IMG/VR virus record: IMGVR_UViG_3300017700_000931
Coordinates: 288,001-352,000 of that record
Length of the DNA: 64,000 nucleotides
Source: a virus
Lineage: Duplodnaviria; Caudoviricetes
Direction: 5' to 3' (one strand)
The notes under the pieces were generated by a model. The model saw nothing but the letters and a program-made list of their open reading frames with translations, made no database searches and was not told the origin of the DNA. Position 1 is the first letter of the stretch. Each line of letters opens with the position of its first letter. Of this stretch, positions 1 to 64,000 are shown piece after piece. A program made the translations under genes and the position numbers.

Positions 1-8851: not shown

Positions 8852-9178
8852 ATGAAAAAATTCCTAATTATTTTTACATTGGCCATTCTAATTTTTGGCT
8901 ACCCAGCGTTGAAATATTCAACCACTGAAACAATTGAGATTACCATTAAAGACAAAGAAAGAATAACCACTGGCTCCGGTGAAGATATTGAAAGCAAGTA
9001 CCTTGTTTATACCACCGATGAAGTCTTTGAGAATACAGATACTTGGCTCTTCATGAAGTTTGGTAGTTCCGATGTTCAAAATGATTTAACTGTCGGTAAA
9101 ACATTTAAAGTAAAAGTTTGTGGATGGCGATTACCATTCTTCTCAGCATACCGAAATATTATTTCAATACAGGAATAA
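8852..9178 (+). CDS. Membrane-anchored conserved phage protein (DUF1523-like)
   Basis: N-terminal TM; EVFENTDTW..KF.SSD.Q..L..GK.F..KV.GWR.PFFS.YRNII pattern recalled from this family. Confidence 0.5.
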   Translation: MKKFLIIFTLAILIFGYPALKYSTTETIEITIKDKERITTGSGEDIESKYLVYTTDEVFENTDTWLFMKFGSSDVQNDLTVGKTFKVKVCGWRLPFFSAYRNIISIQE

Positions 9179-9903
9179 TGTCTACCAGAAAGGAAAACAT
9201 TATTTCTTATTTTAAGATTCTAGCCGGACTCATGCTAGTCTTCCCATTAGTCCATGTTTATTGGGCACTTGACTTCGGTCTATTGATTGGTGGAATTATT
9301 GCTGGTGTTGAACATTTGGTACTATGGTTTTTAGGCATAATGATGTTCAACTACTTAGAATACGATAGATTCAGTCTTTATGTTAAACGTATTAAAAACT
9401 AAAATATGGCATTAAACATTTTTTTCGTATTGACTCTTGGAATTGTTATTCTGAACGTGTTATACATTATAACATTATTTGGTCCTACTAGCTTAGTTTT
9501 GCCAAGTTATAAAACCTTTGGTCCCAAACATTGGCTCATATTTTACCCTTCATTCTTTTTTCAAGTTTGGTGGTGGTCTGATTTCATAGGGCTACTGCAC
9601 TAATCAAACAAAAACTGATAAACTATGAACAAGGTTTTAACTACTGAATTTGATATTCTAATTTTAGAGCGAATGAGTTATGCTCAATTGGACAAATTCG
9701 TGAATGATTTACTAGTTACGATTAATACACTTGAACAACTCAAGTTACAAGCTGTAATATTCCATGAAGATGAAAAAGCGGTGAAGTACCAGAAATGGAT
9801 TCATAATGCTACCAGCAACCGAGAAGCAATGATTGTTGTTATGCTGGGTAAAGAAGCTGATATGTGTGAACACCATGATTTAGAAACCATTTGGTTAAAC
9901 TAA
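9178..9903 (+). CDS. Two small membrane proteins (9178-9402, 9406-9603) and a hypothetical (9625-9903)
   Basis: Hydrophobic ORFs, coupled stop/start. Confidence 0.55.
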
Positions 9904-10103
9904 TGGATTTAACAGACTTGGAAAAGGATGCCTTAATTGTTCTGGGAGATAATTTATGTCTCCCGCAATTTACGACTAAGGCTCGTAAAAATACGCTAAA
10001 TACCTTATGTTTTAAGGGATTGGCTATTGACCCAGCATCTTCTAAGAGCAAGATGTGGGAATTGACTGATGAAGGTCGTGTAATGTATAATAGCATTTCA
10101 TAA
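9903..10103 (+). CDS. Small winged-helix-like protein
   Basis: LTDLEKDAL..TLNTL..KGL..WELTDEGR pattern. Confidence 0.4.
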   Translation: MDLTDLEKDALIVLGDNLCLPQFTTKARKNTLNTLCFKGLAIDPASSKSKMWELTDEGRVMYNSIS

Positions 10104-10170
10104 CCGATTACTTTGCACTTAAAGCCAACACTCGTTGGCATCATTCATAAGTGGTTTTTTAATGATGATA

Positions 10171-10200
10171 GAAAGGTCAAGGGTGGTTCCTTGACCTTTC
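10171..10200. terminator. 12-bp hairpin between convergent genes
   Basis: GAAAGGTCAAGG-GTGGTT-CCTTGACCTTTC. Confidence 0.65.
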
Positions 10201-10204
10201 GCCA

Positions 10205-10777
10205 TTAATATAAGTCCCTTTTAATATCTCTATTAACCTTACTACATAATGGTTGTAAATTACTGTAGTGATTCAATCTAATTATATCTTCTTCTGTAAT
10301 AGCTGAACATAGTGGAATAACATGGTCAATATCCCAACCATAACCCAATTCACCGTTATACTTACCTTGGTTATCCCAGTTCATCCATTCAGCAAATTTA
10401 GATTCTAAATGTTCTTTGAGTTCTTCAAAGGTACAACCAATAATGTCATATGTTTTAGATTTTTTGGTATAACCCTTGTTTCTAAATGACAAACCAATTG
10501 AAGAACGAATATTAACCTTCAATTTAAATACTGGGTCAGTATTTATTCTATGTTTGCGATATTCTCTATTATATTCTATTAGGTCAGTTTTATTATCTTT
10601 ATAATATTGTTTTATTTTATCTGGATTTTCCTCACGATATTTTTTATTGCGAATTTTATATTCTTCCTGTCTTGTTTTCCTTCTTTTACGGTCATATTCT
10701 TTCTTTTTAGATTTATTCTTTTCTTTGTTCTTATGATAGTGATTCAAAGCCCTAGCTTTTTCTATTTCTGTTGACAT
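10205..10777 (-). CDS. HNH (homing-type) endonuclease, inverted relative to neighbours
   Basis: K/R/Y-rich helical N-terminus; WDIDHVIPL..HYSNLQPLCSKVN. Confidence 0.75.
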   Translation of the reverse strand: MSTEIEKARALNHYHKNKEKNKSKKKEYDRKRRKTRQEEYKIRNKKYREENPDKIKQYYKDNKTDLIEYNREYRKHRINTDPVFKLKVNIRSSIGLSFRNKGYTKKSKTYDIIGCTFEELKEHLESKFAEWMNWDNQGKYNGELGYGWDIDHVIPLCSAITEEDIIRLNHYSNLQPLCSKVNRDIKRDLY

Positions 10778-10824
10778 AATTAGTTTTGTGTTTAATATAA
10801 TTATACAAAATTATTTTGTAAATG

Positions 10825-10856
10825 TTTGGTAGATTGAAATATTATACATATCTTTG
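10825..10856 (+). promoter_or_regulatory. Bacteroidota-type promoter
   Basis: TTTG-N20-TATCTTTG. Confidence 0.75.
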
Positions 10857-10868
10857 TCAAAAAAAAAT

Positions 10869-11303
10869 ATGAAAACAATTAAATTAATGATGATAACACT
10901 AATAACGTGTTTAATGTTGAATTGTACAACAACTGACAATTCGGTTTCCGAAACCAGCAACAAAGTTCCATCTAGTGGTGAAGTTATGGTTGATAATGGT
11001 GAAGGTAAAACAGTAAGTATTCCATACAACATTATGTTTGGGGTTGACACTCTGTTAACATTTAAAAATTTAAATGATATTGCTGACAAAGCTAACAGTG
11101 ATGCAATAAATTCATGTGTGAACGAACGAACATTTAAACCAGAAAAAATGAGTATGTTCAGACATTCCAATTCTGATACTTTAAGCGTTACATATAAATT
11201 TGTTGCAGCTAATTCATATGGTGTTGAAGAAAATCTAACAAACATAATGTTTGTTAGTATTGATTCATTAATTAATGAAAATTATAATTTTGTTATTAAA
11301 TAA
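10869..11303 (+). CDS. Putative lipoprotein
   Basis: ATG at 10869; hydrophobic stretch ending LMLNC. Confidence 0.5.
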   Translation: MKTIKLMMITLITCLMLNCTTTDNSVSETSNKVPSSGEVMVDNGEGKTVSIPYNIMFGVDTLLTFKNLNDIADKANSDAINSCVNERTFKPEKMSMFRHSNSDTLSVTYKFVAANSYGVEENLTNIMFVSIDSLINENYNFVIK

Positions 11304-11322
11304 TACAAATGTTTTAGTGTAT

Positions 11323-11360
11323 AATAATGAAAGGCTGGGTATACCCAGCCTTTCATTATT
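11323..11360. terminator. Perfect 38-bp palindrome / terminator
   Basis: AATAATGAAAGGCTGGGTA|TACCCAGCCTTTCATTATT. Confidence 0.65.
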
Positions 11361-11380
11361 TAATTAAATAAAATTTTTAG

Positions 11381-11905
11381 ATGACAAAAGATTATTATGC
11401 AACATCTCAGACCATTGAAGGTTGGGTTGAAAGTATTGAAAAGAAATTTCATAATATATCTGTTAGAGATTATCAGGAAATCGCTGATACGTTAGATATC
11501 ACTTCACCAGTTGAGATTGATAAAATCAAAAAAGCACAACTAATCATATTTGGTAAACAACTTGGAGTGCTGTCTTTCGAAGATGCTTGTAGAAAATTAG
11601 GTCATACTACAGTATTACCAGTCAGTAATAAATTTGTTATTGCCGGACATAAGTTAAGCATCATTGCTGAAGCACTAAATGAAGGATGGATTCCCAACTG
11701 GAATAATGAACAAGAATATAAGTATGTACCTGTTTTCGATATGCGAACCTCTGCAACGAAAGGAGTGTCTTTCGTTTATGTTGATACTCTTTGGAATCAT
11801 ACTCACTCGGTTGTCGGCTCTCCCCTTTGTTATAAAACCAATGATTTGGCATACTTTATTGCCAATTATTTTATTGATTTGTATCAAGATTATATGTCTA
11901 TGTAA
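11381..11905 (+). CDS. Hypothetical protein, paralog of 63362-63883
   Basis: Shared IE.W...IEKKF, LSFEDAC.KLG, HKL.II..A.N.G..PNW, YFIDLYQD. Confidence 0.75.
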   Translation: MTKDYYATSQTIEGWVESIEKKFHNISVRDYQEIADTLDITSPVEIDKIKKAQLIIFGKQLGVLSFEDACRKLGHTTVLPVSNKFVIAGHKLSIIAEALNEGWIPNWNNEQEYKYVPVFDMRTSATKGVSFVYVDTLWNHTHSVVGSPLCYKTNDLAYFIANYFIDLYQDYMSM

Positions 11906-12092
11906 AATATGGAGGTAGCTGAAAATCCTAGATAAGAGTAGGCAAAACAAATAAATCACATTATGAAAACTTTTTTTAAAAATGTATTTACGATTGCAAC
12001 AGGAATTATTGTTGCACTTGTAATTATAGGTGGGATTGTTGTGGCTGTCCTTTATGCTACAAATCCTAATCTAATGAATTATTAGTAAATCA

Positions 12093-12118
12093 GGGCAGTC
12101 TTAGACTGCCCCTTTTTA
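12093..12118 (+). terminator. Rho-independent terminator
   Basis: GGGCAGTC-TTA-GACTGCCC followed by T-run. Confidence 0.8.
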
Positions 12119-12177
12119 TTTATCTTAGTGGTTCCCAGCCATCGTTCGTTATACCAATTTGTAAAATAATTCACTTT

Positions 12178-12237
12178 TTATTTGGTAGAACCAAATAATT
12201 GTATTATCTTTGTTACATCATCAATTAAAACCAACCA
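12178..12237 (+). repeat. 60-bp promoter/leader cassette, copy 1
   Basis: 58/60 identical to 19305-19364; contains TTTG-N20-TATCTTTG and TTATTTGGT-AGA-ACCAAATAA inverted repeat. Confidence 0.85.
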
Positions 12238-12240
12238 CTT

Positions 12241-14641
12241 ATGCTAAACACAAACAGAAGATTCAGAGTAGTATTTCTTGATAGAGAAGATGTCAAAGAG
12301 AAGGATTTCTCAATGAAAGAATTATTGCTGGATGATGATGGTACAGAACTTTGTTACGCAGCACAAGATATTGCTGATGACATTCTTGACCTAAAATTGT
12401 GGGAAACATTATTCTTCCAGACAAACAGAGATGACAAGAATGCAAAAGGATTGATTATTCGGATTGACTAAGGGGCCAAAAACCCTTTATCATTAAAAAA
12501 ATAATTTATGAAAATTGAAAATTTAGGTAAGTTCAGAGTAGGTGGTTCAATTAACACCCAATTCGAAACCGGATTGGCGTTGGAGCGAATTATGATTGCC
12601 AGTGGTGAACGAGTAAATGGTCTTACTAGTTTTCTTACCACCCTAGAATTTTTTGGTCATGTTATTCTCATATTAACTGGTCTGTTTATTCTTGCTGCTT
12701 ATGGTTTGATTTATTTAGTTTTATTTTTTATTGAGGTTTATAAATATATAACCGGATATGATAAAAGACGTGAAGCTAATGCTAGTCGATTGACTGAAGA
12801 AGAAATTGATAAACGATTAGCAAAGTTTGAGATGACCGAAGAGGAAGAAAAAGAAGTTGAAAATTTTCATTAAAATATAATTTATGGCTGAAACATTATT
12901 ACCAATAAATTCTTGTAAAGAATGTCCTTTCTTTAAAACAGGAAACCAATGGTCTAGTGATGGTTGGGACCGGATGGAGGACTGGATTTGTACTAAACAT
13001 GAACCAGAAAAGGTAATTCAAGGTTCAGTTGAATGGCATGAAGAAAAAAGGATTAATATTCCTGATTGGTGTCCATTGCCTAATGATAAATTTAAAAAGG
13101 CTATTATTGAAGAATTGGTTGGTGTAGTTCTTCAGAACCCTGATATGGTTTCTGATACTTTTGTCTATAAAGATAAATTCACCTTTACCAGATTAACAAA
13201 GGACATGCTTTGGTATGTAACTTACGATAACAAAATTATTGCCCATGGGCAATACCGTCATGATATTGAGCAATGGATTGATATTGCTTATAAATTAAAA
13301 TAAATTTGAAATAACTTAAAATTATTGTATGAAACATAGAGTGATAATGGAAGCTATTCTGGAGGCACACCAAAACGTAGAAAAATATGGTGAAACTTGG
13401 TATGTCCTGAATGATGATTTCTTCTCCGTAGTTAAAGAGTCATACTTCATTACTGATGAAGGTGTGAGAAAAGATAAACCATTTGTTTCTTTGTATAACA
13501 CTGATGACAAGTTTTATGGTAGTCGTGGTGTTGGACATATTATTGAATATGTGAATGGTGAAGTAAAACCCACCATGCTTGATATTGAAATTAATAGCAT
13601 TTGGGATGACTTTGAACAACCCTATGGTGACCGAGTGAAAGAGGTTGGTAGAAATATGGTAATGATGGGTACTATTGGTCACGGACATACACTTGGTCTT
13701 CACCACCTATTACCTATAGCTAGGTCAGCTCATAGTCATGGTATGGACCATACCATAATTAATAAAGACGTGATTGAGGTTTATGATATGCCACGCCCAG
13801 AGTTGCCAAAAAATTTGTTGAAAACCATTCAAAGTGTGGATACAATATACGATGATAGTGAAAAACCTACACCGAAAGATATTGAAAAAATACGCAAAAA
13901 GCTCAGAATGAAACGTAAGAAAAAAGGTAAGAAAACTCACCGCAAAAAATAATTTTTTACATGAAAGTTATTTTAACTGAAATAGAATTGACTAACGGAA
14001 CGTTTACTGAAAAACAATTAAGCGTTTTGCATAAGTATTATGCGAGTGCTCGATTTAAAACATTGGATGATTTTGCTCTGAACACCTACGATAATGGATA
14101 TTCCGAAGACAAAGAGAAAAATATTGAACTTCAGAAAATAAGGTTCGACGAGTATTTAGCAAAGGACACTAAAGAACTGTATGGGTATTCACATTCTTTT
14201 ACTTGTGATATTAATTTATTCTTAACCGACTTCCCAAGCCTATTATTTAAAATAAAAGGTACTAAGGAAGTCATGGTAGACGTTGATAAATCTGATGCAT
14301 TAAAATTACAGCAAAAAGCCATCGATGAGATGGTTAAAAATCAACAAAAAAGGCTAGAATCAATGATGAAGTCTTTTGTGATTATGTCACAAAATATTGC
14401 TGAAAACCTTAAGGTTGAAACTCTAAACCAAAAATGTGATGTGCATGTTGGTGGTGGTCTTTTATTAACAATTAATGAAACTCTTCTATTGGAGGATGCA
14501 TGTACTGACCGATTACAGACCGAACTAAATTCTGGCTGGCGTATTATTGCAGTTAGTGTACAAGCTGATTGCCGGAGACCAGACTATATCTTAGGTAGAT
14601 TCAATCCAACTCTTGAAATTGATGGTAGAGCTAAAAGATAA
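12241..14641 (+). CDS. Hypothetical genes (12241-12471, 12508-12873 membrane, 12884-13303 Cys-motif, 13329-13952, 13961-14641)
   Basis: Abutting ORFs; 12884 has CKECP..C..WCP; 13961 ends in a DACTD.LQ..L..GWRI.AV....RRPDYILGR motif recalled from phage proteins. Confidence 0.65.
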
Positions 14642-14649
14642 TTCATATT

Positions 14650-14685
14650 TTATTTGGTAGAACCAAATAATTGTATTATATTTGT
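14650..14685 (+). repeat. Promoter cassette, copy 2 (36 bp)
   Basis: TTATTTGGTAGAACCAAATAATTGTATTATATTTGT, one mismatch to copy 1. Confidence 0.8.
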
Positions 14686-14709
14686 CAAAACATTATTAAA
14701 ATCGACCGT

Positions 14710-15735
14710 ATGAATTTAGAGGAAATTAAACAAGCTATTGCTGAACAACGTATGAAAAGTTCACGCCATGCTGTTGAAATTGATAACCTACAAAATAAAA
14801 ACATTAAGGACTTCACAACAGAAGACACGGTTTACTTGACCCTAAAGGGTAAAGATAATAATACAACTTACCTTTGTCAATTTATTAAATTCGAAAATGG
14901 TAGAGTCTTTGGTAAAGCATTGCAAGCAATGATTAACCCTGATACCTATTACTACCAAATTGATAAAGGATTAGATATTAACGTTAAACCAGAAGACGCT
15001 AGTTTAAAGGGTAAACTACCTAGTGATGATTATTCACATTACCACCATTGCAATTCCATTGGTCGTTTCTATGATGAAAACCTAGAAGCACCACTTGATG
15101 ATATGAATGTCAAAACACATGAGAGTTATGGTGTTATTGGATTCAGCAAAGTTTCAACCAGAAACATGACGTTATTTGGTAGCAGCATTAAGCATGACCA
15201 AATAATTACCCTAAAGATTTCTACGGCCAGTCAAAACAGACAATTCAACCGAGATTCTTACTATGCCAAAAATGAAATAATTGAGGTGGCTATGTCGCAT
15301 TCACAATTTGCTGAAATGATTACGTCATTCAACAGAGGTGATGGCATTCCTTGTACTATTAAAACGCTACAAGGTAAACGAATGGCTGAACCGAATTACA
15401 TTTCTAAAGTAGAACAGACTAACCGAGAGTTCCAGACCAAGATGTCTAACTTAAGTGTTAAGTTGAAAAACCTCACTGAAAAAACTGATGCAATTTTAGG
15501 TAAGACTTCAATTACTAAGGCTGACCGTGAAGCAATTAAAAAAGACATTGCTAAATTGACACAAGAGATTGGTGCAAACATGCCATTCGTTGCTGAACAA
15601 TTTGCTGAACAAATGGATAAAACCATTTCTGAAGCTAAGAGTGAAGTTGAGGCGTTCATTGCAAACCGGATGGAAGAAAAAGGTCTAGGTGGCCCAACCG
15701 CAAGTGGTTTGTTGGGTGATGGCTCTGGTAATTAA
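14710..15735 (+). CDS. Conserved phage hypothetical protein (341 aa)
   Basis: ATG at 14710 (track start overlaps the promoter); LFGSSIKH..EV.MS.SQFAE.ITS.N.G.G.PCTI; coiled-coil C-terminus. Confidence 0.7.
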   Translation: MNLEEIKQAIAEQRMKSSRHAVEIDNLQNKNIKDFTTEDTVYLTLKGKDNNTTYLCQFIKFENGRVFGKALQAMINPDTYYYQIDKGLDINVKPEDASLKGKLPSDDYSHYHHCNSIGRFYDENLEAPLDDMNVKTHESYGVIGFSKVSTRNMTLFGSSIKHDQIITLKISTASQNRQFNRDSYYAKNEIIEVAMSHSQFAEMITSFNRGDGIPCTIKTLQGKRMAEPNYISKVEQTNREFQTKMSNLSVKLKNLTEKTDAILGKTSITKADREAIKKDIAKLTQEIGANMPFVAEQFAEQMDKTISEAKSEVEAFIANRMEEKGLGGPTASGLLGDGSGN

Positions 15736-15752
15736 TTTAAAATTATTTTAAG

Positions 15753-16785
15753 ATGAAAAATACTACAGTAAAAGAATTGATTGAGGATTACAGACGACGA
15801 CTTAAAACCGTTGATGACATGCTATTGACTGATAAAAACTCTGGCAGCATTAATGATGAGAAGAAATTTGAAAGACTCAGAACAAAGGCTGGTGAATACA
15901 GAAGCATTATTACTGACCTTGAAAATGTAAGTGGACCGGATGAAGCAATTTTGTCTGCATTGGGTCAGACTCACCAGTCTCTTAAACTGATGTCAGAAAG
16001 TAAAGCAGTTAAATGTTTGGATGAGGTATTTGCAAACAACGAACGAATTTTAAACGAATACATAAAAGGATAATACTATGGGATTTTTATTAGGGATTGC
16101 AATATTTGTTGGATTATTATTTTATTCATGCTTTGCTTGGGGATTTGTTGTTTCAAAATTCTATGCGTGGTTTATTATTCCACTATTTCCTGACGTGCCG
16201 AACATTAGTGTGGCTGGCTTCATTGGTATTATGTTGTTTCTATTCGCATTATTACCTAAGCATGTCAATTCAATTAGAGATGAATACAAGAATGTTGGTA
16301 TGGAATGGGGTGGCTCGTTGCTTGGTCCTTGGCTCAGTTTATTTTGTGGTTGGTTAATATACTTGTGGGTTTAAAAAATAACCTATATCTTTGCCTCATA
16401 ACTATTTTATAAAATTATAATAATGAGCGAAAAGATTTTTATCTTCGATGAAGAAGGTTCACGATACGAAGTGACTAACATTGAGGCTTTACTTAAAGAA
16501 GTTGATAATGATGGATTAGAAATAATTTACAAATCAACTAGGTACTATCATGAGTTTAACAAGACAATCCTAGAATTAATTGAGCACCGGATTATAGAAC
16601 AAACTGAAGGAACACCATACGAATGTGGCGGTGTTGAGATTGGTCTAAAAGCGTTTGAGGATGAAATCACTAAACGACTGGGTGCTGAGAAATTGGCTGA
16701 ATTCATAACTGAGACCGATGCCCAATGGGAAGAAAACAAACCGAATGTGACTAAACCACCTGTTGATTTAGGTGACGAAGAATAA
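15753..16785 (+). CDS. Hypothetical genes (15753-16073, 16078-16374 membrane, 16423-16785)
   Basis: Co-oriented ORFs. Confidence 0.6.
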
Positions 16786-16808
16786 TATCTAACATAAATT
16801 AAAATAAG

Positions 16809-17426
16809 ATGAAAATTATAATGAAGAATCTGAAGCAAATTAAACCTGCTTCATACAATCCAAAAACACGTACTGAAAGTAGAAACTTAAAGGCGTTGAC
16901 CAAAAGTATTCAAGAACATGGAATAATTATTCCATTACTTACTGATGTAAGTGGTAACTTAATTGATGGTCACCGAAGACTAAGAGTTGCTACACTTTTA
17001 AAGTTGAAAGAAGTTCCTGTGTTGGAGACTACCACATCAATGACAAAGGATGAAGCATTTGAGGCGATAAACACAAATCAAAAAAAGATATCAAATAATG
17101 ATATGATGTTTATCTATGTCAATGGCGGTAAGATTCCACCAAAAGCTTTAAAAGAAATCCAAGAGATTGAAGAAATCGTTGGTAAAGCAGACTTGAAAAA
17201 ACTGGCAAACCTTTATGTAACTTATCGTGTTTTAAGTTATGCGAAAAAAGTACAAAAGTATTGCCGAGAAACAAATGACCCTGAGTTCCTACGTAAGTCA
17301 TTACTTTGGTTGGTTAACAACAAAATGACATTTACTGTTCGTAGAGCAATGGAAAGTAGAACAAGCCGAACTACCATCGTAAAAGCAGTTAAAACAAATA
17401 AACCTTTGAAGACCAATTACAATTAA
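16809..17426 (+). CDS. ParB/Srx-like nuclease-domain protein
   Basis: IKPASYNP..L.KSI.EHG...P....LIDGHRRL. Confidence 0.85.
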   Translation: MKIIMKNLKQIKPASYNPKTRTESRNLKALTKSIQEHGIIIPLLTDVSGNLIDGHRRLRVATLLKLKEVPVLETTTSMTKDEAFEAINTNQKKISNNDMMFIYVNGGKIPPKALKEIQEIEEIVGKADLKKLANLYVTYRVLSYAKKVQKYCRETNDPEFLRKSLLWLVNNKMTFTVRRAMESRTSRTTIVKAVKTNKPLKTNYN

Positions 17427-17446
17427 TAGGTCCAAAATAATTTACT

Positions 17447-17482
17447 AAAAACGACATAACTATTTGGTTATGTCGTTTTTTT
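17447..17482 (+). terminator. Terminator overlapping the next promoter
   Basis: AAAAACGACATAAC-TATTTG-GTTATGTCGTTTTT; loop TTTG (17463-66) is 20 nt from TATATTTG (17487-94). Confidence 0.75.
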
Positions 17483-17498
17483 GTTTTATATTTGTACT

Positions 17499-19110
17499 AT
17501 GGAAATAATTAAGAATTCATTTAAAGTTTCAATTAACTTACCTAAAAAAGATTTCACTGGTTTTGATTATGTGGCCAGTGAAATCCAGATTAATACTGAA
17601 TTCAGACCTGCGGTAAATACCTTTACATTTAAATGTAATATTCCAAAATATATATTTGATGTAGTTGCGGATAGTGATATTAAATACTTCACTAACCCAC
17701 CTAAACCAGAACATTATTTTGAACGTAAAGATAAAAAATTTACCACTACATTATCAGCTCCAACCCTTGATGGCTTACTTAAAGATTTACAAAATATATG
17801 TTCTGACGCATTAAGCACCAAAGAAAGAGAAACCGCACAAACTGAGAAATATATTGCAATTAAATTTAAGCAAAGTAATTCTAGCCAAAAAGATAATTTT
17901 AACTTTGCCAGCATGGGTTTTTTAACAAACTCCTCATTCCAATTTTTTGTTGTTCATAAAATTATAAAGTCACCTCATAGCCTTGACCGATATAATTTTA
18001 AGTCAAATGTCACTAATAGGGCATTAAATAGTCCTATTCATAATAAACATAAGGATGGGTGGTATTATTTCGGGATTGGTGTCGTTGAACAATTTCAATT
18101 AATTAAGTGGACCCAAGAGCGTGAGGATTTCCTAAAGGATGTGCAAAACAAATTTGTTTTAATGAATGAAAAATTGGAAACATTCTTAGGTGACATTGAC
18201 GATGATAAAATTATTGAATTAATGTCCAATGCTCAGTTCTTACTGGGTGATGGCAAATAAAAATAAATTATGGAAAATATTGAGAACGCCGCTGAAAAAT
18301 GGTATGAAGGAATGTCCAAAGAAGAATGGATTGAAATGGAAAAAAAACATGGTTATTATGGACATGACATTGGTACTACAAAAGAAGATATTGTAAATAT
18401 TTATAAGTCTGAATTTAGTACAAAAATAACAAAACAATCACCCAAAAATGATTTATCTTGGATGTGGCATTGCTCATCTACCCCAGATAATGTTTTAGAT
18501 TATTCTCATTTAACTGATGTTAGTGATAAAATCACACCAGCATTAACTAAAGCTGCGGCACATGGCTTTAGATTAGCCATGAGGAGAATGGAAGAGTTAG
18601 GTTTAATTGATATGAATGATATTGATAGAAAACCTAATGAGATTGACCAAAAAACATGGGACGAAAAATTTAAAAAAGAAAGTGATGAAGATTAGTGTTG
18701 ATTTAATGTTGTATGCCGTAAGAAACCAAGAAGGTAAGTTCTTCCGGTCCAAGGGTTATGGTGGCTATGGTCAAACATGGGTTGATGATATTAAGTCAGC
18801 AAAGATTTATACTAAATTAGGTCAGGCCAGAAGCCGTGTAACTTGGTTCTCCAATAACTACCCAGAGTTTGGTATTCCAGATGTAATTGAATTACATGTC
18901 ACCAATGGTACGATTCTTAATGAACAAGGTCGTGTGGTGAAAGCTATGGCCAAAAAGAAACGTGAAGAAATTAATCGTGAGATAGGTAATGCTCAACGAA
19001 AAATTAATGAGGCTCAAGAACAATTACAAAGAGCTCAGGATAAAAAGGACCTGATTAAAAATCAACAAGAAAAGATTGAAAAACTCAAAGACGATTTGAA
19101 AAAAATATAA
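17499..19110 (+). CDS. Hypothetical genes (17499-18260, 18270-18695, 18685-19110)
   Basis: Abutting ORFs; starts adjusted to ATG. Confidence 0.65.
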
Positions 19111-19304
19111 CATCATTAAAAACCACCGAACATGATAGCAAGTAAGATACTCAGGACCCCAACCAGAGAAAAACAAAAAAAGAAACAACGCATTCAAGTT
19201 CACCGAACAAAGCGTGAAAGGCTATTCACTTCTGAGGATTTGGCCGGAATGAATTCCTTACTGGCTAAGGCGATTGCAATTATTTATGGAAATTAATTGA
19301 TAAT

Positions 19305-19364
19305 TTATTTGGTAGAACCAAATAAATGTATTATCTTTGTTACATCATTAATTAAAACCAACCA
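19305..19364 (+). repeat. 60-bp promoter/leader cassette, copy 3
   Basis: 58/60 identical to 12178-12237. Confidence 0.85.
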
Positions 19365-19367
19365 AGT

Positions 19368-19826
19368 ATGAGAGGAATGTCTGAAACCGCAAAAGCGGAA
19401 TACAAAGCAAAATGTTCAGCAATTAAAGTCATTGTTTATGACTTAGAAAAAATGTCTGAAGAACTCACAAAACAGCTTAATGAAAACCCAGATTTTGCTG
19501 GTAACAAATATGAGGTTCGTGAGAAGAGATTAGCTCTTGTTGTTGGTCAAGACATGATAACGGATACTGAGTGTGCTTATTATGTAAATATTGCTGATGG
19601 TGTTCAAATGGATGTCTATAAAGCAAAAGAAGAAATTAAAAAAGAGGATGGAACCATTTGTTGGAGCGTTTCTATGTTCCCAGCATGTACTGTTACCTTA
19701 TTACCAAAACACTTTGAAGATTATAAAGTAGAAGAAACTACACTTGATTTATTTATGGGTGACCGTTTCATTTACAATGGAAGAGTTGTTGGGAATATGG
19801 ATAGTTTGCTTCATAATTTAAAATAA
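19368..19826 (+). CDS. Hypothetical protein
   Basis: ORF directly after the promoter cassette. Confidence 0.65.
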   Translation: MRGMSETAKAEYKAKCSAIKVIVYDLEKMSEELTKQLNENPDFAGNKYEVREKRLALVVGQDMITDTECAYYVNIADGVQMDVYKAKEEIKKEDGTICWSVSMFPACTVTLLPKHFEDYKVEETTLDLFMGDRFIYNGRVVGNMDSLLHNLK

Positions 19827-19831
19827 TTCCT

Positions 19832-20770
19832 ATGACTAATATTTTCGAGGGTTTCAACCCACTTACTAAAAGAAGTGTTGAACTTGAATTTCTTCCTGAT
19901 GATAAGGATATTAGATTCTTAACTAACGTTAGTAAATACAAAAAAGAATCTGACATAGATAAAGATGACCTTGAATGGTTAGCGACTATTAAAGAAGGTC
20001 TTGAGGAGATTTCGGACTACAATAATAAAGTAGACCCAAACCATACTGATACAGCAACTGATTACCGATTAATTGATATACCTGAAGATGTAATTAGCTT
20101 AATTATTAAAGCCGAAACTGCTCTTGGGGTTATTTACAATGGTGGTGTTACCAATTACAAAAAGGAAAAACTAAAAGAGTGTTTAACAACTAAGGGATTA
20201 ACACCTAATGGTTATAAATGGGAACTTGATTATATGTCATTTTACCCAGAGGATTATAACCGCAAACTTAAACCAAAAGGTAATTGGATTCTAATTACTG
20301 TTGATGCTCCGGTGGAGTCAGCACCAGCTAAGTATACGATTCATTATGCTACACCAGTAAGCCGAGCATATAGTGGTTATGGTGGTGGTTACAGATTGTG
20401 GTACGCAAGTATTCTTGTTAACAACAAAGAGATTTTCATGCACCCTCGTGAGTATGTCGTTATTCATGATGCTAACTTATTGTTAGAAAACATTGGTAAA
20501 GGATTTGAAATGGTTGAGGGTTCTTCTTCGGCTAAACTGGATAAAAATAAAGTATTTTATTTGAAGTCCAGAGGATTCAACCAAGCAGAGATTTACCAAA
20601 TATTGTTTAAGTCTGTAACAAACAAAGGGTTTTGTCACTTTACAGTTGACCCAGACTTGATGGTCATGTTTGATAATATTAAAGAAGGTTTCATGAGTCC
20701 AGAAATGGCTTTTAGAATTCATGACCACAGACAAAATATGCCTAACTTTAAATTCGGTGAAAAATGTTAG
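19832..20770 (+). CDS. Protein with a SufB/SufD-like C-terminal segment
   Basis: VEGSSSAKLDKNKVFYLKSRGFNQAEIYQILFKSV matches the SufBD HxAT.G..D.EQ.FYL.SRG pattern; no beta-helix repeats evident. Confidence 0.6.
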   Translation: MTNIFEGFNPLTKRSVELEFLPDDKDIRFLTNVSKYKKESDIDKDDLEWLATIKEGLEEISDYNNKVDPNHTDTATDYRLIDIPEDVISLIIKAETALGVIYNGGVTNYKKEKLKECLTTKGLTPNGYKWELDYMSFYPEDYNRKLKPKGNWILITVDAPVESAPAKYTIHYATPVSRAYSGYGGGYRLWYASILVNNKEIFMHPREYVVIHDANLLLENIGKGFEMVEGSSSAKLDKNKVFYLKSRGFNQAEIYQILFKSVTNKGFCHFTVDPDLMVMFDNIKEGFMSPEMAFRIHDHRQNMPNFKFGEKC

Positions 20771-21495
20771 AAATAAAAAACTTACATACTAGTATTAAAA
20801 AAGTACCAATTCTTAATGGTATTGACCTTAGCGTTGGTGAAGGTGAAGTTCACACCATTATGGGTAAAAACGGCTGTGGTAAGTCCACGTTGCTTAACAC
20901 CATTATGGGTAGTGAAATGTATAAAGTAGATAAGGGAACCATTTCTTTGCATGGTAAAGAAATTCAAAAGATGGACCCAACTGACCGAGCAAAACTTGGT
21001 ATGTTTATTTCATTCCAGACACCATACGAATTCTTTGAGGCTACAACGATTAGTATTCTTACAAGGGTATGGAATATTAACCATAAGGTTAAGGGTTCGC
21101 CAGATGACTTCTATGCAGCTCACACAGACTTATTGAAATTACTTGACATTGATGATAACATGTTAGCTCGTGAATTCAATGTTGGTTTCTCTGGTGGTGA
21201 ACGCAAACGCTTAGAGGTTCTTCAATTGTTATTGATTAAACCCAAATTGATTCTTCTGGATGAGATTGATACCGGATTGGATATTGATAGCGTAATTGCT
21301 ATTGGTAATACACTTGCTACGTACCAAAAGGAAAACAAAGCTACTGTTATTATTGTAACACACTTGTCCACATTTCTGAAGTACTTGACACCGGATAAGG
21401 TTCATGTAATGTCAGATGGTGTTATGGTTAAGTCTGGTGATAATTCATTAGCCAAAAGGATTACTGATGAAGGTTATTCTTTTATTGGTAAATAA
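20764..21495 (+). CDS. sufC: SufC-like ABC ATPase
   Basis: GKNGCGKST, Q-loop, FSGGERKRLEVLQ, LLDEIDTGLDID, IVTH. Confidence 0.85.
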   Translation: MLEIKNLHTSIKKVPILNGIDLSVGEGEVHTIMGKNGCGKSTLLNTIMGSEMYKVDKGTISLHGKEIQKMDPTDRAKLGMFISFQTPYEFFEATTISILTRVWNINHKVKGSPDDFYAAHTDLLKLLDIDDNMLAREFNVGFSGGERKRLEVLQLLLIKPKLILLDEIDTGLDIDSVIAIGNTLATYQKENKATVIIVTHLSTFLKYLTPDKVHVMSDGVMVKSGDNSLAKRITDEGYSFIGK

Positions 21496-22694
21496 TGGCA
21501 AAACTTACTAGTATATATAATGAATTACCTTTTGAAGAAGGTAAAACATACCAGACTAAATTTCAGACTGGTGAGAAGTTCTTGATTTCTAAAATTATTA
21601 AGTCAGGGGATAAAATTATTAGATTTGAAGGGATTTATGAAACAGCACCGCATTTAGGTCCTTGTCCATTAAATCCCGACAGATTAATTCCTGATAAGGT
21701 AAAACAATCAGAAATCTATGTTTGTGATAAATGTGGTACACCAATTGAATAATTATGGAAATTGAAATAATGAACAAGCCAATTTATGCTGTTGTTGATG
21801 CTGGAGTATTTGGTGCTAGAATTATTGCTGGTATAGTTATCGGTATTCAATTCACCAACAAGAAACCTGTATATTGTATAGGATTCGGTAAGAACTCAGT
21901 TTGGACCTCAAACATTGCACACAATAAGGAAGAATTACTAGGGTTGCTGGAAATTCCAGACCTTGATAAGGTTGCTGCCGCTGGTGCCGAAGTAAAATTT
22001 ATTCAATAATATTTTAATTAAACTTATGAACATCTTAGCCCTTGTTGTTTTTATCATCGTAATGACGTTTATCATTATCTTTTTAATTAAAGATAGAAAA
22101 GAACGATTGAAATTGACTGATGATTTTTTCAGTATTAAACGCAAATACGATTTGATTAGACATCCTGATGTATTCAGTGTTGAAAAGTTCAATAAGTGGT
22201 TTGTTAGCCCCAAGTCAAATGATATCTATGCAAATGCTGGAATTTTTGGTAGGACAGATAAATTAGGTTCGAGTCAATTTATTGATTATTTTATTTACTT
22301 AGGACTTACTAGGGCTGACGCTAAAAGTTTTTATGCTGAAAACTATAAGGTTGTGATGAAGTTTGAAAATGCTGTTCGTACAAATTGGTTACACCGCTAA
22401 TTTATGACTAACACATACGACACTAGTAAACATATTCTAGCGACACTAATCGAGATAACTTCATATCACCCATATAAAGTGGCTGATAGTGAATTCACTG
22501 AAATCCTAGAAGCTTACAATATGTCTGAAGAAGTAGTCATGGATATGATGATTAGGATGCCAGACCAATGTGGTTCATTTTCTAGAGTTGTGGATGGATT
22601 TATTTTCTTTGAAAATGATTTTGAAAGCCATTTGGATGATGAACCATTAGATTTTTTCTCTAAAAATAAAAAAGATTTGGTGGATTCAAATTAA
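21495..22694 (+). CDS. Small hypothetical genes (21495-21752, 21755-22009, 22026-22400 membrane, 22404-22694)
   Basis: Abutting ORFs. Confidence 0.6.
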
Positions 22695-22707
22695 TTCACT
22701 ATATTTG
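22676..22707 (+). promoter_or_regulatory. Bacteroidota-type promoter
   Basis: TTTG-N20-TATATTTG plus CATCATTAAAAC leader. Confidence 0.75.
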
Positions 22708-22731
22708 TCACATCATTAAAACAAACCAACT

Positions 22732-23529
22732 ATGTATATTTTAGGAAATCCAATTCTTGGTAAAAATTTCAGACAATCTTCTCTTATATTAAATGAAGAT
22801 GGTTTATACCGATTGATTCAAGTCAATAATATGTCAGAACGCATTTTCCTTACAAATGACATTCATAAAATTCTTGAACTACTAGACCTTAAATTAGAAG
22901 ACCTAGATAATAAAATTGATGAGGACGCATTCATTCAATTGGTTGCTTGCCCATATTTCAGGTTAAATAAATTTATGGGTCATGAGGTTGAACGTTCAAA
23001 AGAATTGGAGACCTTCAGATTGTTCTTGTTAACACAGGAAAAACATTGGATGGAGCGAACTAATAGATTTGAAGCGATTCGTACTGAACGTCTTGAGAAA
23101 GTCTTAGGACTTGAGCTCAGGTCCAAGTTTGACCGGATGAAAATTATTTTAACTGACTTCCCGCACCAATTTCGTCGTAAATTTAATGGTACTAAAGCAT
23201 TGTTAATTAAATCTGGGTATAACCCACAGAATTTTTCAAAAGACATTCCAAAATTCTACGATTCCTTTAAAACAGAATTAGAGGTAATGGAATTTTTTGT
23301 TGATGGTACAATACAAGATATTGTTGATAGATTCAATATAACTTGTAAAACACCGGATTTACCAATTTCTTATTTGGATGAATTAACATTACCTTTATTG
23401 GAAGTCGAGAAAGAAGAATTAAGTAAGGCTAAAAAAGAAATTGAATTTTTTCACCAGAAAATTGGTAAAATTGATTTTCTGATTAAACAAAAAGAAAAGG
23501 AAATTAAGGCTTTAAAAAAACTTCAATAA
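22732..23529 (+). CDS. Hypothetical protein
   Basis: 265-aa ORF after a promoter; coiled-coil C-terminus. Confidence 0.65.
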   Translation: MYILGNPILGKNFRQSSLILNEDGLYRLIQVNNMSERIFLTNDIHKILELLDLKLEDLDNKIDEDAFIQLVACPYFRLNKFMGHEVERSKELETFRLFLLTQEKHWMERTNRFEAIRTERLEKVLGLELRSKFDRMKIILTDFPHQFRRKFNGTKALLIKSGYNPQNFSKDIPKFYDSFKTELEVMEFFVDGTIQDIVDRFNITCKTPDLPISYLDELTLPLLEVEKEELSKAKKEIEFFHQKIGKIDFLIKQKEKEIKALKKLQ

Positions 23530-23532
23530 AAA

Positions 23533-23564
23533 TTTGGTGAATTGAAATATTATCTCTATCTTTG
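23533..23564 (+). promoter_or_regulatory. Bacteroidota-type promoter, ATG 5 nt downstream
   Basis: TTTG-N20-TATCTTTG. Confidence 0.75.
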
Positions 23565-23569
23565 GCCCC

Positions 23570-23806
23570 ATGTCAAGAAATAAGAACCCACAATATTTGG
23601 CTGAAAAGCTAAGACGTACCAAAATACGTAAAGACAAACGTAATGACAATTACCGTCAGTGGTCTTCTAAAGCTAATGATGCTGGTAGAAATATTGCTTG
23701 TGTCAAATACCATGGTAGTTGGGATGACCCGAACTCTCCAACTGGTAGAAGTCAAATTTGTGAAATGGGCGGACATTGTGAGTCACCATGTAATGGGGAT
23801 TGTTGA
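23570..23806 (+). CDS. Small basic, Cys-rich protein
   Basis: C-terminal CEMGGHCESPCNGDC. Confidence 0.6.
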   Translation: MSRNKNPQYLAEKLRRTKIRKDKRNDNYRQWSSKANDAGRNIACVKYHGSWDDPNSPTGRSQICEMGGHCESPCNGDC

Positions 23807-23812
23807 TTATAT

Positions 23813-23870
23813 TGCGTGGTAGCTCAGTGGTAGAGCTTTTCGCCGGATGGTTCGATTCCTCCCTACGCAA
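23813..23870 (+). ncRNA. Anticodon-armless tRNA-like RNA (58 nt)
   Basis: TGCGTGG/CTACGCA-A acceptor; TA-GCTC-AGTGGTA-GAGC D-arm; only 8 nt (TTTTCGCC) before T-arm GGATGG-TTCGATT-CCTCC. Confidence 0.75.
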
Positions 23871-23886
23871 CAATTAAATTTAAACT

Positions 23887-24610
23887 ATGAAACGATTAAT
23901 TTTACTATTTACATTTTTCATCGCATTAAATGCGAATTCTCAATTAGATACGATACAGAAACCTTGTATTGCTGTCACTAATGAGACGAAAGATACACTC
24001 TATGTTGTTGTGGATATGTATACCATGTTTTTAATAATGTGGGAGAACCCAACCATTACTGATGCTAAGCCAGTAATTATACCTGTGACTTCACTTCAAT
24101 CGTATTACCGCCGAGAAGATTAATATGTTTCAACCACAACTAAAACATAAAGCCAAACATGGTAATTATAGGGATAAACCTACTAAAGGAGAGGTCCTTG
24201 GTTTGATGTCTTTATATAGTGGTGTGAGTGATATGGTTTTAAATAAAAAGCCAGTTAAAAAACAAATTGGTGTTCAACTTAGATTAGAATTTTAAATGAA
24301 AGAAAAAATAAAAAAATTCATTAATGAAACACCAAATAGTGTTCTGTTTTGGAATGCTATGTATTATGTTGTATTGATTGCATCAGCCCTTTACGATATT
24401 GATTTAATGATTTTCTTATATGGTATCAGTAGCCTTATTGCAATTGGTATTATCTACGATAAGGATGAGGAAAATCATTTGTGGACCGCAACATCCTTAC
24501 CTGTTTTATTTCTCATTGTGGTTACTGGAATTGGATTTGCTATTGGGTATCCGTTATATAAACTTATATTCTGGATAAACGACAAACTGGATGGTAAGAA
24601 GAAAAAATAG
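23887..24610 (+). CDS. Secreted small protein (23887-24123) and membrane protein (24296-24610)
   Basis: Signal peptide ..ALNANS/Q; three hydrophobic segments. Confidence 0.55.
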
Positions 24611-24614
24611 GACA

Positions 24615-24641
24615 TTAACTTGGACACAGTGTCCAAGTTAA
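24615..24641. terminator. 27-bp near-perfect palindrome
   Basis: TTAACTTGGACAC-A-GTGTCCAAGTTAA. Confidence 0.5.
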
Positions 24642-24654
24642 ATAATATTATAAT

Positions 24655-26416
24655 ATGGAAAAATTTTCATTATTCAATGTAGCTTTGTACGCTAAAGGTT
24701 GGTATCTTAAAGAACACAAACAAGATATCTGGAAAGACCTTAAGGTTATGCTAACACTTGATGATTACTCCGGTGAGATAATGACTAAAAAGGATGTCAC
24801 CAATCTTATATTATATCATTGTGGAAGATTAGATATTAGAGCATTTAACGACCTAAGTTGTTTTGCTGACGGCATTAGTGCTGATAATGGTTGGCGGTAT
24901 GGTTATGAAACCAAATATAATAGACCATTTCTAACCTCTAAAGAAGAAAATGATTCATTGCCTGAATATGATTATCATGAGGCGATTGTTCGCTATTGCT
25001 TATCAGCGATAAAAAACACTACGATTGATAAATTGGTTGATGATTTAACATTGCCAAGACCCAACTACAAGCTTGGCCTACGCAAGCCAAAACACATTAC
25101 CACTGCAATGCTTAAACAACATTTTCCAGATAATGTGAAAACTGATGTTGTTAAAGTAGAAACTATTAAATTGAATTGGTCCAATGTATTTAACACAAAA
25201 CAATGGCTAGATACATTAAGTACTTTCACTACTATTGATGTGGCTCGTAAACGAGCAAAGGATAGTGGGTATGTTTATTTCATTTGGAATGATGTTGTGT
25301 ATAATACTAATGGTGAAAGATTAGAATGTACTCAAGAAGATATCAATACTAATTCTTCAAATTGTTTAATTAATTTATAAGAGATGTTAGAATTAAAAGG
25401 TGATGAACATATCATGTATGGTTGGACATACCACGGTGGGTGTCGTGACCATGCTGTACCGGATGAGATTATGGTTTCACAAATAAGTGGGCTATATCAG
25501 GATGGTAAATTAGTCACAACTCATTTCTTATATGGTCATAAATCACTTTCTGAAGATATGACACTAGATAAGATTGTGGCAATTGGTGACAATGAAAATG
25601 GAACTCTTGAAGTTAATGGTTGGGGTGGTAAGTATCGCATCGTTAACCAAGAACTTTTTGATAAGTACGTTGAACAAGGATTAATCGTTTTTAAACAATA
25701 ATATGACAACACAGCACCACAAAAATGTTTGGACCACATTCGATGGTCGTAAGATATTCATTGATAGATTAGAGGACCAACATCTATCAAACATTTATTG
25801 GTTCTATCTATTATTCTGGGGTGAAAAGAATATCAGCCCGAAAATAATTACTGAATTGATGAAACGATTTGGTTCTCTTGATAATATCCTATATTTCAAG
25901 CCACTCCCAATACCAAGTGAGATTGCTGATTTACGTAAGAAGGGCCATATTGCTGGTCAAAAAATCGTTATGATTCAAAACGGTAAACAGGTTGTCATTG
26001 GTAGCATTTCTCACATTCCAGTATCTCAACAATATTAATTTAAACTAAAATTTATGGTATCATACGCACAAAAACACGGAAAAGAAATTATTAACTGGGA
26101 TAAAGAATTATCCGGCACCATCACTCCAAATCGTATGGATGATTTGGTTAGTTATTCTGATAGCTGGGATACTTGTCCGATTGGTCAGCTCTCTAATGTA
26201 ATACCTAGAGAATTATCTGGTGAGGCAAAGGATAGTTTATTAGCCACACTTGCTATAAAATTTACTGAGTCATTCAAAAGTAATGATATTGCTTCTGCAA
26301 AGCATTTTCTCACATTAATAAAAGCACACAGTAAATTTATTGTTGAGCAAGTTGAGTCAGCTAAATTGCTTGAATTGGATACCTTCTATAAAGAAAGTGG
26401 TAAAAAACGACCATAG
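24655..26416 (+). CDS. Hypothetical genes (24655-25380, 25384-25701, 25703-26038, 26054-26416)
   Basis: Abutting ORFs. Confidence 0.65.
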
Positions 26417-26418
26417 TA

Positions 26419-26450
26419 TTTGGTCAATTAAATTATTTGTCTTATATTTG
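26419..26450 (+). promoter_or_regulatory. Bacteroidota-type promoter
   Basis: TTTG-N20-TATATTTG. Confidence 0.75.
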
Positions 26451-26479
26451 TAACATCATTAAACCAATTTTGATGTAAT

Positions 26480-26992
26480 ATGGTTAGAGAAATAATTCAA
26501 TATAAGTCAAATACTGGTTCGACGAAGGAAATTCATACCATATATGATACACCGACTTCCGGTTCCTTCGCTGATTATATTCTGTTAAAGGATGAATTGA
26601 AAAAACAGGATGTTGATTTTTTATTAGAGAATATGGAATGGCAAATTAGATTGTTCTACCATTTTAATTTTCTGATAAAAAACCTAAATAATTCCAATGG
26701 CAATCTGATTTGTGTTTATTGTGGTAAACAACATTTAAAAATTCAGGCCGTTGGTACAACAATTCCTCACGAACAAATGGCTACGGTAGACCACTTTAAC
26801 CCAAAGTCCAAGGGTGGTGCCCATTTTGATGAAGATAATATGGTTGTTGCTTGTTTTAAATGTAACAATAAAAAGAAGGATAAAATTGTTTCGGTTGATA
26901 CATTGAAATACCTTGATGAGGAACGAAAGCAAAAATTTATTCAGACCTATTCCAAGAAAGAAAATACAAATAATTTGGTTAATTCAATTTAA
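26480..26992 (+). CDS. HNH endonuclease
   Basis: CVYCGK..ATVDHFNPKSKGG..NMVVACFKCNNKK. Confidence 0.85.
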   Translation: MVREIIQYKSNTGSTKEIHTIYDTPTSGSFADYILLKDELKKQDVDFLLENMEWQIRLFYHFNFLIKNLNNSNGNLICVYCGKQHLKIQAVGTTIPHEQMATVDHFNPKSKGGAHFDEDNMVVACFKCNNKKKDKIVSVDTLKYLDEERKQKFIQTYSKKENTNNLVNSI

Positions 26993-27005
26993 AAGACTAT
27001 CTTTG
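26974..27005 (+). promoter_or_regulatory. Bacteroidota-type promoter, ATG 4 nt downstream
   Basis: TTTG-N20-TATCTTTG. Confidence 0.75.
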
Positions 27006-27009
27006 TGCT

Positions 27010-27429
27010 ATGCAAATGACTAAAGAAGAAATACTTGATGAAACGGTTGCGTTTTATTCTGAAGACCCTAAACGTAGAGCTTTAAAAGAAGATGGTAAAT
27101 GTGCCTATAGTACGCCGGATGGTAGACATTGTGCTGTCGGTAGATGCCTTAAACCATCACTATTGAAGCAAGGTACTGAATTACTTGGAAATGGTGATGG
27201 TGTTTATCGTTTGGTACAAAAACAAAACAACATTCCTATTGGTGAATTGGTAACAGGGATTGATAATCTATTAGATGATAGATATCATGGACATTCTATT
27301 GCTTTTTGGGGTGACCTACAAAATATTCATGATTATAAATATTATTGGTGTGATTCAGGTTTGACTGAACGTGGTTTAAAAATGGTTAACCATGTAAAAG
27401 AAAAAATTAAAAGTGGTGTTTATAATTAA
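27010..27429 (+). CDS. Hypothetical protein, paralog of 28642-29085
   Basis: Shared Y.EDPKRR..C.Y..C.VGR.L and LQ..HD motifs. Confidence 0.7.
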   Translation: MQMTKEEILDETVAFYSEDPKRRALKEDGKCAYSTPDGRHCAVGRCLKPSLLKQGTELLGNGDGVYRLVQKQNNIPIGELVTGIDNLLDDRYHGHSIAFWGDLQNIHDYKYYWCDSGLTERGLKMVNHVKEKIKSGVYN

Positions 27430-27432
27430 ATT

Positions 27433-28634
27433 ATGAAAGGAAAAATATTTTTGTTAAGTCTTTGGTTATTATTCACACTGATTCTAACATTCTCGGTATT
27501 CGGAATGTTATTATTCATTAGGTCTGATGGTAATGTTAAACATTGGCAAGGCATTGAAGGTCGTTCTTCTTGGATGGCCTTTGGGCATAAATTATTGGAT
27601 GATATAGTCAAAAAATAATTATGGGATTACTATATTTCTATATCGGCTTTTCCTACCTATTCCAAATTGGTTCTGCTATTAATAAACCATTACCCACATG
27701 GAATATTTTATTCGCCCCTTTATTATTACCTATGGCGTTAGGTAAAGCATTTAGTATCATCATCGAAAAATGTAATCGTTAATGGGATTGATAATTATCA
27801 TATTAATCATACTGCTTGCCATTTATCTGGATGGTGATGAGTCTAGTATTACTAATCAACCAAACGTAACATTCGGTGGTCATATTGATTACCCAACTGA
27901 CATTAAATGTGAGTGTGGTTGTACTGATTTCTCCATAAATAATATTGACACATCTACATGGGATATGATTTGTCCTAAGTGCAACAATATTGCCTATAAG
28001 CACCCAAAGCGAGAAGAAAGACAAGAGCAAATTAAAAACATGTTAGACTGGTGATGGAAGAGAATTTTAAAATATTAGCTCAAAATATCAAGAATAATCC
28101 TGATGATTTTTCCGCTGAACAAATTGAAAAGTATTTAAATGATGCTTTCACATTAGGAAAGAATAAACGTGTTGCAGACAATCCGGTTATTGCTAAGTGG
28201 ATTAAAACTACTGATGAAAAAGAATTGGCTGATTTTGAAGCACGATTACATAAGTCATTTGAATTCACAGAAAATGATACCAAAGAACATATCGCTTATC
28301 TATTTGGTTGTTGGTTAAACCAATACTTTGAGGTTTGGAATTCAGATAGTGATGTCTGGATAGATGGTAACCATAATGCTTGGACCACTAAAGAACTGCA
28401 TACTGAATTCATCAATGTTTATAAAAAATAATTATGTTGAAAAAAAAATTAATGAGAGATTTAGATGATATCAATAAATCTAACCTCTCGGAACTAAATG
28501 TTGACACTAAATCATATTCGGCTGGATATTCTAATGGTTTCGTAAGAGGATTTTATCATGCGATACCATTGGTTATAATCATATCAATGATTACTGTTAT
28601 GGTTGCAGTTAGTATTATTTTTTATAATAAATAA
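27433..28634 (+). CDS. Small hypothetical genes (27433-27618 membrane, 27782-28054 Zn-finger, 28051-28431, 28434-28634)
   Basis: CECGC..CPKC in 27782; hydrophobic segments. Confidence 0.55.
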
Positions 28635-28641
28635 AAGAATT

Positions 28642-29085
28642 ATGGAAGTATCATTGAGTAAACAATTGGCTGACAATTTAGCTTATTACGTTGAAGACCC
28701 AAAAAGAAGATGTTTTGGTCTAAGTGAAATAACCAAACAAAATGGTTGCTATTACAGTGGAAGTACTATTGGTAAAGAAACTGATGGTTGTTTTGTAGGT
28801 AGATTTTTAACACCAGAAGATAGGGTTAAAGCAGATACAGTTCTAGCTAATAATGATGCTGGAAGTGATATCATTAATTTGATTAAAATTGCTCCAGACA
28901 ATGATATTATTATCCCTGATGTCATAAAAAATAACGTTGAATTATTTCAACTATTTCAACAACTACATGATGCTGGTGAAATATATTGGGGTGAAGGTTC
29001 ATTAACTGATGACGGTAAGAAAAAATTAAGTAAAATAATTAGAACGTATGCACTTGATGCTGCTGAATTCTCAAAATTTTTATAA
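28642..29085 (+). CDS. Hypothetical protein, paralog of 27010-27429
   Basis: YYVEDPKRRC..GCYY..GCFVGRFL..QQLHD. Confidence 0.7.
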   Translation: MEVSLSKQLADNLAYYVEDPKRRCFGLSEITKQNGCYYSGSTIGKETDGCFVGRFLTPEDRVKADTVLANNDAGSDIINLIKIAPDNDIIIPDVIKNNVELFQLFQQLHDAGEIYWGEGSLTDDGKKKLSKIIRTYALDAAEFSKFL

Positions 29086-29087
29086 TC

Positions 29088-29985
29088 ATGAAAAAATACG
29101 ATAAACCAGATATCAAGATTGCCTTCAATAAAATCAAAAAGACAATTGATACCATGACAAAGTATGGTCATCGCAAACCAATATTGCGAATGATTGTTAC
29201 GTTTATTCAATCATATAAGAAATCGCATAACAAAGAAATGCTTGATTACTTAGACATTCTATTTGAATCCTTAAATACAAAAGGCGGAAGTATCTTGCGA
29301 AAAAAATTAAATCTAGACTAATCCAATGAGAGGCACATTTAATATCCAAACAGCCCAAACTGAAAAGGCGGTGGGATTACCAATGCTTTGTATTAAAAAG
29401 TGTTCCGGTGGTTCTGTTGGTAACATGGGTATATGTCATGATGTAGATTCATTTAACATCAATGGTGTAAAGTATTGGGAACCTCAACACATTTATATTA
29501 CTACTAACAATTATGGTGATGCCCTTGAAGAAGGAGACTATACCATTGTTAGTTTACCAACACATAATTTAGTTTCTAAATGTGAAGGTAATGGTGTATT
29601 AACTGCTAACATTGCTAGGCAACCCAAGATAATAGCTTCCACTGATAAAACAATCACACCAAATGCATGGATTCCATTGGCATTTGTTAGAATATTTGTT
29701 CAAGCTCATGAGGCAAAGCGACCACTCAAACATGTTTTCTTAGAAATGATTGAGGAAATGTCTGGGGGTTGGGTTCCTAGTTATAATAACCCTGATAACG
29801 CTAACTTTGATGAACCATCTGAACCAACTGGTAGATTAATACCTAAAGTTAAGCCTGATGGCTCCGTAATCGCTTTTCCAGATAAATTATATACTAGGGA
29901 TGAAATGATTGCTTTTGTTAAGCTATTTAATACCCAACAATTCGACTATGAATCCGTGGATAAATGGGTAAATGAAAATTTTTAA
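29088..29985 (+). CDS. Hypothetical genes (29088-29321, 29326-29985)
   Basis: Abutting ORFs. Confidence 0.6.
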
Positions 29986-29993
29986 TGAAAAAA

Positions 29994-30025
29994 TTTGGTT
30001 AATTGATTTATTTGTATTATCTTTG
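29994..30025 (+). promoter_or_regulatory. Bacteroidota-type promoter
   Basis: TTTG-N20-TATCTTTG. Confidence 0.75.
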
Positions 30026-30051
30026 TTACTCATTATTAAAACAACCATATT

Positions 30052-30507
30052 ATGAAAAATCTAATTTTTGCTTTTTTAACACTGATTACCTTTGAGGCTA
30101 GTTCTCAAATTGACCTTTCTTGTGATGCTTCATTCGTTGGAGTTTATTCAACAATTGAAGTCACCTACCCAATTTATGATAAAATTGTTGTTGGTGGTTC
30201 GTATGGGTACAACATTACAACAAACCCTTATTTAACTGACCGTATTGGTGGTGTTGTTGGAATTAAATTTGATGAATGGGCACAATTGGAATTGAATTTA
30301 GATTTCATTGGTGGATTCAGTTACGATGACCGCACAAAAAGTTATTATAAAGATTATATGTTTGGTGCTGCATTTGGTGGTAAGTTCCATTTTTGTAATA
30401 ATTTATTTGCTACAGTACAAGTAGCATGGCCGGGGTTCATTAAATTTGGTTTTGGTGTAAGACTTAGACCATACAAACAATTGACCGTTTGGGACAAACA
30501 ATATTAA
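30052..30507 (+). CDS. Putative small outer-membrane beta-barrel protein
   Basis: Signal peptide; alternating Gly/aromatic/hydrophobic strands; terminal FGFGVRL-type strand. Confidence 0.5.
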   Translation: MKNLIFAFLTLITFEASSQIDLSCDASFVGVYSTIEVTYPIYDKIVVGGSYGYNITTNPYLTDRIGGVVGIKFDEWAQLELNLDFIGGFSYDDRTKSYYKDYMFGAAFGGKFHFCNNLFATVQVAWPGFIKFGFGVRLRPYKQLTVWDKQY

Positions 30508-30538
30508 ACTACGAGGGGTAAAACCCTCATCAAGAATT

Positions 30539-32263
30539 ATGAGCAAAGAAAAATTAATTACGTTGTTTAAACAATGCTGTGATAACAACAAACATATCAA
30601 AGTTAAAGCATTGGTTGAAAACCCTAATTCTCAATTCGATTTCAAATCAGAGGGAATACAAATGTCGCATGAACAGTTAACTGTTCTAAATAAGTCTGGT
30701 TTTGAAGATTTTAAATTTAATGAGGGTATTTCACCAGATGGTTCCCGTGGGCGAGTATTTAAATTCGATTCTGAACCGCCATTAGCATTTTTTAGTGCAA
30801 GTATTACTTGTCATACTAAAATCAAAAGAATTTTTTCATCCTTCGGACCAATAATTAAATTTCCATTATTTAAGGAAGAATACAAAACAATTACAACTTA
30901 TCGTAAAAATTTTTGGGGTAAGGAAGTTAAAAGAGAACGTAAGGAACCAGTACAATTCTTTGCAAGAAAAGTTAATATGCCTACATTCCCAACTGGATAT
31001 AATTTACGACAAATTTCATATGACGAGTCAGATTATTTGGTATTTGGGCATATAGATACTAATAAAAATACCAAAGCACATTTTTGGGCTCAAGATAATC
31101 TTAAAAAGTATAGAAATTCTGTAAAATATTCAGGGATTCATTATAATCATAATGACGTTGGTGAAATGCATGTTTTTGAAAACGATAATTTGCTTCATGA
31201 GAAAATATGTAATAAAGCATTTTATATTAAAGGTGGTATTTTATCGTTCGGTGAAGTTTGGGCATGGCTTACATTTGAAGAACATGCTGAACTTGAAAAA
31301 TATTATTTAGAATCACTTGTGAAACTACATAAGGATATTCTTGATACTCGAATTGAAGAAACTAAGTAATGAAGATTGAATCTCAGGAAAAGATATCGAA
31401 AGACGATAGAGCCATTTACATTCAAATATGCTTTAATATTTGGGGTGGGGTTCCGGTTGACTATGATTGGGCAACTAAAACAAATTTTTACATTAAATCA
31501 CTAGAGGATTTTAAACAAAAATAATTATGTGGTTATTCTGGACAATTTATTTAAGTGGATATATCTGTTCCTATTTATTAGGTCGATATGATTATAGAAA
31601 ATCTAATAGGCAATGGACTGTTGGTAACAGAAAGGGTGTTTTAATTTTCTGTATATTTTCATGGATTGCATTCATTGCAATATTCATTGGTCTTGAAAAC
31701 AATAAACCAGCTAAGTGGTAATTTTAAAATAATATAATATGTCAATAAATAATTTTCCACCTTTTTATACTGGACAAAAAATTGTTTGTGTTGCACCCGA
31801 TGGAGATTGGTATGATTCCAATGATAACGTAGTAGCTGGACCCAAAAATAAAGAGGTTGTCACTTGTGTTGGATGTTATTTCAAACAAGATTATGGTTGG
31901 GCTGTAAATCTATTGGAGTATCCGGCCATTGACCCTAATGATTATTTTGATATTATCTGGAAAGAAAAAAACATGCTTTTGTTTGTGCCAGTTCAAAACC
32001 AAAAATTGAAATTAGTTTCATTTAGTAAAGTAGTTGAAGAAGCAGAAATTTGTGTTAACTAAGTTATGAAAAATACGTTTACAGTCGAAGAAATAAGAAA
32101 TTATATCCTAGCACAGGATAGTCTTGGTGATGTATTACATTTTTTAAACGCTGATAATATTATCAAAGCAAATAAAGCGTCTGATAAATGTATTTGCGAT
32201 GACCCATGTGAACACGAAGGAAAGTGTTTAGAATGTGGTGAAAAAATTGAGGAGGAAGAATAA
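30539..32263 (+). CDS. Hypothetical genes (30539-31369, 31527-31721 membrane, 31739-32062, 32066-32263 Zn-binding)
   Basis: Co-oriented ORFs to the end of the plus block. Confidence 0.6.
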
Positions 32264-32290
32264 AAAAAGCACTCGTTTGAGTGCTTTATA
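32262..32290. terminator. Bidirectional terminator at the convergent strand switch
   Basis: AAAGCACTC-GTTT-GAGTGCTTT with A/T runs on both sides. Confidence 0.8.
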
Positions 32291-32295
32291 ATATT

Positions 32296-32700
32296 TTAAC
32301 TTTTACCTTGTCTACCAACTGTTTTCCTAATCTCACTTGAAGTATTCATAAGGATTGTAGCAATTTTTGTTAGCTCACTATCATCAAATTGATACGGACT
32401 ACCATTATCATTAACCTCTCTATTAAGCTTTTTACGGAATAGAGACCTATTAGTGGCATCATCTTCAGTATCACCCCAAAGTTTTCTGATTATCTCTGAG
32501 TGATTGAATATGTCATTAGATAACAGGGCTTGAATTTTTTGATACTGAGACCCACTGTCTTTCACAGGTTCCTTAGTTTCTTTTTTCTTCTTTTCCTTAC
32601 CTATTGCCTCTAATAAGCAGCTTTTAATGAATTCTTTCATGATTTTACGTATATTACTATAAATATACCATAACTTAGTAAAATTACCCAGCAAAACCAT
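32296..32700 (-). CDS. Hypothetical protein
   Basis: ORF from track (true start probably MKEF). Confidence 0.6.
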   Translation of the reverse strand: MVLLGNFTKLWYIYSNIRKIMKEFIKSCLLEAIGKEKKKKETKEPVKDSGSQYQKIQALLSNDIFNHSEIIRKLWGDTEDDATNRSLFRKKLNREVNDNGSPYQFDDSELTKIATILMNTSSEIRKTVGRQGKS

Positions 32701-32729
32701 TGAAAATTACCATAAAATAGATTTAGTGC

Positions 32730-33487
32730 TTAACTTTGGCTGAACTGACCTATCCAATTAAACATACGCTCAATCTTCTCCAATGAGCTATATGCAATCA
32801 AATCGTAAGACCCCAATATTGGGTCCTTGGTTTTCTCTATTTCAATCCGGCACTTCTGAAGGGACCAATCTTTAACTAAAACTAAAGCGGTCCTATGTTT
32901 AAGAGCAAATATTTCCATAACTTCAACAATCACCTTAGCTAATTCAAGGTGTGTTTGATGGTATATATCGATAAAAAGATTATAACTATGATAATGCTCG
33001 TGATTTTTTGAACTACCAACGATATATGGCGGAGCATTAACTAATTTATCGAAATCAAAAGAATATGTTTTATCCAGATAGTGTTGTGCAATATTTGAAA
33101 TTCCTTTATTCATGATTACGGATAATGAAACATTTTCATGAAGTCCATGATATCATAAACTTTATTAAGATGGTTACTTACATTTGGTATGTAATTTTGC
33201 ATTGTTGGTGAACTGTGATTTCTCATCACTTTTCTTACTATCCACGCAGTAATGATATTTAAAGTTCTATAATAAGCCAAATCGAATATTTCCAGAACAT
33301 CAATAATAACATTCTTTAAATCAACAGGAGGATGTTTTATGAATGGACTTGGTGATGCATTACTAGAATTCTTATTTATTAATAAATGTGACATATTAAC
33401 GTCTGTTGGATGAAGTAAGAAATCAACATTTACATAGTATGAACTATCTAAATATTTAAATACGCTATCGGTGGTTCTATCAATCAC
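32730..33487 (-). CDS. Two members of a YL..xY paralog family (32730-33113, 33116-33487)
   Basis: YLD..Y..D ... VI.(E/D)V.EIF.L....L.(L/I)...W. Confidence 0.65.
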
Positions 33488-33885
33488 TACCCCAAATCAT
33501 CAAGACTAAAGACGATACCTTCACAAAATTCTTCACCATCTTCCATTATTATAAATTTAGAATGAGGAATTTCAGTACGAATTTCCCAACTGATGTTCCT
33601 ACCTTTTGGCCCAAATACTCCTTCAACTAGCTTTCCGGCTGATTTTCTTTTGATAAAACATGGACAATCCTCATTATGACAATCATTACCAATGATACCC
33701 TTAGCATCAAAATAAACCTCAGTACCAAATTCATCATCAATGGCACCACGCATAATCATTAAATCATCTGAGGCTCCATGAACAACAACTAAGTTATTTT
33801 CCTTAGCAATCAATGCTTGCTCGTCATTCATTTCATTACCATATTCGTTTCCATTAAGTAATGATGCTAATAATTCTTTATTCAT
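33487..33885 (-). CDS. Conserved phage hypothetical protein
   Basis: LVVVHGASDDL..RGAI.DE..W...T.IPH..F.I.EDGE.FCEGIVF. Confidence 0.7.
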   Translation of the reverse strand: MNKELLASLLNGNEYGNEMNDEQALIAKENNLVVVHGASDDLMIMRGAIDDEFGTEVYFDAKGIIGNDCHNEDCPCFIKRKSAGKLVEGVFGPKGRNISWEIRTEIPHSKFIIMEDGEEFCEGIVFSLDDLG

Positions 33886-33887
33886 AA

Positions 33888-34805
33888 TTAATTTATTTCA
33901 GATTCATTAAATTTATACACATTGTTGACATCACGGACCACCCTAAGTTTAACCATATTAACCAAGCTATCAACAACACTCTTTATTACTTCTTGGTCAG
34001 CATTCATAAGAAGCGCACTACCAGTTCTCTCGTAAATCTGATATTGTATATCAGCTACTTTATTATCCAAGCTAACAACCGATTCATCAATCCATTTATC
34101 GTATAGTATACCAGCATGGCCAACTGAAATGTTAAACACTTCTTGAATGTCATTGAATACCTCACTAAAAGATATCTTACCTTTTGAGTATTTTGAGTTT
34201 TTAACCACTACTTGATAGTGAGCTAAAGATTCATAATCTATCTGATAGGTGTTTTTCAAATAAGATAATATTATTTTATTCATTGATTGGTCCATGATTA
34301 ATTATAATCATTTACCTAAATAATGTAAATATTAAAAATTATCGTCATTTATAAATGAATAACAATCCCCAAATACTATCGGTGGAAATAATAATTCAGA
34401 AGTTGATAAAACACCTTTTGACCACCAATTACCGTCTGAATCTTCGTATTCTATGATTTTGTTATCAGAGTCTAATTTAACACTAAAATAAACCCCACCG
34501 GATGTTTTTAATTCGGTACACCTTCCTTTTTTGTTAAATGTTTTGGTCCACCAAACACCTGTTATTTTATTCTTACAATAGATTTGTTGGCCAGCACCAT
34601 TAAAAGCATATTCATAATCATCACTAGCTAATTTTAATATAGCTTCAATCGCAGCAGCTTTATCTTTAAAACCATAACGTTTATGACGTGAATGATATCT
34701 ACGATTTTGAGAATAATCATTGGTTTGAATATAATATTTTATATTGCCGGATAAGGCAATATACTTAACATCACCAAATTCATCAGAAAAATAAAAAGAG
34801 GCCAT
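33888..34805 (-). CDS. YL..xY family member (33888-34295) and hypothetical (34332-34805)
   Basis: IILSYLKNTY..IQEVFNIS..ILYDKW. Confidence 0.6.
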
Positions 34806-35698
34806 TATTTCTCAAGCATCCAACGAAGATTTTTACTCTTAGATTTCTCAATAATGATTCTAAGACCATTATCTTTTATTTGTCTAGCCCTTTCACGAGA
34901 AATTTTAAGTCTATCAGCTATCTGTCTTAGGTCCTGTGGTTCTTCACCATCTAACCCGAAGAATCTCATGATGACATACTTTTGCATGTCCTTCGTTAAT
35001 AAACCAATCAATGCATCAGCATTGAATTTTTCATCAGCTTTATTGGTATATGAATCAGATGAAGCAAATGTATCTGATTCAATAGTATCAATCAATGTAG
35101 ATTCACCATCATCACCAAAAGGTTTGTCTAATGATGATGTGTTAGTCGTTTCCAAGGCTAAGAAAAATTCAATATCTTTTTCACTGAATTTACCTTCAAC
35201 TACCTCCGGCAAAAGCATGATATCTTCTAAGTCGGCAGCACGTTCCAATTTTTGTTCCAATAGGGCAACAATTTCGCCAAGCTTAGTGATATTAGCCGCT
35301 TGATTGCTTGGGATTCTTATTGTTCGTGAGTGTTTTGTTAAGTATTCGAAAATACTTCTTCTAATCCACCAAACAGCATAAGAAATGAATTTAAATCCTT
35401 GGTGTGGGTCGAATCTTTTTGCTGCTTCTACCATACCTAAATTTCCCTCGTTTACTAAGTCTTCTAGGCTGATTGTATTATTAGCATATTGCTTAGCAAC
35501 ACTAATAACGAAACGAAGATTTGCTGTTACCAATTGGGTACGAGCGTCTTCATCTCCGGCATAAGCCTTAAGAGCAATTTCATATTCTTGGTCTGGAGTT
35601 AATCGGTCAATATTATCTACCTCTTGTAGATACTTTTTGAATGATTCTGTTTCTCTTTTTGTAATTCTTTCTGTAATAACTAGTGCTCTCATTGCCAT
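34805..35698 (-). CDS. rpoD: Sigma70 factor, Bacteroidota RpoD-like
   Basis: YLQEV; ANLRFVISVAKQY; DLVNEGNLG; GFKFISYAVWWIR; region 4 RERARQI; lacks region 1.1 like Bacteroidota primary sigma. Confidence 0.9.
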   Translation of the reverse strand: MAMRALVITERITKRETESFKKYLQEVDNIDRLTPDQEYEIALKAYAGDEDARTQLVTANLRFVISVAKQYANNTISLEDLVNEGNLGMVEAAKRFDPHQGFKFISYAVWWIRRSIFEYLTKHSRTIRIPSNQAANITKLGEIVALLEQKLERAADLEDIMLLPEVVEGKFSEKDIEFFLALETTNTSSLDKPFGDDGESTLIDTIESDTFASSDSYTNKADEKFNADALIGLLTKDMQKYVIMRFFGLDGEEPQDLRQIADRLKISRERARQIKDNGLRIIIEKSKSKNLRWMLEK

Positions 35699-35724
35699 TT
35701 TACAATTTTGTTTGAGGGTGAATA

Positions 35725-36168
35725 CTATTTCAATTTTCTTTGTGTTTCACGTTCAATATCTTTACGTTTGATATCTTCACGTTTGTCATGTAATTTTTTA
35801 CCTTGTGCCAATGCTATTTCTAACTTAACCAAACCATTATTTGCCATGACTAATGCAACTGGTATTATGGTAATTCCTTTGGTGGTTACTGCCTTCAAAA
35901 GAGTTTTAATTTCTTTTTTCTTCAACAACAATTTCCTTTCCCTTAGTGGGTCATGATTTTGGTGTGTACCACTTTCTTTGTATTCGGCGATATGCATTCC
36001 TTTTACGTAGAGTTCTTCATCTTTAAAATAACAGTGGGCATGTGTTATATTCACGTTGCTCCTACGTATTGATTTTATTTCCGAACCTAGTAACATTATA
36101 CCAGCAGTAAAGGTTTCTAAAAACTTATACTCGAATGATGCTTTTCTATTTTTAGTTAACAATTTCAT
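35725..36168 (-). CDS. smpB: SsrA-binding protein SmpB
   Basis: NRKASFEY; GIMLLGSEIKSIR; RERKLLLKKKEI; GKKLHDKRE. Confidence 0.95.
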   Translation of the reverse strand: MKLLTKNRKASFEYKFLETFTAGIMLLGSEIKSIRRSNVNITHAHCYFKDEELYVKGMHIAEYKESGTHQNHDPLRERKLLLKKKEIKTLLKAVTTKGITIIPVALVMANNGLVKLEIALAQGKKLHDKREDIKRKDIERETQRKLK

Positions 36169-36767
36169 CCTTTAATGCTCCTTTAATTTGTTCAATTTTT
36201 TCATAATAACAAAACCTTAATTGCAACCACAATAAATGTGGATTAACACTACTTCTGTGAACAGAATCTATATGATAAGTCTTAGCCCCAACATAAACTA
36301 TTCCACCAGAGTCCATATGTCTTATTAATTCATCATTTAAGGCTGCATCAAATAAAATCGAACATTTTACTGTTGGTGAATTTTGATTAGCATTAAATAG
36401 TTCTCTAAAACCCATTATAATGTTATCTAACTTTAAAACTAAAAATGTTACCATTTCAACTTATTTCGTTTATTAATGCTTCCTTAATTTGTTCAAAAGT
36501 TTCACAATAAATTTTCTCTAAACCAAGTCTATACTTCATCCCATTATCAACGTAATCCCCATGATAATATGTTTTAAGATTAACCACATGAAATGCTGAA
36601 CCAAGCAAATATACTGTCCCTCCAATCAAGTTATGCAAAAAAATATAATTAAACTCATTATCTTCTTTTACATAACAAAAATATGCTGGACCAAATGTGT
36701 TTACAACTGCAATTTCATTCAAATTATGTGGTTTAGATAAGTCGACATAGTCATCTAAAAAAACCAT
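36152..36767 (-). CDS. Tandem paralogous hypothetical pair (36152-36454, 36456-36767)
   Basis: Shared GG.VY....H and E..EQIK.AL..EI. Confidence 0.6.
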
Positions 36768-36772
36768 AATGA

Positions 36773-37231
36773 TTAATCATCTAAACCTTTTTCAATATCA
36801 TCAAGCTCCATTTCTTTCCTTCGTTCAGGAGAAATCAATTTATTCAATTTGGTTTCGTATTCATCCAATTCTTTTTTCTTGTCAGCAATTTTAATCTTGA
36901 AGATTCTAGTCTTGAAATCTTCAATCCATGAGCTAACCGGATATCCCATCCATTCAAACTTAGATTCAACACCTAATTCCTTACATGCTCTTTCATGAGC
37001 ATCGGCATTTAGCATTAAGAATGCTGTCGCTTTTACAATTCTATCTACATCACTTACTGTATGTAGATTCATTCTGTTACCTACTGAATTTTCATCATAA
37101 CCAAACGTACAATTGGTTAACCAATTAGGTCTTTCTGCTTTCGCAATCTCTGCTTTTTTTATTTGAACCTTATCAAATAATTTCTGGATTCTTTCATCCG
37201 CTGTTGGTGATTTTTCTTTTGCCATTGCCAT
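36773..37231 (-). CDS. Hypothetical coiled-coil protein
   Basis: 152-aa ORF. Confidence 0.65.
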   Translation of the reverse strand: MAMAKEKSPTADERIQKLFDKVQIKKAEIAKAERPNWLTNCTFGYDENSVGNRMNLHTVSDVDRIVKATAFLMLNADAHERACKELGVESKFEWMGYPVSSWIEDFKTRIFKIKIADKKKELDEYETKLNKLISPERRKEMELDDIEKGLDD

Positions 37232-37244
37232 CTTACTTTTTTGT

Positions 37245-38423
37245 TTATTGTTCTACTATTATTAATTCTTTTTCTCCTTCCAATTGTAATGACAATTGTT
37301 TAAAAGTCAATGAATCTAGCTCATGTTGTGCATAAATTTTATCAGTAAATTCTTTTGTACTTGGAACCATGTTAGGTCCATTTTTATAACTAAAATCGTA
37401 CAACGGAATAAGAATATATCCTTTAACATAATTTCTATGGCCATAAGAATACCCATAATTGTTTCTTACTGGGATTATACCATAAATCGTATGTGTTTTA
37501 TCATCATTTTCTAAAGCCACAATGAATTTATTGTAGTCATCTGTTGATAATTTTGGTTTAATAATATTGGCAATAACTCCGATTGGGCTATGGCCGTTGG
37601 TAGATGCCATTAGCTTATCTATCAATTCAGCAAAATTATCAACAGGTGAAGTACCAGTTTTTTTTGCCAAATGAGTAAAACCACTTTCTGACACAAATTT
37701 ATTATTTTTTACATTCCAAAAAATATGTTTCTTAGCAACATTTAATGTTCTGGCGTATATGTAGTCACGGCTTCCCACATGTGTTGATTTAAAACGATGA
37801 TATTTAGTTGTTCGTTCATACCAATGGTATCTACCAATATAAATAACTTCTTCTTCTTTTTTTGTTAAATAGGTATGACCTACTTCCATTTCCTTAGCAG
37901 ATATTTTTTTAACCTGTAAATTAGTGAAATTATTTGATGCTCTATATTCAAAACAATCAACCGGAAGTAGAATTAAATCCTTACCTTCCCACGAATAAAC
38001 AAACTCACCCTCAAGACCCTTACCTTTAATCGCTGAAGTGTGTTGTAGAATAAATAATAAATTAGCTACACTAATTTCAAATTCAAATCCTCTTGGGTCA
38101 TAGACTCTGATGTACTCATTACGAGCATTCCAGCCCCAACTCTCACGTTGACCACCAACACCTTTATTTAAAACGAACCCTTCAGTAGGTACATTATCAA
38201 ATGCCCTTGGTGCAACATTTTCACCATAAACTTCATTTGATTTATTATCCCAATAACGTTTTTTCTCACCAACTTTATGTCGCCAAGATTCCCATGATGC
38301 TTCCTTACGAAGCTTACCTTTGTCATCCCAATAGATAACATAACCTAATAATCCGTTATAGGTGTCAGCTCTTTCATTAAAGCCAACATTAATTCGTTTC
38401 GGTATGTATAGTTGTTGCTTCAT
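37245..38423 (-). CDS. Conserved phage protein, tandem paralog A
   Basis: YIPKR.N.G..R.DTY.G.L.Y.IYWDDKGKLRKE.SW..DNVPTEGFVLN..DPRGFE.EI. Confidence 0.8.
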   Translation of the reverse strand: MKQQLYIPKRINVGFNERADTYNGLLGYVIYWDDKGKLRKEASWESWRHKVGEKKRYWDNKSNEVYGENVAPRAFDNVPTEGFVLNKGVGGQRESWGWNARNEYIRVYDPRGFEFEISVANLLFILQHTSAIKGKGLEGEFVYSWEGKDLILLPVDCFEYRASNNFTNLQVKKISAKEMEVGHTYLTKKEEEVIYIGRYHWYERTTKYHRFKSTHVGSRDYIYARTLNVAKKHIFWNVKNNKFVSESGFTHLAKKTGTSPVDNFAELIDKLMASTNGHSPIGVIANIIKPKLSTDDYNKFIVALENDDKTHTIYGIIPVRNNYGYSYGHRNYVKGYILIPLYDFSYKNGPNMVPSTKEFTDKIYAQHELDSLTFKQLSLQLEGEKELIIVEQ

Positions 38424-38425
38424 AA

Positions 38426-39643
38426 TTAAAAACCAAATTCATTAAATGGAACCATTTTACCACTTTCCAATTCAACAATTAAATCAAAAAATTCCATAGC
38501 TTTTATTTCTTCAATAGTATAATATTTTGGTTTTTTATTCCTAGAATCATACACATATTTAGAAATTAATCTACCATCCTTTAAACTAATTTTATCATTT
38601 CCTGTACTTAAGCTATAACCTTTAAATGTATTTTCTTTTGAGTTATAACTCCAATCCCATTCTTCGGATATACTAAATTTTACAAAATTACCATTTTCAA
38701 TCCTATAATATTCAGTATTGTTATCCCTATCATACATAGTATCCCTACTTACTGGTTCAAGGATTTCATGTAATTGCTTTGGTACTAAATGTAATTGCTT
38801 TGGAGCACTACCTTTTTCTGATTGATAAAATTCTTCCAATAAATCAGCATAATCATCAGCTGGTGTGTCTGTATTACGAACAGAAATTTTAGTGAAACCC
38901 TTATGCGTAATATATTTGTCATAAGTGTTATGGGTTATATATTCTTGTGCATCGTAATATGCTTCCTCTTCTTCATCAGTTTCAAAAACTGGGTCCGGTT
39001 GTGGTTCAACATAATTAAGATTTTTAAAAATATGAACTTTATTGATTGATGTTTGATAAGAATAAACATTATCAAGCATACAACTCTCAGTACCATAAAA
39101 ATCGAACCTACCAAGATAAAGTAATTTATCCATATCTTTGGTCGTATAGGTACAACCGGGTACCATATCTGATTTACCAACCTTAGTACTTTGTAAAGTA
39201 GTATAGTTTTTTGAATCTTGATATTCCTTAGATTTAACTGGCATTAAAATTAATGCAGTTCCGGCCCAACCATAAACAAATTCACCCTCAAGACCTTTAC
39301 CAACAATTGAATTGGTTTCTTGCAGAATGAATAATAAATTTTCCATTGTGATTTCTATTTCGAAACCCCTTGGGTCAAACACTCTCACTTTTTCAATCCT
39401 AGCATCCCAACCATAACTTTGTCTAACACCACCTACTGGTCGATTTAAAACAAATCCTTCGGTAGGAACATTATCATACTCGTTGGTACCAAGTTCTTCT
39501 TCAATCCAACCTCTCCAAGAATTTTCTTTTCTGAGTTTTCCTTTGTCATCCCAATAAATGATATATGCTAGTTTACCTGAATAGGTATCACCACGCTTGT
39601 TATAGCCACAGTTTAAACGTTTAGGGATGTAAATTTTGTCCAT
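38426..39643 (-). CDS. Conserved phage protein, tandem paralog B
   Basis: Same N-terminal ~190 aa as paralog A, divergent C-terminus. Confidence 0.8.
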   Translation of the reverse strand: MDKIYIPKRLNCGYNKRGDTYSGKLAYIIYWDDKGKLRKENSWRGWIEEELGTNEYDNVPTEGFVLNRPVGGVRQSYGWDARIEKVRVFDPRGFEIEITMENLLFILQETNSIVGKGLEGEFVYGWAGTALILMPVKSKEYQDSKNYTTLQSTKVGKSDMVPGCTYTTKDMDKLLYLGRFDFYGTESCMLDNVYSYQTSINKVHIFKNLNYVEPQPDPVFETDEEEEAYYDAQEYITHNTYDKYITHKGFTKISVRNTDTPADDYADLLEEFYQSEKGSAPKQLHLVPKQLHEILEPVSRDTMYDRDNNTEYYRIENGNFVKFSISEEWDWSYNSKENTFKGYSLSTGNDKISLKDGRLISKYVYDSRNKKPKYYTIEEIKAMEFFDLIVELESGKMVPFNEFGF

Positions 39644-39673
39644 GATTTTATTGGGTATTTAATGCAAAAGTAC

Positions 39674-40443
39674 TTAATTAATTTTGATTTTACCAGCATT
39701 TCTGATTAATTCTTCACTTTTAATATTTACTAGATTGATTTTCCAATCATTATAAATTGCTCTGATAAATTTTTCTGAATACTTATCTTCAAATTTCTTC
39801 ACCATATCCGTAATTTGAAATAAATTACCATCCTTATCTATAACTTCCCAATTGGTTAATCCAAGTCTAACTCGATAGCGAGATAAATATACTTGCAATT
39901 CATTAGTCATCTCTTTAACTTTTTTGTTAAACCAATCGTTACAAATATCTGTAGTATTGGTGTTAAAGACATCTGATGTTTCAGAAATTAAAGTAAAAAC
40001 GCCACTGAGTTCACCACGGCCATACTTATCCTTTATAACAACAGTGTTGGTAAATTCAATATCATAATTTTTCGTTATGAATCTTCTTATTATTGCTTTA
40101 TCATCCATTATTCAAAAAAATTACTTAGTTCATCAAAATGTTTTTCCGAGGCAAAATATTCCTTACTACCGAAGTATAATTTATATTCATCAAATCTTGT
40201 TTTAAAATGAATTGTAATACAATCAACAGTATTATTTATGCTTAGTATTTCTTTTACCTTAGCAGTCCTAAAACTATATCCATATTGATTAATACAAACC
40301 ATTTCTAAACGAAGCCCAACCTTAATCATATCATGAACACATCTAAACTTCTTTGGTCCAGATTTAAGCCATAATATTTCTTTTGAGGATACATAAATAT
40401 TTTCCTCTTTTTTAGCTAATTGCCAAGTAACATCAGTATCCAT
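39674..40443 (-). CDS. YL..xY family member (39674-40108) and hypothetical (40108-40443)
   Basis: IIRRFITKNY..SDVFN..ICNDWF. Confidence 0.55.
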
Positions 40444-41238
40444 CTATTGAATAACATTATAAAATTGGTTAATATTCACTGTAATAAAATCAGTTTCTCC
40501 ATAGTACTCCGCATTCGATGTATGGAAGTGACCATAAAACCATTTTTTTATTTTATTCTTCTGAACTAAGATATCATACATAGTAGCAATATCTTCACGT
40601 TCAATATTCAAATCATTTTTCAATGTTGAATCACCTTCAACAACAAAGTGTTCAACTAACATTCCATGGCTACCAAAATGATTATTGAAATCATTAATTG
40701 GTGAAACATATTTTGGACATGAATGGGTTACTACGTATGTGATGTCTTCTAAATCTTTCAATTTATCCACATCCAATTTAAAAATCTCATCATACCAATA
40801 ACTTGGTTGGTCAATACCTTTTACTGAATTAGCCAACATATCATTTTTACGTTGTTTTCTATCAATAGAAACAGCACCACCAACCATCAATATCTTATCA
40901 CCATTTACATCAATAACTGAGTAATCCGGCATTAAGTGTAAATGACTATAGTTATGTTCACCAGTAAAATAATTTGGGTCATCGTGATTACCCCTAATTA
41001 CATACAAGTGTGAATTAAAACTAGCCAGTGTATCATTCAATCTTCTCAATTCAAGCAGCTCCGTGTGATGATTCTTTTCAAAACCAACACCAAAATCACC
41101 GACATGTAATAAAATAAAATTACTTAACTTCAAAGACTTAATTCTATGTGAAATAAATCTATGATTTCCGTGCGTGTCACCAATAACAATAAATCCTTTT
41201 TGTAATTCTTCAACTACTTTATTTATTTCTTCTTCCAT
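40444..41238 (-). CDS. Calcineurin-like metallophosphoesterase
   Basis: GDTHGN, GDFG, RGNHDD, THS, GHFH. Confidence 0.9.
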   Translation of the reverse strand: MEEEINKVVEELQKGFIVIGDTHGNHRFISHRIKSLKLSNFILLHVGDFGVGFEKNHHTELLELRRLNDTLASFNSHLYVIRGNHDDPNYFTGEHNYSHLHLMPDYSVIDVNGDKILMVGGAVSIDRKQRKNDMLANSVKGIDQPSYWYDEIFKLDVDKLKDLEDITYVVTHSCPKYVSPINDFNNHFGSHGMLVEHFVVEGDSTLKNDLNIEREDIATMYDILVQKNKIKKWFYGHFHTSNAEYYGETDFITVNINQFYNVIQ

Positions 41239-41689
41239 GCAATCTTCCAGTTAAATAACACCCAAAAAATAAATTGAATTGGTATAAATACAAACCAAAT
41301 CCACTCATGTTTTAAATGGGTTCCAGAAAATTTAAGTACTAAATACATAATAACTGGTATAACCCAAATATTAATAGTACTAATTGCTTTTAAGTTTCTA
41401 AATCTTTTTTCTAGTATCATAAACCAATCAACAAATATTTTGATGCTTTATTAAGAGTTTTTATTTCTGATAAATGATAAATACCATCTGGGCATCTAAC
41501 ATGACTATCATACCACTTACCCCAAAATTTATCAGTCCCAGTTAAAACATCATCAAATACAACGGGACCAATTTTTTTATTATATTTGGTTGATAACAAA
41601 TAATCACCCTCACTTATTATTTCACCAGTACTAACTAATTTAATTTGTTTAATACCAGTTTTATCACTTTTGTATATCTCGTACATCAT
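41223..41689 (-). CDS. Small membrane protein (41223-41420) and hypothetical (41417-41689)
   Basis: Overlapping stop/start. Confidence 0.55.
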
Positions 41690-43623
41690 AATCTAACTAA
41701 CATTAAATCAATTATTTTCTTTTCAACATCAACAGCCTTAACAACGATATCAACCTCATCACCAAGCCTAACAACTTGACCTGTGTTATATCCTTTTATA
41801 CAATGATTATCAGTATCTGCAATATAAGTGTCCCCACCTATTTCAGAAATTCTTACCATACCTTCAGAACCAACCTCCGGCATCTCAACGAATAAACCAT
41901 AGTCTGCTACAGAAATGACAACACCCTTATAAATCTTGCCGACCTTATCTGCCATGTAAACACATTGCATATATTTAATTGAATCTCTTGAGGCTTTTTG
42001 TGCCTTACGTTCTCTCTCAGAAAGGTAAGCACATTTTCCTTCTAACCTAGCTTTATTTGTTACGGTTTTATCCTCCAGATATCTACCAAGCATTCGGTGA
42101 ATCATTACATCTGGGTATCTTCTAATTGGGCTGGTGAAGTGAGCATAATGCTCGAAGCCTAAACCATAGTGGCCAATGTTATCAGCAGTATAAATTGCTT
42201 TCATCATTGATTTAACAACAAGGCTGCTAATCATATTTTCCTCCGGCGTTCCTTTAACATCCAATAGTAATTGATTGAGTGTTCTGGTAATTTCTTCAGG
42301 ACTATTCGTTTTGATTGTATAACCAAGTGGTGCAATAAATAATTTTAGACTCTCCAATTTAGCTGGGTCCGGTTCATCATGTGCTCTATTAACGCATGGT
42401 CCTTTTGATTTGAGGAATTGTGCAACACGACGGTTAGCAAGAAGCATATATTCTTCAATCAATTTATTTGAATCCTTCGCTTCCTTGAAATTAATTCCAA
42501 TTGGTTTAGAATTTTCATCCAACTTAAATGATACCTCACGTTTATCAAAAGATATTGAACCTCTTGTAAATCGTTGTTTACGCATTTTTTTTGCTGTCTT
42601 ATCTAATATTTTAACTGCCTCCATTACTTTATCAGTAATATTACTACCAATAACTGTTGGGCATTGAGATGCGAATGTACTTTCACATAATATCATTTCT
42701 TGTGCTTGCTCATAAGTCAACCTACAATCAGAGTGTATGATAGTTCTTCCAAACCATTCATCTAAAACATGACCATTTTGGTCCAGTGTAAAGATGGCAG
42801 AAAAGCATAATTTATCCTCATGAGGTCTAAGGGAACATAAGCCATTAGATAATCGCTCAGGAAGCATTGGAACAACTCTATCAACTAGATAAACTGATGT
42901 TCCCCTTTTGTATGCTTCTTTATCTAATCCGGTATCAGGTCTTACATAGTGACTCACGTCAGCAATGTGAACCCCAACAACCATTTTACCATTCATCCAT
43001 TCAAGTGATAGGGCATCATCAAAATCCTTAGCAGTTTCTGGGTCAATTGTAAATGTAAGAACGCCTCGCATATCTTTACGCTTAGCGATTTCTTCTTCAG
43101 GGATTTCAAGTGGAATAGAATTTGATTCGGCTTCTACATCTTCATCAAATTTATATGGTAAATCATACTCATGTAAAATAGAATGAATCTCAGTTTCATT
43201 TTCGCCAGCATTACCTAAAACCTCTAAGATTTCACCATTTGGTGATTTTGCATCGTCTTTCCAATTGGTGATTTTACCAACGGCCTTTTGGCCATCCGTT
43301 CCGCCTTTAAGTTTATTTAAAGGTATGAAGATATCAGTTGACATCTTATTGCTATCCGGTACCAAGAAAGCGTATCTGTCAGACACTTGAAGTGTACCAA
43401 CAAATTCTTCTTTGAATCGTTTAACAACTTCAATTACCTTACCTTCAATTGGTCGGCCCTTACCAGCAATTATTTCAATCTTAACTTGGTCAAGATGTAA
43501 TCCTTTATTCGTATTCTTTTTGTGGACATATATGTCCTTTGGAAGGTTATTACTTTTTAAATAAGCAGAACCACTTGCATTAAAAAGTAGTTGTCCTTCC
43601 AATATATCATTTATTTTAATCAT
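41686..43623 (-). CDS. rnr: Ribonuclease R
   Basis: N-terminal cold-shock domains; RNB catalytic DPETAKDFDDAL; HFTSPIRRYPD; C-terminal S1. Confidence 0.95.
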   Translation of the reverse strand: MIKINDILEGQLLFNASGSAYLKSNNLPKDIYVHKKNTNKGLHLDQVKIEIIAGKGRPIEGKVIEVVKRFKEEFVGTLQVSDRYAFLVPDSNKMSTDIFIPLNKLKGGTDGQKAVGKITNWKDDAKSPNGEILEVLGNAGENETEIHSILHEYDLPYKFDEDVEAESNSIPLEIPEEEIAKRKDMRGVLTFTIDPETAKDFDDALSLEWMNGKMVVGVHIADVSHYVRPDTGLDKEAYKRGTSVYLVDRVVPMLPERLSNGLCSLRPHEDKLCFSAIFTLDQNGHVLDEWFGRTIIHSDCRLTYEQAQEMILCESTFASQCPTVIGSNITDKVMEAVKILDKTAKKMRKQRFTRGSISFDKREVSFKLDENSKPIGINFKEAKDSNKLIEEYMLLANRRVAQFLKSKGPCVNRAHDEPDPAKLESLKLFIAPLGYTIKTNSPEEITRTLNQLLLDVKGTPEENMISSLVVKSMMKAIYTADNIGHYGLGFEHYAHFTSPIRRYPDVMIHRMLGRYLEDKTVTNKARLEGKCAYLSERERKAQKASRDSIKYMQCVYMADKVGKIYKGVVISVADYGLFVEMPEVGSEGMVRISEIGGDTYIADTDNHCIKGYNTGQVVRLGDEVDIVVKAVDVEKKIIDLMLVRL

Positions 43624-44548
43624 TTCTTCTTCCTCTTATTATGTCTTGAATTCTATCAAGACTTTCGTGTATTCTTTGCATTGAAGCTTCTCGGTTTCTT
43701 TCTGATTCAATCTCCTCATCAGTATTTTCATCAAATACCGCTGGGTTTCTCAATCTATATTCATCAAGTTCTCTTCTTCTTTGTTCTTCAGTTCTATCAG
43801 CAAATTCTTGTGCATTATAACGATGTTCAACAACATCATTCTGTTGTTCATCCCAAACAAAATATTCATCTAGGTTCCTCAAATCTGGACGAATTGGTAC
43901 CATACGTCCCATTCGTGGTCTTCTAATCCTTACCATGCCGTCCATATCAGTATGGACATCAAAATCTACTTCATTTTCAACTTCTTCGTCGGGTGCTTCC
44001 TCACCTTCAACATCATCATATCCTAGGGCATCTTCAATCCTTTCTTCCATCGCATTGTCTTCCCCAATAACACCCGCTCTCACTGAATAATTACAATGTT
44101 CAATAATTGTTTTACTAATAAGTCCTTTATAGCCTTGAGTTATAAAATCAAAATCAACCACATTGATATTATCAATTTCAAGTACCTTAGTATAAGCATC
44201 CTCATGAAGCATACTCACATCTTTATTTTCATGTGCTAAACAAAAAGCAATATATCCATTAAGGTGTGGAACATCTCCTAACTTATAAAATTCAATACTA
44301 TCATAAAACTGAATATTAGATGTAATTTCACCCTCACGAATCTTCATATCACGAGTATTATTAGTTTTTTTGATTATAATCAAATCATAATCATTAATAC
44401 TATTAATATCAAAATAATATAAAGCATTACTCATAGCTTCAGCACGAGTATAACATCCACTGTTAATCATGTGAGCATATGCTTTCAAAAAACAAGTTAT
44501 ATTACTTCTCTCAAAAACCTTTTTTAATCCTTCATCAACAAGTTTCAT
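43616..44548 (-). CDS. Hypothetical protein with acidic, low-complexity C-terminal half
   Basis: E/D/R-rich from about residue 170. Confidence 0.6.
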   Translation of the reverse strand: MKLVDEGLKKVFERSNITCFLKAYAHMINSGCYTRAEAMSNALYYFDINSINDYDLIIIKKTNNTRDMKIREGEITSNIQFYDSIEFYKLGDVPHLNGYIAFCLAHENKDVSMLHEDAYTKVLEIDNINVVDFDFITQGYKGLISKTIIEHCNYSVRAGVIGEDNAMEERIEDALGYDDVEGEEAPDEEVENEVDFDVHTDMDGMVRIRRPRMGRMVPIRPDLRNLDEYFVWDEQQNDVVEHRYNAQEFADRTEEQRRRELDEYRLRNPAVFDENTDEEIESERNREASMQRIHESLDRIQDIIRGRRND

Positions 44549-44570
44549 TTAAATTAATTCAAACTTCGTG

Positions 44571-44870
44571 TTATTCTGTTGGGTTGTCACCTTTCCACCC
44601 AGTGGTATTAGCCCTAATTTGTTTCTTGTTAGCTTTAATGTAAATCACGGCACTCATTAAAGTTTCATATGTCTCTGGTTCATTTTTTTTAATTTCCAGT
44701 AATAACTCACTTGGTATCGGCCTGATAGTTAAATCATCATTGAATAAATTTATTGAACCACAATACATACAAAGTGATATATCATCTTTTTTTGGTGAAT
44801 ATGTTCCACCATCCACTGGTGCAGCACCATCATTATGTGCTCCACATTCTGGGCATTTTAAAGCTTCCAT
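44571..44870 (-). CDS. Zn-finger protein
   Basis: CPECG..CMYCG. Confidence 0.65.
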   Translation of the reverse strand: MEALKCPECGAHNDGAAPVDGGTYSPKKDDISLCMYCGSINLFNDDLTIRPIPSELLLEIKKNEPETYETLMSAVIYIKANKKQIRANTTGWKGDNPTE

Positions 44871-44913
44871 ACTACAAAGTTATGATAAATTTATTAATAC
44901 CACAATGATAATT

Positions 44914-45279
44914 TTAAAGACTTTCTTTCGCCATGTAAATAATCTCTGGAAATCCACCAAAAACAAATTTAGTTACATCACATAACCACATCTGCATATT
45001 CATCTCAATCCCCATGTAGTTTTTTAAAGAATAATATGCACCATTGTTCACTTCGGTTGCCATACGAATGAATTCTATCTTATCAGAACCATCAAATTCT
45101 TCCTCTGATAGTATCAACCAAACATGGTCATTACCTTCCGACAAAACATTTAACATTGTATCTGCACCCTCAACCATTTCAAGGTCTGCTTTTGGTCCTT
45201 GCCACTCTGGTAAATCAATGTACCATCGACCACTGGTTTCTTTATAAAATTTTAATTTTTTCATATTAAGCTTCAACAA
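44914..45279 (-). CDS. Conserved hypothetical (DUF6717-like)
   Basis: FYKE..RWYIDLPEW.G.KADLEMV.GAD..L..WLCDVT..VFG.FP. Confidence 0.55.
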   Translation of the reverse strand: MLKLNMKKLKFYKETSGRWYIDLPEWQGPKADLEMVEGADTMLNVLSEGNDHVWLILSEEEFDGSDKIEFIRMATEVNNGAYYSLKNYMGIEMNMQMWLCDVTKFVFGGFPEIIYMAKESL

Positions 45280-46312
45280 TTTCTAATTGATTTCTTTGAA
45301 TTGGTATCCGGCTCCAAATCACTTCTCTACCCAAATCAGTCAAAAAATAATAAGGCATACCAGTTGTAGTTTCTGTTTTTTCTGCTAAGCCTAGAAGGAC
45401 TAATGCATCCCAATCATCATCAGATTTACATTGGAAATAATTTCGATAACCAACTGATTCTGGTCTTCTTTCATCATAACCAACAGCATGTAACATCTTA
45501 CGTTGTTGTTCTTGTGAAATACTAGATAGCATTGGGTGTTGTGGTCGACTAACTAGGTCTACACCTTTTCGTCTACGAACTTTAACGTCAATGAAAGTTT
45601 TATCATAATCTTGAATATTATAAAGATATTCAATTTTTGCCTTACCAGATGTTTCGGCGTAAATAACCATAGAATGAATCCAATCAGTTTCATGATGTCT
45701 AGTCACACCAAGTGACTCTACATCGTACCATTCATTGAATGTGCATTCAAATGCTTTTTTGATTAATTTCATGAGTTTAGTTAAGTTTAACGAATCCAAA
45801 TTCTAACCATCGCATGATAAAATCAGTACTATATTCATTACCATCAGTAACGACCATACCTGTGATTCTATTATTAGATGCTGAAATTATAACTTCAGTC
45901 CGGTCCTTAAAAATTAATTTTTTACCTTTTCTTAATTTCATAAAATAAATTAAAAACTTGGGTCATATCCTGAATGCTTACACTCAAGCGCATGAATAAA
46001 AGGGCTATTGTCTATGTATCCAACTAATGTTTTACAGCGTACACATTTAAATTTCTCCCAGTGTTCTGGATAAGTAGTTAAGTTCCCAGTACCACGATAC
46101 TCAGAACACCCACATTTTGGACAAAATGCAAAGGGTAAAATCTCCCTTCGTTCATACATCGTCTTAATTGGTGGTCCTAACGTTACTTGATTAAGTAATC
46201 TATTGATTGCACAAGTAGACATCCGTTTACCTAACAAAGCCTTTTTTACTTTGCGTGGTAACTTATGCCCATGATACAATGCCCAATAATGTTTACTCTT
46301 AATCCTTTTCAA
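45266..46312 (-). CDS. Hypothetical genes (45266-45772 wHTH-like C-terminus, 45783-45941, 45950-46312 Zn-binding)
   Basis: CPKCGC..CVRC in 45950; 45783-45941 found by hand. Confidence 0.6.
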
Positions 46313-46538
46313 TTTCTACCTCCTCGACAATTCTATGTCTTTTGGTCCCTAAATAACTGTAATAAGAAATTTCATAAACACAGCCACAATCAACTGAAAG
46401 TACTACTGCGTCATCATGAAATTGTTTGTTCTTAATTTCCACATCATCACCTTTTTTAAAGAGACACATAGAAGTATCGCATTTACTACATCCGGTAACA
46501 AATAACATTACTGATGATAATATTATAATATTCTTCAT
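46299..46538 (-). CDS. Small putative lipoprotein
   Basis: MKNIIILSSVMLFVTGC lipobox. Confidence 0.55.
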   Translation of the reverse strand: MKNIIILSSVMLFVTGCSKCDTSMCLFKKGDDVEIKNKQFHDDAVVLSVDCGCVYEISYYSYLGTKRHRIVEEVEIEKD

Positions 46539-46557
46539 AAATTGTTTAATTTGAATT

Positions 46558-47127
46558 TTAAGGGGTTTCGCCATGGTGAGGCCCAAGAACATGATTTATC
46601 TTAAACTTTTTAATCACGCCTTTAGCTACAAGGTTATCACCCCATGCTTGAAATCTTGGGATATGCTCATCACGGTCATCATACATTATGATGCTTTGAA
46701 TACTTGGGTTATTTTTCAAGAGACCTTCCAACTGTTGCATTTTGTTATCAGCAGTTTCTCCACCGTAATTGTACATGTATGCATCGAATTTCAACCCATA
46801 AGAATCTAGGATAGCTTGAACTTGTTTAGCTACCTCTTTACGACGGCCAGTAAGCATAATGTTCATAGCATTAGGCTCAAGAATATGTTTTTTGTAAGCA
46901 GATACAACACTACTGATAAGTGGTTGGTCAAATACTTCTGTGCTCAGAGATTCTGGTTTACTCCACCAACCAATATGTGGCCAATCGTTACCAGTTTTTT
47001 CTTTCCAGATGATTTTGCCAGTTTCAGGCATTTGGGTATCCACTAGGGTTCCATCAAAATCATATACTATCAATTCAGTTTTGATTTTTGTGTTACTAAG
47101 TGCTTCGATAATTTTTTCTTCAAACAT
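46558..47127 (-). CDS. HAD phosphatase, Swiss-Army-Knife RNA-repair type
   Basis: VYDFDGTL..WWSKPESL; MLTGR; K; YDDR. Confidence 0.75.
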   Translation of the reverse strand: MFEEKIIEALSNTKIKTELIVYDFDGTLVDTQMPETGKIIWKEKTGNDWPHIGWWSKPESLSTEVFDQPLISSVVSAYKKHILEPNAMNIMLTGRRKEVAKQVQAILDSYGLKFDAYMYNYGGETADNKMQQLEGLLKNNPSIQSIIMYDDRDEHIPRFQAWGDNLVAKGVIKKFKINHVLGPHHGETP

Positions 47128-47159
47128 AATGCAAATATACTAACTTAAATCGAATTATC

Positions 47160-48032
47160 CTAATGCTTTTCCATTTTTTTAAAACCGAGCTTACTTCTGG
47201 TCTTTTCGTATACTGGTAACTCCATGATTTTATCCAAACAAAATTGTTTTATTTCATCTAATGTTTTCCCAGATAATTCTTCTGAAAATTTGTCGATTTC
47301 TTCCTCAGTAATAATATCTTTTAGCATTTTACTGAGGATATTAATAATATCAGATTTCAATTGAATTCCTTCAATATTAACTACAAACTTAAATCTACTT
47401 TCACGATTTTTTATTTCGTTAGGAATTTTATCAAAGTTATTTGTTGATGCAAAAAAGACACAATTCGTTATTGATAAGTTACCATCTAGAATTGATTTTA
47501 ATTGATTTACGTTTTTATCAATGAAGCCATCAAATTCTTCAAAAATAACAAATATCGGATTATTTTGAATCTTCCTTATATCACAAATGAATTCCCAACA
47601 GCGGATAAAATCCTCATTATATGTATTTATATAAAACACTATGGCATTATGTTTTTCAATTGCCATATTATAATAATGTTTTGCTATTGATGTCTTACCA
47701 GTCCCCTCTTTACCATGAAACAAAAGACCAATTTTATGCATAAAACCTAATTCTTTTATTGTTTCTGACATTTTATCAGAAAAGAATGAAGTAAAAAATA
47801 AATCTATTTTACCTTTATCAGGAAAATTATGAATTTCATGGATTTTTTCATCCGAAATTTTAGTTAAGATATTCACATACTTAGGATAAGCATAGTATGA
47901 TAAATTATAGACTCCGGCATCTAATTTTTTTTCTGTTTTAATAGTATCAATAACTGAAAATGTTACTTCCCCATTTTCCAAATAATGAAATGATTTTAAA
48001 CTAGTTGTTTCCATATTATCGTATTGTTTCAA
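47160..48032 (-). CDS. AAA+ ATPase
   Basis: GKEGTGKT; IFEEFD; STN; NRESRF. Confidence 0.85.
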   Translation of the reverse strand: MKQYDNMETTSLKSFHYLENGEVTFSVIDTIKTEKKLDAGVYNLSYYAYPKYVNILTKISDEKIHEIHNFPDKGKIDLFFTSFFSDKMSETIKELGFMHKIGLLFHGKEGTGKTSIAKHYYNMAIEKHNAIVFYINTYNEDFIRCWEFICDIRKIQNNPIFVIFEEFDGFIDKNVNQLKSILDGNLSITNCVFFASTNNFDKIPNEIKNRESRFKFVVNIEGIQLKSDIINILSKMLKDIITEEEIDKFSEELSGKTLDEIKQFCLDKIMELPVYEKTRSKLGFKKMEKH

Positions 48033-49502
48033 AGGTATTAATTATTTCAATGGATACGTATCCATTATTTTCTTTATTGGCCAATACTTGGGCCTCATTA
48101 ATAATGTTGTAAAAATTATCGGTGAATAATTTTTTTCTATCAATAAAGTATTTGGCGGTTTCTTCTGAATCGAAACTACAGCCCAACCAACCAGCATTAT
48201 CAGCCCAAACAATACCACCATCTTTAAGTCGATACAGTTTATAGTCTTTATATTTATCTAGTATTTCGAAATCTCTTTCCATCGGATGATTTACTAGTCA
48301 AATGAACTAGATGAACTATCAGAAGAACTGCCAGAATCATAACTAGAGGAATCACTACTGGATGAGCTACCGCTATCATATGAACTATCATGACTTGAAT
48401 GGTTGTCATGGCTAGGACTGTAATCCTCATGTCTGGATGAACTTTCATGATGATTGCTGTTCGATGAATGGTCATTCTCAGTGGTTTCCCAAACAGAAAA
48501 TGGACTTAATGGATTCAGTGGATTCAAAAGACTAGTAGGGTCTAATGTATCATTATTTGATGGTGTATTACCATAATTATTTATACGATGCTTATTTCTC
48601 TCATCATGTCTTGCACGAGATTCATAACATGAATGTTTTTCCTCTTTTTTTGGCTCTTGTTTTTTGCCGAATAATCTGCTTAACCAACCCATAATTTCAA
48701 ATTTATTTTTTATTATTTAACTAAAAATTCTTTTCCACCAAGGCTTAGCTAATTTAGCACCCATCTTAGTATTAATTCTAATTGTATTTGATTTATAGCC
48801 ACATCCATCAAATAAGCAAATCATTTTATGTTCATCAGCAATATGAATTTGAGTACTAAGTCTATATTGCATAACTTTCCCTGTTGGGGATTTAACCAAG
48901 GATTTGTTATTACACTTAGGACATATTTTTATACTCATTTCATTAATTGATTTTATTCGATGATATCATTAGAATCAACACCTTCATAGCTTCCACTACC
49001 CATACAATAATTTGTCCAATTGCTCCAACTCAAATCACCTAAGTTAAAACCATTAGCCTTACACTCATCAACTCTCGCTCTATATTCAGCATATGTTTCA
49101 TTATCTTTTGGACGTGGGTGTTCGCCTTTGTAATCTTTACCACTGAAGGTTTCACCTTCAATTGAGCCATCAGGCAAGATATTTTTTATTTCATTATTTT
49201 TCATAAACAAATTTTTAACAAGGGTATCCATTATGTAATTCTTCTCTTTTATCAGTATAGAAAGAACCGGATACGCTATGCATAGAACTCTCACAAGTAA
49301 GCTCTTCCCATGATGATAACCCTAAACCCTCAAGCGTTTGTCCTGAAACCCTCAAATATTCTTCAGCTGACTCCTCATCAGTAAAACCTTCATGGTTTGG
49401 GCATCTATAAGTGTGACCTATTACTTCACCAGATTGGTGAGCAGCAAGAAATCCCCAAGGACCTTCATTTCTTAGGTCGGCATTACAAAACGGACAATTC
49501 AT
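48016..49502 (-). CDS. Small hypothetical genes (48016-48282, 48294-48692 Ser-rich tail, 48717-48938 Zn ribbon, 48953-49294, 49215-49502 Zn ribbon)
   Basis: SSYDSGSSSS repeats; CPKC and CPFC motifs. Confidence 0.6.
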
Positions 49503-49660
49503 TCCTTACCAATTAATTTTCTTGCCTCGCTACCAAAACCAACCAATAAACCAAGTGGTATACCCCAATAGGCACTTTGGTCCCAGATTAGTACTGCCAT
49601 TGCAACAACAAAACTGCGATAGAACATTCTTGAGGTCATTTGAATTAAATCAACCATAAT

Positions 49661-50314
49661 TTATACTTTTAATTCGTAATGTTTTATTACTTGAGTTAAA
49701 TTTGCGAAGAATGGTCCATAGTGTTCATTAGGTCGCTTGACAATCCAATGGTTATATGTGCTATCATCTGCAACCGATTTCTCAATTATAAGCCCTTTTT
49801 CCTTCAAAAGAAACTCAATCTCTTCTCTGGTAATGTTTTGTGTTAATGAAATATTATAACCTTTTTTATTGGTTTTAGAATGACTAACAAAAACCTTCAT
49901 GGCATGCCACTCATCAAAATTAACATCATGAAACCAAGTGCGAATTTCTTCACCAATTTTACCAACATTTAATCCTCGGTTGACCGCCATAGCAATTCTG
50001 CTAAGACAATGCCAATTGGTTCTTTTATCCCATTCCTCAACACCATCAAACCCAAGGAAAATTAATTGTTCCCTAGCATACATATCACAAGCAAATTCTT
50101 GCTCAAATCGTTTACCTTTGTTACCATCAATAATGTGCTTAACCTCATGCATGCAGACAGCAAAACGGTCTGAATTAGTTGGTTTAGGAATCTTAATTTC
50201 ATTTCTATTCCACCAAGCACAACCAGAAGAAGTAACACTCCACTTAACTACTTTTATATTATATTCTTGTAATAATTTGTTTAAGTGTTGTTCAGCGATT
50301 TTTTTATCAAACAT
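49661..50314 (-). CDS. HExxH zincin-like protein
   Basis: CMHEVKHI..E; ATG at 50314 after TATATTTG promoter (50340-47). Confidence 0.55.
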   Translation of the reverse strand: MFDKKIAEQHLNKLLQEYNIKVVKWSVTSSGCAWWNRNEIKIPKPTNSDRFAVCMHEVKHIIDGNKGKRFEQEFACDMYAREQLIFLGFDGVEEWDKRTNWHCLSRIAMAVNRGLNVGKIGEEIRTWFHDVNFDEWHAMKVFVSHSKTNKKGYNISLTQNITREEIEFLLKEKGLIIEKSVADDSTYNHWIVKRPNEHYGPFFANLTQVIKHYELKV

Positions 50315-50372
50315 GGTATTGGTTTTAATGGTTAGGATGCAAATATACAAATAAAATTTCTAATATCCTAAT

Positions 50373-51188
50373 TTAACTCCCACAACCACCGCAGCCACCA
50401 CCACAGCTACTTCCGCAAGAACTTCCACAACCACTTGAACCAGAACTGCATCCACTACAACCAAAGAATGAACCCATGGCAGAACACCCAGTTGATGAAC
50501 TTGACCCACCGGAACTGGAACCACCACCTCGATTATTTCTATTAATATAACGATAGATTCCCCTAATGATAAAAATTGCAACAACAATAATCAATATCAG
50601 TAGAAATGTTTTACCCCAATCAATATTAGATGCAAACATGAATAATGACGCTATAATGACTAATAACGGCGTTAATACATATACCGTCATGTATTCTTTA
50701 ACCTTAGATTTATTCAACACATAATTTTCATTTAAATTAATTCGTTGAAATTTAGTCTGTGAGAATCTTTTTTCAGCACTTGGCCAAATATCTTCTGGAG
50801 CTTTTTTACCAAATGTAACTTGATACAACGCTAACGTTTTATTATATTGGTCAAGATACTTTTCGGTTTCCTTAGTTCCACCTTTAGTTGGACCATGGTG
50901 AAACTTCATCCCTAGGATTTCATTACACAAGTCATTCCAATATGACTCAGTATATAACATATGCAAATGCCATGCTTGGTCCACTTCATCAGATGGTGTT
51001 AATGATTTTCTTTCAATTACTGATAGATAAAGAAATTTTTTATATTCTTCAATCACTCTTTTAGAATAATTTGCCGACCAACCATTTTCTCTGGATAATC
51101 TTTGTGATAGAGAGAATTCAGACGTTGGGTCATCCAGATTGAATTTTTGTAATTTATTCCAAAGTTCGGTGTTCTTCAAAAGTTTCAT
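50373..51188 (-). CDS. Glycine-rich-domain (GRDP / TIGR04222-like) membrane protein with Gly/Ser/Cys tail
   Basis: EEYKKFLYL..TPSDEVDQAWHLHMLYT..HHGP; two TM segments; tail GCSSGSSGCGSSCGSSCGGGCGGCGS. Confidence 0.75.
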   Translation of the reverse strand: MKLLKNTELWNKLQKFNLDDPTSEFSLSQRLSRENGWSANYSKRVIEEYKKFLYLSVIERKSLTPSDEVDQAWHLHMLYTESYWNDLCNEILGMKFHHGPTKGGTKETEKYLDQYNKTLALYQVTFGKKAPEDIWPSAEKRFSQTKFQRINLNENYVLNKSKVKEYMTVYVLTPLLVIIASLFMFASNIDWGKTFLLILIIVVAIFIIRGIYRYINRNNRGGGSSSGGSSSSTGCSAMGSFFGCSGCSSGSSGCGSSCGSSCGGGCGGCGS

Positions 51189-51204
51189 AATTTAAGATAA
51201 AATT

Positions 51205-51743
51205 TTATAATTCAACATATCCATTAATACGTATCTCATCCCATTTTTTGGTAGGCATTGAGCATGACGTAAAAGAATCAATATACTTCAAGGAATATGG
51301 TTTTGGATGGTATTTCTTACATCTAGTACAAATATCTTTTTTTGCACTAAAATCTTCAACAATTGCTCTATCCCAAACCCTTTTTGTGGATTTTCGAATC
51401 TTAATTTCCTTAGTAAGGATTTTGTGGCCGAGTCTTTCACACTTTAAGACCGGATTGGTCATTTCTTGAAAAAACCTACCAATTTTAATGATAAAATTCA
51501 TAATTAATTTTTTTCGATAGAGTTTTCAATTTGTGTCAAAGCAAATTCCAATTTATCTGGACTCATATTCTCAACGATTTCGTCTAAAGGTCTATCTAAA
51601 TTATCATGTGAATACATGCGTTTAAATTTATCAATATGATTAGGATTATGAATTTCTTTTAACCCTTCATTGATTAAATTCCTAGTGAAGGCAATTACTT
51701 TTGGGTGTTTCATGATTACATGAGTTTTGAACCTATTGACCAA
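51205..51743 (-). CDS. Hypothetical genes (51205-51501 Cys/His, 51504-51743)
   Basis: CERLGH..CTRC. Confidence 0.55.
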
Positions 51744-52054
51744 TTTTCTATTTCAACATCACCAGAGTTGGTTTCACCAACCATAATCATTACTTCACTG
51801 GTAATACCCATCATAACCGATGGTTTTAGATTCATAATAAATGGCATTCGAACCATAAGAAATTTTTCTGGTTCGAATTTTTCACCTAAATTAGTTACAC
51901 AAGTTTTAATGACTTCATCACCAAACTGTACGTTTAACTTCAATAATTTTTTGGATTTTGGTATCCGTTCAGCACCTGTAATTAGCCCAACACGGATTTC
52001 TAGCTTGTCAGCCATTTGAATGAATTCTGAGAATTCGATTTCTGGTTTGTTCAT
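51716..52054 (-). CDS. tRNA-binding OB-fold protein (Trbp111/CsaA/MetRS C-terminal-like)
   Basis: LEIRVG.I..AE....SKKLLKL.V.FG..NLKP..MMG..SEVM. Confidence 0.85.
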   Translation of the reverse strand: MNKPEIEFSEFIQMADKLEIRVGLITGAERIPKSKKLLKLNVQFGDEVIKTCVTNLGEKFEPEKFLMVRMPFIMNLKPSVMMGITSEVMIMVGETNSGDVEIENWSIGSKLM

Positions 52055-52058
52055 TTAT

Positions 52059-52442
52059 CTATAAAAATTGTAGAGTGACTATGGTAACTATTGCCCCAAT
52101 TGTCATTCCGATTAAAACATCTCTCAAAGAAACCCTTAATGGCTTCTTAACTTCTTGGTTTGGGTTCACAATTAAGGCCCCATATATTCTTTTCCCTGCC
52201 GACCCAATCAATTCTTTAGTGATAGGGCCATGAGCATGTATTGTTTGTTTAAGAGCTCCATTAATCTTAGCCATATCAATTTTTTTGGCTTTTTTGAGCT
52301 TTTCTATTGTATCTTCACCATCTTTTTGGTAAGCATCAACTGCTTGGATGATGTTTTTTAGCTTAGGTGAATTACTTTCCAATTCTAATCTAATATTATT
52401 CTCTAGTTTACCTTTTCTGGTCTTCAGTTTATCAAACATCAA
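52059..52442 (-). CDS. Hypothetical protein with C-terminal TM anchor
   Basis: INGALKQTIHAHGPIT; hydrophobic tail. Confidence 0.6.
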   Translation of the reverse strand: MMFDKLKTRKGKLENNIRLELESNSPKLKNIIQAVDAYQKDGEDTIEKLKKAKKIDMAKINGALKQTIHAHGPITKELIGSAGKRIYGALIVNPNQEVKKPLRVSLRDVLIGMTIGAIVTIVTLQFL

Positions 52443-52558
52443 TACAATAACTTTACAAATTTAGCAATAATAATTGATTTACACAACATTATCACATTTT
52501 ATTTTTAAACCCTAACCGGATTCAATAATAAATACCTTACAAAGCCTATAAAAAGTAA

Positions 52559-53032
52559 CTAATTTTGGTCATTAGTAAAGAATTGTGATGGTATCATAGA
52601 CCTATCAGCCATATCTCGACGTAATCTATTCATCATATCATTTAAATCCTGTATTCTTTGGATTTCTGGTGTTCTATCTTCTCTACCAATCGCTTGTGCT
52701 TGGTATACATAATCTAAGTGAAATAAATTTCCATGTGGTATTGCCATGGGTTGGACATCTATGACATCGTCTATATATGATGTCCAACCCCTTGGATGGC
52801 GTTTTAATGACCAAAAACCCTCCATATCAAAAGTGGTGCAGATATCATAAATATAAATTTCAATACAAGCCCTAGCTGTAATTTGACTTATATCAAACAT
52901 TTCGGTTATTTCATCTAATAATTCGTTTGAATAGATTTTATTTTTCTTCTCATAATCTCGAATAGTATTAATGTCTGGATAATGACTTACCCAATAATTT
53001 TCTGACAAATATTTTATTACTAATTCTTCCAT
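52559..53032 (-). CDS. YL..xY family member with capsid-like VQPM motif
   Basis: VIKYLSENY..ITEMFDI; DVQPMAIPHGNLFHLDYVY. Confidence 0.6.
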   Translation of the reverse strand: MEELVIKYLSENYWVSHYPDINTIRDYEKKNKIYSNELLDEITEMFDISQITARACIEIYIYDICTTFDMEGFWSLKRHPRGWTSYIDDVIDVQPMAIPHGNLFHLDYVYQAQAIGREDRTPEIQRIQDLNDMMNRLRRDMADRSMIPSQFFTNDQN

Positions 53033-53035
53033 TGA

Positions 53036-53332
53036 TTATAAATCAAATAGATTAAAGGTAAGTTGATAAACTGAATTATTTGTTTTAAAAGTAATATCGG
53101 TGTCAGTCTCCTTTATAATTTCTACAATCCGTGATGTTCTGAATAAACAATTCATTTCTTCATCTTCATAAAAATAGAAAGCTTTACCAACTTCTGGTTT
53201 TTCAATAAAGAATCCAGTTTTTGATGAATTACCTGCACTAGAATCTGGATACTCAGCATTATCTGATACACCTAATTTGACAATAATACCATATGTTTTC
53301 ATAACTATAAATCTAATAAAAATTGACCACAA
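53036..53332 (-). CDS. Hypothetical protein
   Basis: FRTS.I.EI....I.FKT.NSVY.L pattern. Confidence 0.55.
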   Translation of the reverse strand: MWSIFIRFIVMKTYGIIVKLGVSDNAEYPDSSAGNSSKTGFFIEKPEVGKAFYFYEDEEMNCLFRTSRIVEIIKETDTDITFKTNNSVYQLTFNLFDL

Positions 53333-54156
53333 CTTGAACCGATATCGATACCCGGTGGTTCATAATATTCAACCTTGTTTTCACAGCTAGATAAATAATC
53401 CATGTGTGTTTTGATTAATGAAACAGAGGTTGCTTTAGTATCTAACGTATCTTTCTCAGAATATCGCATAAATTTAATTGTGCAGTACTTTGGGATTAAT
53501 TGAGCTAAGGTTACGATATCCGATTTGGAATCATTAACACCATCCATTATTGTATAATGTACTTCAATAGGATTACCAGTTATTTCATGATAAAATTTTA
53601 ATGCACTAAGTGATGCATCAATGTTTAATGCTGCTGGCATCCATTCTTTTCGTTGTGTATCATCAACAAAATGCAATGATAAATGTATCTTTAAATTTAA
53701 ACCATTATAATTTGCACGTTCGACCAATTGGAAGAATTCAACCCATCTCTTTTTTGGGAGCATTGTTGCTAAACCAAATCTGATTCTATCAACGCCGTAT
53801 TCTTTTGATAATAACACCATACTGTTGATTACACCAATGATATTATCTAAAGGCTCACCGCAACCCATATAGGATATTAAAATAGTTCTATCACCCAATT
53901 TTAAATCTTCAATGATGTACTTAGTACCCTCTATGATTTCATCGGCAGTCATATCCTTCAAAGAAATTTTTCCGATATGGTCAGTTAGGTGACAAAACTT
54001 ACAACTCATGTTACACATGGTTTGACATGGAACACAAATAATATCTTTTCCAGAATTATTGTCGATATACGAAAATTCAACAATTTGATTGTTAAGTTGA
54101 AAAATGTATTTGATTGTTTTATCTACTGTAGACTGAACTTTATTTTTTAACTCCAT
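53305..54156 (-). CDS. rlmN: RlmN/Cfr-family radical SAM RNA methyltransferase, N-terminally short
   Basis: IICVPCQTM-CNMSCKFC; MGCGEP; SLH; C-terminal DIGSSCGQ. Confidence 0.8.
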   Translation of the reverse strand: MELKNKVQSTVDKTIKYIFQLNNQIVEFSYIDNNSGKDIICVPCQTMCNMSCKFCHLTDHIGKISLKDMTADEIIEGTKYIIEDLKLGDRTILISYMGCGEPLDNIIGVINSMVLLSKEYGVDRIRFGLATMLPKKRWVEFFQLVERANYNGLNLKIHLSLHFVDDTQRKEWMPAALNIDASLSALKFYHEITGNPIEVHYTIMDGVNDSKSDIVTLAQLIPKYCTIKFMRYSEKDTLDTKATSVSLIKTHMDYLSSCENKVEYYEPPGIDIGSSCGQFLLDL

Positions 54157-54733
54157 GTTTTCCTAGTATATTAATATTCCAAATTATTACGATAAATGAA
54201 TGTAGTATCTGTGATATGGCCATACCATTGAATACCTTAATGAAAATTAATGGTAAAATAATCATTATCACACTTATTATTAAATGATTTAACCACTCCC
54301 TGTAATGGAACTCCTTTCTATTAAGAAAAGCCATCAGGAATATTATTAATGGATATGTAGTAAAATAAATTACAGCTGGTATATTATGTAATAAATCATA
54401 TTTAACTGTTGGGAATAATCCGACCATCAATAAACAAATCGATGGAATTATAAATAATCCATAAAACAATTTTTTACTAACCATTCTTTGATGGTTATGA
54501 ATCCAGTAAATAACATTAAATAAAATCGCTAATGATACAAGAACCACTGATGTATTCCAAATCCAACCTATCTCACTGGCACCCCAAGCAGAAACTTGTA
54601 TCTCTGTTATTTCAAGGTCAGTAGTTGTCCAGCATAGCATTACTACGAGTGTAAATACAAAGACAGTTACTATCATTTGTAACTGTCTTATCTTACCTAC
54701 TAAGGCACTCCTTAATGAATCATTTTTTTTCAT
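54140..54733 (-). CDS. Multi-pass membrane protein (DUF998-like)
   Basis: Six hydrophobic segments; IS.WGA, GLFP, LHN.PA..YF. Confidence 0.55.
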   Translation of the reverse strand: MKKNDSLRSALVGKIRQLQMIVTVFVFTLVVMLCWTTTDLEITEIQVSAWGASEIGWIWNTSVVLVSLAILFNVIYWIHNHQRMVSKKLFYGLFIIPSICLLMVGLFPTVKYDLLHNIPAVIYFTTYPLIIFLMAFLNRKEFHYREWLNHLIISVIMIILPLIFIKVFNGMAISQILHSFIVIIWNINILGKHGVKK

Positions 54734-54743
54734 CTTAACCCAT

Positions 54744-55277
54744 TTAGGATTTTGTTTTTGGCTTAAGGAACATATTCATTTTTTTACCATCAATCGTTGG
54801 CATACTTTCAACCGTAGCATATTCCTCCAATGCAACAGCAAGTTCTAAAAGAAGTTTTTCACCTCGTTCTTTGTATGTCATTTCTCGACCTTTGAAGAAC
54901 ACAAATACTTTAACCTTATGTCCCTTCTCAAGGAACCCGATAATGTGTTTGGTTTTAAAGGCCAAATCATTGGCATCAGTATTCGGAGTAAACCGGACCT
55001 CTTTCATTGGTTTTGGTTTGCTTTGTGTTTTTTTACTTAACTCATAAAGATACTTTGAATAATCCATCAATTTAACAATTGGTGGACTAACACTAGCTGA
55101 AACTAGAACCAAATCTTTATCTTGAGATTCAGCTAACCTAATTGCTTCATTAAATGACATCACTTCCGGTTCTTCACCTTCAATAACTAATTTAACCTCA
55201 GTGGCTTTAATTTCTCTATTGATTAAATGAGGATTTTTTTTAACCTCCCTCGATGGTTTATTGTGGCCTTTCGACAT
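54744..55277 (-). CDS. infC: Translation initiation factor IF-3
   Basis: INREIKA.EV; DLV.VS...PPIVKLMDYSKY.YE; KEVRF.P.TD.ND; GHKVK..FKGRE. Confidence 0.95.
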   Translation of the reverse strand: MSKGHNKPSREVKKNPHLINREIKATEVKLVIEGEEPEVMSFNEAIRLAESQDKDLVLVSASVSPPIVKLMDYSKYLYELSKKTQSKPKPMKEVRFTPNTDANDLAFKTKHIIGFLEKGHKVKVFVFFKGREMTYKERGEKLLLELAVALEEYATVESMPTIDGKKMNMFLKPKTKS

Positions 55278-55731
55278 CTTTTTCTTCTATTATTTGAGTT
55301 ATAAAATCTAAGCATTCAACTTGAGTGTAATGAAGTAGATTTCTAGCTTCATCAATGGTTACCCATCTATGGTCATCCATCTCAGGTAAGCCTACATTCC
55401 ATTTTGATTTTTTATCAATGATTGAATTACATTTGAAAACAAATTCATCAGAATTAATCTTAGGATTTTCAATCTCTAAAGCAATAAATGGTTTTAATTT
55501 TTTCTTACCATGCTTATATTTGATTGTATCTAATTCATACCATTTAGTGACCTCACCTAAATCAACATTGGTTTCTTCCCAAGTCTCTCTTAATGCGGCA
55601 CTAAGTGAATCCTCATTTTTCTCTAGCTTACCCTTTGGGATTGACCAAAAGTCATGTCCCGTTGGGTGTGCTATTAATAGTTTTGAGTCTTTATTTATAA
55701 AAAAGATTCCGGCGGTTTCTACTATTGCCAT
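55258..55731 (-). CDS. NUDIX hydrolase
   Basis: PKGKLEKNEDSLSAALRETWEETN; PEMD..RW. Confidence 0.9.
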   Translation of the reverse strand: MAIVETAGIFFINKDSKLLIAHPTGHDFWSIPKGKLEKNEDSLSAALRETWEETNVDLGEVTKWYELDTIKYKHGKKKLKPFIALEIENPKINSDEFVFKCNSIIDKKSKWNVGLPEMDDHRWVTIDEARNLLHYTQVECLDFITQIIEEKDVERPQ

Positions 55732-55746
55732 TATGTGATAATTTGT

Positions 55747-56061
55747 TTAATAACAAGCATACCAAAGTGACCATCTGCAATACCATGAATATCCTTCATA
55801 CCATTGAGAGTACCAACCATTAGGCCCCCAAACGTTAACATACCCACTGTAATACTCACTGTACCATTGTGTGTCTCTACAAAATTTCTGGTATATTGGA
55901 TTACCGTAGTAATCATAACCAACAATTTCATATTGCCATTCAGTCCAACTTTGACCTTGATTCTGATAATACTGGCCAGTGTTCCAACCACTTTGTGATA
56001 TTGCAATTGTACTTAATAATACAAGCGTCAAAGATAATAATAAATTTTTAATCATTTTCAT
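55747..56061 (-). CDS. Secreted Trp/Tyr-rich small protein
   Basis: Signal peptide ..TIAIS/Q; mature part rich in W, Y, G, Q with three Cys. Confidence 0.6.
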   Translation of the reverse strand: MKMIKNLLLSLTLVLLSTIAISQSGWNTGQYYQNQGQSWTEWQYEIVGYDYYGNPIYQKFCRDTQWYSEYYSGYVNVWGPNGWYSQWYEGYSWYCRWSLWYACY

Positions 56062-56075
56062 TTTTTTATAAAATT

Positions 56076-57329
56076 TTATCCACCAACAATAAACCCTTCG
56101 CTTATTGATTTATCATCAGGCATTGGCATTGACATATCAGGCATATCAGATATTCCACTTGCCATTTTTTCAAGTTTAATACTGATAGATTTCTTTTTCT
56201 TAGCTCGTTTAGGGTCAAGATTCATCAATCTACTAAGCTTATCGTTTGTTTGTAAGTTGTTAGCATTTGAACCGTTGTCACCCCAAGCATAGTTGTAATG
56301 TGTACCGTATGATTTAATTACTTTGAAAATAATTCTATCAGTAATACTAGATTCACCATTTTCATCTTCAGTAACAATATTAACTGCGACAGTATCTGGA
56401 CCTAATATTTCATCAATCATACCGATGCTTTTATTATTGATTTCAAACCAATAATTTGAATGTTCATCAACACTGTATTCTGGTCTTGGATAGATATTTG
56501 CATTATCTGCCAACATACCCAAATCCTTACCGTTTTCATCAAGTTCGTAAATTTTATATTTACCCTCAATTTTAGAAACATTGAATACATCACCGAATTC
56601 AAATGGAGATTCATTGTGGATGTTAACCTCATTGATAATTGCTTTAACAATATCAACAGTAATCAAAGATAATCCGGTCATGAACTTCATGCACTCATCT
56701 TTAAATTCAGGATAAACAAGAATGTCATCAATAATTTCTTCAACAACACTAGGTGATAAATCTTCGAATTTTTTAATATAACGAAGTCTTGATGGTCTTT
56801 CTTTAAGATTATCCTCAATGTGAAGTTTGTTTGTTGTTAACAAGAACATTCTTCTATATTGAGAATTCATCGCACCATCCATGATAGTCAACATATCATT
56901 TGATGTACCATAAATTTTTTCATATTCATCGATGAAAATAGTAATGTTTTGTGGAATGCTATTAAGAAAATATTGTACTCCCTCATAAGCCTTACTTACA
57001 ACAATAGTTGGTTGATTAAGGCGATTAGCAAGAATCTTACTAGAAACAGTTTTACCAGTTCCCTTAACACCATTAAGCAATAATCCAAGATTACCTGAAT
57101 TAGTTGTTGTATAGGTTTTCATAACCCTATCAATCAATTTTGATTCAAGACCATAAATTTTATAGTCAAATGTAAAACTTTCGCAAACTTCCGTCAAAAA
57201 GAATTGACCTGTTTGTGGATTCACATTAACAGTATAAACGATGTTTCTTAATTCTTCATGCTCAACTGATGGTGTAGTTAAATAAAAACACCCATTATGT
57301 TCGGCCCAGATTTTTCTTTTTAATTTCAT
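56076..57329 (-). CDS. AAA+ ATPase (BCS1-like layout)
   Basis: GVKGTGKT; IFIDEYEK; LTTN; RPSRL. Confidence 0.9.
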   Translation of the reverse strand: MKLKRKIWAEHNGCFYLTTPSVEHEELRNIVYTVNVNPQTGQFFLTEVCESFTFDYKIYGLESKLIDRVMKTYTTTNSGNLGLLLNGVKGTGKTVSSKILANRLNQPTIVVSKAYEGVQYFLNSIPQNITIFIDEYEKIYGTSNDMLTIMDGAMNSQYRRMFLLTTNKLHIEDNLKERPSRLRYIKKFEDLSPSVVEEIIDDILVYPEFKDECMKFMTGLSLITVDIVKAIINEVNIHNESPFEFGDVFNVSKIEGKYKIYELDENGKDLGMLADNANIYPRPEYSVDEHSNYWFEINNKSIGMIDEILGPDTVAVNIVTEDENGESSITDRIIFKVIKSYGTHYNYAWGDNGSNANNLQTNDKLSRLMNLDPKRAKKKKSISIKLEKMASGISDMPDMSMPMPDDKSISEGFIVGG

Positions 57330-57382
57330 ATGTTTCTTAATATTTTCACAAAGTTATATTTAAATTTTCGTACTCACAATGA

Positions 57383-58051
57383 TTATTTAAATATTTCTTT
57401 TAATTTTTCTTCAAGCATTTCTTCAATACCAGCAAATTCAATTATCTCTGATAGATTTATATCAATCTGAGCACCATTAATAAGAACATAACTACCTTTA
57501 TGGATACCAGCATCTTCACAATCTACATCGAAATTAATTTTAAACCCACCATTTTCTTTTTTGATAACAACATTAATCGCTTTTTCGCTATTCATAATAT
57601 ACTCAGTACACTCTTTAAAGATAGTACTAAATTCATTAGGTGTTATTGGGTAGACCATTTTAGGTAAAATACCCATTTCTTCAAGCATAATTTCAACTCT
57701 AACCCAATCAATGTACGGTCTATCTACACCATTATCTATCAACGGCGCACCAAGTGCTGCATCATCAATATAAAGTTGACCATATGCTTTAGGAGATGAT
57801 GTCCAACTTTTTTGTGTTGGGTTCGTGTTGACACCATACAATGGAATTCCTTTTTCTTTAAACCAATTCTCAGCATCCTTTAATTCTTTACCAGAACGCA
57901 TAGTAAATAAAATTAGTCTGTGACCCATTTGTACTAATCTATTCAAAACCGGAACTGCGCCAACATCCCTACCAACCCTTGGGTATTCGTGGGTTACTGG
58001 TGTTCCATCGAAATCTACACAGATTTCTAAAAAATCTTTTTTTCTACTCAT
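57383..58051 (-). CDS. HAD-superfamily hydrolase
   Basis: CVDFDGT; LFTMR; K; YIDD. Confidence 0.8.
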   Translation of the reverse strand: MSRKKDFLEICVDFDGTPVTHEYPRVGRDVGAVPVLNRLVQMGHRLILFTMRSGKELKDAENWFKEKGIPLYGVNTNPTQKSWTSSPKAYGQLYIDDAALGAPLIDNGVDRPYIDWVRVEIMLEEMGILPKMVYPITPNEFSTIFKECTEYIMNSEKAINVVIKKENGGFKINFDVDCEDAGIHKGSYVLINGAQIDINLSEIIEFAGIEEMLEEKLKEIFK

Positions 58052-58371
58052 ATAATCTTTTTTTCTTTGTTAAATCGAATTAATAAACTATTCACACATG
58101 TAATTGCCTTTCGCATTTCTTCATATGTAGTTGGTGCATCAATTACAATATAACCTATTTCTTCATCGGTAGCATTCTCACAAAACCAATTAAGTTCCTC
58201 GTCATTAATTCGCCACTGTTGTTTTATTGCATCATCAAATACATCGGTAATGCCACCACGTCCTTTGAATATAATATCCTCTCTATTTTTTCTACTCAAT
58301 CTAGTCATTATAATATTATTTAAACGTTGTGAATTCACCATCAATAAAATTGATGTGTTGTGAACGCCCAT
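58048..58371 (-). CDS. Hypothetical protein
   Basis: ORF; probable start MTRLSRK. Confidence 0.5.
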   Translation of the reverse strand: MGVHNTSILLMVNSQRLNNIIMTRLSRKNREDIIFKGRGGITDVFDDAIKQQWRINDEELNWFCENATDEEIGYIVIDAPTTYEEMRKAITCVNSLLIRFNKEKKII

Positions 58372-59896
58372 CGTTATGTATGATTACATGTGATTGCAAC
58401 CAGCTACTTGCACCACGGTTATATCCCACACGCAATTTAGTGGAGGTACCAACTGATAATGCACCATCTTTACGACCCGGAGAGTGGTAATGTCCTACAA
58501 TAATTTTTGTATTCAATTTTCTAAATTGAAGCAATGACCCACGACTTCCATTGGAACCAATATCGCCATGTTGTCCAAGTTCCCAACCCTTAACCAAATA
58601 AGATGCACTTCGTCCAAGCGTAATGAATTTTGGGAATTTCTCATTTATAATACTTGGAATAACACCAATTACATTGTGTGGATTAATAGCATATTGTTCC
58701 AACAACTTATCACTCAATTTCATGTATAATCTAGAGTTCTTAAATGTTGGTTGTTTTTTCCAATCTTCATTTTCGAGCCATCTATCAAGAAAATCATCAT
58801 GGTTACTTCTAACGATAACAACATTATCAAATTTCTCGAATGCTTTCAATCCCTCAATCATATTATCCAATTCCTTACCTAAGTCATTAGTCCCAGCAAC
58901 CTCTTTACCGTATTGAATAAATGCATTCTTCATTTCATGATGGCTAATAGAATTACCATCAAAAACATCATGAAGAATCACATGTGTTGGTTTTATTTTC
59001 TTAAGCATCTGCATTGACGCATCAAGCGTTTTTTGGTCATGGTGACCATAGTGAATATCACCAAAGACAATCCCAGCTATACTATCAATTTTATTAACAC
59101 CATTACCATCTACCTTATAATATAAATCAGTAAAATCACCTGTTTTATCATCAGCGGTTACTTGTCTTACGAAGAATGTTTTATCATCTTTAATTTCGAC
59201 AATTACAAAACCAAATGTGTGATGGAAATCACCAACTTTACCACTCTTAGAATCAGTATAATTTTTTTGAGTGCAAGCACCTGTGGTAAGCATCATTTTA
59301 GGTTTACAACCTTCCAGAACCGGAATCATTTCAAGTTGAACCTTTGGGTGTCCAAATATACATGAGTTAATACCACTTAAGGCATTCATACCAGTCATTG
59401 GATTAACCGCTGTTGGTTGAATTTTGATATCAGATAAAATCGAAACATATTTATGGATATCATGTCGATTAGCATCCAAATATTTTACTAGACTACTATC
59501 CCAAAATTCTTCTTCATTTTGTTGTTCGGACCAAAGAGATGTCGGATTTTTATATCTACCAGCAATAACTAAAAGTTCTGCTTTATGAAATTCCGCATAT
59601 GCTTCCATACGCTTTAAGAAACCCTTATGTACTGGAGTATTATTTTGTGCATAAGTAACCATGAATTTTTTGGTATTCTTACCTAGTGTTCTCTTCTTGG
59701 CCTCTTCATATTGAGCAGATTCAATCTCCTCTTGTTTTGTAAGGCTTAATTTCTTAGCCCAATTTCTGACAGTTTTTTCATCTTTATCAATAAAGTTGGA
59801 CAGTGTTCTCATTCTTTCATCCCACTTTAGCGATTGATTCCAGTAAATTTGTTTGAAATAATTTTTATCCTTGTCAGTTAATTCTTTAAATTTCAT
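58316..59896 (-). CDS. HTH + calcineurin-like metallophosphoesterase (526 aa)
   Basis: N-terminal ..EKTVRNW; GDIHYGH, LHDVFDG, SNHDD, QHGD, GHYHS. Confidence 0.75.
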   Translation of the reverse strand: MKFKELTDKDKNYFKQIYWNQSLKWDERMRTLSNFIDKDEKTVRNWAKKLSLTKQEEIESAQYEEAKKRTLGKNTKKFMVTYAQNNTPVHKGFLKRMEAYAEFHKAELLVIAGRYKNPTSLWSEQQNEEEFWDSSLVKYLDANRHDIHKYVSILSDIKIQPTAVNPMTGMNALSGINSCIFGHPKVQLEMIPVLEGCKPKMMLTTGACTQKNYTDSKSGKVGDFHHTFGFVIVEIKDDKTFFVRQVTADDKTGDFTDLYYKVDGNGVNKIDSIAGIVFGDIHYGHHDQKTLDASMQMLKKIKPTHVILHDVFDGNSISHHEMKNAFIQYGKEVAGTNDLGKELDNMIEGLKAFEKFDNVVIVRSNHDDFLDRWLENEDWKKQPTFKNSRLYMKLSDKLLEQYAINPHNVIGVIPSIINEKFPKFITLGRSASYLVKGWELGQHGDIGSNGSRGSLLQFRKLNTKIIVGHYHSPGRKDGALSVGTSTKLRVGYNRGASSWLQSHVIIHNDGRSQHINFIDGEFTTFK

Positions 59897-59978
59897 CAAT
59901 GTGTTTTTAACATCTATGTTATTGTTCAGCGAAAATACACAAAAAATTACCACCTCACAAGTAATTTAAAGTAAAAAA

Positions 59979-60012
59979 AAAAAACCTATGTAAAGCTTTA
60001 CATAGGTTTTTT
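59979..60012. terminator. Perfect 34-bp palindrome / terminator
   Basis: AAAAAACCTATGTAAAG|CTTTACATAGGTTTTTT. Confidence 0.75.
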
Positions 60013-60020
60013 AAATTATT

Positions 60021-60851
60021 TTAATCCATATCGGGACAAGGAATTGTCTTTATTAATGAGTTTAGATATTCTCTGTCTTGTGTGAATATTGGTGTGTCGT
60101 AATCAACGAGCCATCTCTTACGTATAACAGTAGCATCAGGTTCAATTGTATTTAATGCCTGACCATTGCTAATCGGCACCTCAACATCAAACTTACGAAT
60201 GATGACACCTCTTTTTTGTTGAACAGAATAATCATTCCAATTCACACCTTTATCCATCATCATGTCTTGTTTTTCTGAACCGGATTTACCATCAAGTGCC
60301 TTGTGTGAATATAATGCACTAGCGGCCATACTAACTGAATTTCTAGTAGCGTCTTGCTGACGGTGTACAAAATAATTACCAACTTCTCTGAAATCAGGAA
60401 TGATAAAAACCCTAGAATCAAAAATGGTTTCGTAAATAGCTTTACCATTAATTATTGACAACATAAAATCACCCATGTCAATATCATTTTCTTCCGCATC
60501 TAGAATCAGCATTTTTTTATTAAATGATACTGCTGCCTTCGATGCAGTAAGAGAACATAATTTTTGTACCTTACCATCAAACATTTGTTGTGCCTCAATA
60601 CCAAAGTCAGTAAAGACCAAACTAATTTCATCTGATTGGGTGTAAGCGAAGTCTGGGTTGAAATACTTGCACATTTCTAATGCAGCATAATTCATAGATT
60701 CAGAAAATTTATCATCAAATGGTTTAACCATTTTTTTAGTAAATTTTGAAAATCCCTTTCCATCAACCCTTACTATTGTGTAAGTCCTAGGTGGTATTAA
60801 TACACTGTATGACGCTTCATACCTTTTAAATCTATCTGCTGCACTTTTCAT
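60021..60851 (-). CDS. thg1: tRNA(His) guanylyltransferase Thg1-like protein
   Basis: IVRVDGKGFSKFT; YTQSDEISL; FDGKVQKL; FDSR; RQQDATRNS. Confidence 0.92.
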   Translation of the reverse strand: MKSAADRFKRYEASYSVLIPPRTYTIVRVDGKGFSKFTKKMVKPFDDKFSESMNYAALEMCKYFNPDFAYTQSDEISLVFTDFGIEAQQMFDGKVQKLCSLTASKAAVSFNKKMLILDAEENDIDMGDFMLSIINGKAIYETIFDSRVFIIPDFREVGNYFVHRQQDATRNSVSMAASALYSHKALDGKSGSEKQDMMMDKGVNWNDYSVQQKRGVIIRKFDVEVPISNGQALNTIEPDATVIRKRWLVDYDTPIFTQDREYLNSLIKTIPCPDMD

Positions 60852-61275
60852 TTCGTTCTGTTTTGTTCTTCTTTTTTATAATTTTTTTCAATTTCATCCT
60901 GTGCTGCTAATGGTTCACCAATTAAATCACGAATACCACTTGCATAGATGGTTGTTGCATAAGTACATAAATCACACCTATATCTTTTAACACCAGACCG
61001 AGCTTTTGGTCTAGTTAATCTTCTTTTCTTCGCAGTTACGGCCTTAACCAACTCCATTGGTTGATTACATATTAAACATTTAGGAATCATAATTATGGTT
61101 CTAAATCACTTAAACATATGTTACCACTCAACAATCCAATTAGTGTTTCTGATTCTTCAATATCTGTAGATTCAGTAGTGAACTGTTTGCCATTTTCATC
61201 ATACCATTCAATTGTTGCCCTAAATCTTGGTTTACCATTTTCATCGTTACCAACATTGTAATTATTTGCATCCAT
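60848..61275 (-). CDS. Small Zn-finger (60848-61090) and hypothetical (61093-61275)
   Basis: CLIC..CDLC. Confidence 0.55.
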
Positions 61276-61276
61276 A

Positions 61277-61834
61277 TTAACTTACGTTTTCTAATTCTTT
61301 ATTAGCAACACAAAGAGATTTTATTTTCTTAATTGCCGATGAATATCTTGCATGCCCACACTCATGTGATATACCACATTTTTTTGAAGCTACAGTAATA
61401 GCAAACCCATCAATAGAATGCATATTAAAGATGGTTCGTTGTCCAATACTTAATGACTCCATTGCTAATAGGATATCACTTATTTCTATGTTATTTAATT
61501 TGAAAGCAGTGTCCGATACTTCAGGTATGTCTTCTAAAATAAAATCAGATTCAATTTCTTTAAGTGCACCAGTTTTTTTAATTGATGCAATGTGTTCATC
61601 AATCATTAATTTTTTAAACCAAGTGATAAAATGTTTTTCTGTTGTACCATTAAATCTTTTAATCAAATTAAAAGCTAAAATGAAACCATTAGTGGCCATG
61701 TCTTCAGCCATCTTATTGTCACCACAATATCTAATACAAATACCCTTAATTTTAGGGTAGTATTTTTCAAATAATATTTGTTGTAGTAATGAGTCTTTAA
61801 TCTTACAACCGTTAATGATGTCTACTAATTCCAT
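61277..61834 (-). CDS. ECF-type sigma factor
   Basis: LFEKYY..ICIRYCGD..AEDM..GF..F..W; region 4 R.IF.MH.IDGF. Confidence 0.8.
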   Translation of the reverse strand: MELVDIINGCKIKDSLLQQILFEKYYPKIKGICIRYCGDNKMAEDMATNGFILAFNLIKRFNGTTEKHFITWFKKLMIDEHIASIKKTGALKEIESDFILEDIPEVSDTAFKLNNIEISDILLAMESLSIGQRTIFNMHSIDGFAITVASKKCGISHECGHARYSSAIKKIKSLCVANKELENVS

Positions 61835-62286
61835 TTTGTTTGAGTTAAAATTTCTAAAGCTTCTTCTAGTGTTTTTGGACCTTTTTTAATTATGGCCAGT
61901 GTCTTTTCTAGAATATAATAAGCACTTTTTAATCCGGCTCTATCATCTAAAAAATGACTATAAAATATTTTACCTTCTTTTTTCCCATTAACCCAAACGA
62001 TGCCCTCATTAATAGTATCCCAAGGAATCTCACGCTCATCAAGATATTTTTTGATTTCATCATGTCTATCATCATTGGAGTGAGTATACACTATGAATTT
62101 TGCATATGGTCTGCATTCTTTGATTAAATTCACTACTAACTCAAACGAATAACCTTTCTTATGCCAATCAAAAACTGTGTTGTCATAATCATATGCTAGG
62201 ATAATACTTCCATGTCGCATATAATCAGTAAGCAATCGCTGTACTGCAAAATCTTCATCTAAAAATGGGTCAGTAACGCTTTTCAT
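61825..62286 (-). CDS. HAD-like protein
   Basis: LAYDYDNT; K.F..HFLDDRAG. Confidence 0.7.
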   Translation of the reverse strand: MKSVTDPFLDEDFAVQRLLTDYMRHGSIILAYDYDNTVFDWHKKGYSFELVVNLIKECRPYAKFIVYTHSNDDRHDEIKKYLDEREIPWDTINEGIVWVNGKKEGKIFYSHFLDDRAGLKSAYYILEKTLAIIKKGPKTLEEALEILTQTKWN

Positions 62287-63305
62287 TAACCAAGATGTTT
62301 TAATTCATCAACACTAGAATTGTTATTAATCGCTTTAATTGCTAATGCAATCTGACTAGCAGTACTAACTTGTGTTATGAAACTACTGGTTTCCACTTCA
62401 ACAGCCTCACCATGAGTATCTGGTATAAAAGAATGTTTAATTGGTAATGAATCTGAACACATAAACCCAGATAAATTAGATGCATGGATTCGGTCTAAAG
62501 CCAATCCACTCAAAACTCCGTGTGTTACAACAGCGGTAACATATTTGGCACCACATGTTAGTAATTCATCACATGCTTTAACTAAGGTACCACCTGTATC
62601 ACACATATCATCAACAATAACAACATGTTTGTTTTTCACATCACCAATTAAAACCATGGATTCGATTTTGTTGGCTTCTTTTCTGGTTTTATCAATCATT
62701 ACGATTGGCAAATCAATTGCGTACCTATCTTTAATCTGGTCTCTGAAGCGTTTAACTCTTTTAGCAGCTCCAGCATCCGGTGCACATAAAACAACATCGT
62801 GGCCACCATCCATATGCAAATTATAAATTTGCCAATCGAATAGGTATTTACCTTCCATGTGCGTTACTGGAATATTGAAAAAACCTTGAATTTGGTCTGC
62901 ATGTAAATCAAATGTAATTACTTGAGTTGCCCCACGAAATTCTAGCATTTCAGCCATGACTTTAGCTCCGATTGGGCCACGAGTCTGGTCTTTCTTATCT
63001 TGTCTAGCGTATGGGAAATATGGAATGATTGGGATGATTTCTTTTGCCGCAGCTCTCTTTGCTGCATCAATTGCGAAATTCAATTGCATTATTTTATTTG
63101 AATTATTCGGGGAGCACAGTAAATAAACTCGTTTACCTCTTACACTATCCAAAAAATCATAACAAACTTCACCATCAGAAAATTCTTGTACATGGCCCCT
63201 ACCAATCTTAGTTTGTTGATTATCTTTTTCTGTAGTTAAAAGCTGCTTAGCAACCTTATCCAAAAGGTCTTCACGACCATCCACCGAAAATATTATTGAA
63301 TCCAT
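62286..63305 (-). CDS. prs: Ribose-phosphate pyrophosphokinase
   Basis: FSDGE; PYFPYARQDKK; DLHADQIQGFF; PDAGA; VIVDDMCDTGGT. Confidence 0.95.
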   Translation of the reverse strand: MDSIIFSVDGREDLLDKVAKQLLTTEKDNQQTKIGRGHVQEFSDGEVCYDFLDSVRGKRVYLLCSPNNSNKIMQLNFAIDAAKRAAAKEIIPIIPYFPYARQDKKDQTRGPIGAKVMAEMLEFRGATQVITFDLHADQIQGFFNIPVTHMEGKYLFDWQIYNLHMDGGHDVVLCAPDAGAAKRVKRFRDQIKDRYAIDLPIVMIDKTRKEANKIESMVLIGDVKNKHVVIVDDMCDTGGTLVKACDELLTCGAKYVTAVVTHGVLSGLALDRIHASNLSGFMCSDSLPIKHSFIPDTHGEAVEVETSSFITQVSTASQIALAIKAINNNSSVDELKHLG

Positions 63306-63321
63306 AATGTATTATTTATGG

Positions 63322-63353
63322 CAAAGATAGGAATTAATTATGAACTTTCCAAA
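63322..63353 (-). promoter_or_regulatory. Bacteroidota-type promoter for prs
   Basis: TTTG-N20-TATCTTTG on minus strand. Confidence 0.75.
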
Positions 63354-63361
63354 TAATTGAT

Positions 63362-63883
63362 TTAATTTACCATGAAATCTTGGTATAAATCAATAAAATA
63401 ATTTCCTACAAAATAAGCTGATTCTGAACTCATAAAGTAAAAAGTTGAACTAGATGTTGAGCCTCTAAAATGCCAATGCTTAACTACGGATTCGAACTCA
63501 ATGATTTTATCCGGTGAACTTAAATCAAAAAATGGGGCATATCTAGGCTCCGAAATGATGGTCCAGTTAGGTTCAAGCCCACCATTAATAGCTTTTATTA
63601 TAATGTTTAATTTATGAGCAGCAACAGTGAATTTGTTGTCTACTGGGGGATTTGGTTCGATACCTAATTTAAAACAAGCATCCTCATAGGATAGGATACC
63701 TATTCTTTTACCATAAGCAATCAAAAATGCTTTTCTAATTTTATAAATCTCATCTTGTGACTCAATCCCTAAAACACTTAGCATTTCATCTTCATTACCT
63801 AGTGGTATTAAATTGAATTTTTTTTCAATTATATCAACCCAAGCTTCAATTGTTTTGGGTATATTATAATTATTTTTCATCAC
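63362..63883 (-). CDS. Hypothetical protein, paralog of 11381-11905
   Basis: See 11381-11905. Confidence 0.75.
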   Translation of the reverse strand: MMKNNYNIPKTIEAWVDIIEKKFNLIPLGNEDEMLSVLGIESQDEIYKIRKAFLIAYGKRIGILSYEDACFKLGIEPNPPVDNKFTVAAHKLNIIIKAINGGLEPNWTIISEPRYAPFFDLSSPDKIIEFESVVKHWHFRGSTSSSTFYFMSSESAYFVGNYFIDLYQDFMVN

Positions 63884-63886
63884 ATA

Positions 63887-64000
63887 TCAACCAATCTTAA
63901 CCCAATTGATATCATGGTGTTTAGTCTTGTAATGTCCTGTTTTAAATTCACCTGTGGCCAACATAATTTGTAGTGCCCTAGGTAACTCAGAATGAAGTTT
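63887..64000 (-). CDS. 3' end of a hypothetical gene entering from outside the window
   Basis: KLHSELPRALQIMLATGEFKTGHYKTKHHDINWVKIG*. Confidence 0.55.
   Translation of the reverse strand, partial: KLHSELPRALQIMLATGEFKTGHYKTKHHDINWVKIG

Follow-up and report, generated by a model that had tools for sequence, protein, structure and literature searches.

An anticodon-armless, tRNA-shaped RNA and its adjoining small Cys-rich protein in large uncultured phages

Introduction

In this article, we describe a tRNA-shaped gene of 58 nt that lacks the anticodon arm, together with the gene for a 78-residue protein that lies directly upstream of it. The window, by which we mean the whole stretch of 64,000 nt that was analysed (positions 288,001 to 352,000 of the IMG/VR record IMGVR_UViG_3300017700_000931, Caudoviricetes), carries the RNA gene on its plus strand at 23813-23870, from the 5' strand of the acceptor stem to the discriminator A73. 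The sequence of this element, compared with that of its relatives, supports an intact, selected and non-decoding RNA of tRNA shape. With the 78-residue ORF it would form a self-contained two-gene cassette of large uncultured phages, giving rise to an RNA-protein particle that acts on the translation apparatus, a tentative reading that we consider plausible, if somewhat short of likely.

Natural tRNAs are known to lose their D or T arm. To our knowledge, a conserved natural tRNA that retains its acceptor identity but is cleanly devoid of the anticodon arm is undescribed outside tmRNA, and a full-text literature search for natural anticodon-armless tRNAs found no description, the only precedent being that of LeuRS. 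The sequence evidence points to an RNA-protein gene pair that is new, in the sense of undescribed. As ARAGORN misses the RNA and the small ORF has no Pfam or PHROG entry, both are invisible in current phage annotation. Paired with a small protein of predicted new fold, the RNA is part of a tangible two-gene unit that spans about 340 bp and can be cloned; this unit could show how phages use the tRNA shape beyond decoding, be it for codon-free ribosome entry, as a bait for tRNA-directed defences or for off-ribosome delivery of amino acids. The unit is further relevant to an old puzzle, that of the tRNA-like but non-decoding RNAs which T4 and T5 make, and to the question of the minimal tRNA features in vivo.

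Architecture of the armless RNA

The window element has the acceptor stem, the D-arm, the T-arm and the conserved elbow nucleotides by which a tRNA is recognized (Table 1). Its score against the Rfam tRNA model RF00005 is 37.7 bits (E 2.7e-6), for a gathering score of 29 bits, and in the corresponding alignment the anticodon-arm stretch holds 3 nt instead of 18 model positions. In the RNA itself, 2 nt take the place of the anticodon stem-loop (27-43), and neither this RNA nor any of its relatives has a 7-nt anticodon loop with which a codon could be read. The whole-window Rfam scan with default filters missed the armless element, and ARAGORN made no tRNA call there. An earlier, sequence-only reading of this DNA had listed the 7-bp acceptor, T8-A9, the D-arm, the TTCGATT T-loop, A73 and only 8 nt in the place of anticodon arm and variable loop, and every one of these is found in the sequence. 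The T-arm that it described does have the TTCGATT loop, but the T-stem is imperfect, with one bulged U.

Table 1. Features of the cassette in the window.
Feature	Positions	Strand	Remarks or basis
Cassette promoter, Bacteroidota-type, -33 TTTG / -7 TAnnTTTG (TTTG-N-TAnnTTTG)	23533-23564	+	Motif enrichment
Small protein, 78 aa, class A	23570-23806	+	Homologs, coding selection, predicted fold
Acceptor stem, 7 bp (UGCGUGG + CUACGCA)	23813-23819 and 23863-23869	+	Includes G6.U67
U8-A9	23820-23821	+	Sequence
D-arm, GCUC-AGUGGUA-GAGC	23822-23836	+	A14, G15, G18, G19 and A21 retained
Linker, 8 nt, UUUUCGCC	23837-23844	+	N26, 2 nt, N44 N45 G46 N47 C48
T-arm, GGA[U]GG-UUCGAUU-CCUCC	23845-23862	+	Bulged U at 23848
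T-loop, UUCGAUU	23851-23857	+	Sequence
Discriminator A73	23870	+	Sequence
C74, then AA	23871-23873	+	CCA only partly encoded

Since the CCA end is incompletely encoded, a CCA-adding enzyme would have to finish it. The acceptor end (U1-A72, G2-C71, C3-G70, G4-C69, A73) presents all the acceptor features of an initiator tRNA, namely a weak or absent 1:72 pair, G2-C71, C3-G70, G4-C69 and A73, and the same end is found on the phage's own initiator-like tRNA-Met. The C3-G70 pair bears out the earlier remark that this copy has no G3.U70. The other features of initiator tRNAs are missing from the window RNA: the CAU anticodon, the G-C pairs of the anticodon stem and A11:U24, the D-stem having C11:G24 instead.

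Conservation across relatives

More than 40 independent contigs share this excision of the arm, and the covariation among them is strong; the RNAs range from 55 to 62 nt. The family keeps U8, A14, G15, G18, G19, G46, C48 and the T-loop, the replacement by 2-3 nt being confined to positions 27-43. In particular, C48, which precedes the T-stem and is the Levitt partner of G15, hardly varies. The acceptor, D-arm and T-arm helices all covary across the relatives: among the 26 RNAs found via the protein, 96.4% of the cells pair, versus 42-64% in slid controls, and changes on both sides are found in 13 of the 16 pairs, values that none of 500 shuffles reached; the result was similar in the set of RNAs found by pattern. 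The D-stem, for instance, is GCAU/GUGC, GCGU/GCGC or ACUC/GAGU in relatives, and pairs 2-7 of the acceptor form in all 26 RNAs, the 1:72 pair being open in 8 of them. The bulged U of the T-stem is itself retained by the nearest relatives of the RNA, with compensatory changes in the stem, in L052/L053 and in L057/L087 (GAG[U]GG/CCCUC).

A syntenic tRNA-like gene is present in L048, L049, L052, L054 and L057. The proteins that flank it are 98% identical to those of the window in L048 and L054 and 57% identical in L049, and the small protein of L052 shares 65% identity with that of the window. The sequence-only reading had considered that a full tRNA at this place in close relatives would mark a recent deletion pseudogene; all five relatives are armless. 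A decaying tRNA pseudogene, or an assembly artefact, that lost its anticodon arm by chance could draw on the 57 ordinary tRNA genes of the phage genome as possible sources, and the bulge in the T-stem would fit decay. However, none of the phage's own tRNAs is a close paralogue of the element, the very same excision recurs in those independent contigs with covarying helices, the bulge is conserved along with its compensated stem, and independent assemblies from different samples agree on the armless design. We regard this explanation as next to nil, and the earlier view of an intact rather than a broken tRNA holds, given its conservation in relatives with compensatory changes.

No armless element was found near the more distant homologues of the neighbouring 241-aa protein in L050 and L051. 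Among GenBank phages, neither a DNA search with the region nor a tblastn search with the class-A and class-C proteins gave a match, so that no cultured phage is available.

The 3' ends are also constrained. A73 is found in all 34 distinct RNAs and C74 in 31 of them, and the full CCA is encoded in 5. The alanine identity set (G3.U70 with A73) is carried by 9 of the 34, always together with G1-C72; these members thus read G1-C72/G2-C71/G3.U70/A73, and none of them is linked to a class-A protein.

The small protein

The protein encoded next to the window RNA combines a basic N-terminal helix (residues 7-38, with the motif Y-L-A-E-K-L-R-R-T-K-I-R-K-D-K-R) with a Cys-rich C-terminal knob that ends in ...SPTGxSQxC-x5-C-x3-C-x3-C (SPCNGDC*). 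Homologs were found at 65% identity and as 67 cluster representatives, and the proteins of the family have 55-90 aa. Residues W51, C64, C70, P73, C74, G76 and C78 are invariant, and the substitutions between the window and L049 are consistent with coding selection on the small ORF. Across the family, the basic N-terminus is conserved and the Cys-rich C-terminal classes are shuffled, these classes (...NGDC*, ...TPYSY* and ...GTCxCS*) each being conserved through the last residue. AlphaFold2 models the class-A protein with a mean pLDDT of 87.2 as a long basic helix (7-38) followed by a small Cys-rich sheet, the N-terminus being a stable helix within a folded protein. No PDB fold matched this model in Foldseek (E <= 0.001), searches of Pfam and PHROG with ten family members gave nothing above threshold, and a search of the ESM Atlas with the small protein returned nothing above noise. 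The predicted fold is a new one.

The arrangement of a conserved N-terminal part and of shuffled Cys-rich C-terminal classes, kept to the last residue, recalls a RiPP precursor with its conserved leader and variable Cys-rich core. The charged armless tRNA, bearing alanine in the G3.U70 type and another amino acid in the type of the window, could then be an off-ribosome aminoacyl donor that feeds a transferase, with the Cys-rich protein as acceptor or scaffold. The alanine identity set of nine RNAs is in line with this, as is the charging of anticodon-less substrates by AlaRS and LeuRS (the former as listed among the references of PMC9976931; PMC2377443). Yet no transferase, LanB/PEARL-like, radical-SAM or other maturase or modifying-enzyme gene is conserved beside the small ORF (+-9 kb, 9 loci), the neighbours having no Pfam or PHROG hits, and the prediction for the N-terminal part is a stable basic helix of a folded protein (pLDDT 87), not a disordered leader. 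We find such a donor improbable.

Linkage between the RNA and the protein

We retrieved the loci used here via the small protein alone. An armless tRNA was found at all 23 class-A loci, 3-12 nt past the stop codon except in L087, where an inserted ORF separates the small protein from the RNA. It was also found at 14 of the 21 class-C loci, in 9 of them directly downstream and in 5 of them 8-11 nt upstream of the ATG; the class-C genes that have no adjoining RNA are those of L069-71, L076 and L082-83 and the one at about 264.6 kb in G000, the genome of the window's phage. In each of five large phages, there is exactly one copy of the RNA and one of the small-protein gene, always adjacent. The RNA, which the sequence-only reading had called stand-alone, with the small ORF as no more than one of its two flanking ORFs, is thus one half of a conserved two-gene cassette. 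As phage genomes are tightly packed, the short spacing between RNA and ORF is by itself weak evidence, and the linkage argument comes from the recurrence of the RNA-protein pair.

The comparison of the window with L048 is informative in this respect. The two DNAs hardly differ as far as about codon 25 of the small ORF and become identical again right after A73, and between these near-identical flanks the C-terminal half of the ORF and the RNA are unrelated. From such sequences, the small ORF and the RNA appear to move as one cassette. Moreover, the subtype of the RNA is correlated with the C-terminal class of the protein (Fisher p 1.6e-4, shared ancestry not being corrected for), but the match is not strict, since L048 and L054 have identical RNAs and different protein C-termini.

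Armless tRNAs also exist without the small protein, which means that the RNA can work without such a partner. Such an RNA precedes a terminase-small-subunit-like gene by 18-34 nt in about 20 contigs, and further ones sit inside tRNA arrays. This occurrence of the same design in other phages fits a decoy, as the sequence-only reading had proposed, or a sponge, in which the processed armless tRNA alone would bait a host factor that recognizes tRNAs by their acceptor end or elbow. This factor might, for instance, be an enzyme that senses or modifies tRNAs, or a toxin of a defence system that acts on tRNA 3' ends by modification or cleavage. The small protein would then be a separate effector or a chaperone. 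The elbow, the acceptor stem, A73 and C74 are conserved and the decoding arm is removed, as a bait would require, and since such an RNA cannot decode, it would leave translation undisturbed. What a decoy leaves unexplained is the linkage to one protein family in 23 of 23 loci and the joint swapping of the cassette; besides, there is one copy per genome and no obviously strong dedicated expression signal, and the acceptors fall into two discrete types, Ala-like and initiator-like, which resemble a charging identity more than a generic bait. We deem a decoy unlikely, though worth keeping in mind.

The immediate vicinity of RNA and ORF also suggests a punctuation signal, whose tRNA shape would only serve to recruit RNase P and 3' enzymes to cut the transcript beside the small ORF, the cut setting the end of the mRNA, and hence its stability or translation, and the released RNA being a by-product. 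RNase P substrates need only the acceptor/T-arm and the elbow; the RNA abuts the ORF on either side (after the stop or before the ATG), and no terminator lies between it and the next ORF. Processing, however, does not require the invariant A73/C74, the G46/C48 contacts or the alanine set in 9 of 34 RNAs, and it does not explain why one particular protein family would need such a signal in every lineage. We judge this reading to be rather unlikely. That the RNA serves solely in cis, to signal recoding or termination past the stop codon, was rejected, since it lies upstream of the ORF in five class-C loci.

Genome context

The RNA is cleanly placed between two ORFs, as had been noticed from the sequence: it starts 6 nt past the stop of the small ORF and ends 16 nt before the ATG at 23887, and no terminator was found in the sequence between the RNA and that next ORF. 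The promoter of the cassette belongs to a motif that is present 17 times in the window, for 4.8 expected, a count that none of 100 shuffles reached, and 13 copies of the motif share the longer consensus TTTGGTnnAnnnAAAT..TATnTTTG. As the promoter ends 5 nt before the ATG of the small ORF, the mRNA of this ORF would be nearly leaderless.

Our own covariance model (R1) gives the window RNA 59.1 bits and finds it to be the sole high-scoring armless copy in the genome. The tie that had been drawn to the cluster at 1.8-2.8 kb of the window finds no support in the sequence of that cluster, where only bare T-arm-like matches are found. There is no third conserved gene near the cassette, no other family being present in at least 3 of 9 neighbourhoods (+-9 kb), and Pfam and PHROG searches with ten neighbour proteins gave nothing above threshold.

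The sequence-only reading had also raised a partnership with phage SmpB, which would replace the anticodon arm and bring the armless tRNA to stalled ribosomes. The window does have an SmpB gene on its minus strand (35728-36156, 181 bits), and so do G001 and G004. In G004, some 0.8 kb separates this gene from the cassette, both being on the same strand, and in G001 and G000 the distance is 8-12 kb. The Ala-type RNAs of the family look like the tRNA-like domain of tmRNA. But the idea is weakened by the phage having its own bona fide tmRNA (G000:73052-73434, 89.7 bits), as G001 and G004 also do; with a tmRNA present in the genome, the premise of an orphan SmpB was rejected. Moreover, two phages that carry the cassette, G002 (100% complete) and G003 (91% complete), have no SmpB gene (Pfam PF01668), and the window RNA has no G3.U70 and a full D-stem, in contrast to the reduced D-loop of tmRNA. 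A role of SmpB as the partner is very improbable in our view.

Proposed function

Rather than with SmpB, the armless RNA would work with the protein encoded beside it, and this RNA-protein pair probably acts on the translation machinery. The cassette would be transcribed from its own promoter within a polycistronic RNA, from which tRNA-processing enzymes would excise the tRNA-shaped part (RNase P at the 5' end, with trimming at the 3' end) for completion to CCA. The processed RNA would bind the co-encoded protein, whose basic helix of about 30 residues and Cys-rich knob may stand where the anticodon arm is missing, in the way that SmpB completes the tRNA-like domain of tmRNA. The particle may then act on a component of the translation apparatus that binds tRNAs, either the ribosome or a tRNA-handling enzyme, with no codon being read. 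The members with G1-C72/G3.U70/A73 would be expected to be charged with alanine, and the member of the window would present its initiator-like acceptor end. This proposal draws on the architecture, the conservation and the covariation of the RNA, on the tight genetic linkage and on the confident predicted fold of the protein.

Going one step further, the pair could be a two-part tRNA substitute that enters the ribosome without a codon, the RNA providing the upper part (acceptor, T and D arms) and the protein the lower one; we see this as possible and on the unlikely side. If it were true, the interchangeable knob classes of the small protein would aim the particle at different sites, and the particle would be alanine-charged in some lineages and initiator-like at its end in that of the window. 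It would be a minimal phage analogue of tmRNA-SmpB without the message part, which could accept or block nascent chains and lead to the rescue, the stalling or the re-programming of host ribosomes.

Relation to known systems

Like the family described here, tmRNA has the upper half of a tRNA (acceptor and T-arm) and no anticodon arm, is processed like a tRNA and is charged with alanine through G3.U70, which belongs to the set that nine family RNAs carry. Its missing arm is made up for by SmpB, a small basic protein (PMC3929946). In contrast to tmRNA, the family RNAs have no mRNA-like domain, tag reading frame or pseudoknots, being only 55-62 nt long, and they have a full 4-bp D-stem with a canonical D-loop; the window copy has C3-G70, and there is no RF00023 (tmRNA) match at the armless element. 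The small protein, for its part, has no relationship to SmpB: it lacks a Pfam hit and is predicted to fold differently.

The LeuRS of A. aeolicus charges a tRNA-Leu from which the whole anticodon arm was deleted, with a 2.5-fold loss of affinity, and this charging requires A73 and the U8-A14/G18-U55/G19-C56 core (PMC2377443). AlaRS, according to Francklyn and Schimmel (1989) as cited in PMC9976931, requires only the G3.U70 acceptor helix. The arm-deleted tRNA-Leu resembles the phage RNA in its acceptor, D and T arms, its tertiary core, its A73 and its lack of an anticodon arm. However, such engineered substrates (the tRNA-Leu deletion, the alanine mini- and microhelices) are laboratory constructs, whereas the phage RNA is a natural conserved gene. 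Nor does it have a long variable arm, a feature whose orientation made a difference to the Aquifex enzyme.

Among phage-borne RNAs, the YrlA-type Y RNAs, in work of 2014 by Chen et al., are said to be non-decoding, to have tRNA-like D and T arms, to be bound by Ro60 and to occur in phages. They share with the window RNA these arms, the absence of decoding and the phage host, and they too have a dedicated protein. The YrlA module is nevertheless set on a long terminal stem that binds Ro60, unlike the window RNA, which ends in a 7-bp acceptor, A73 and C74, and the linked protein here is Cys-rich and of 55-90 aa, as opposed to Ro60; the Rfam scan gave no match to a Y RNA family. The stable RNAs of T4 (species 1 and 2, RNAC/RNAD) and of T5 are likewise small, phage-encoded, tRNA-shaped and non-decoding, and their function is unexplained. 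They are made alongside tRNAs and differ from the armless RNA in being 73-144 nt long and in carrying inserts, where the armless RNA has had its anticodon arm cleanly excised. We know of no small-protein gene linked to them.

Outside phages, mascRNA/MALAT1 and the 3' tRNA-like structures of plant viruses are tRNA-shaped modules of longer transcripts, to which they bring RNase P, RNase Z and the CCA-adding enzyme; the viral ones also recruit aminoacyl-tRNA synthetases. Unlike the phage RNA, they are of eukaryotic or eukaryotic-virus origin, keep an equivalent of the anticodon arm and are not known to be paired with a dedicated small-protein gene. Finally, the armless mitochondrial tRNAs of nematodes and mites are natural and still functional after the loss of a whole arm. 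What they lose is the D and/or the T arm and, because they still decode, they always keep the anticodon arm; in the phage RNA, the loss is the reverse.

The armless tRNA and its family

The element is a tRNA-shaped RNA that lacks the anticodon arm (UGCGUGG-UA-GCUC-AGUGGUA-GAGC-UUUUCGCC-GGA[U]GG-UUCGAUU-CCUCC-CUACGCA-A). The sequence-only reading had its architecture right, and our description departs from it only in the T-stem, which carries a bulge. The Rfam tRNA model scores it at 37.7 bits (gathering score 29) and aligns 3 nt in place of the 18 anticodon-arm positions, while ARAGORN makes no tRNA call on it. Its minimum-free-energy fold is the expected three-helix shape with an unremarkable energy (z -0.65), so the case is built on comparison and not on thermodynamics. 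The phage genome (362.5 kb, with terminal repeats) carries 57 tRNA genes according to ARAGORN, and none of them is a close paralogue of the element.

Features of the window and of related phage loci
Feature	Location	Strand	Details
Armless tRNA	window 23813-23870	+	58 nt
Its acceptor stem			7 bp, including one G.U pair
Its U8-A9			present
Its D-arm			canonical
Its linker			8 nt
Its T-arm	bulge at window 23848		T-loop standard; T-stem with bulged U
Its 3' end			discriminator A73, then encoded C74
Small ORF	window 23570-23806		78 aa
ORF downstream of the RNA	window 23887-24123	+	78-80-aa protein
Promoter-like sites (examples of 17)	window 10825-10856, 12181-12212, 19308-19339, 22676-22707, 26419-26450
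T-arm-like matches, isolated	window 1835-1857, 2092-2114	-	GGUUCGAAUCC type
Rfam DUF805b RNA motif (RF02914)	window 11909-11944	+	41.7 bits; gathering score 35.6
SmpB gene, intact (PF01668)	window 35728-36156	-	148-aa open frame; 181 bits
tmRNA, full (RF00023)	G000:C1:73052-73434, outside the window	-	89.7 bits
Second class-C-module protein	G000:C1:~264480-264685, outside the window	-	...MNWCNTCQVYSSTCCCDYGTCQCS-stop
Shrunken tRNA-like elements	L064 (in G002) 1610-1652, 4577-4626, 4935-4978	-
Shrunken tRNA-like elements	L056 4027-4078, 4683-4798	-
Loci compared for C-terminus exchange	L054:3001-3171; L048:2987-3163		...CYCGDGTPYSY-stop; ...DCYCPYCGRGNDFYN-stop
Class A C-terminus			...SW-D-x2-SPTGYSQ-C-x5-9-C-x-S/Y-PCNGDC-stop
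Class B C-terminus			...CYCGDGTPYSY-stop
Class C C-terminus			...CGG-x-MSWCS-x-C...CC-x-D/E-YGTC-x-CS-stop
Class D C-terminus			CPxC...CxxC ribbon
Class E C-terminus			CCPCCGRG...DW-stop

A search for the D-arm of the element followed within 4-14 nt by a T-arm matched 39 viral contigs, and 48 after relaxing the D-stem; nearly all copies form a 7-bp acceptor stem whose sequence is unrelated. When 27 distinct copies are aligned, pairing holds in 94.9% of cells and falls to 38-53% once the partner is slid, and the acceptor pairs change on both sides (7 of 7). The linker follows one layout (N26, 2-3 nt, N44-N45-G46-N47-C48), in which C48, which sits just before the T-stem and forms the Levitt pair with G15, hardly varies. 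Thus, the anticodon stem-loop (27-43) has been cleanly excised and the tertiary core kept.

A second group of armless tRNAs (AUCCCCU...AGGGGAU-A) is found on viral contigs of 20-45 kb (L012, L014-L016, L020, L023, L026, L033, L035-L037, L039, L040 and L043-L046), each followed after 18-34 nt by a terminase-small-subunit-like gene (MMPRKPDERIIQAKELYLKG...). It comes without a small Cys-rich ORF, and the armless design therefore serves other contexts too. Shrunken tRNA-like elements of 43-57 nt also occur within the tRNA arrays of other large phages. The sequence-only reading tied the element to the theme of a 1.8-2.8 kb cluster, a link that finds no support here: this non-coding island contains isolated T-arm-like matches, and a complete armless tRNA belonging to the family is absent from it.

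Relatives at the same site

Relatives were fetched through the 241-aa ORF downstream of the RNA. At the same site, L048 (98% identical in this ORF) carries UGGGAGU-UA-GCUC-AGUGGUA-GAGC-GAAAUGUC-AGAGG-UUCGAUU-CCUUU-ACUCCCG-A and L049 (57%) carries UGCGAGU-...-AGGAG-UUCGAUU-CUCUU-ACUCGCU-A. Close relatives with a full tRNA would have pointed to a recent deletion; both copies are armless, and their stems differ from those of the window yet still pair. The closest relatives of the RNA itself are in L052/L053 (small protein 65% identical) and in L057, from a phage of 353 kb. All of them retain the bulged U, and the stem around it shows compensatory swaps (GAG[U]GG/CCCUC), so the bulge is a subtype trait and not a sign of decay; in L052/L053 the D-stem is changed to GCAU/GUGC. 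Judged from these comparisons, the element is not a deletion pseudogene, a reading that is almost certainly wrong. The next ORF after the RNA encodes a protein whose N-terminus resembles a signal peptide; this protein is conserved and syntenic in L048, L049, L054 and L057, and is not conserved in more distant cassettes.

The small protein

The small ORF ends 6 nt upstream of the RNA, and a similar ORF ends 3-11 nt upstream of the armless tRNA in seven pattern-found loci (L017, L021, L027, L059, L062, L063 and L064). These ORFs share a basic N-terminal motif (consensus MAKDK-x-E-x-EYKAEGLRR-x-x-x-RK-x-x-R), and their C-termini belong to a few recurrent Cys-rich types (classes A-E), in each of which conservation extends to the last residue. 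An exhaustive profile search yielded 67 cluster representatives (50% identity), nearly all between 55 and 90 aa long. No class matches a family in Pfam or PHROG, and nothing exceeds noise in the ESM Atlas. The confident AlphaFold2 model of class A (36-sequence alignment, mean pLDDT 87.2) consists of a long helix (residues 7-38), another, short one and a Cys-rich sheet of three strands, and W51, C64, C70, P73, C74, G76 and C78 are invariant. Class C is predicted to follow the same plan (pLDDT 77.5). With the class-A model, Foldseek found no match to solved structures at E <= 0.001.

The DNA of the window and of L048 is almost identical up to about codon 25 of the small ORF, unrelated across its C-terminal half and the RNA, and identical again directly after A73. 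Codons 1-25 are also highly conserved in L049, where four of nine differences are synonymous, which argues for coding selection. The class-C knob is also found on other N-termini and is thus an autonomous module; a second protein of the phage joins it to another N-terminus, rich in Cys and His, and has no armless tRNA next to its gene (G000, ~264.6 kb). The near-identical phages of L054 and L048 have identical armless tRNAs and different small-protein C-termini, so one Cys knob can replace another while the RNA stays the same.

Linkage of the protein to the RNA

Loci were fetched from viral contigs by protein alone, 22 through an alignment of class A and 21 through one of class C, and scanned with a covariance model of the RNA, the remainder being inspected by eye. 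All 22 class-A loci carry an armless tRNA, separated from the stop codon by 3-12 nt in 21; in L087, a 50-aa ORF is inserted between the two. Three of them have the GCAU/GUGC D-stem variant and score poorly with the model. The single match in 185,579 bacterial and archaeal genomes, a class-A ORF on a 1.8-kb MAG contig, has an armless tRNA 4 nt after its stop. In class C, the RNA lies 3-10 nt downstream in nine loci and 8-11 nt upstream of the ATG in five, and is absent in seven (four distinct sequences; L085/L086 may be mis-called frames). In 26 of the protein-found RNAs, 96.4% of cells pair, against 42-64% slid, and both partners vary in 13 of 16 pairs, among them pairs of the D-stem; none of 500 shuffles reaches these values.

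Each of five large phage records (three complete, one at 91%, one at 40%) has exactly one armless tRNA and one strong protein copy, side by side. Within 9 kb on either side of nine cassettes, the small protein is the only family common to at least three loci; the cassette is therefore self-contained. In G002, one of these records, it is embedded in a tRNA array, where a tRNA-like element of 50 nt precedes the small ORF by 26 nt. A decoy acting alone, along the lines of the decoy or elbow mimic that the sequence-only reading proposed, would leave this linkage unexplained and is rather unlikely.

The ATG of the small ORF follows 5 nt after a promoter of the -33 TTTG / -7 TAnnTTTG type; the window holds 17 copies of this motif, where 4.8 would be expected. 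The extended promoter-like consensus (TTTGGTnGAnnnAAAT-N-TATnTTTG, of the Bacteroidota -33/-7 type) is found mostly on the + strand and directly before ORFs. The next ORF (ATG at 23887) follows the RNA with no terminator in between, so the RNA must be cut from a polycistronic transcript, presumably by tRNA-processing enzymes. Such excision is all that a mere processing signal would involve, a reading that we consider unlikely; as the RNA can lie on either side of the ORF, an effect on termination purely in cis is unlikely too.

Acceptor end and charging

All 34 distinct protein-linked RNAs have A73, 31 have C74, 32 have G2-C71 and five encode a full CCA; they fall into two discrete acceptor types. 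The alanine type (nine RNAs) combines G1-C72 with G3.U70, as the identity set for alanine does in tRNA-Ala and tmRNA. It accounts for 8 of 13 RNAs in class C, 1 of 3 in class B and 0 of 18 in class A (Fisher p 1.6e-4, a statistic that ignores shared ancestry). The initiator-like type (25 RNAs, that of the window included) has U1 (rarely C or A) and a weak or absent 1:72 pair, followed by G2-C71, S3-S70 and G4-C69; in the 26 aligned RNAs, 1:72 is unpaired in eight and pairs 2-7 always form. This is the acceptor end of bacterial initiator tRNA, and also of the phage's own initiator-like tRNA-Met (UGCGGGG...CCCCGCU-A). Recognition by Met-tRNA formyltransferase depends on these positions, as does rejection by EF-Tu and peptidyl-tRNA hydrolase. 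Methionine charging is not expected here, because MetRS requires the CAU anticodon.

Charging without the arm has precedents. LeuRS of A. aeolicus charges tRNA-Leu deprived of the whole anticodon arm with a 2.5-fold loss of affinity and unchanged kcat, provided that A73 and the U8-A14/G18-U55/G19-C56 core are present, and its editing is then lost (PMC2377443). Bare acceptor helices are charged by AlaRS, according to work cited in PMC9976931. A charged RNA could be an aminoacyl donor for an off-ribosome reaction, with the Cys-rich protein as acceptor, which is unlikely.

A possible RNA-protein particle

It is possible, and this is our preferred though tentative reading by analogy, that the cassette yields an RNA-protein particle acting on a tRNA-binding part of the translation apparatus. 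The RNA would be transcribed, processed, given its CCA and perhaps charged, and would bind the co-encoded protein, whose basic helix and knob would replace the excised anticodon arm. The tRNA-like domain of tmRNA with SmpB is an analogue for a protein filling this place (PMC3929946).

SmpB itself had been proposed as the partner, and its gene is in the window, about 12 kb from the cassette; G001 and G004 encode it as well. In G004 the distance is about 0.8 kb, with both on one strand, and in G001 and G000, the phage of the window, it is 8-12 kb. This proximity may reflect synteny common to these genomes. The phage has its own tmRNA, so its SmpB is not an orphan; G001, G002 and G004 have a full tmRNA too, and G002 and G003 carry the cassette without SmpB. 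Such a partnership is thus very unlikely.

A full-text literature search found no description of this armless tRNA, and GenBank phages searched with the class-A and class-C proteins gave no copy. Non-decoding tRNA-like phage RNAs are already known as a kind (T4 and T5 stable RNAs, Y RNAs, tmRNA). In contrast to these, the anticodon arm is here cleanly excised with identity features retained, there are two acceptor types, and the RNA has a regular small-protein partner of new fold.
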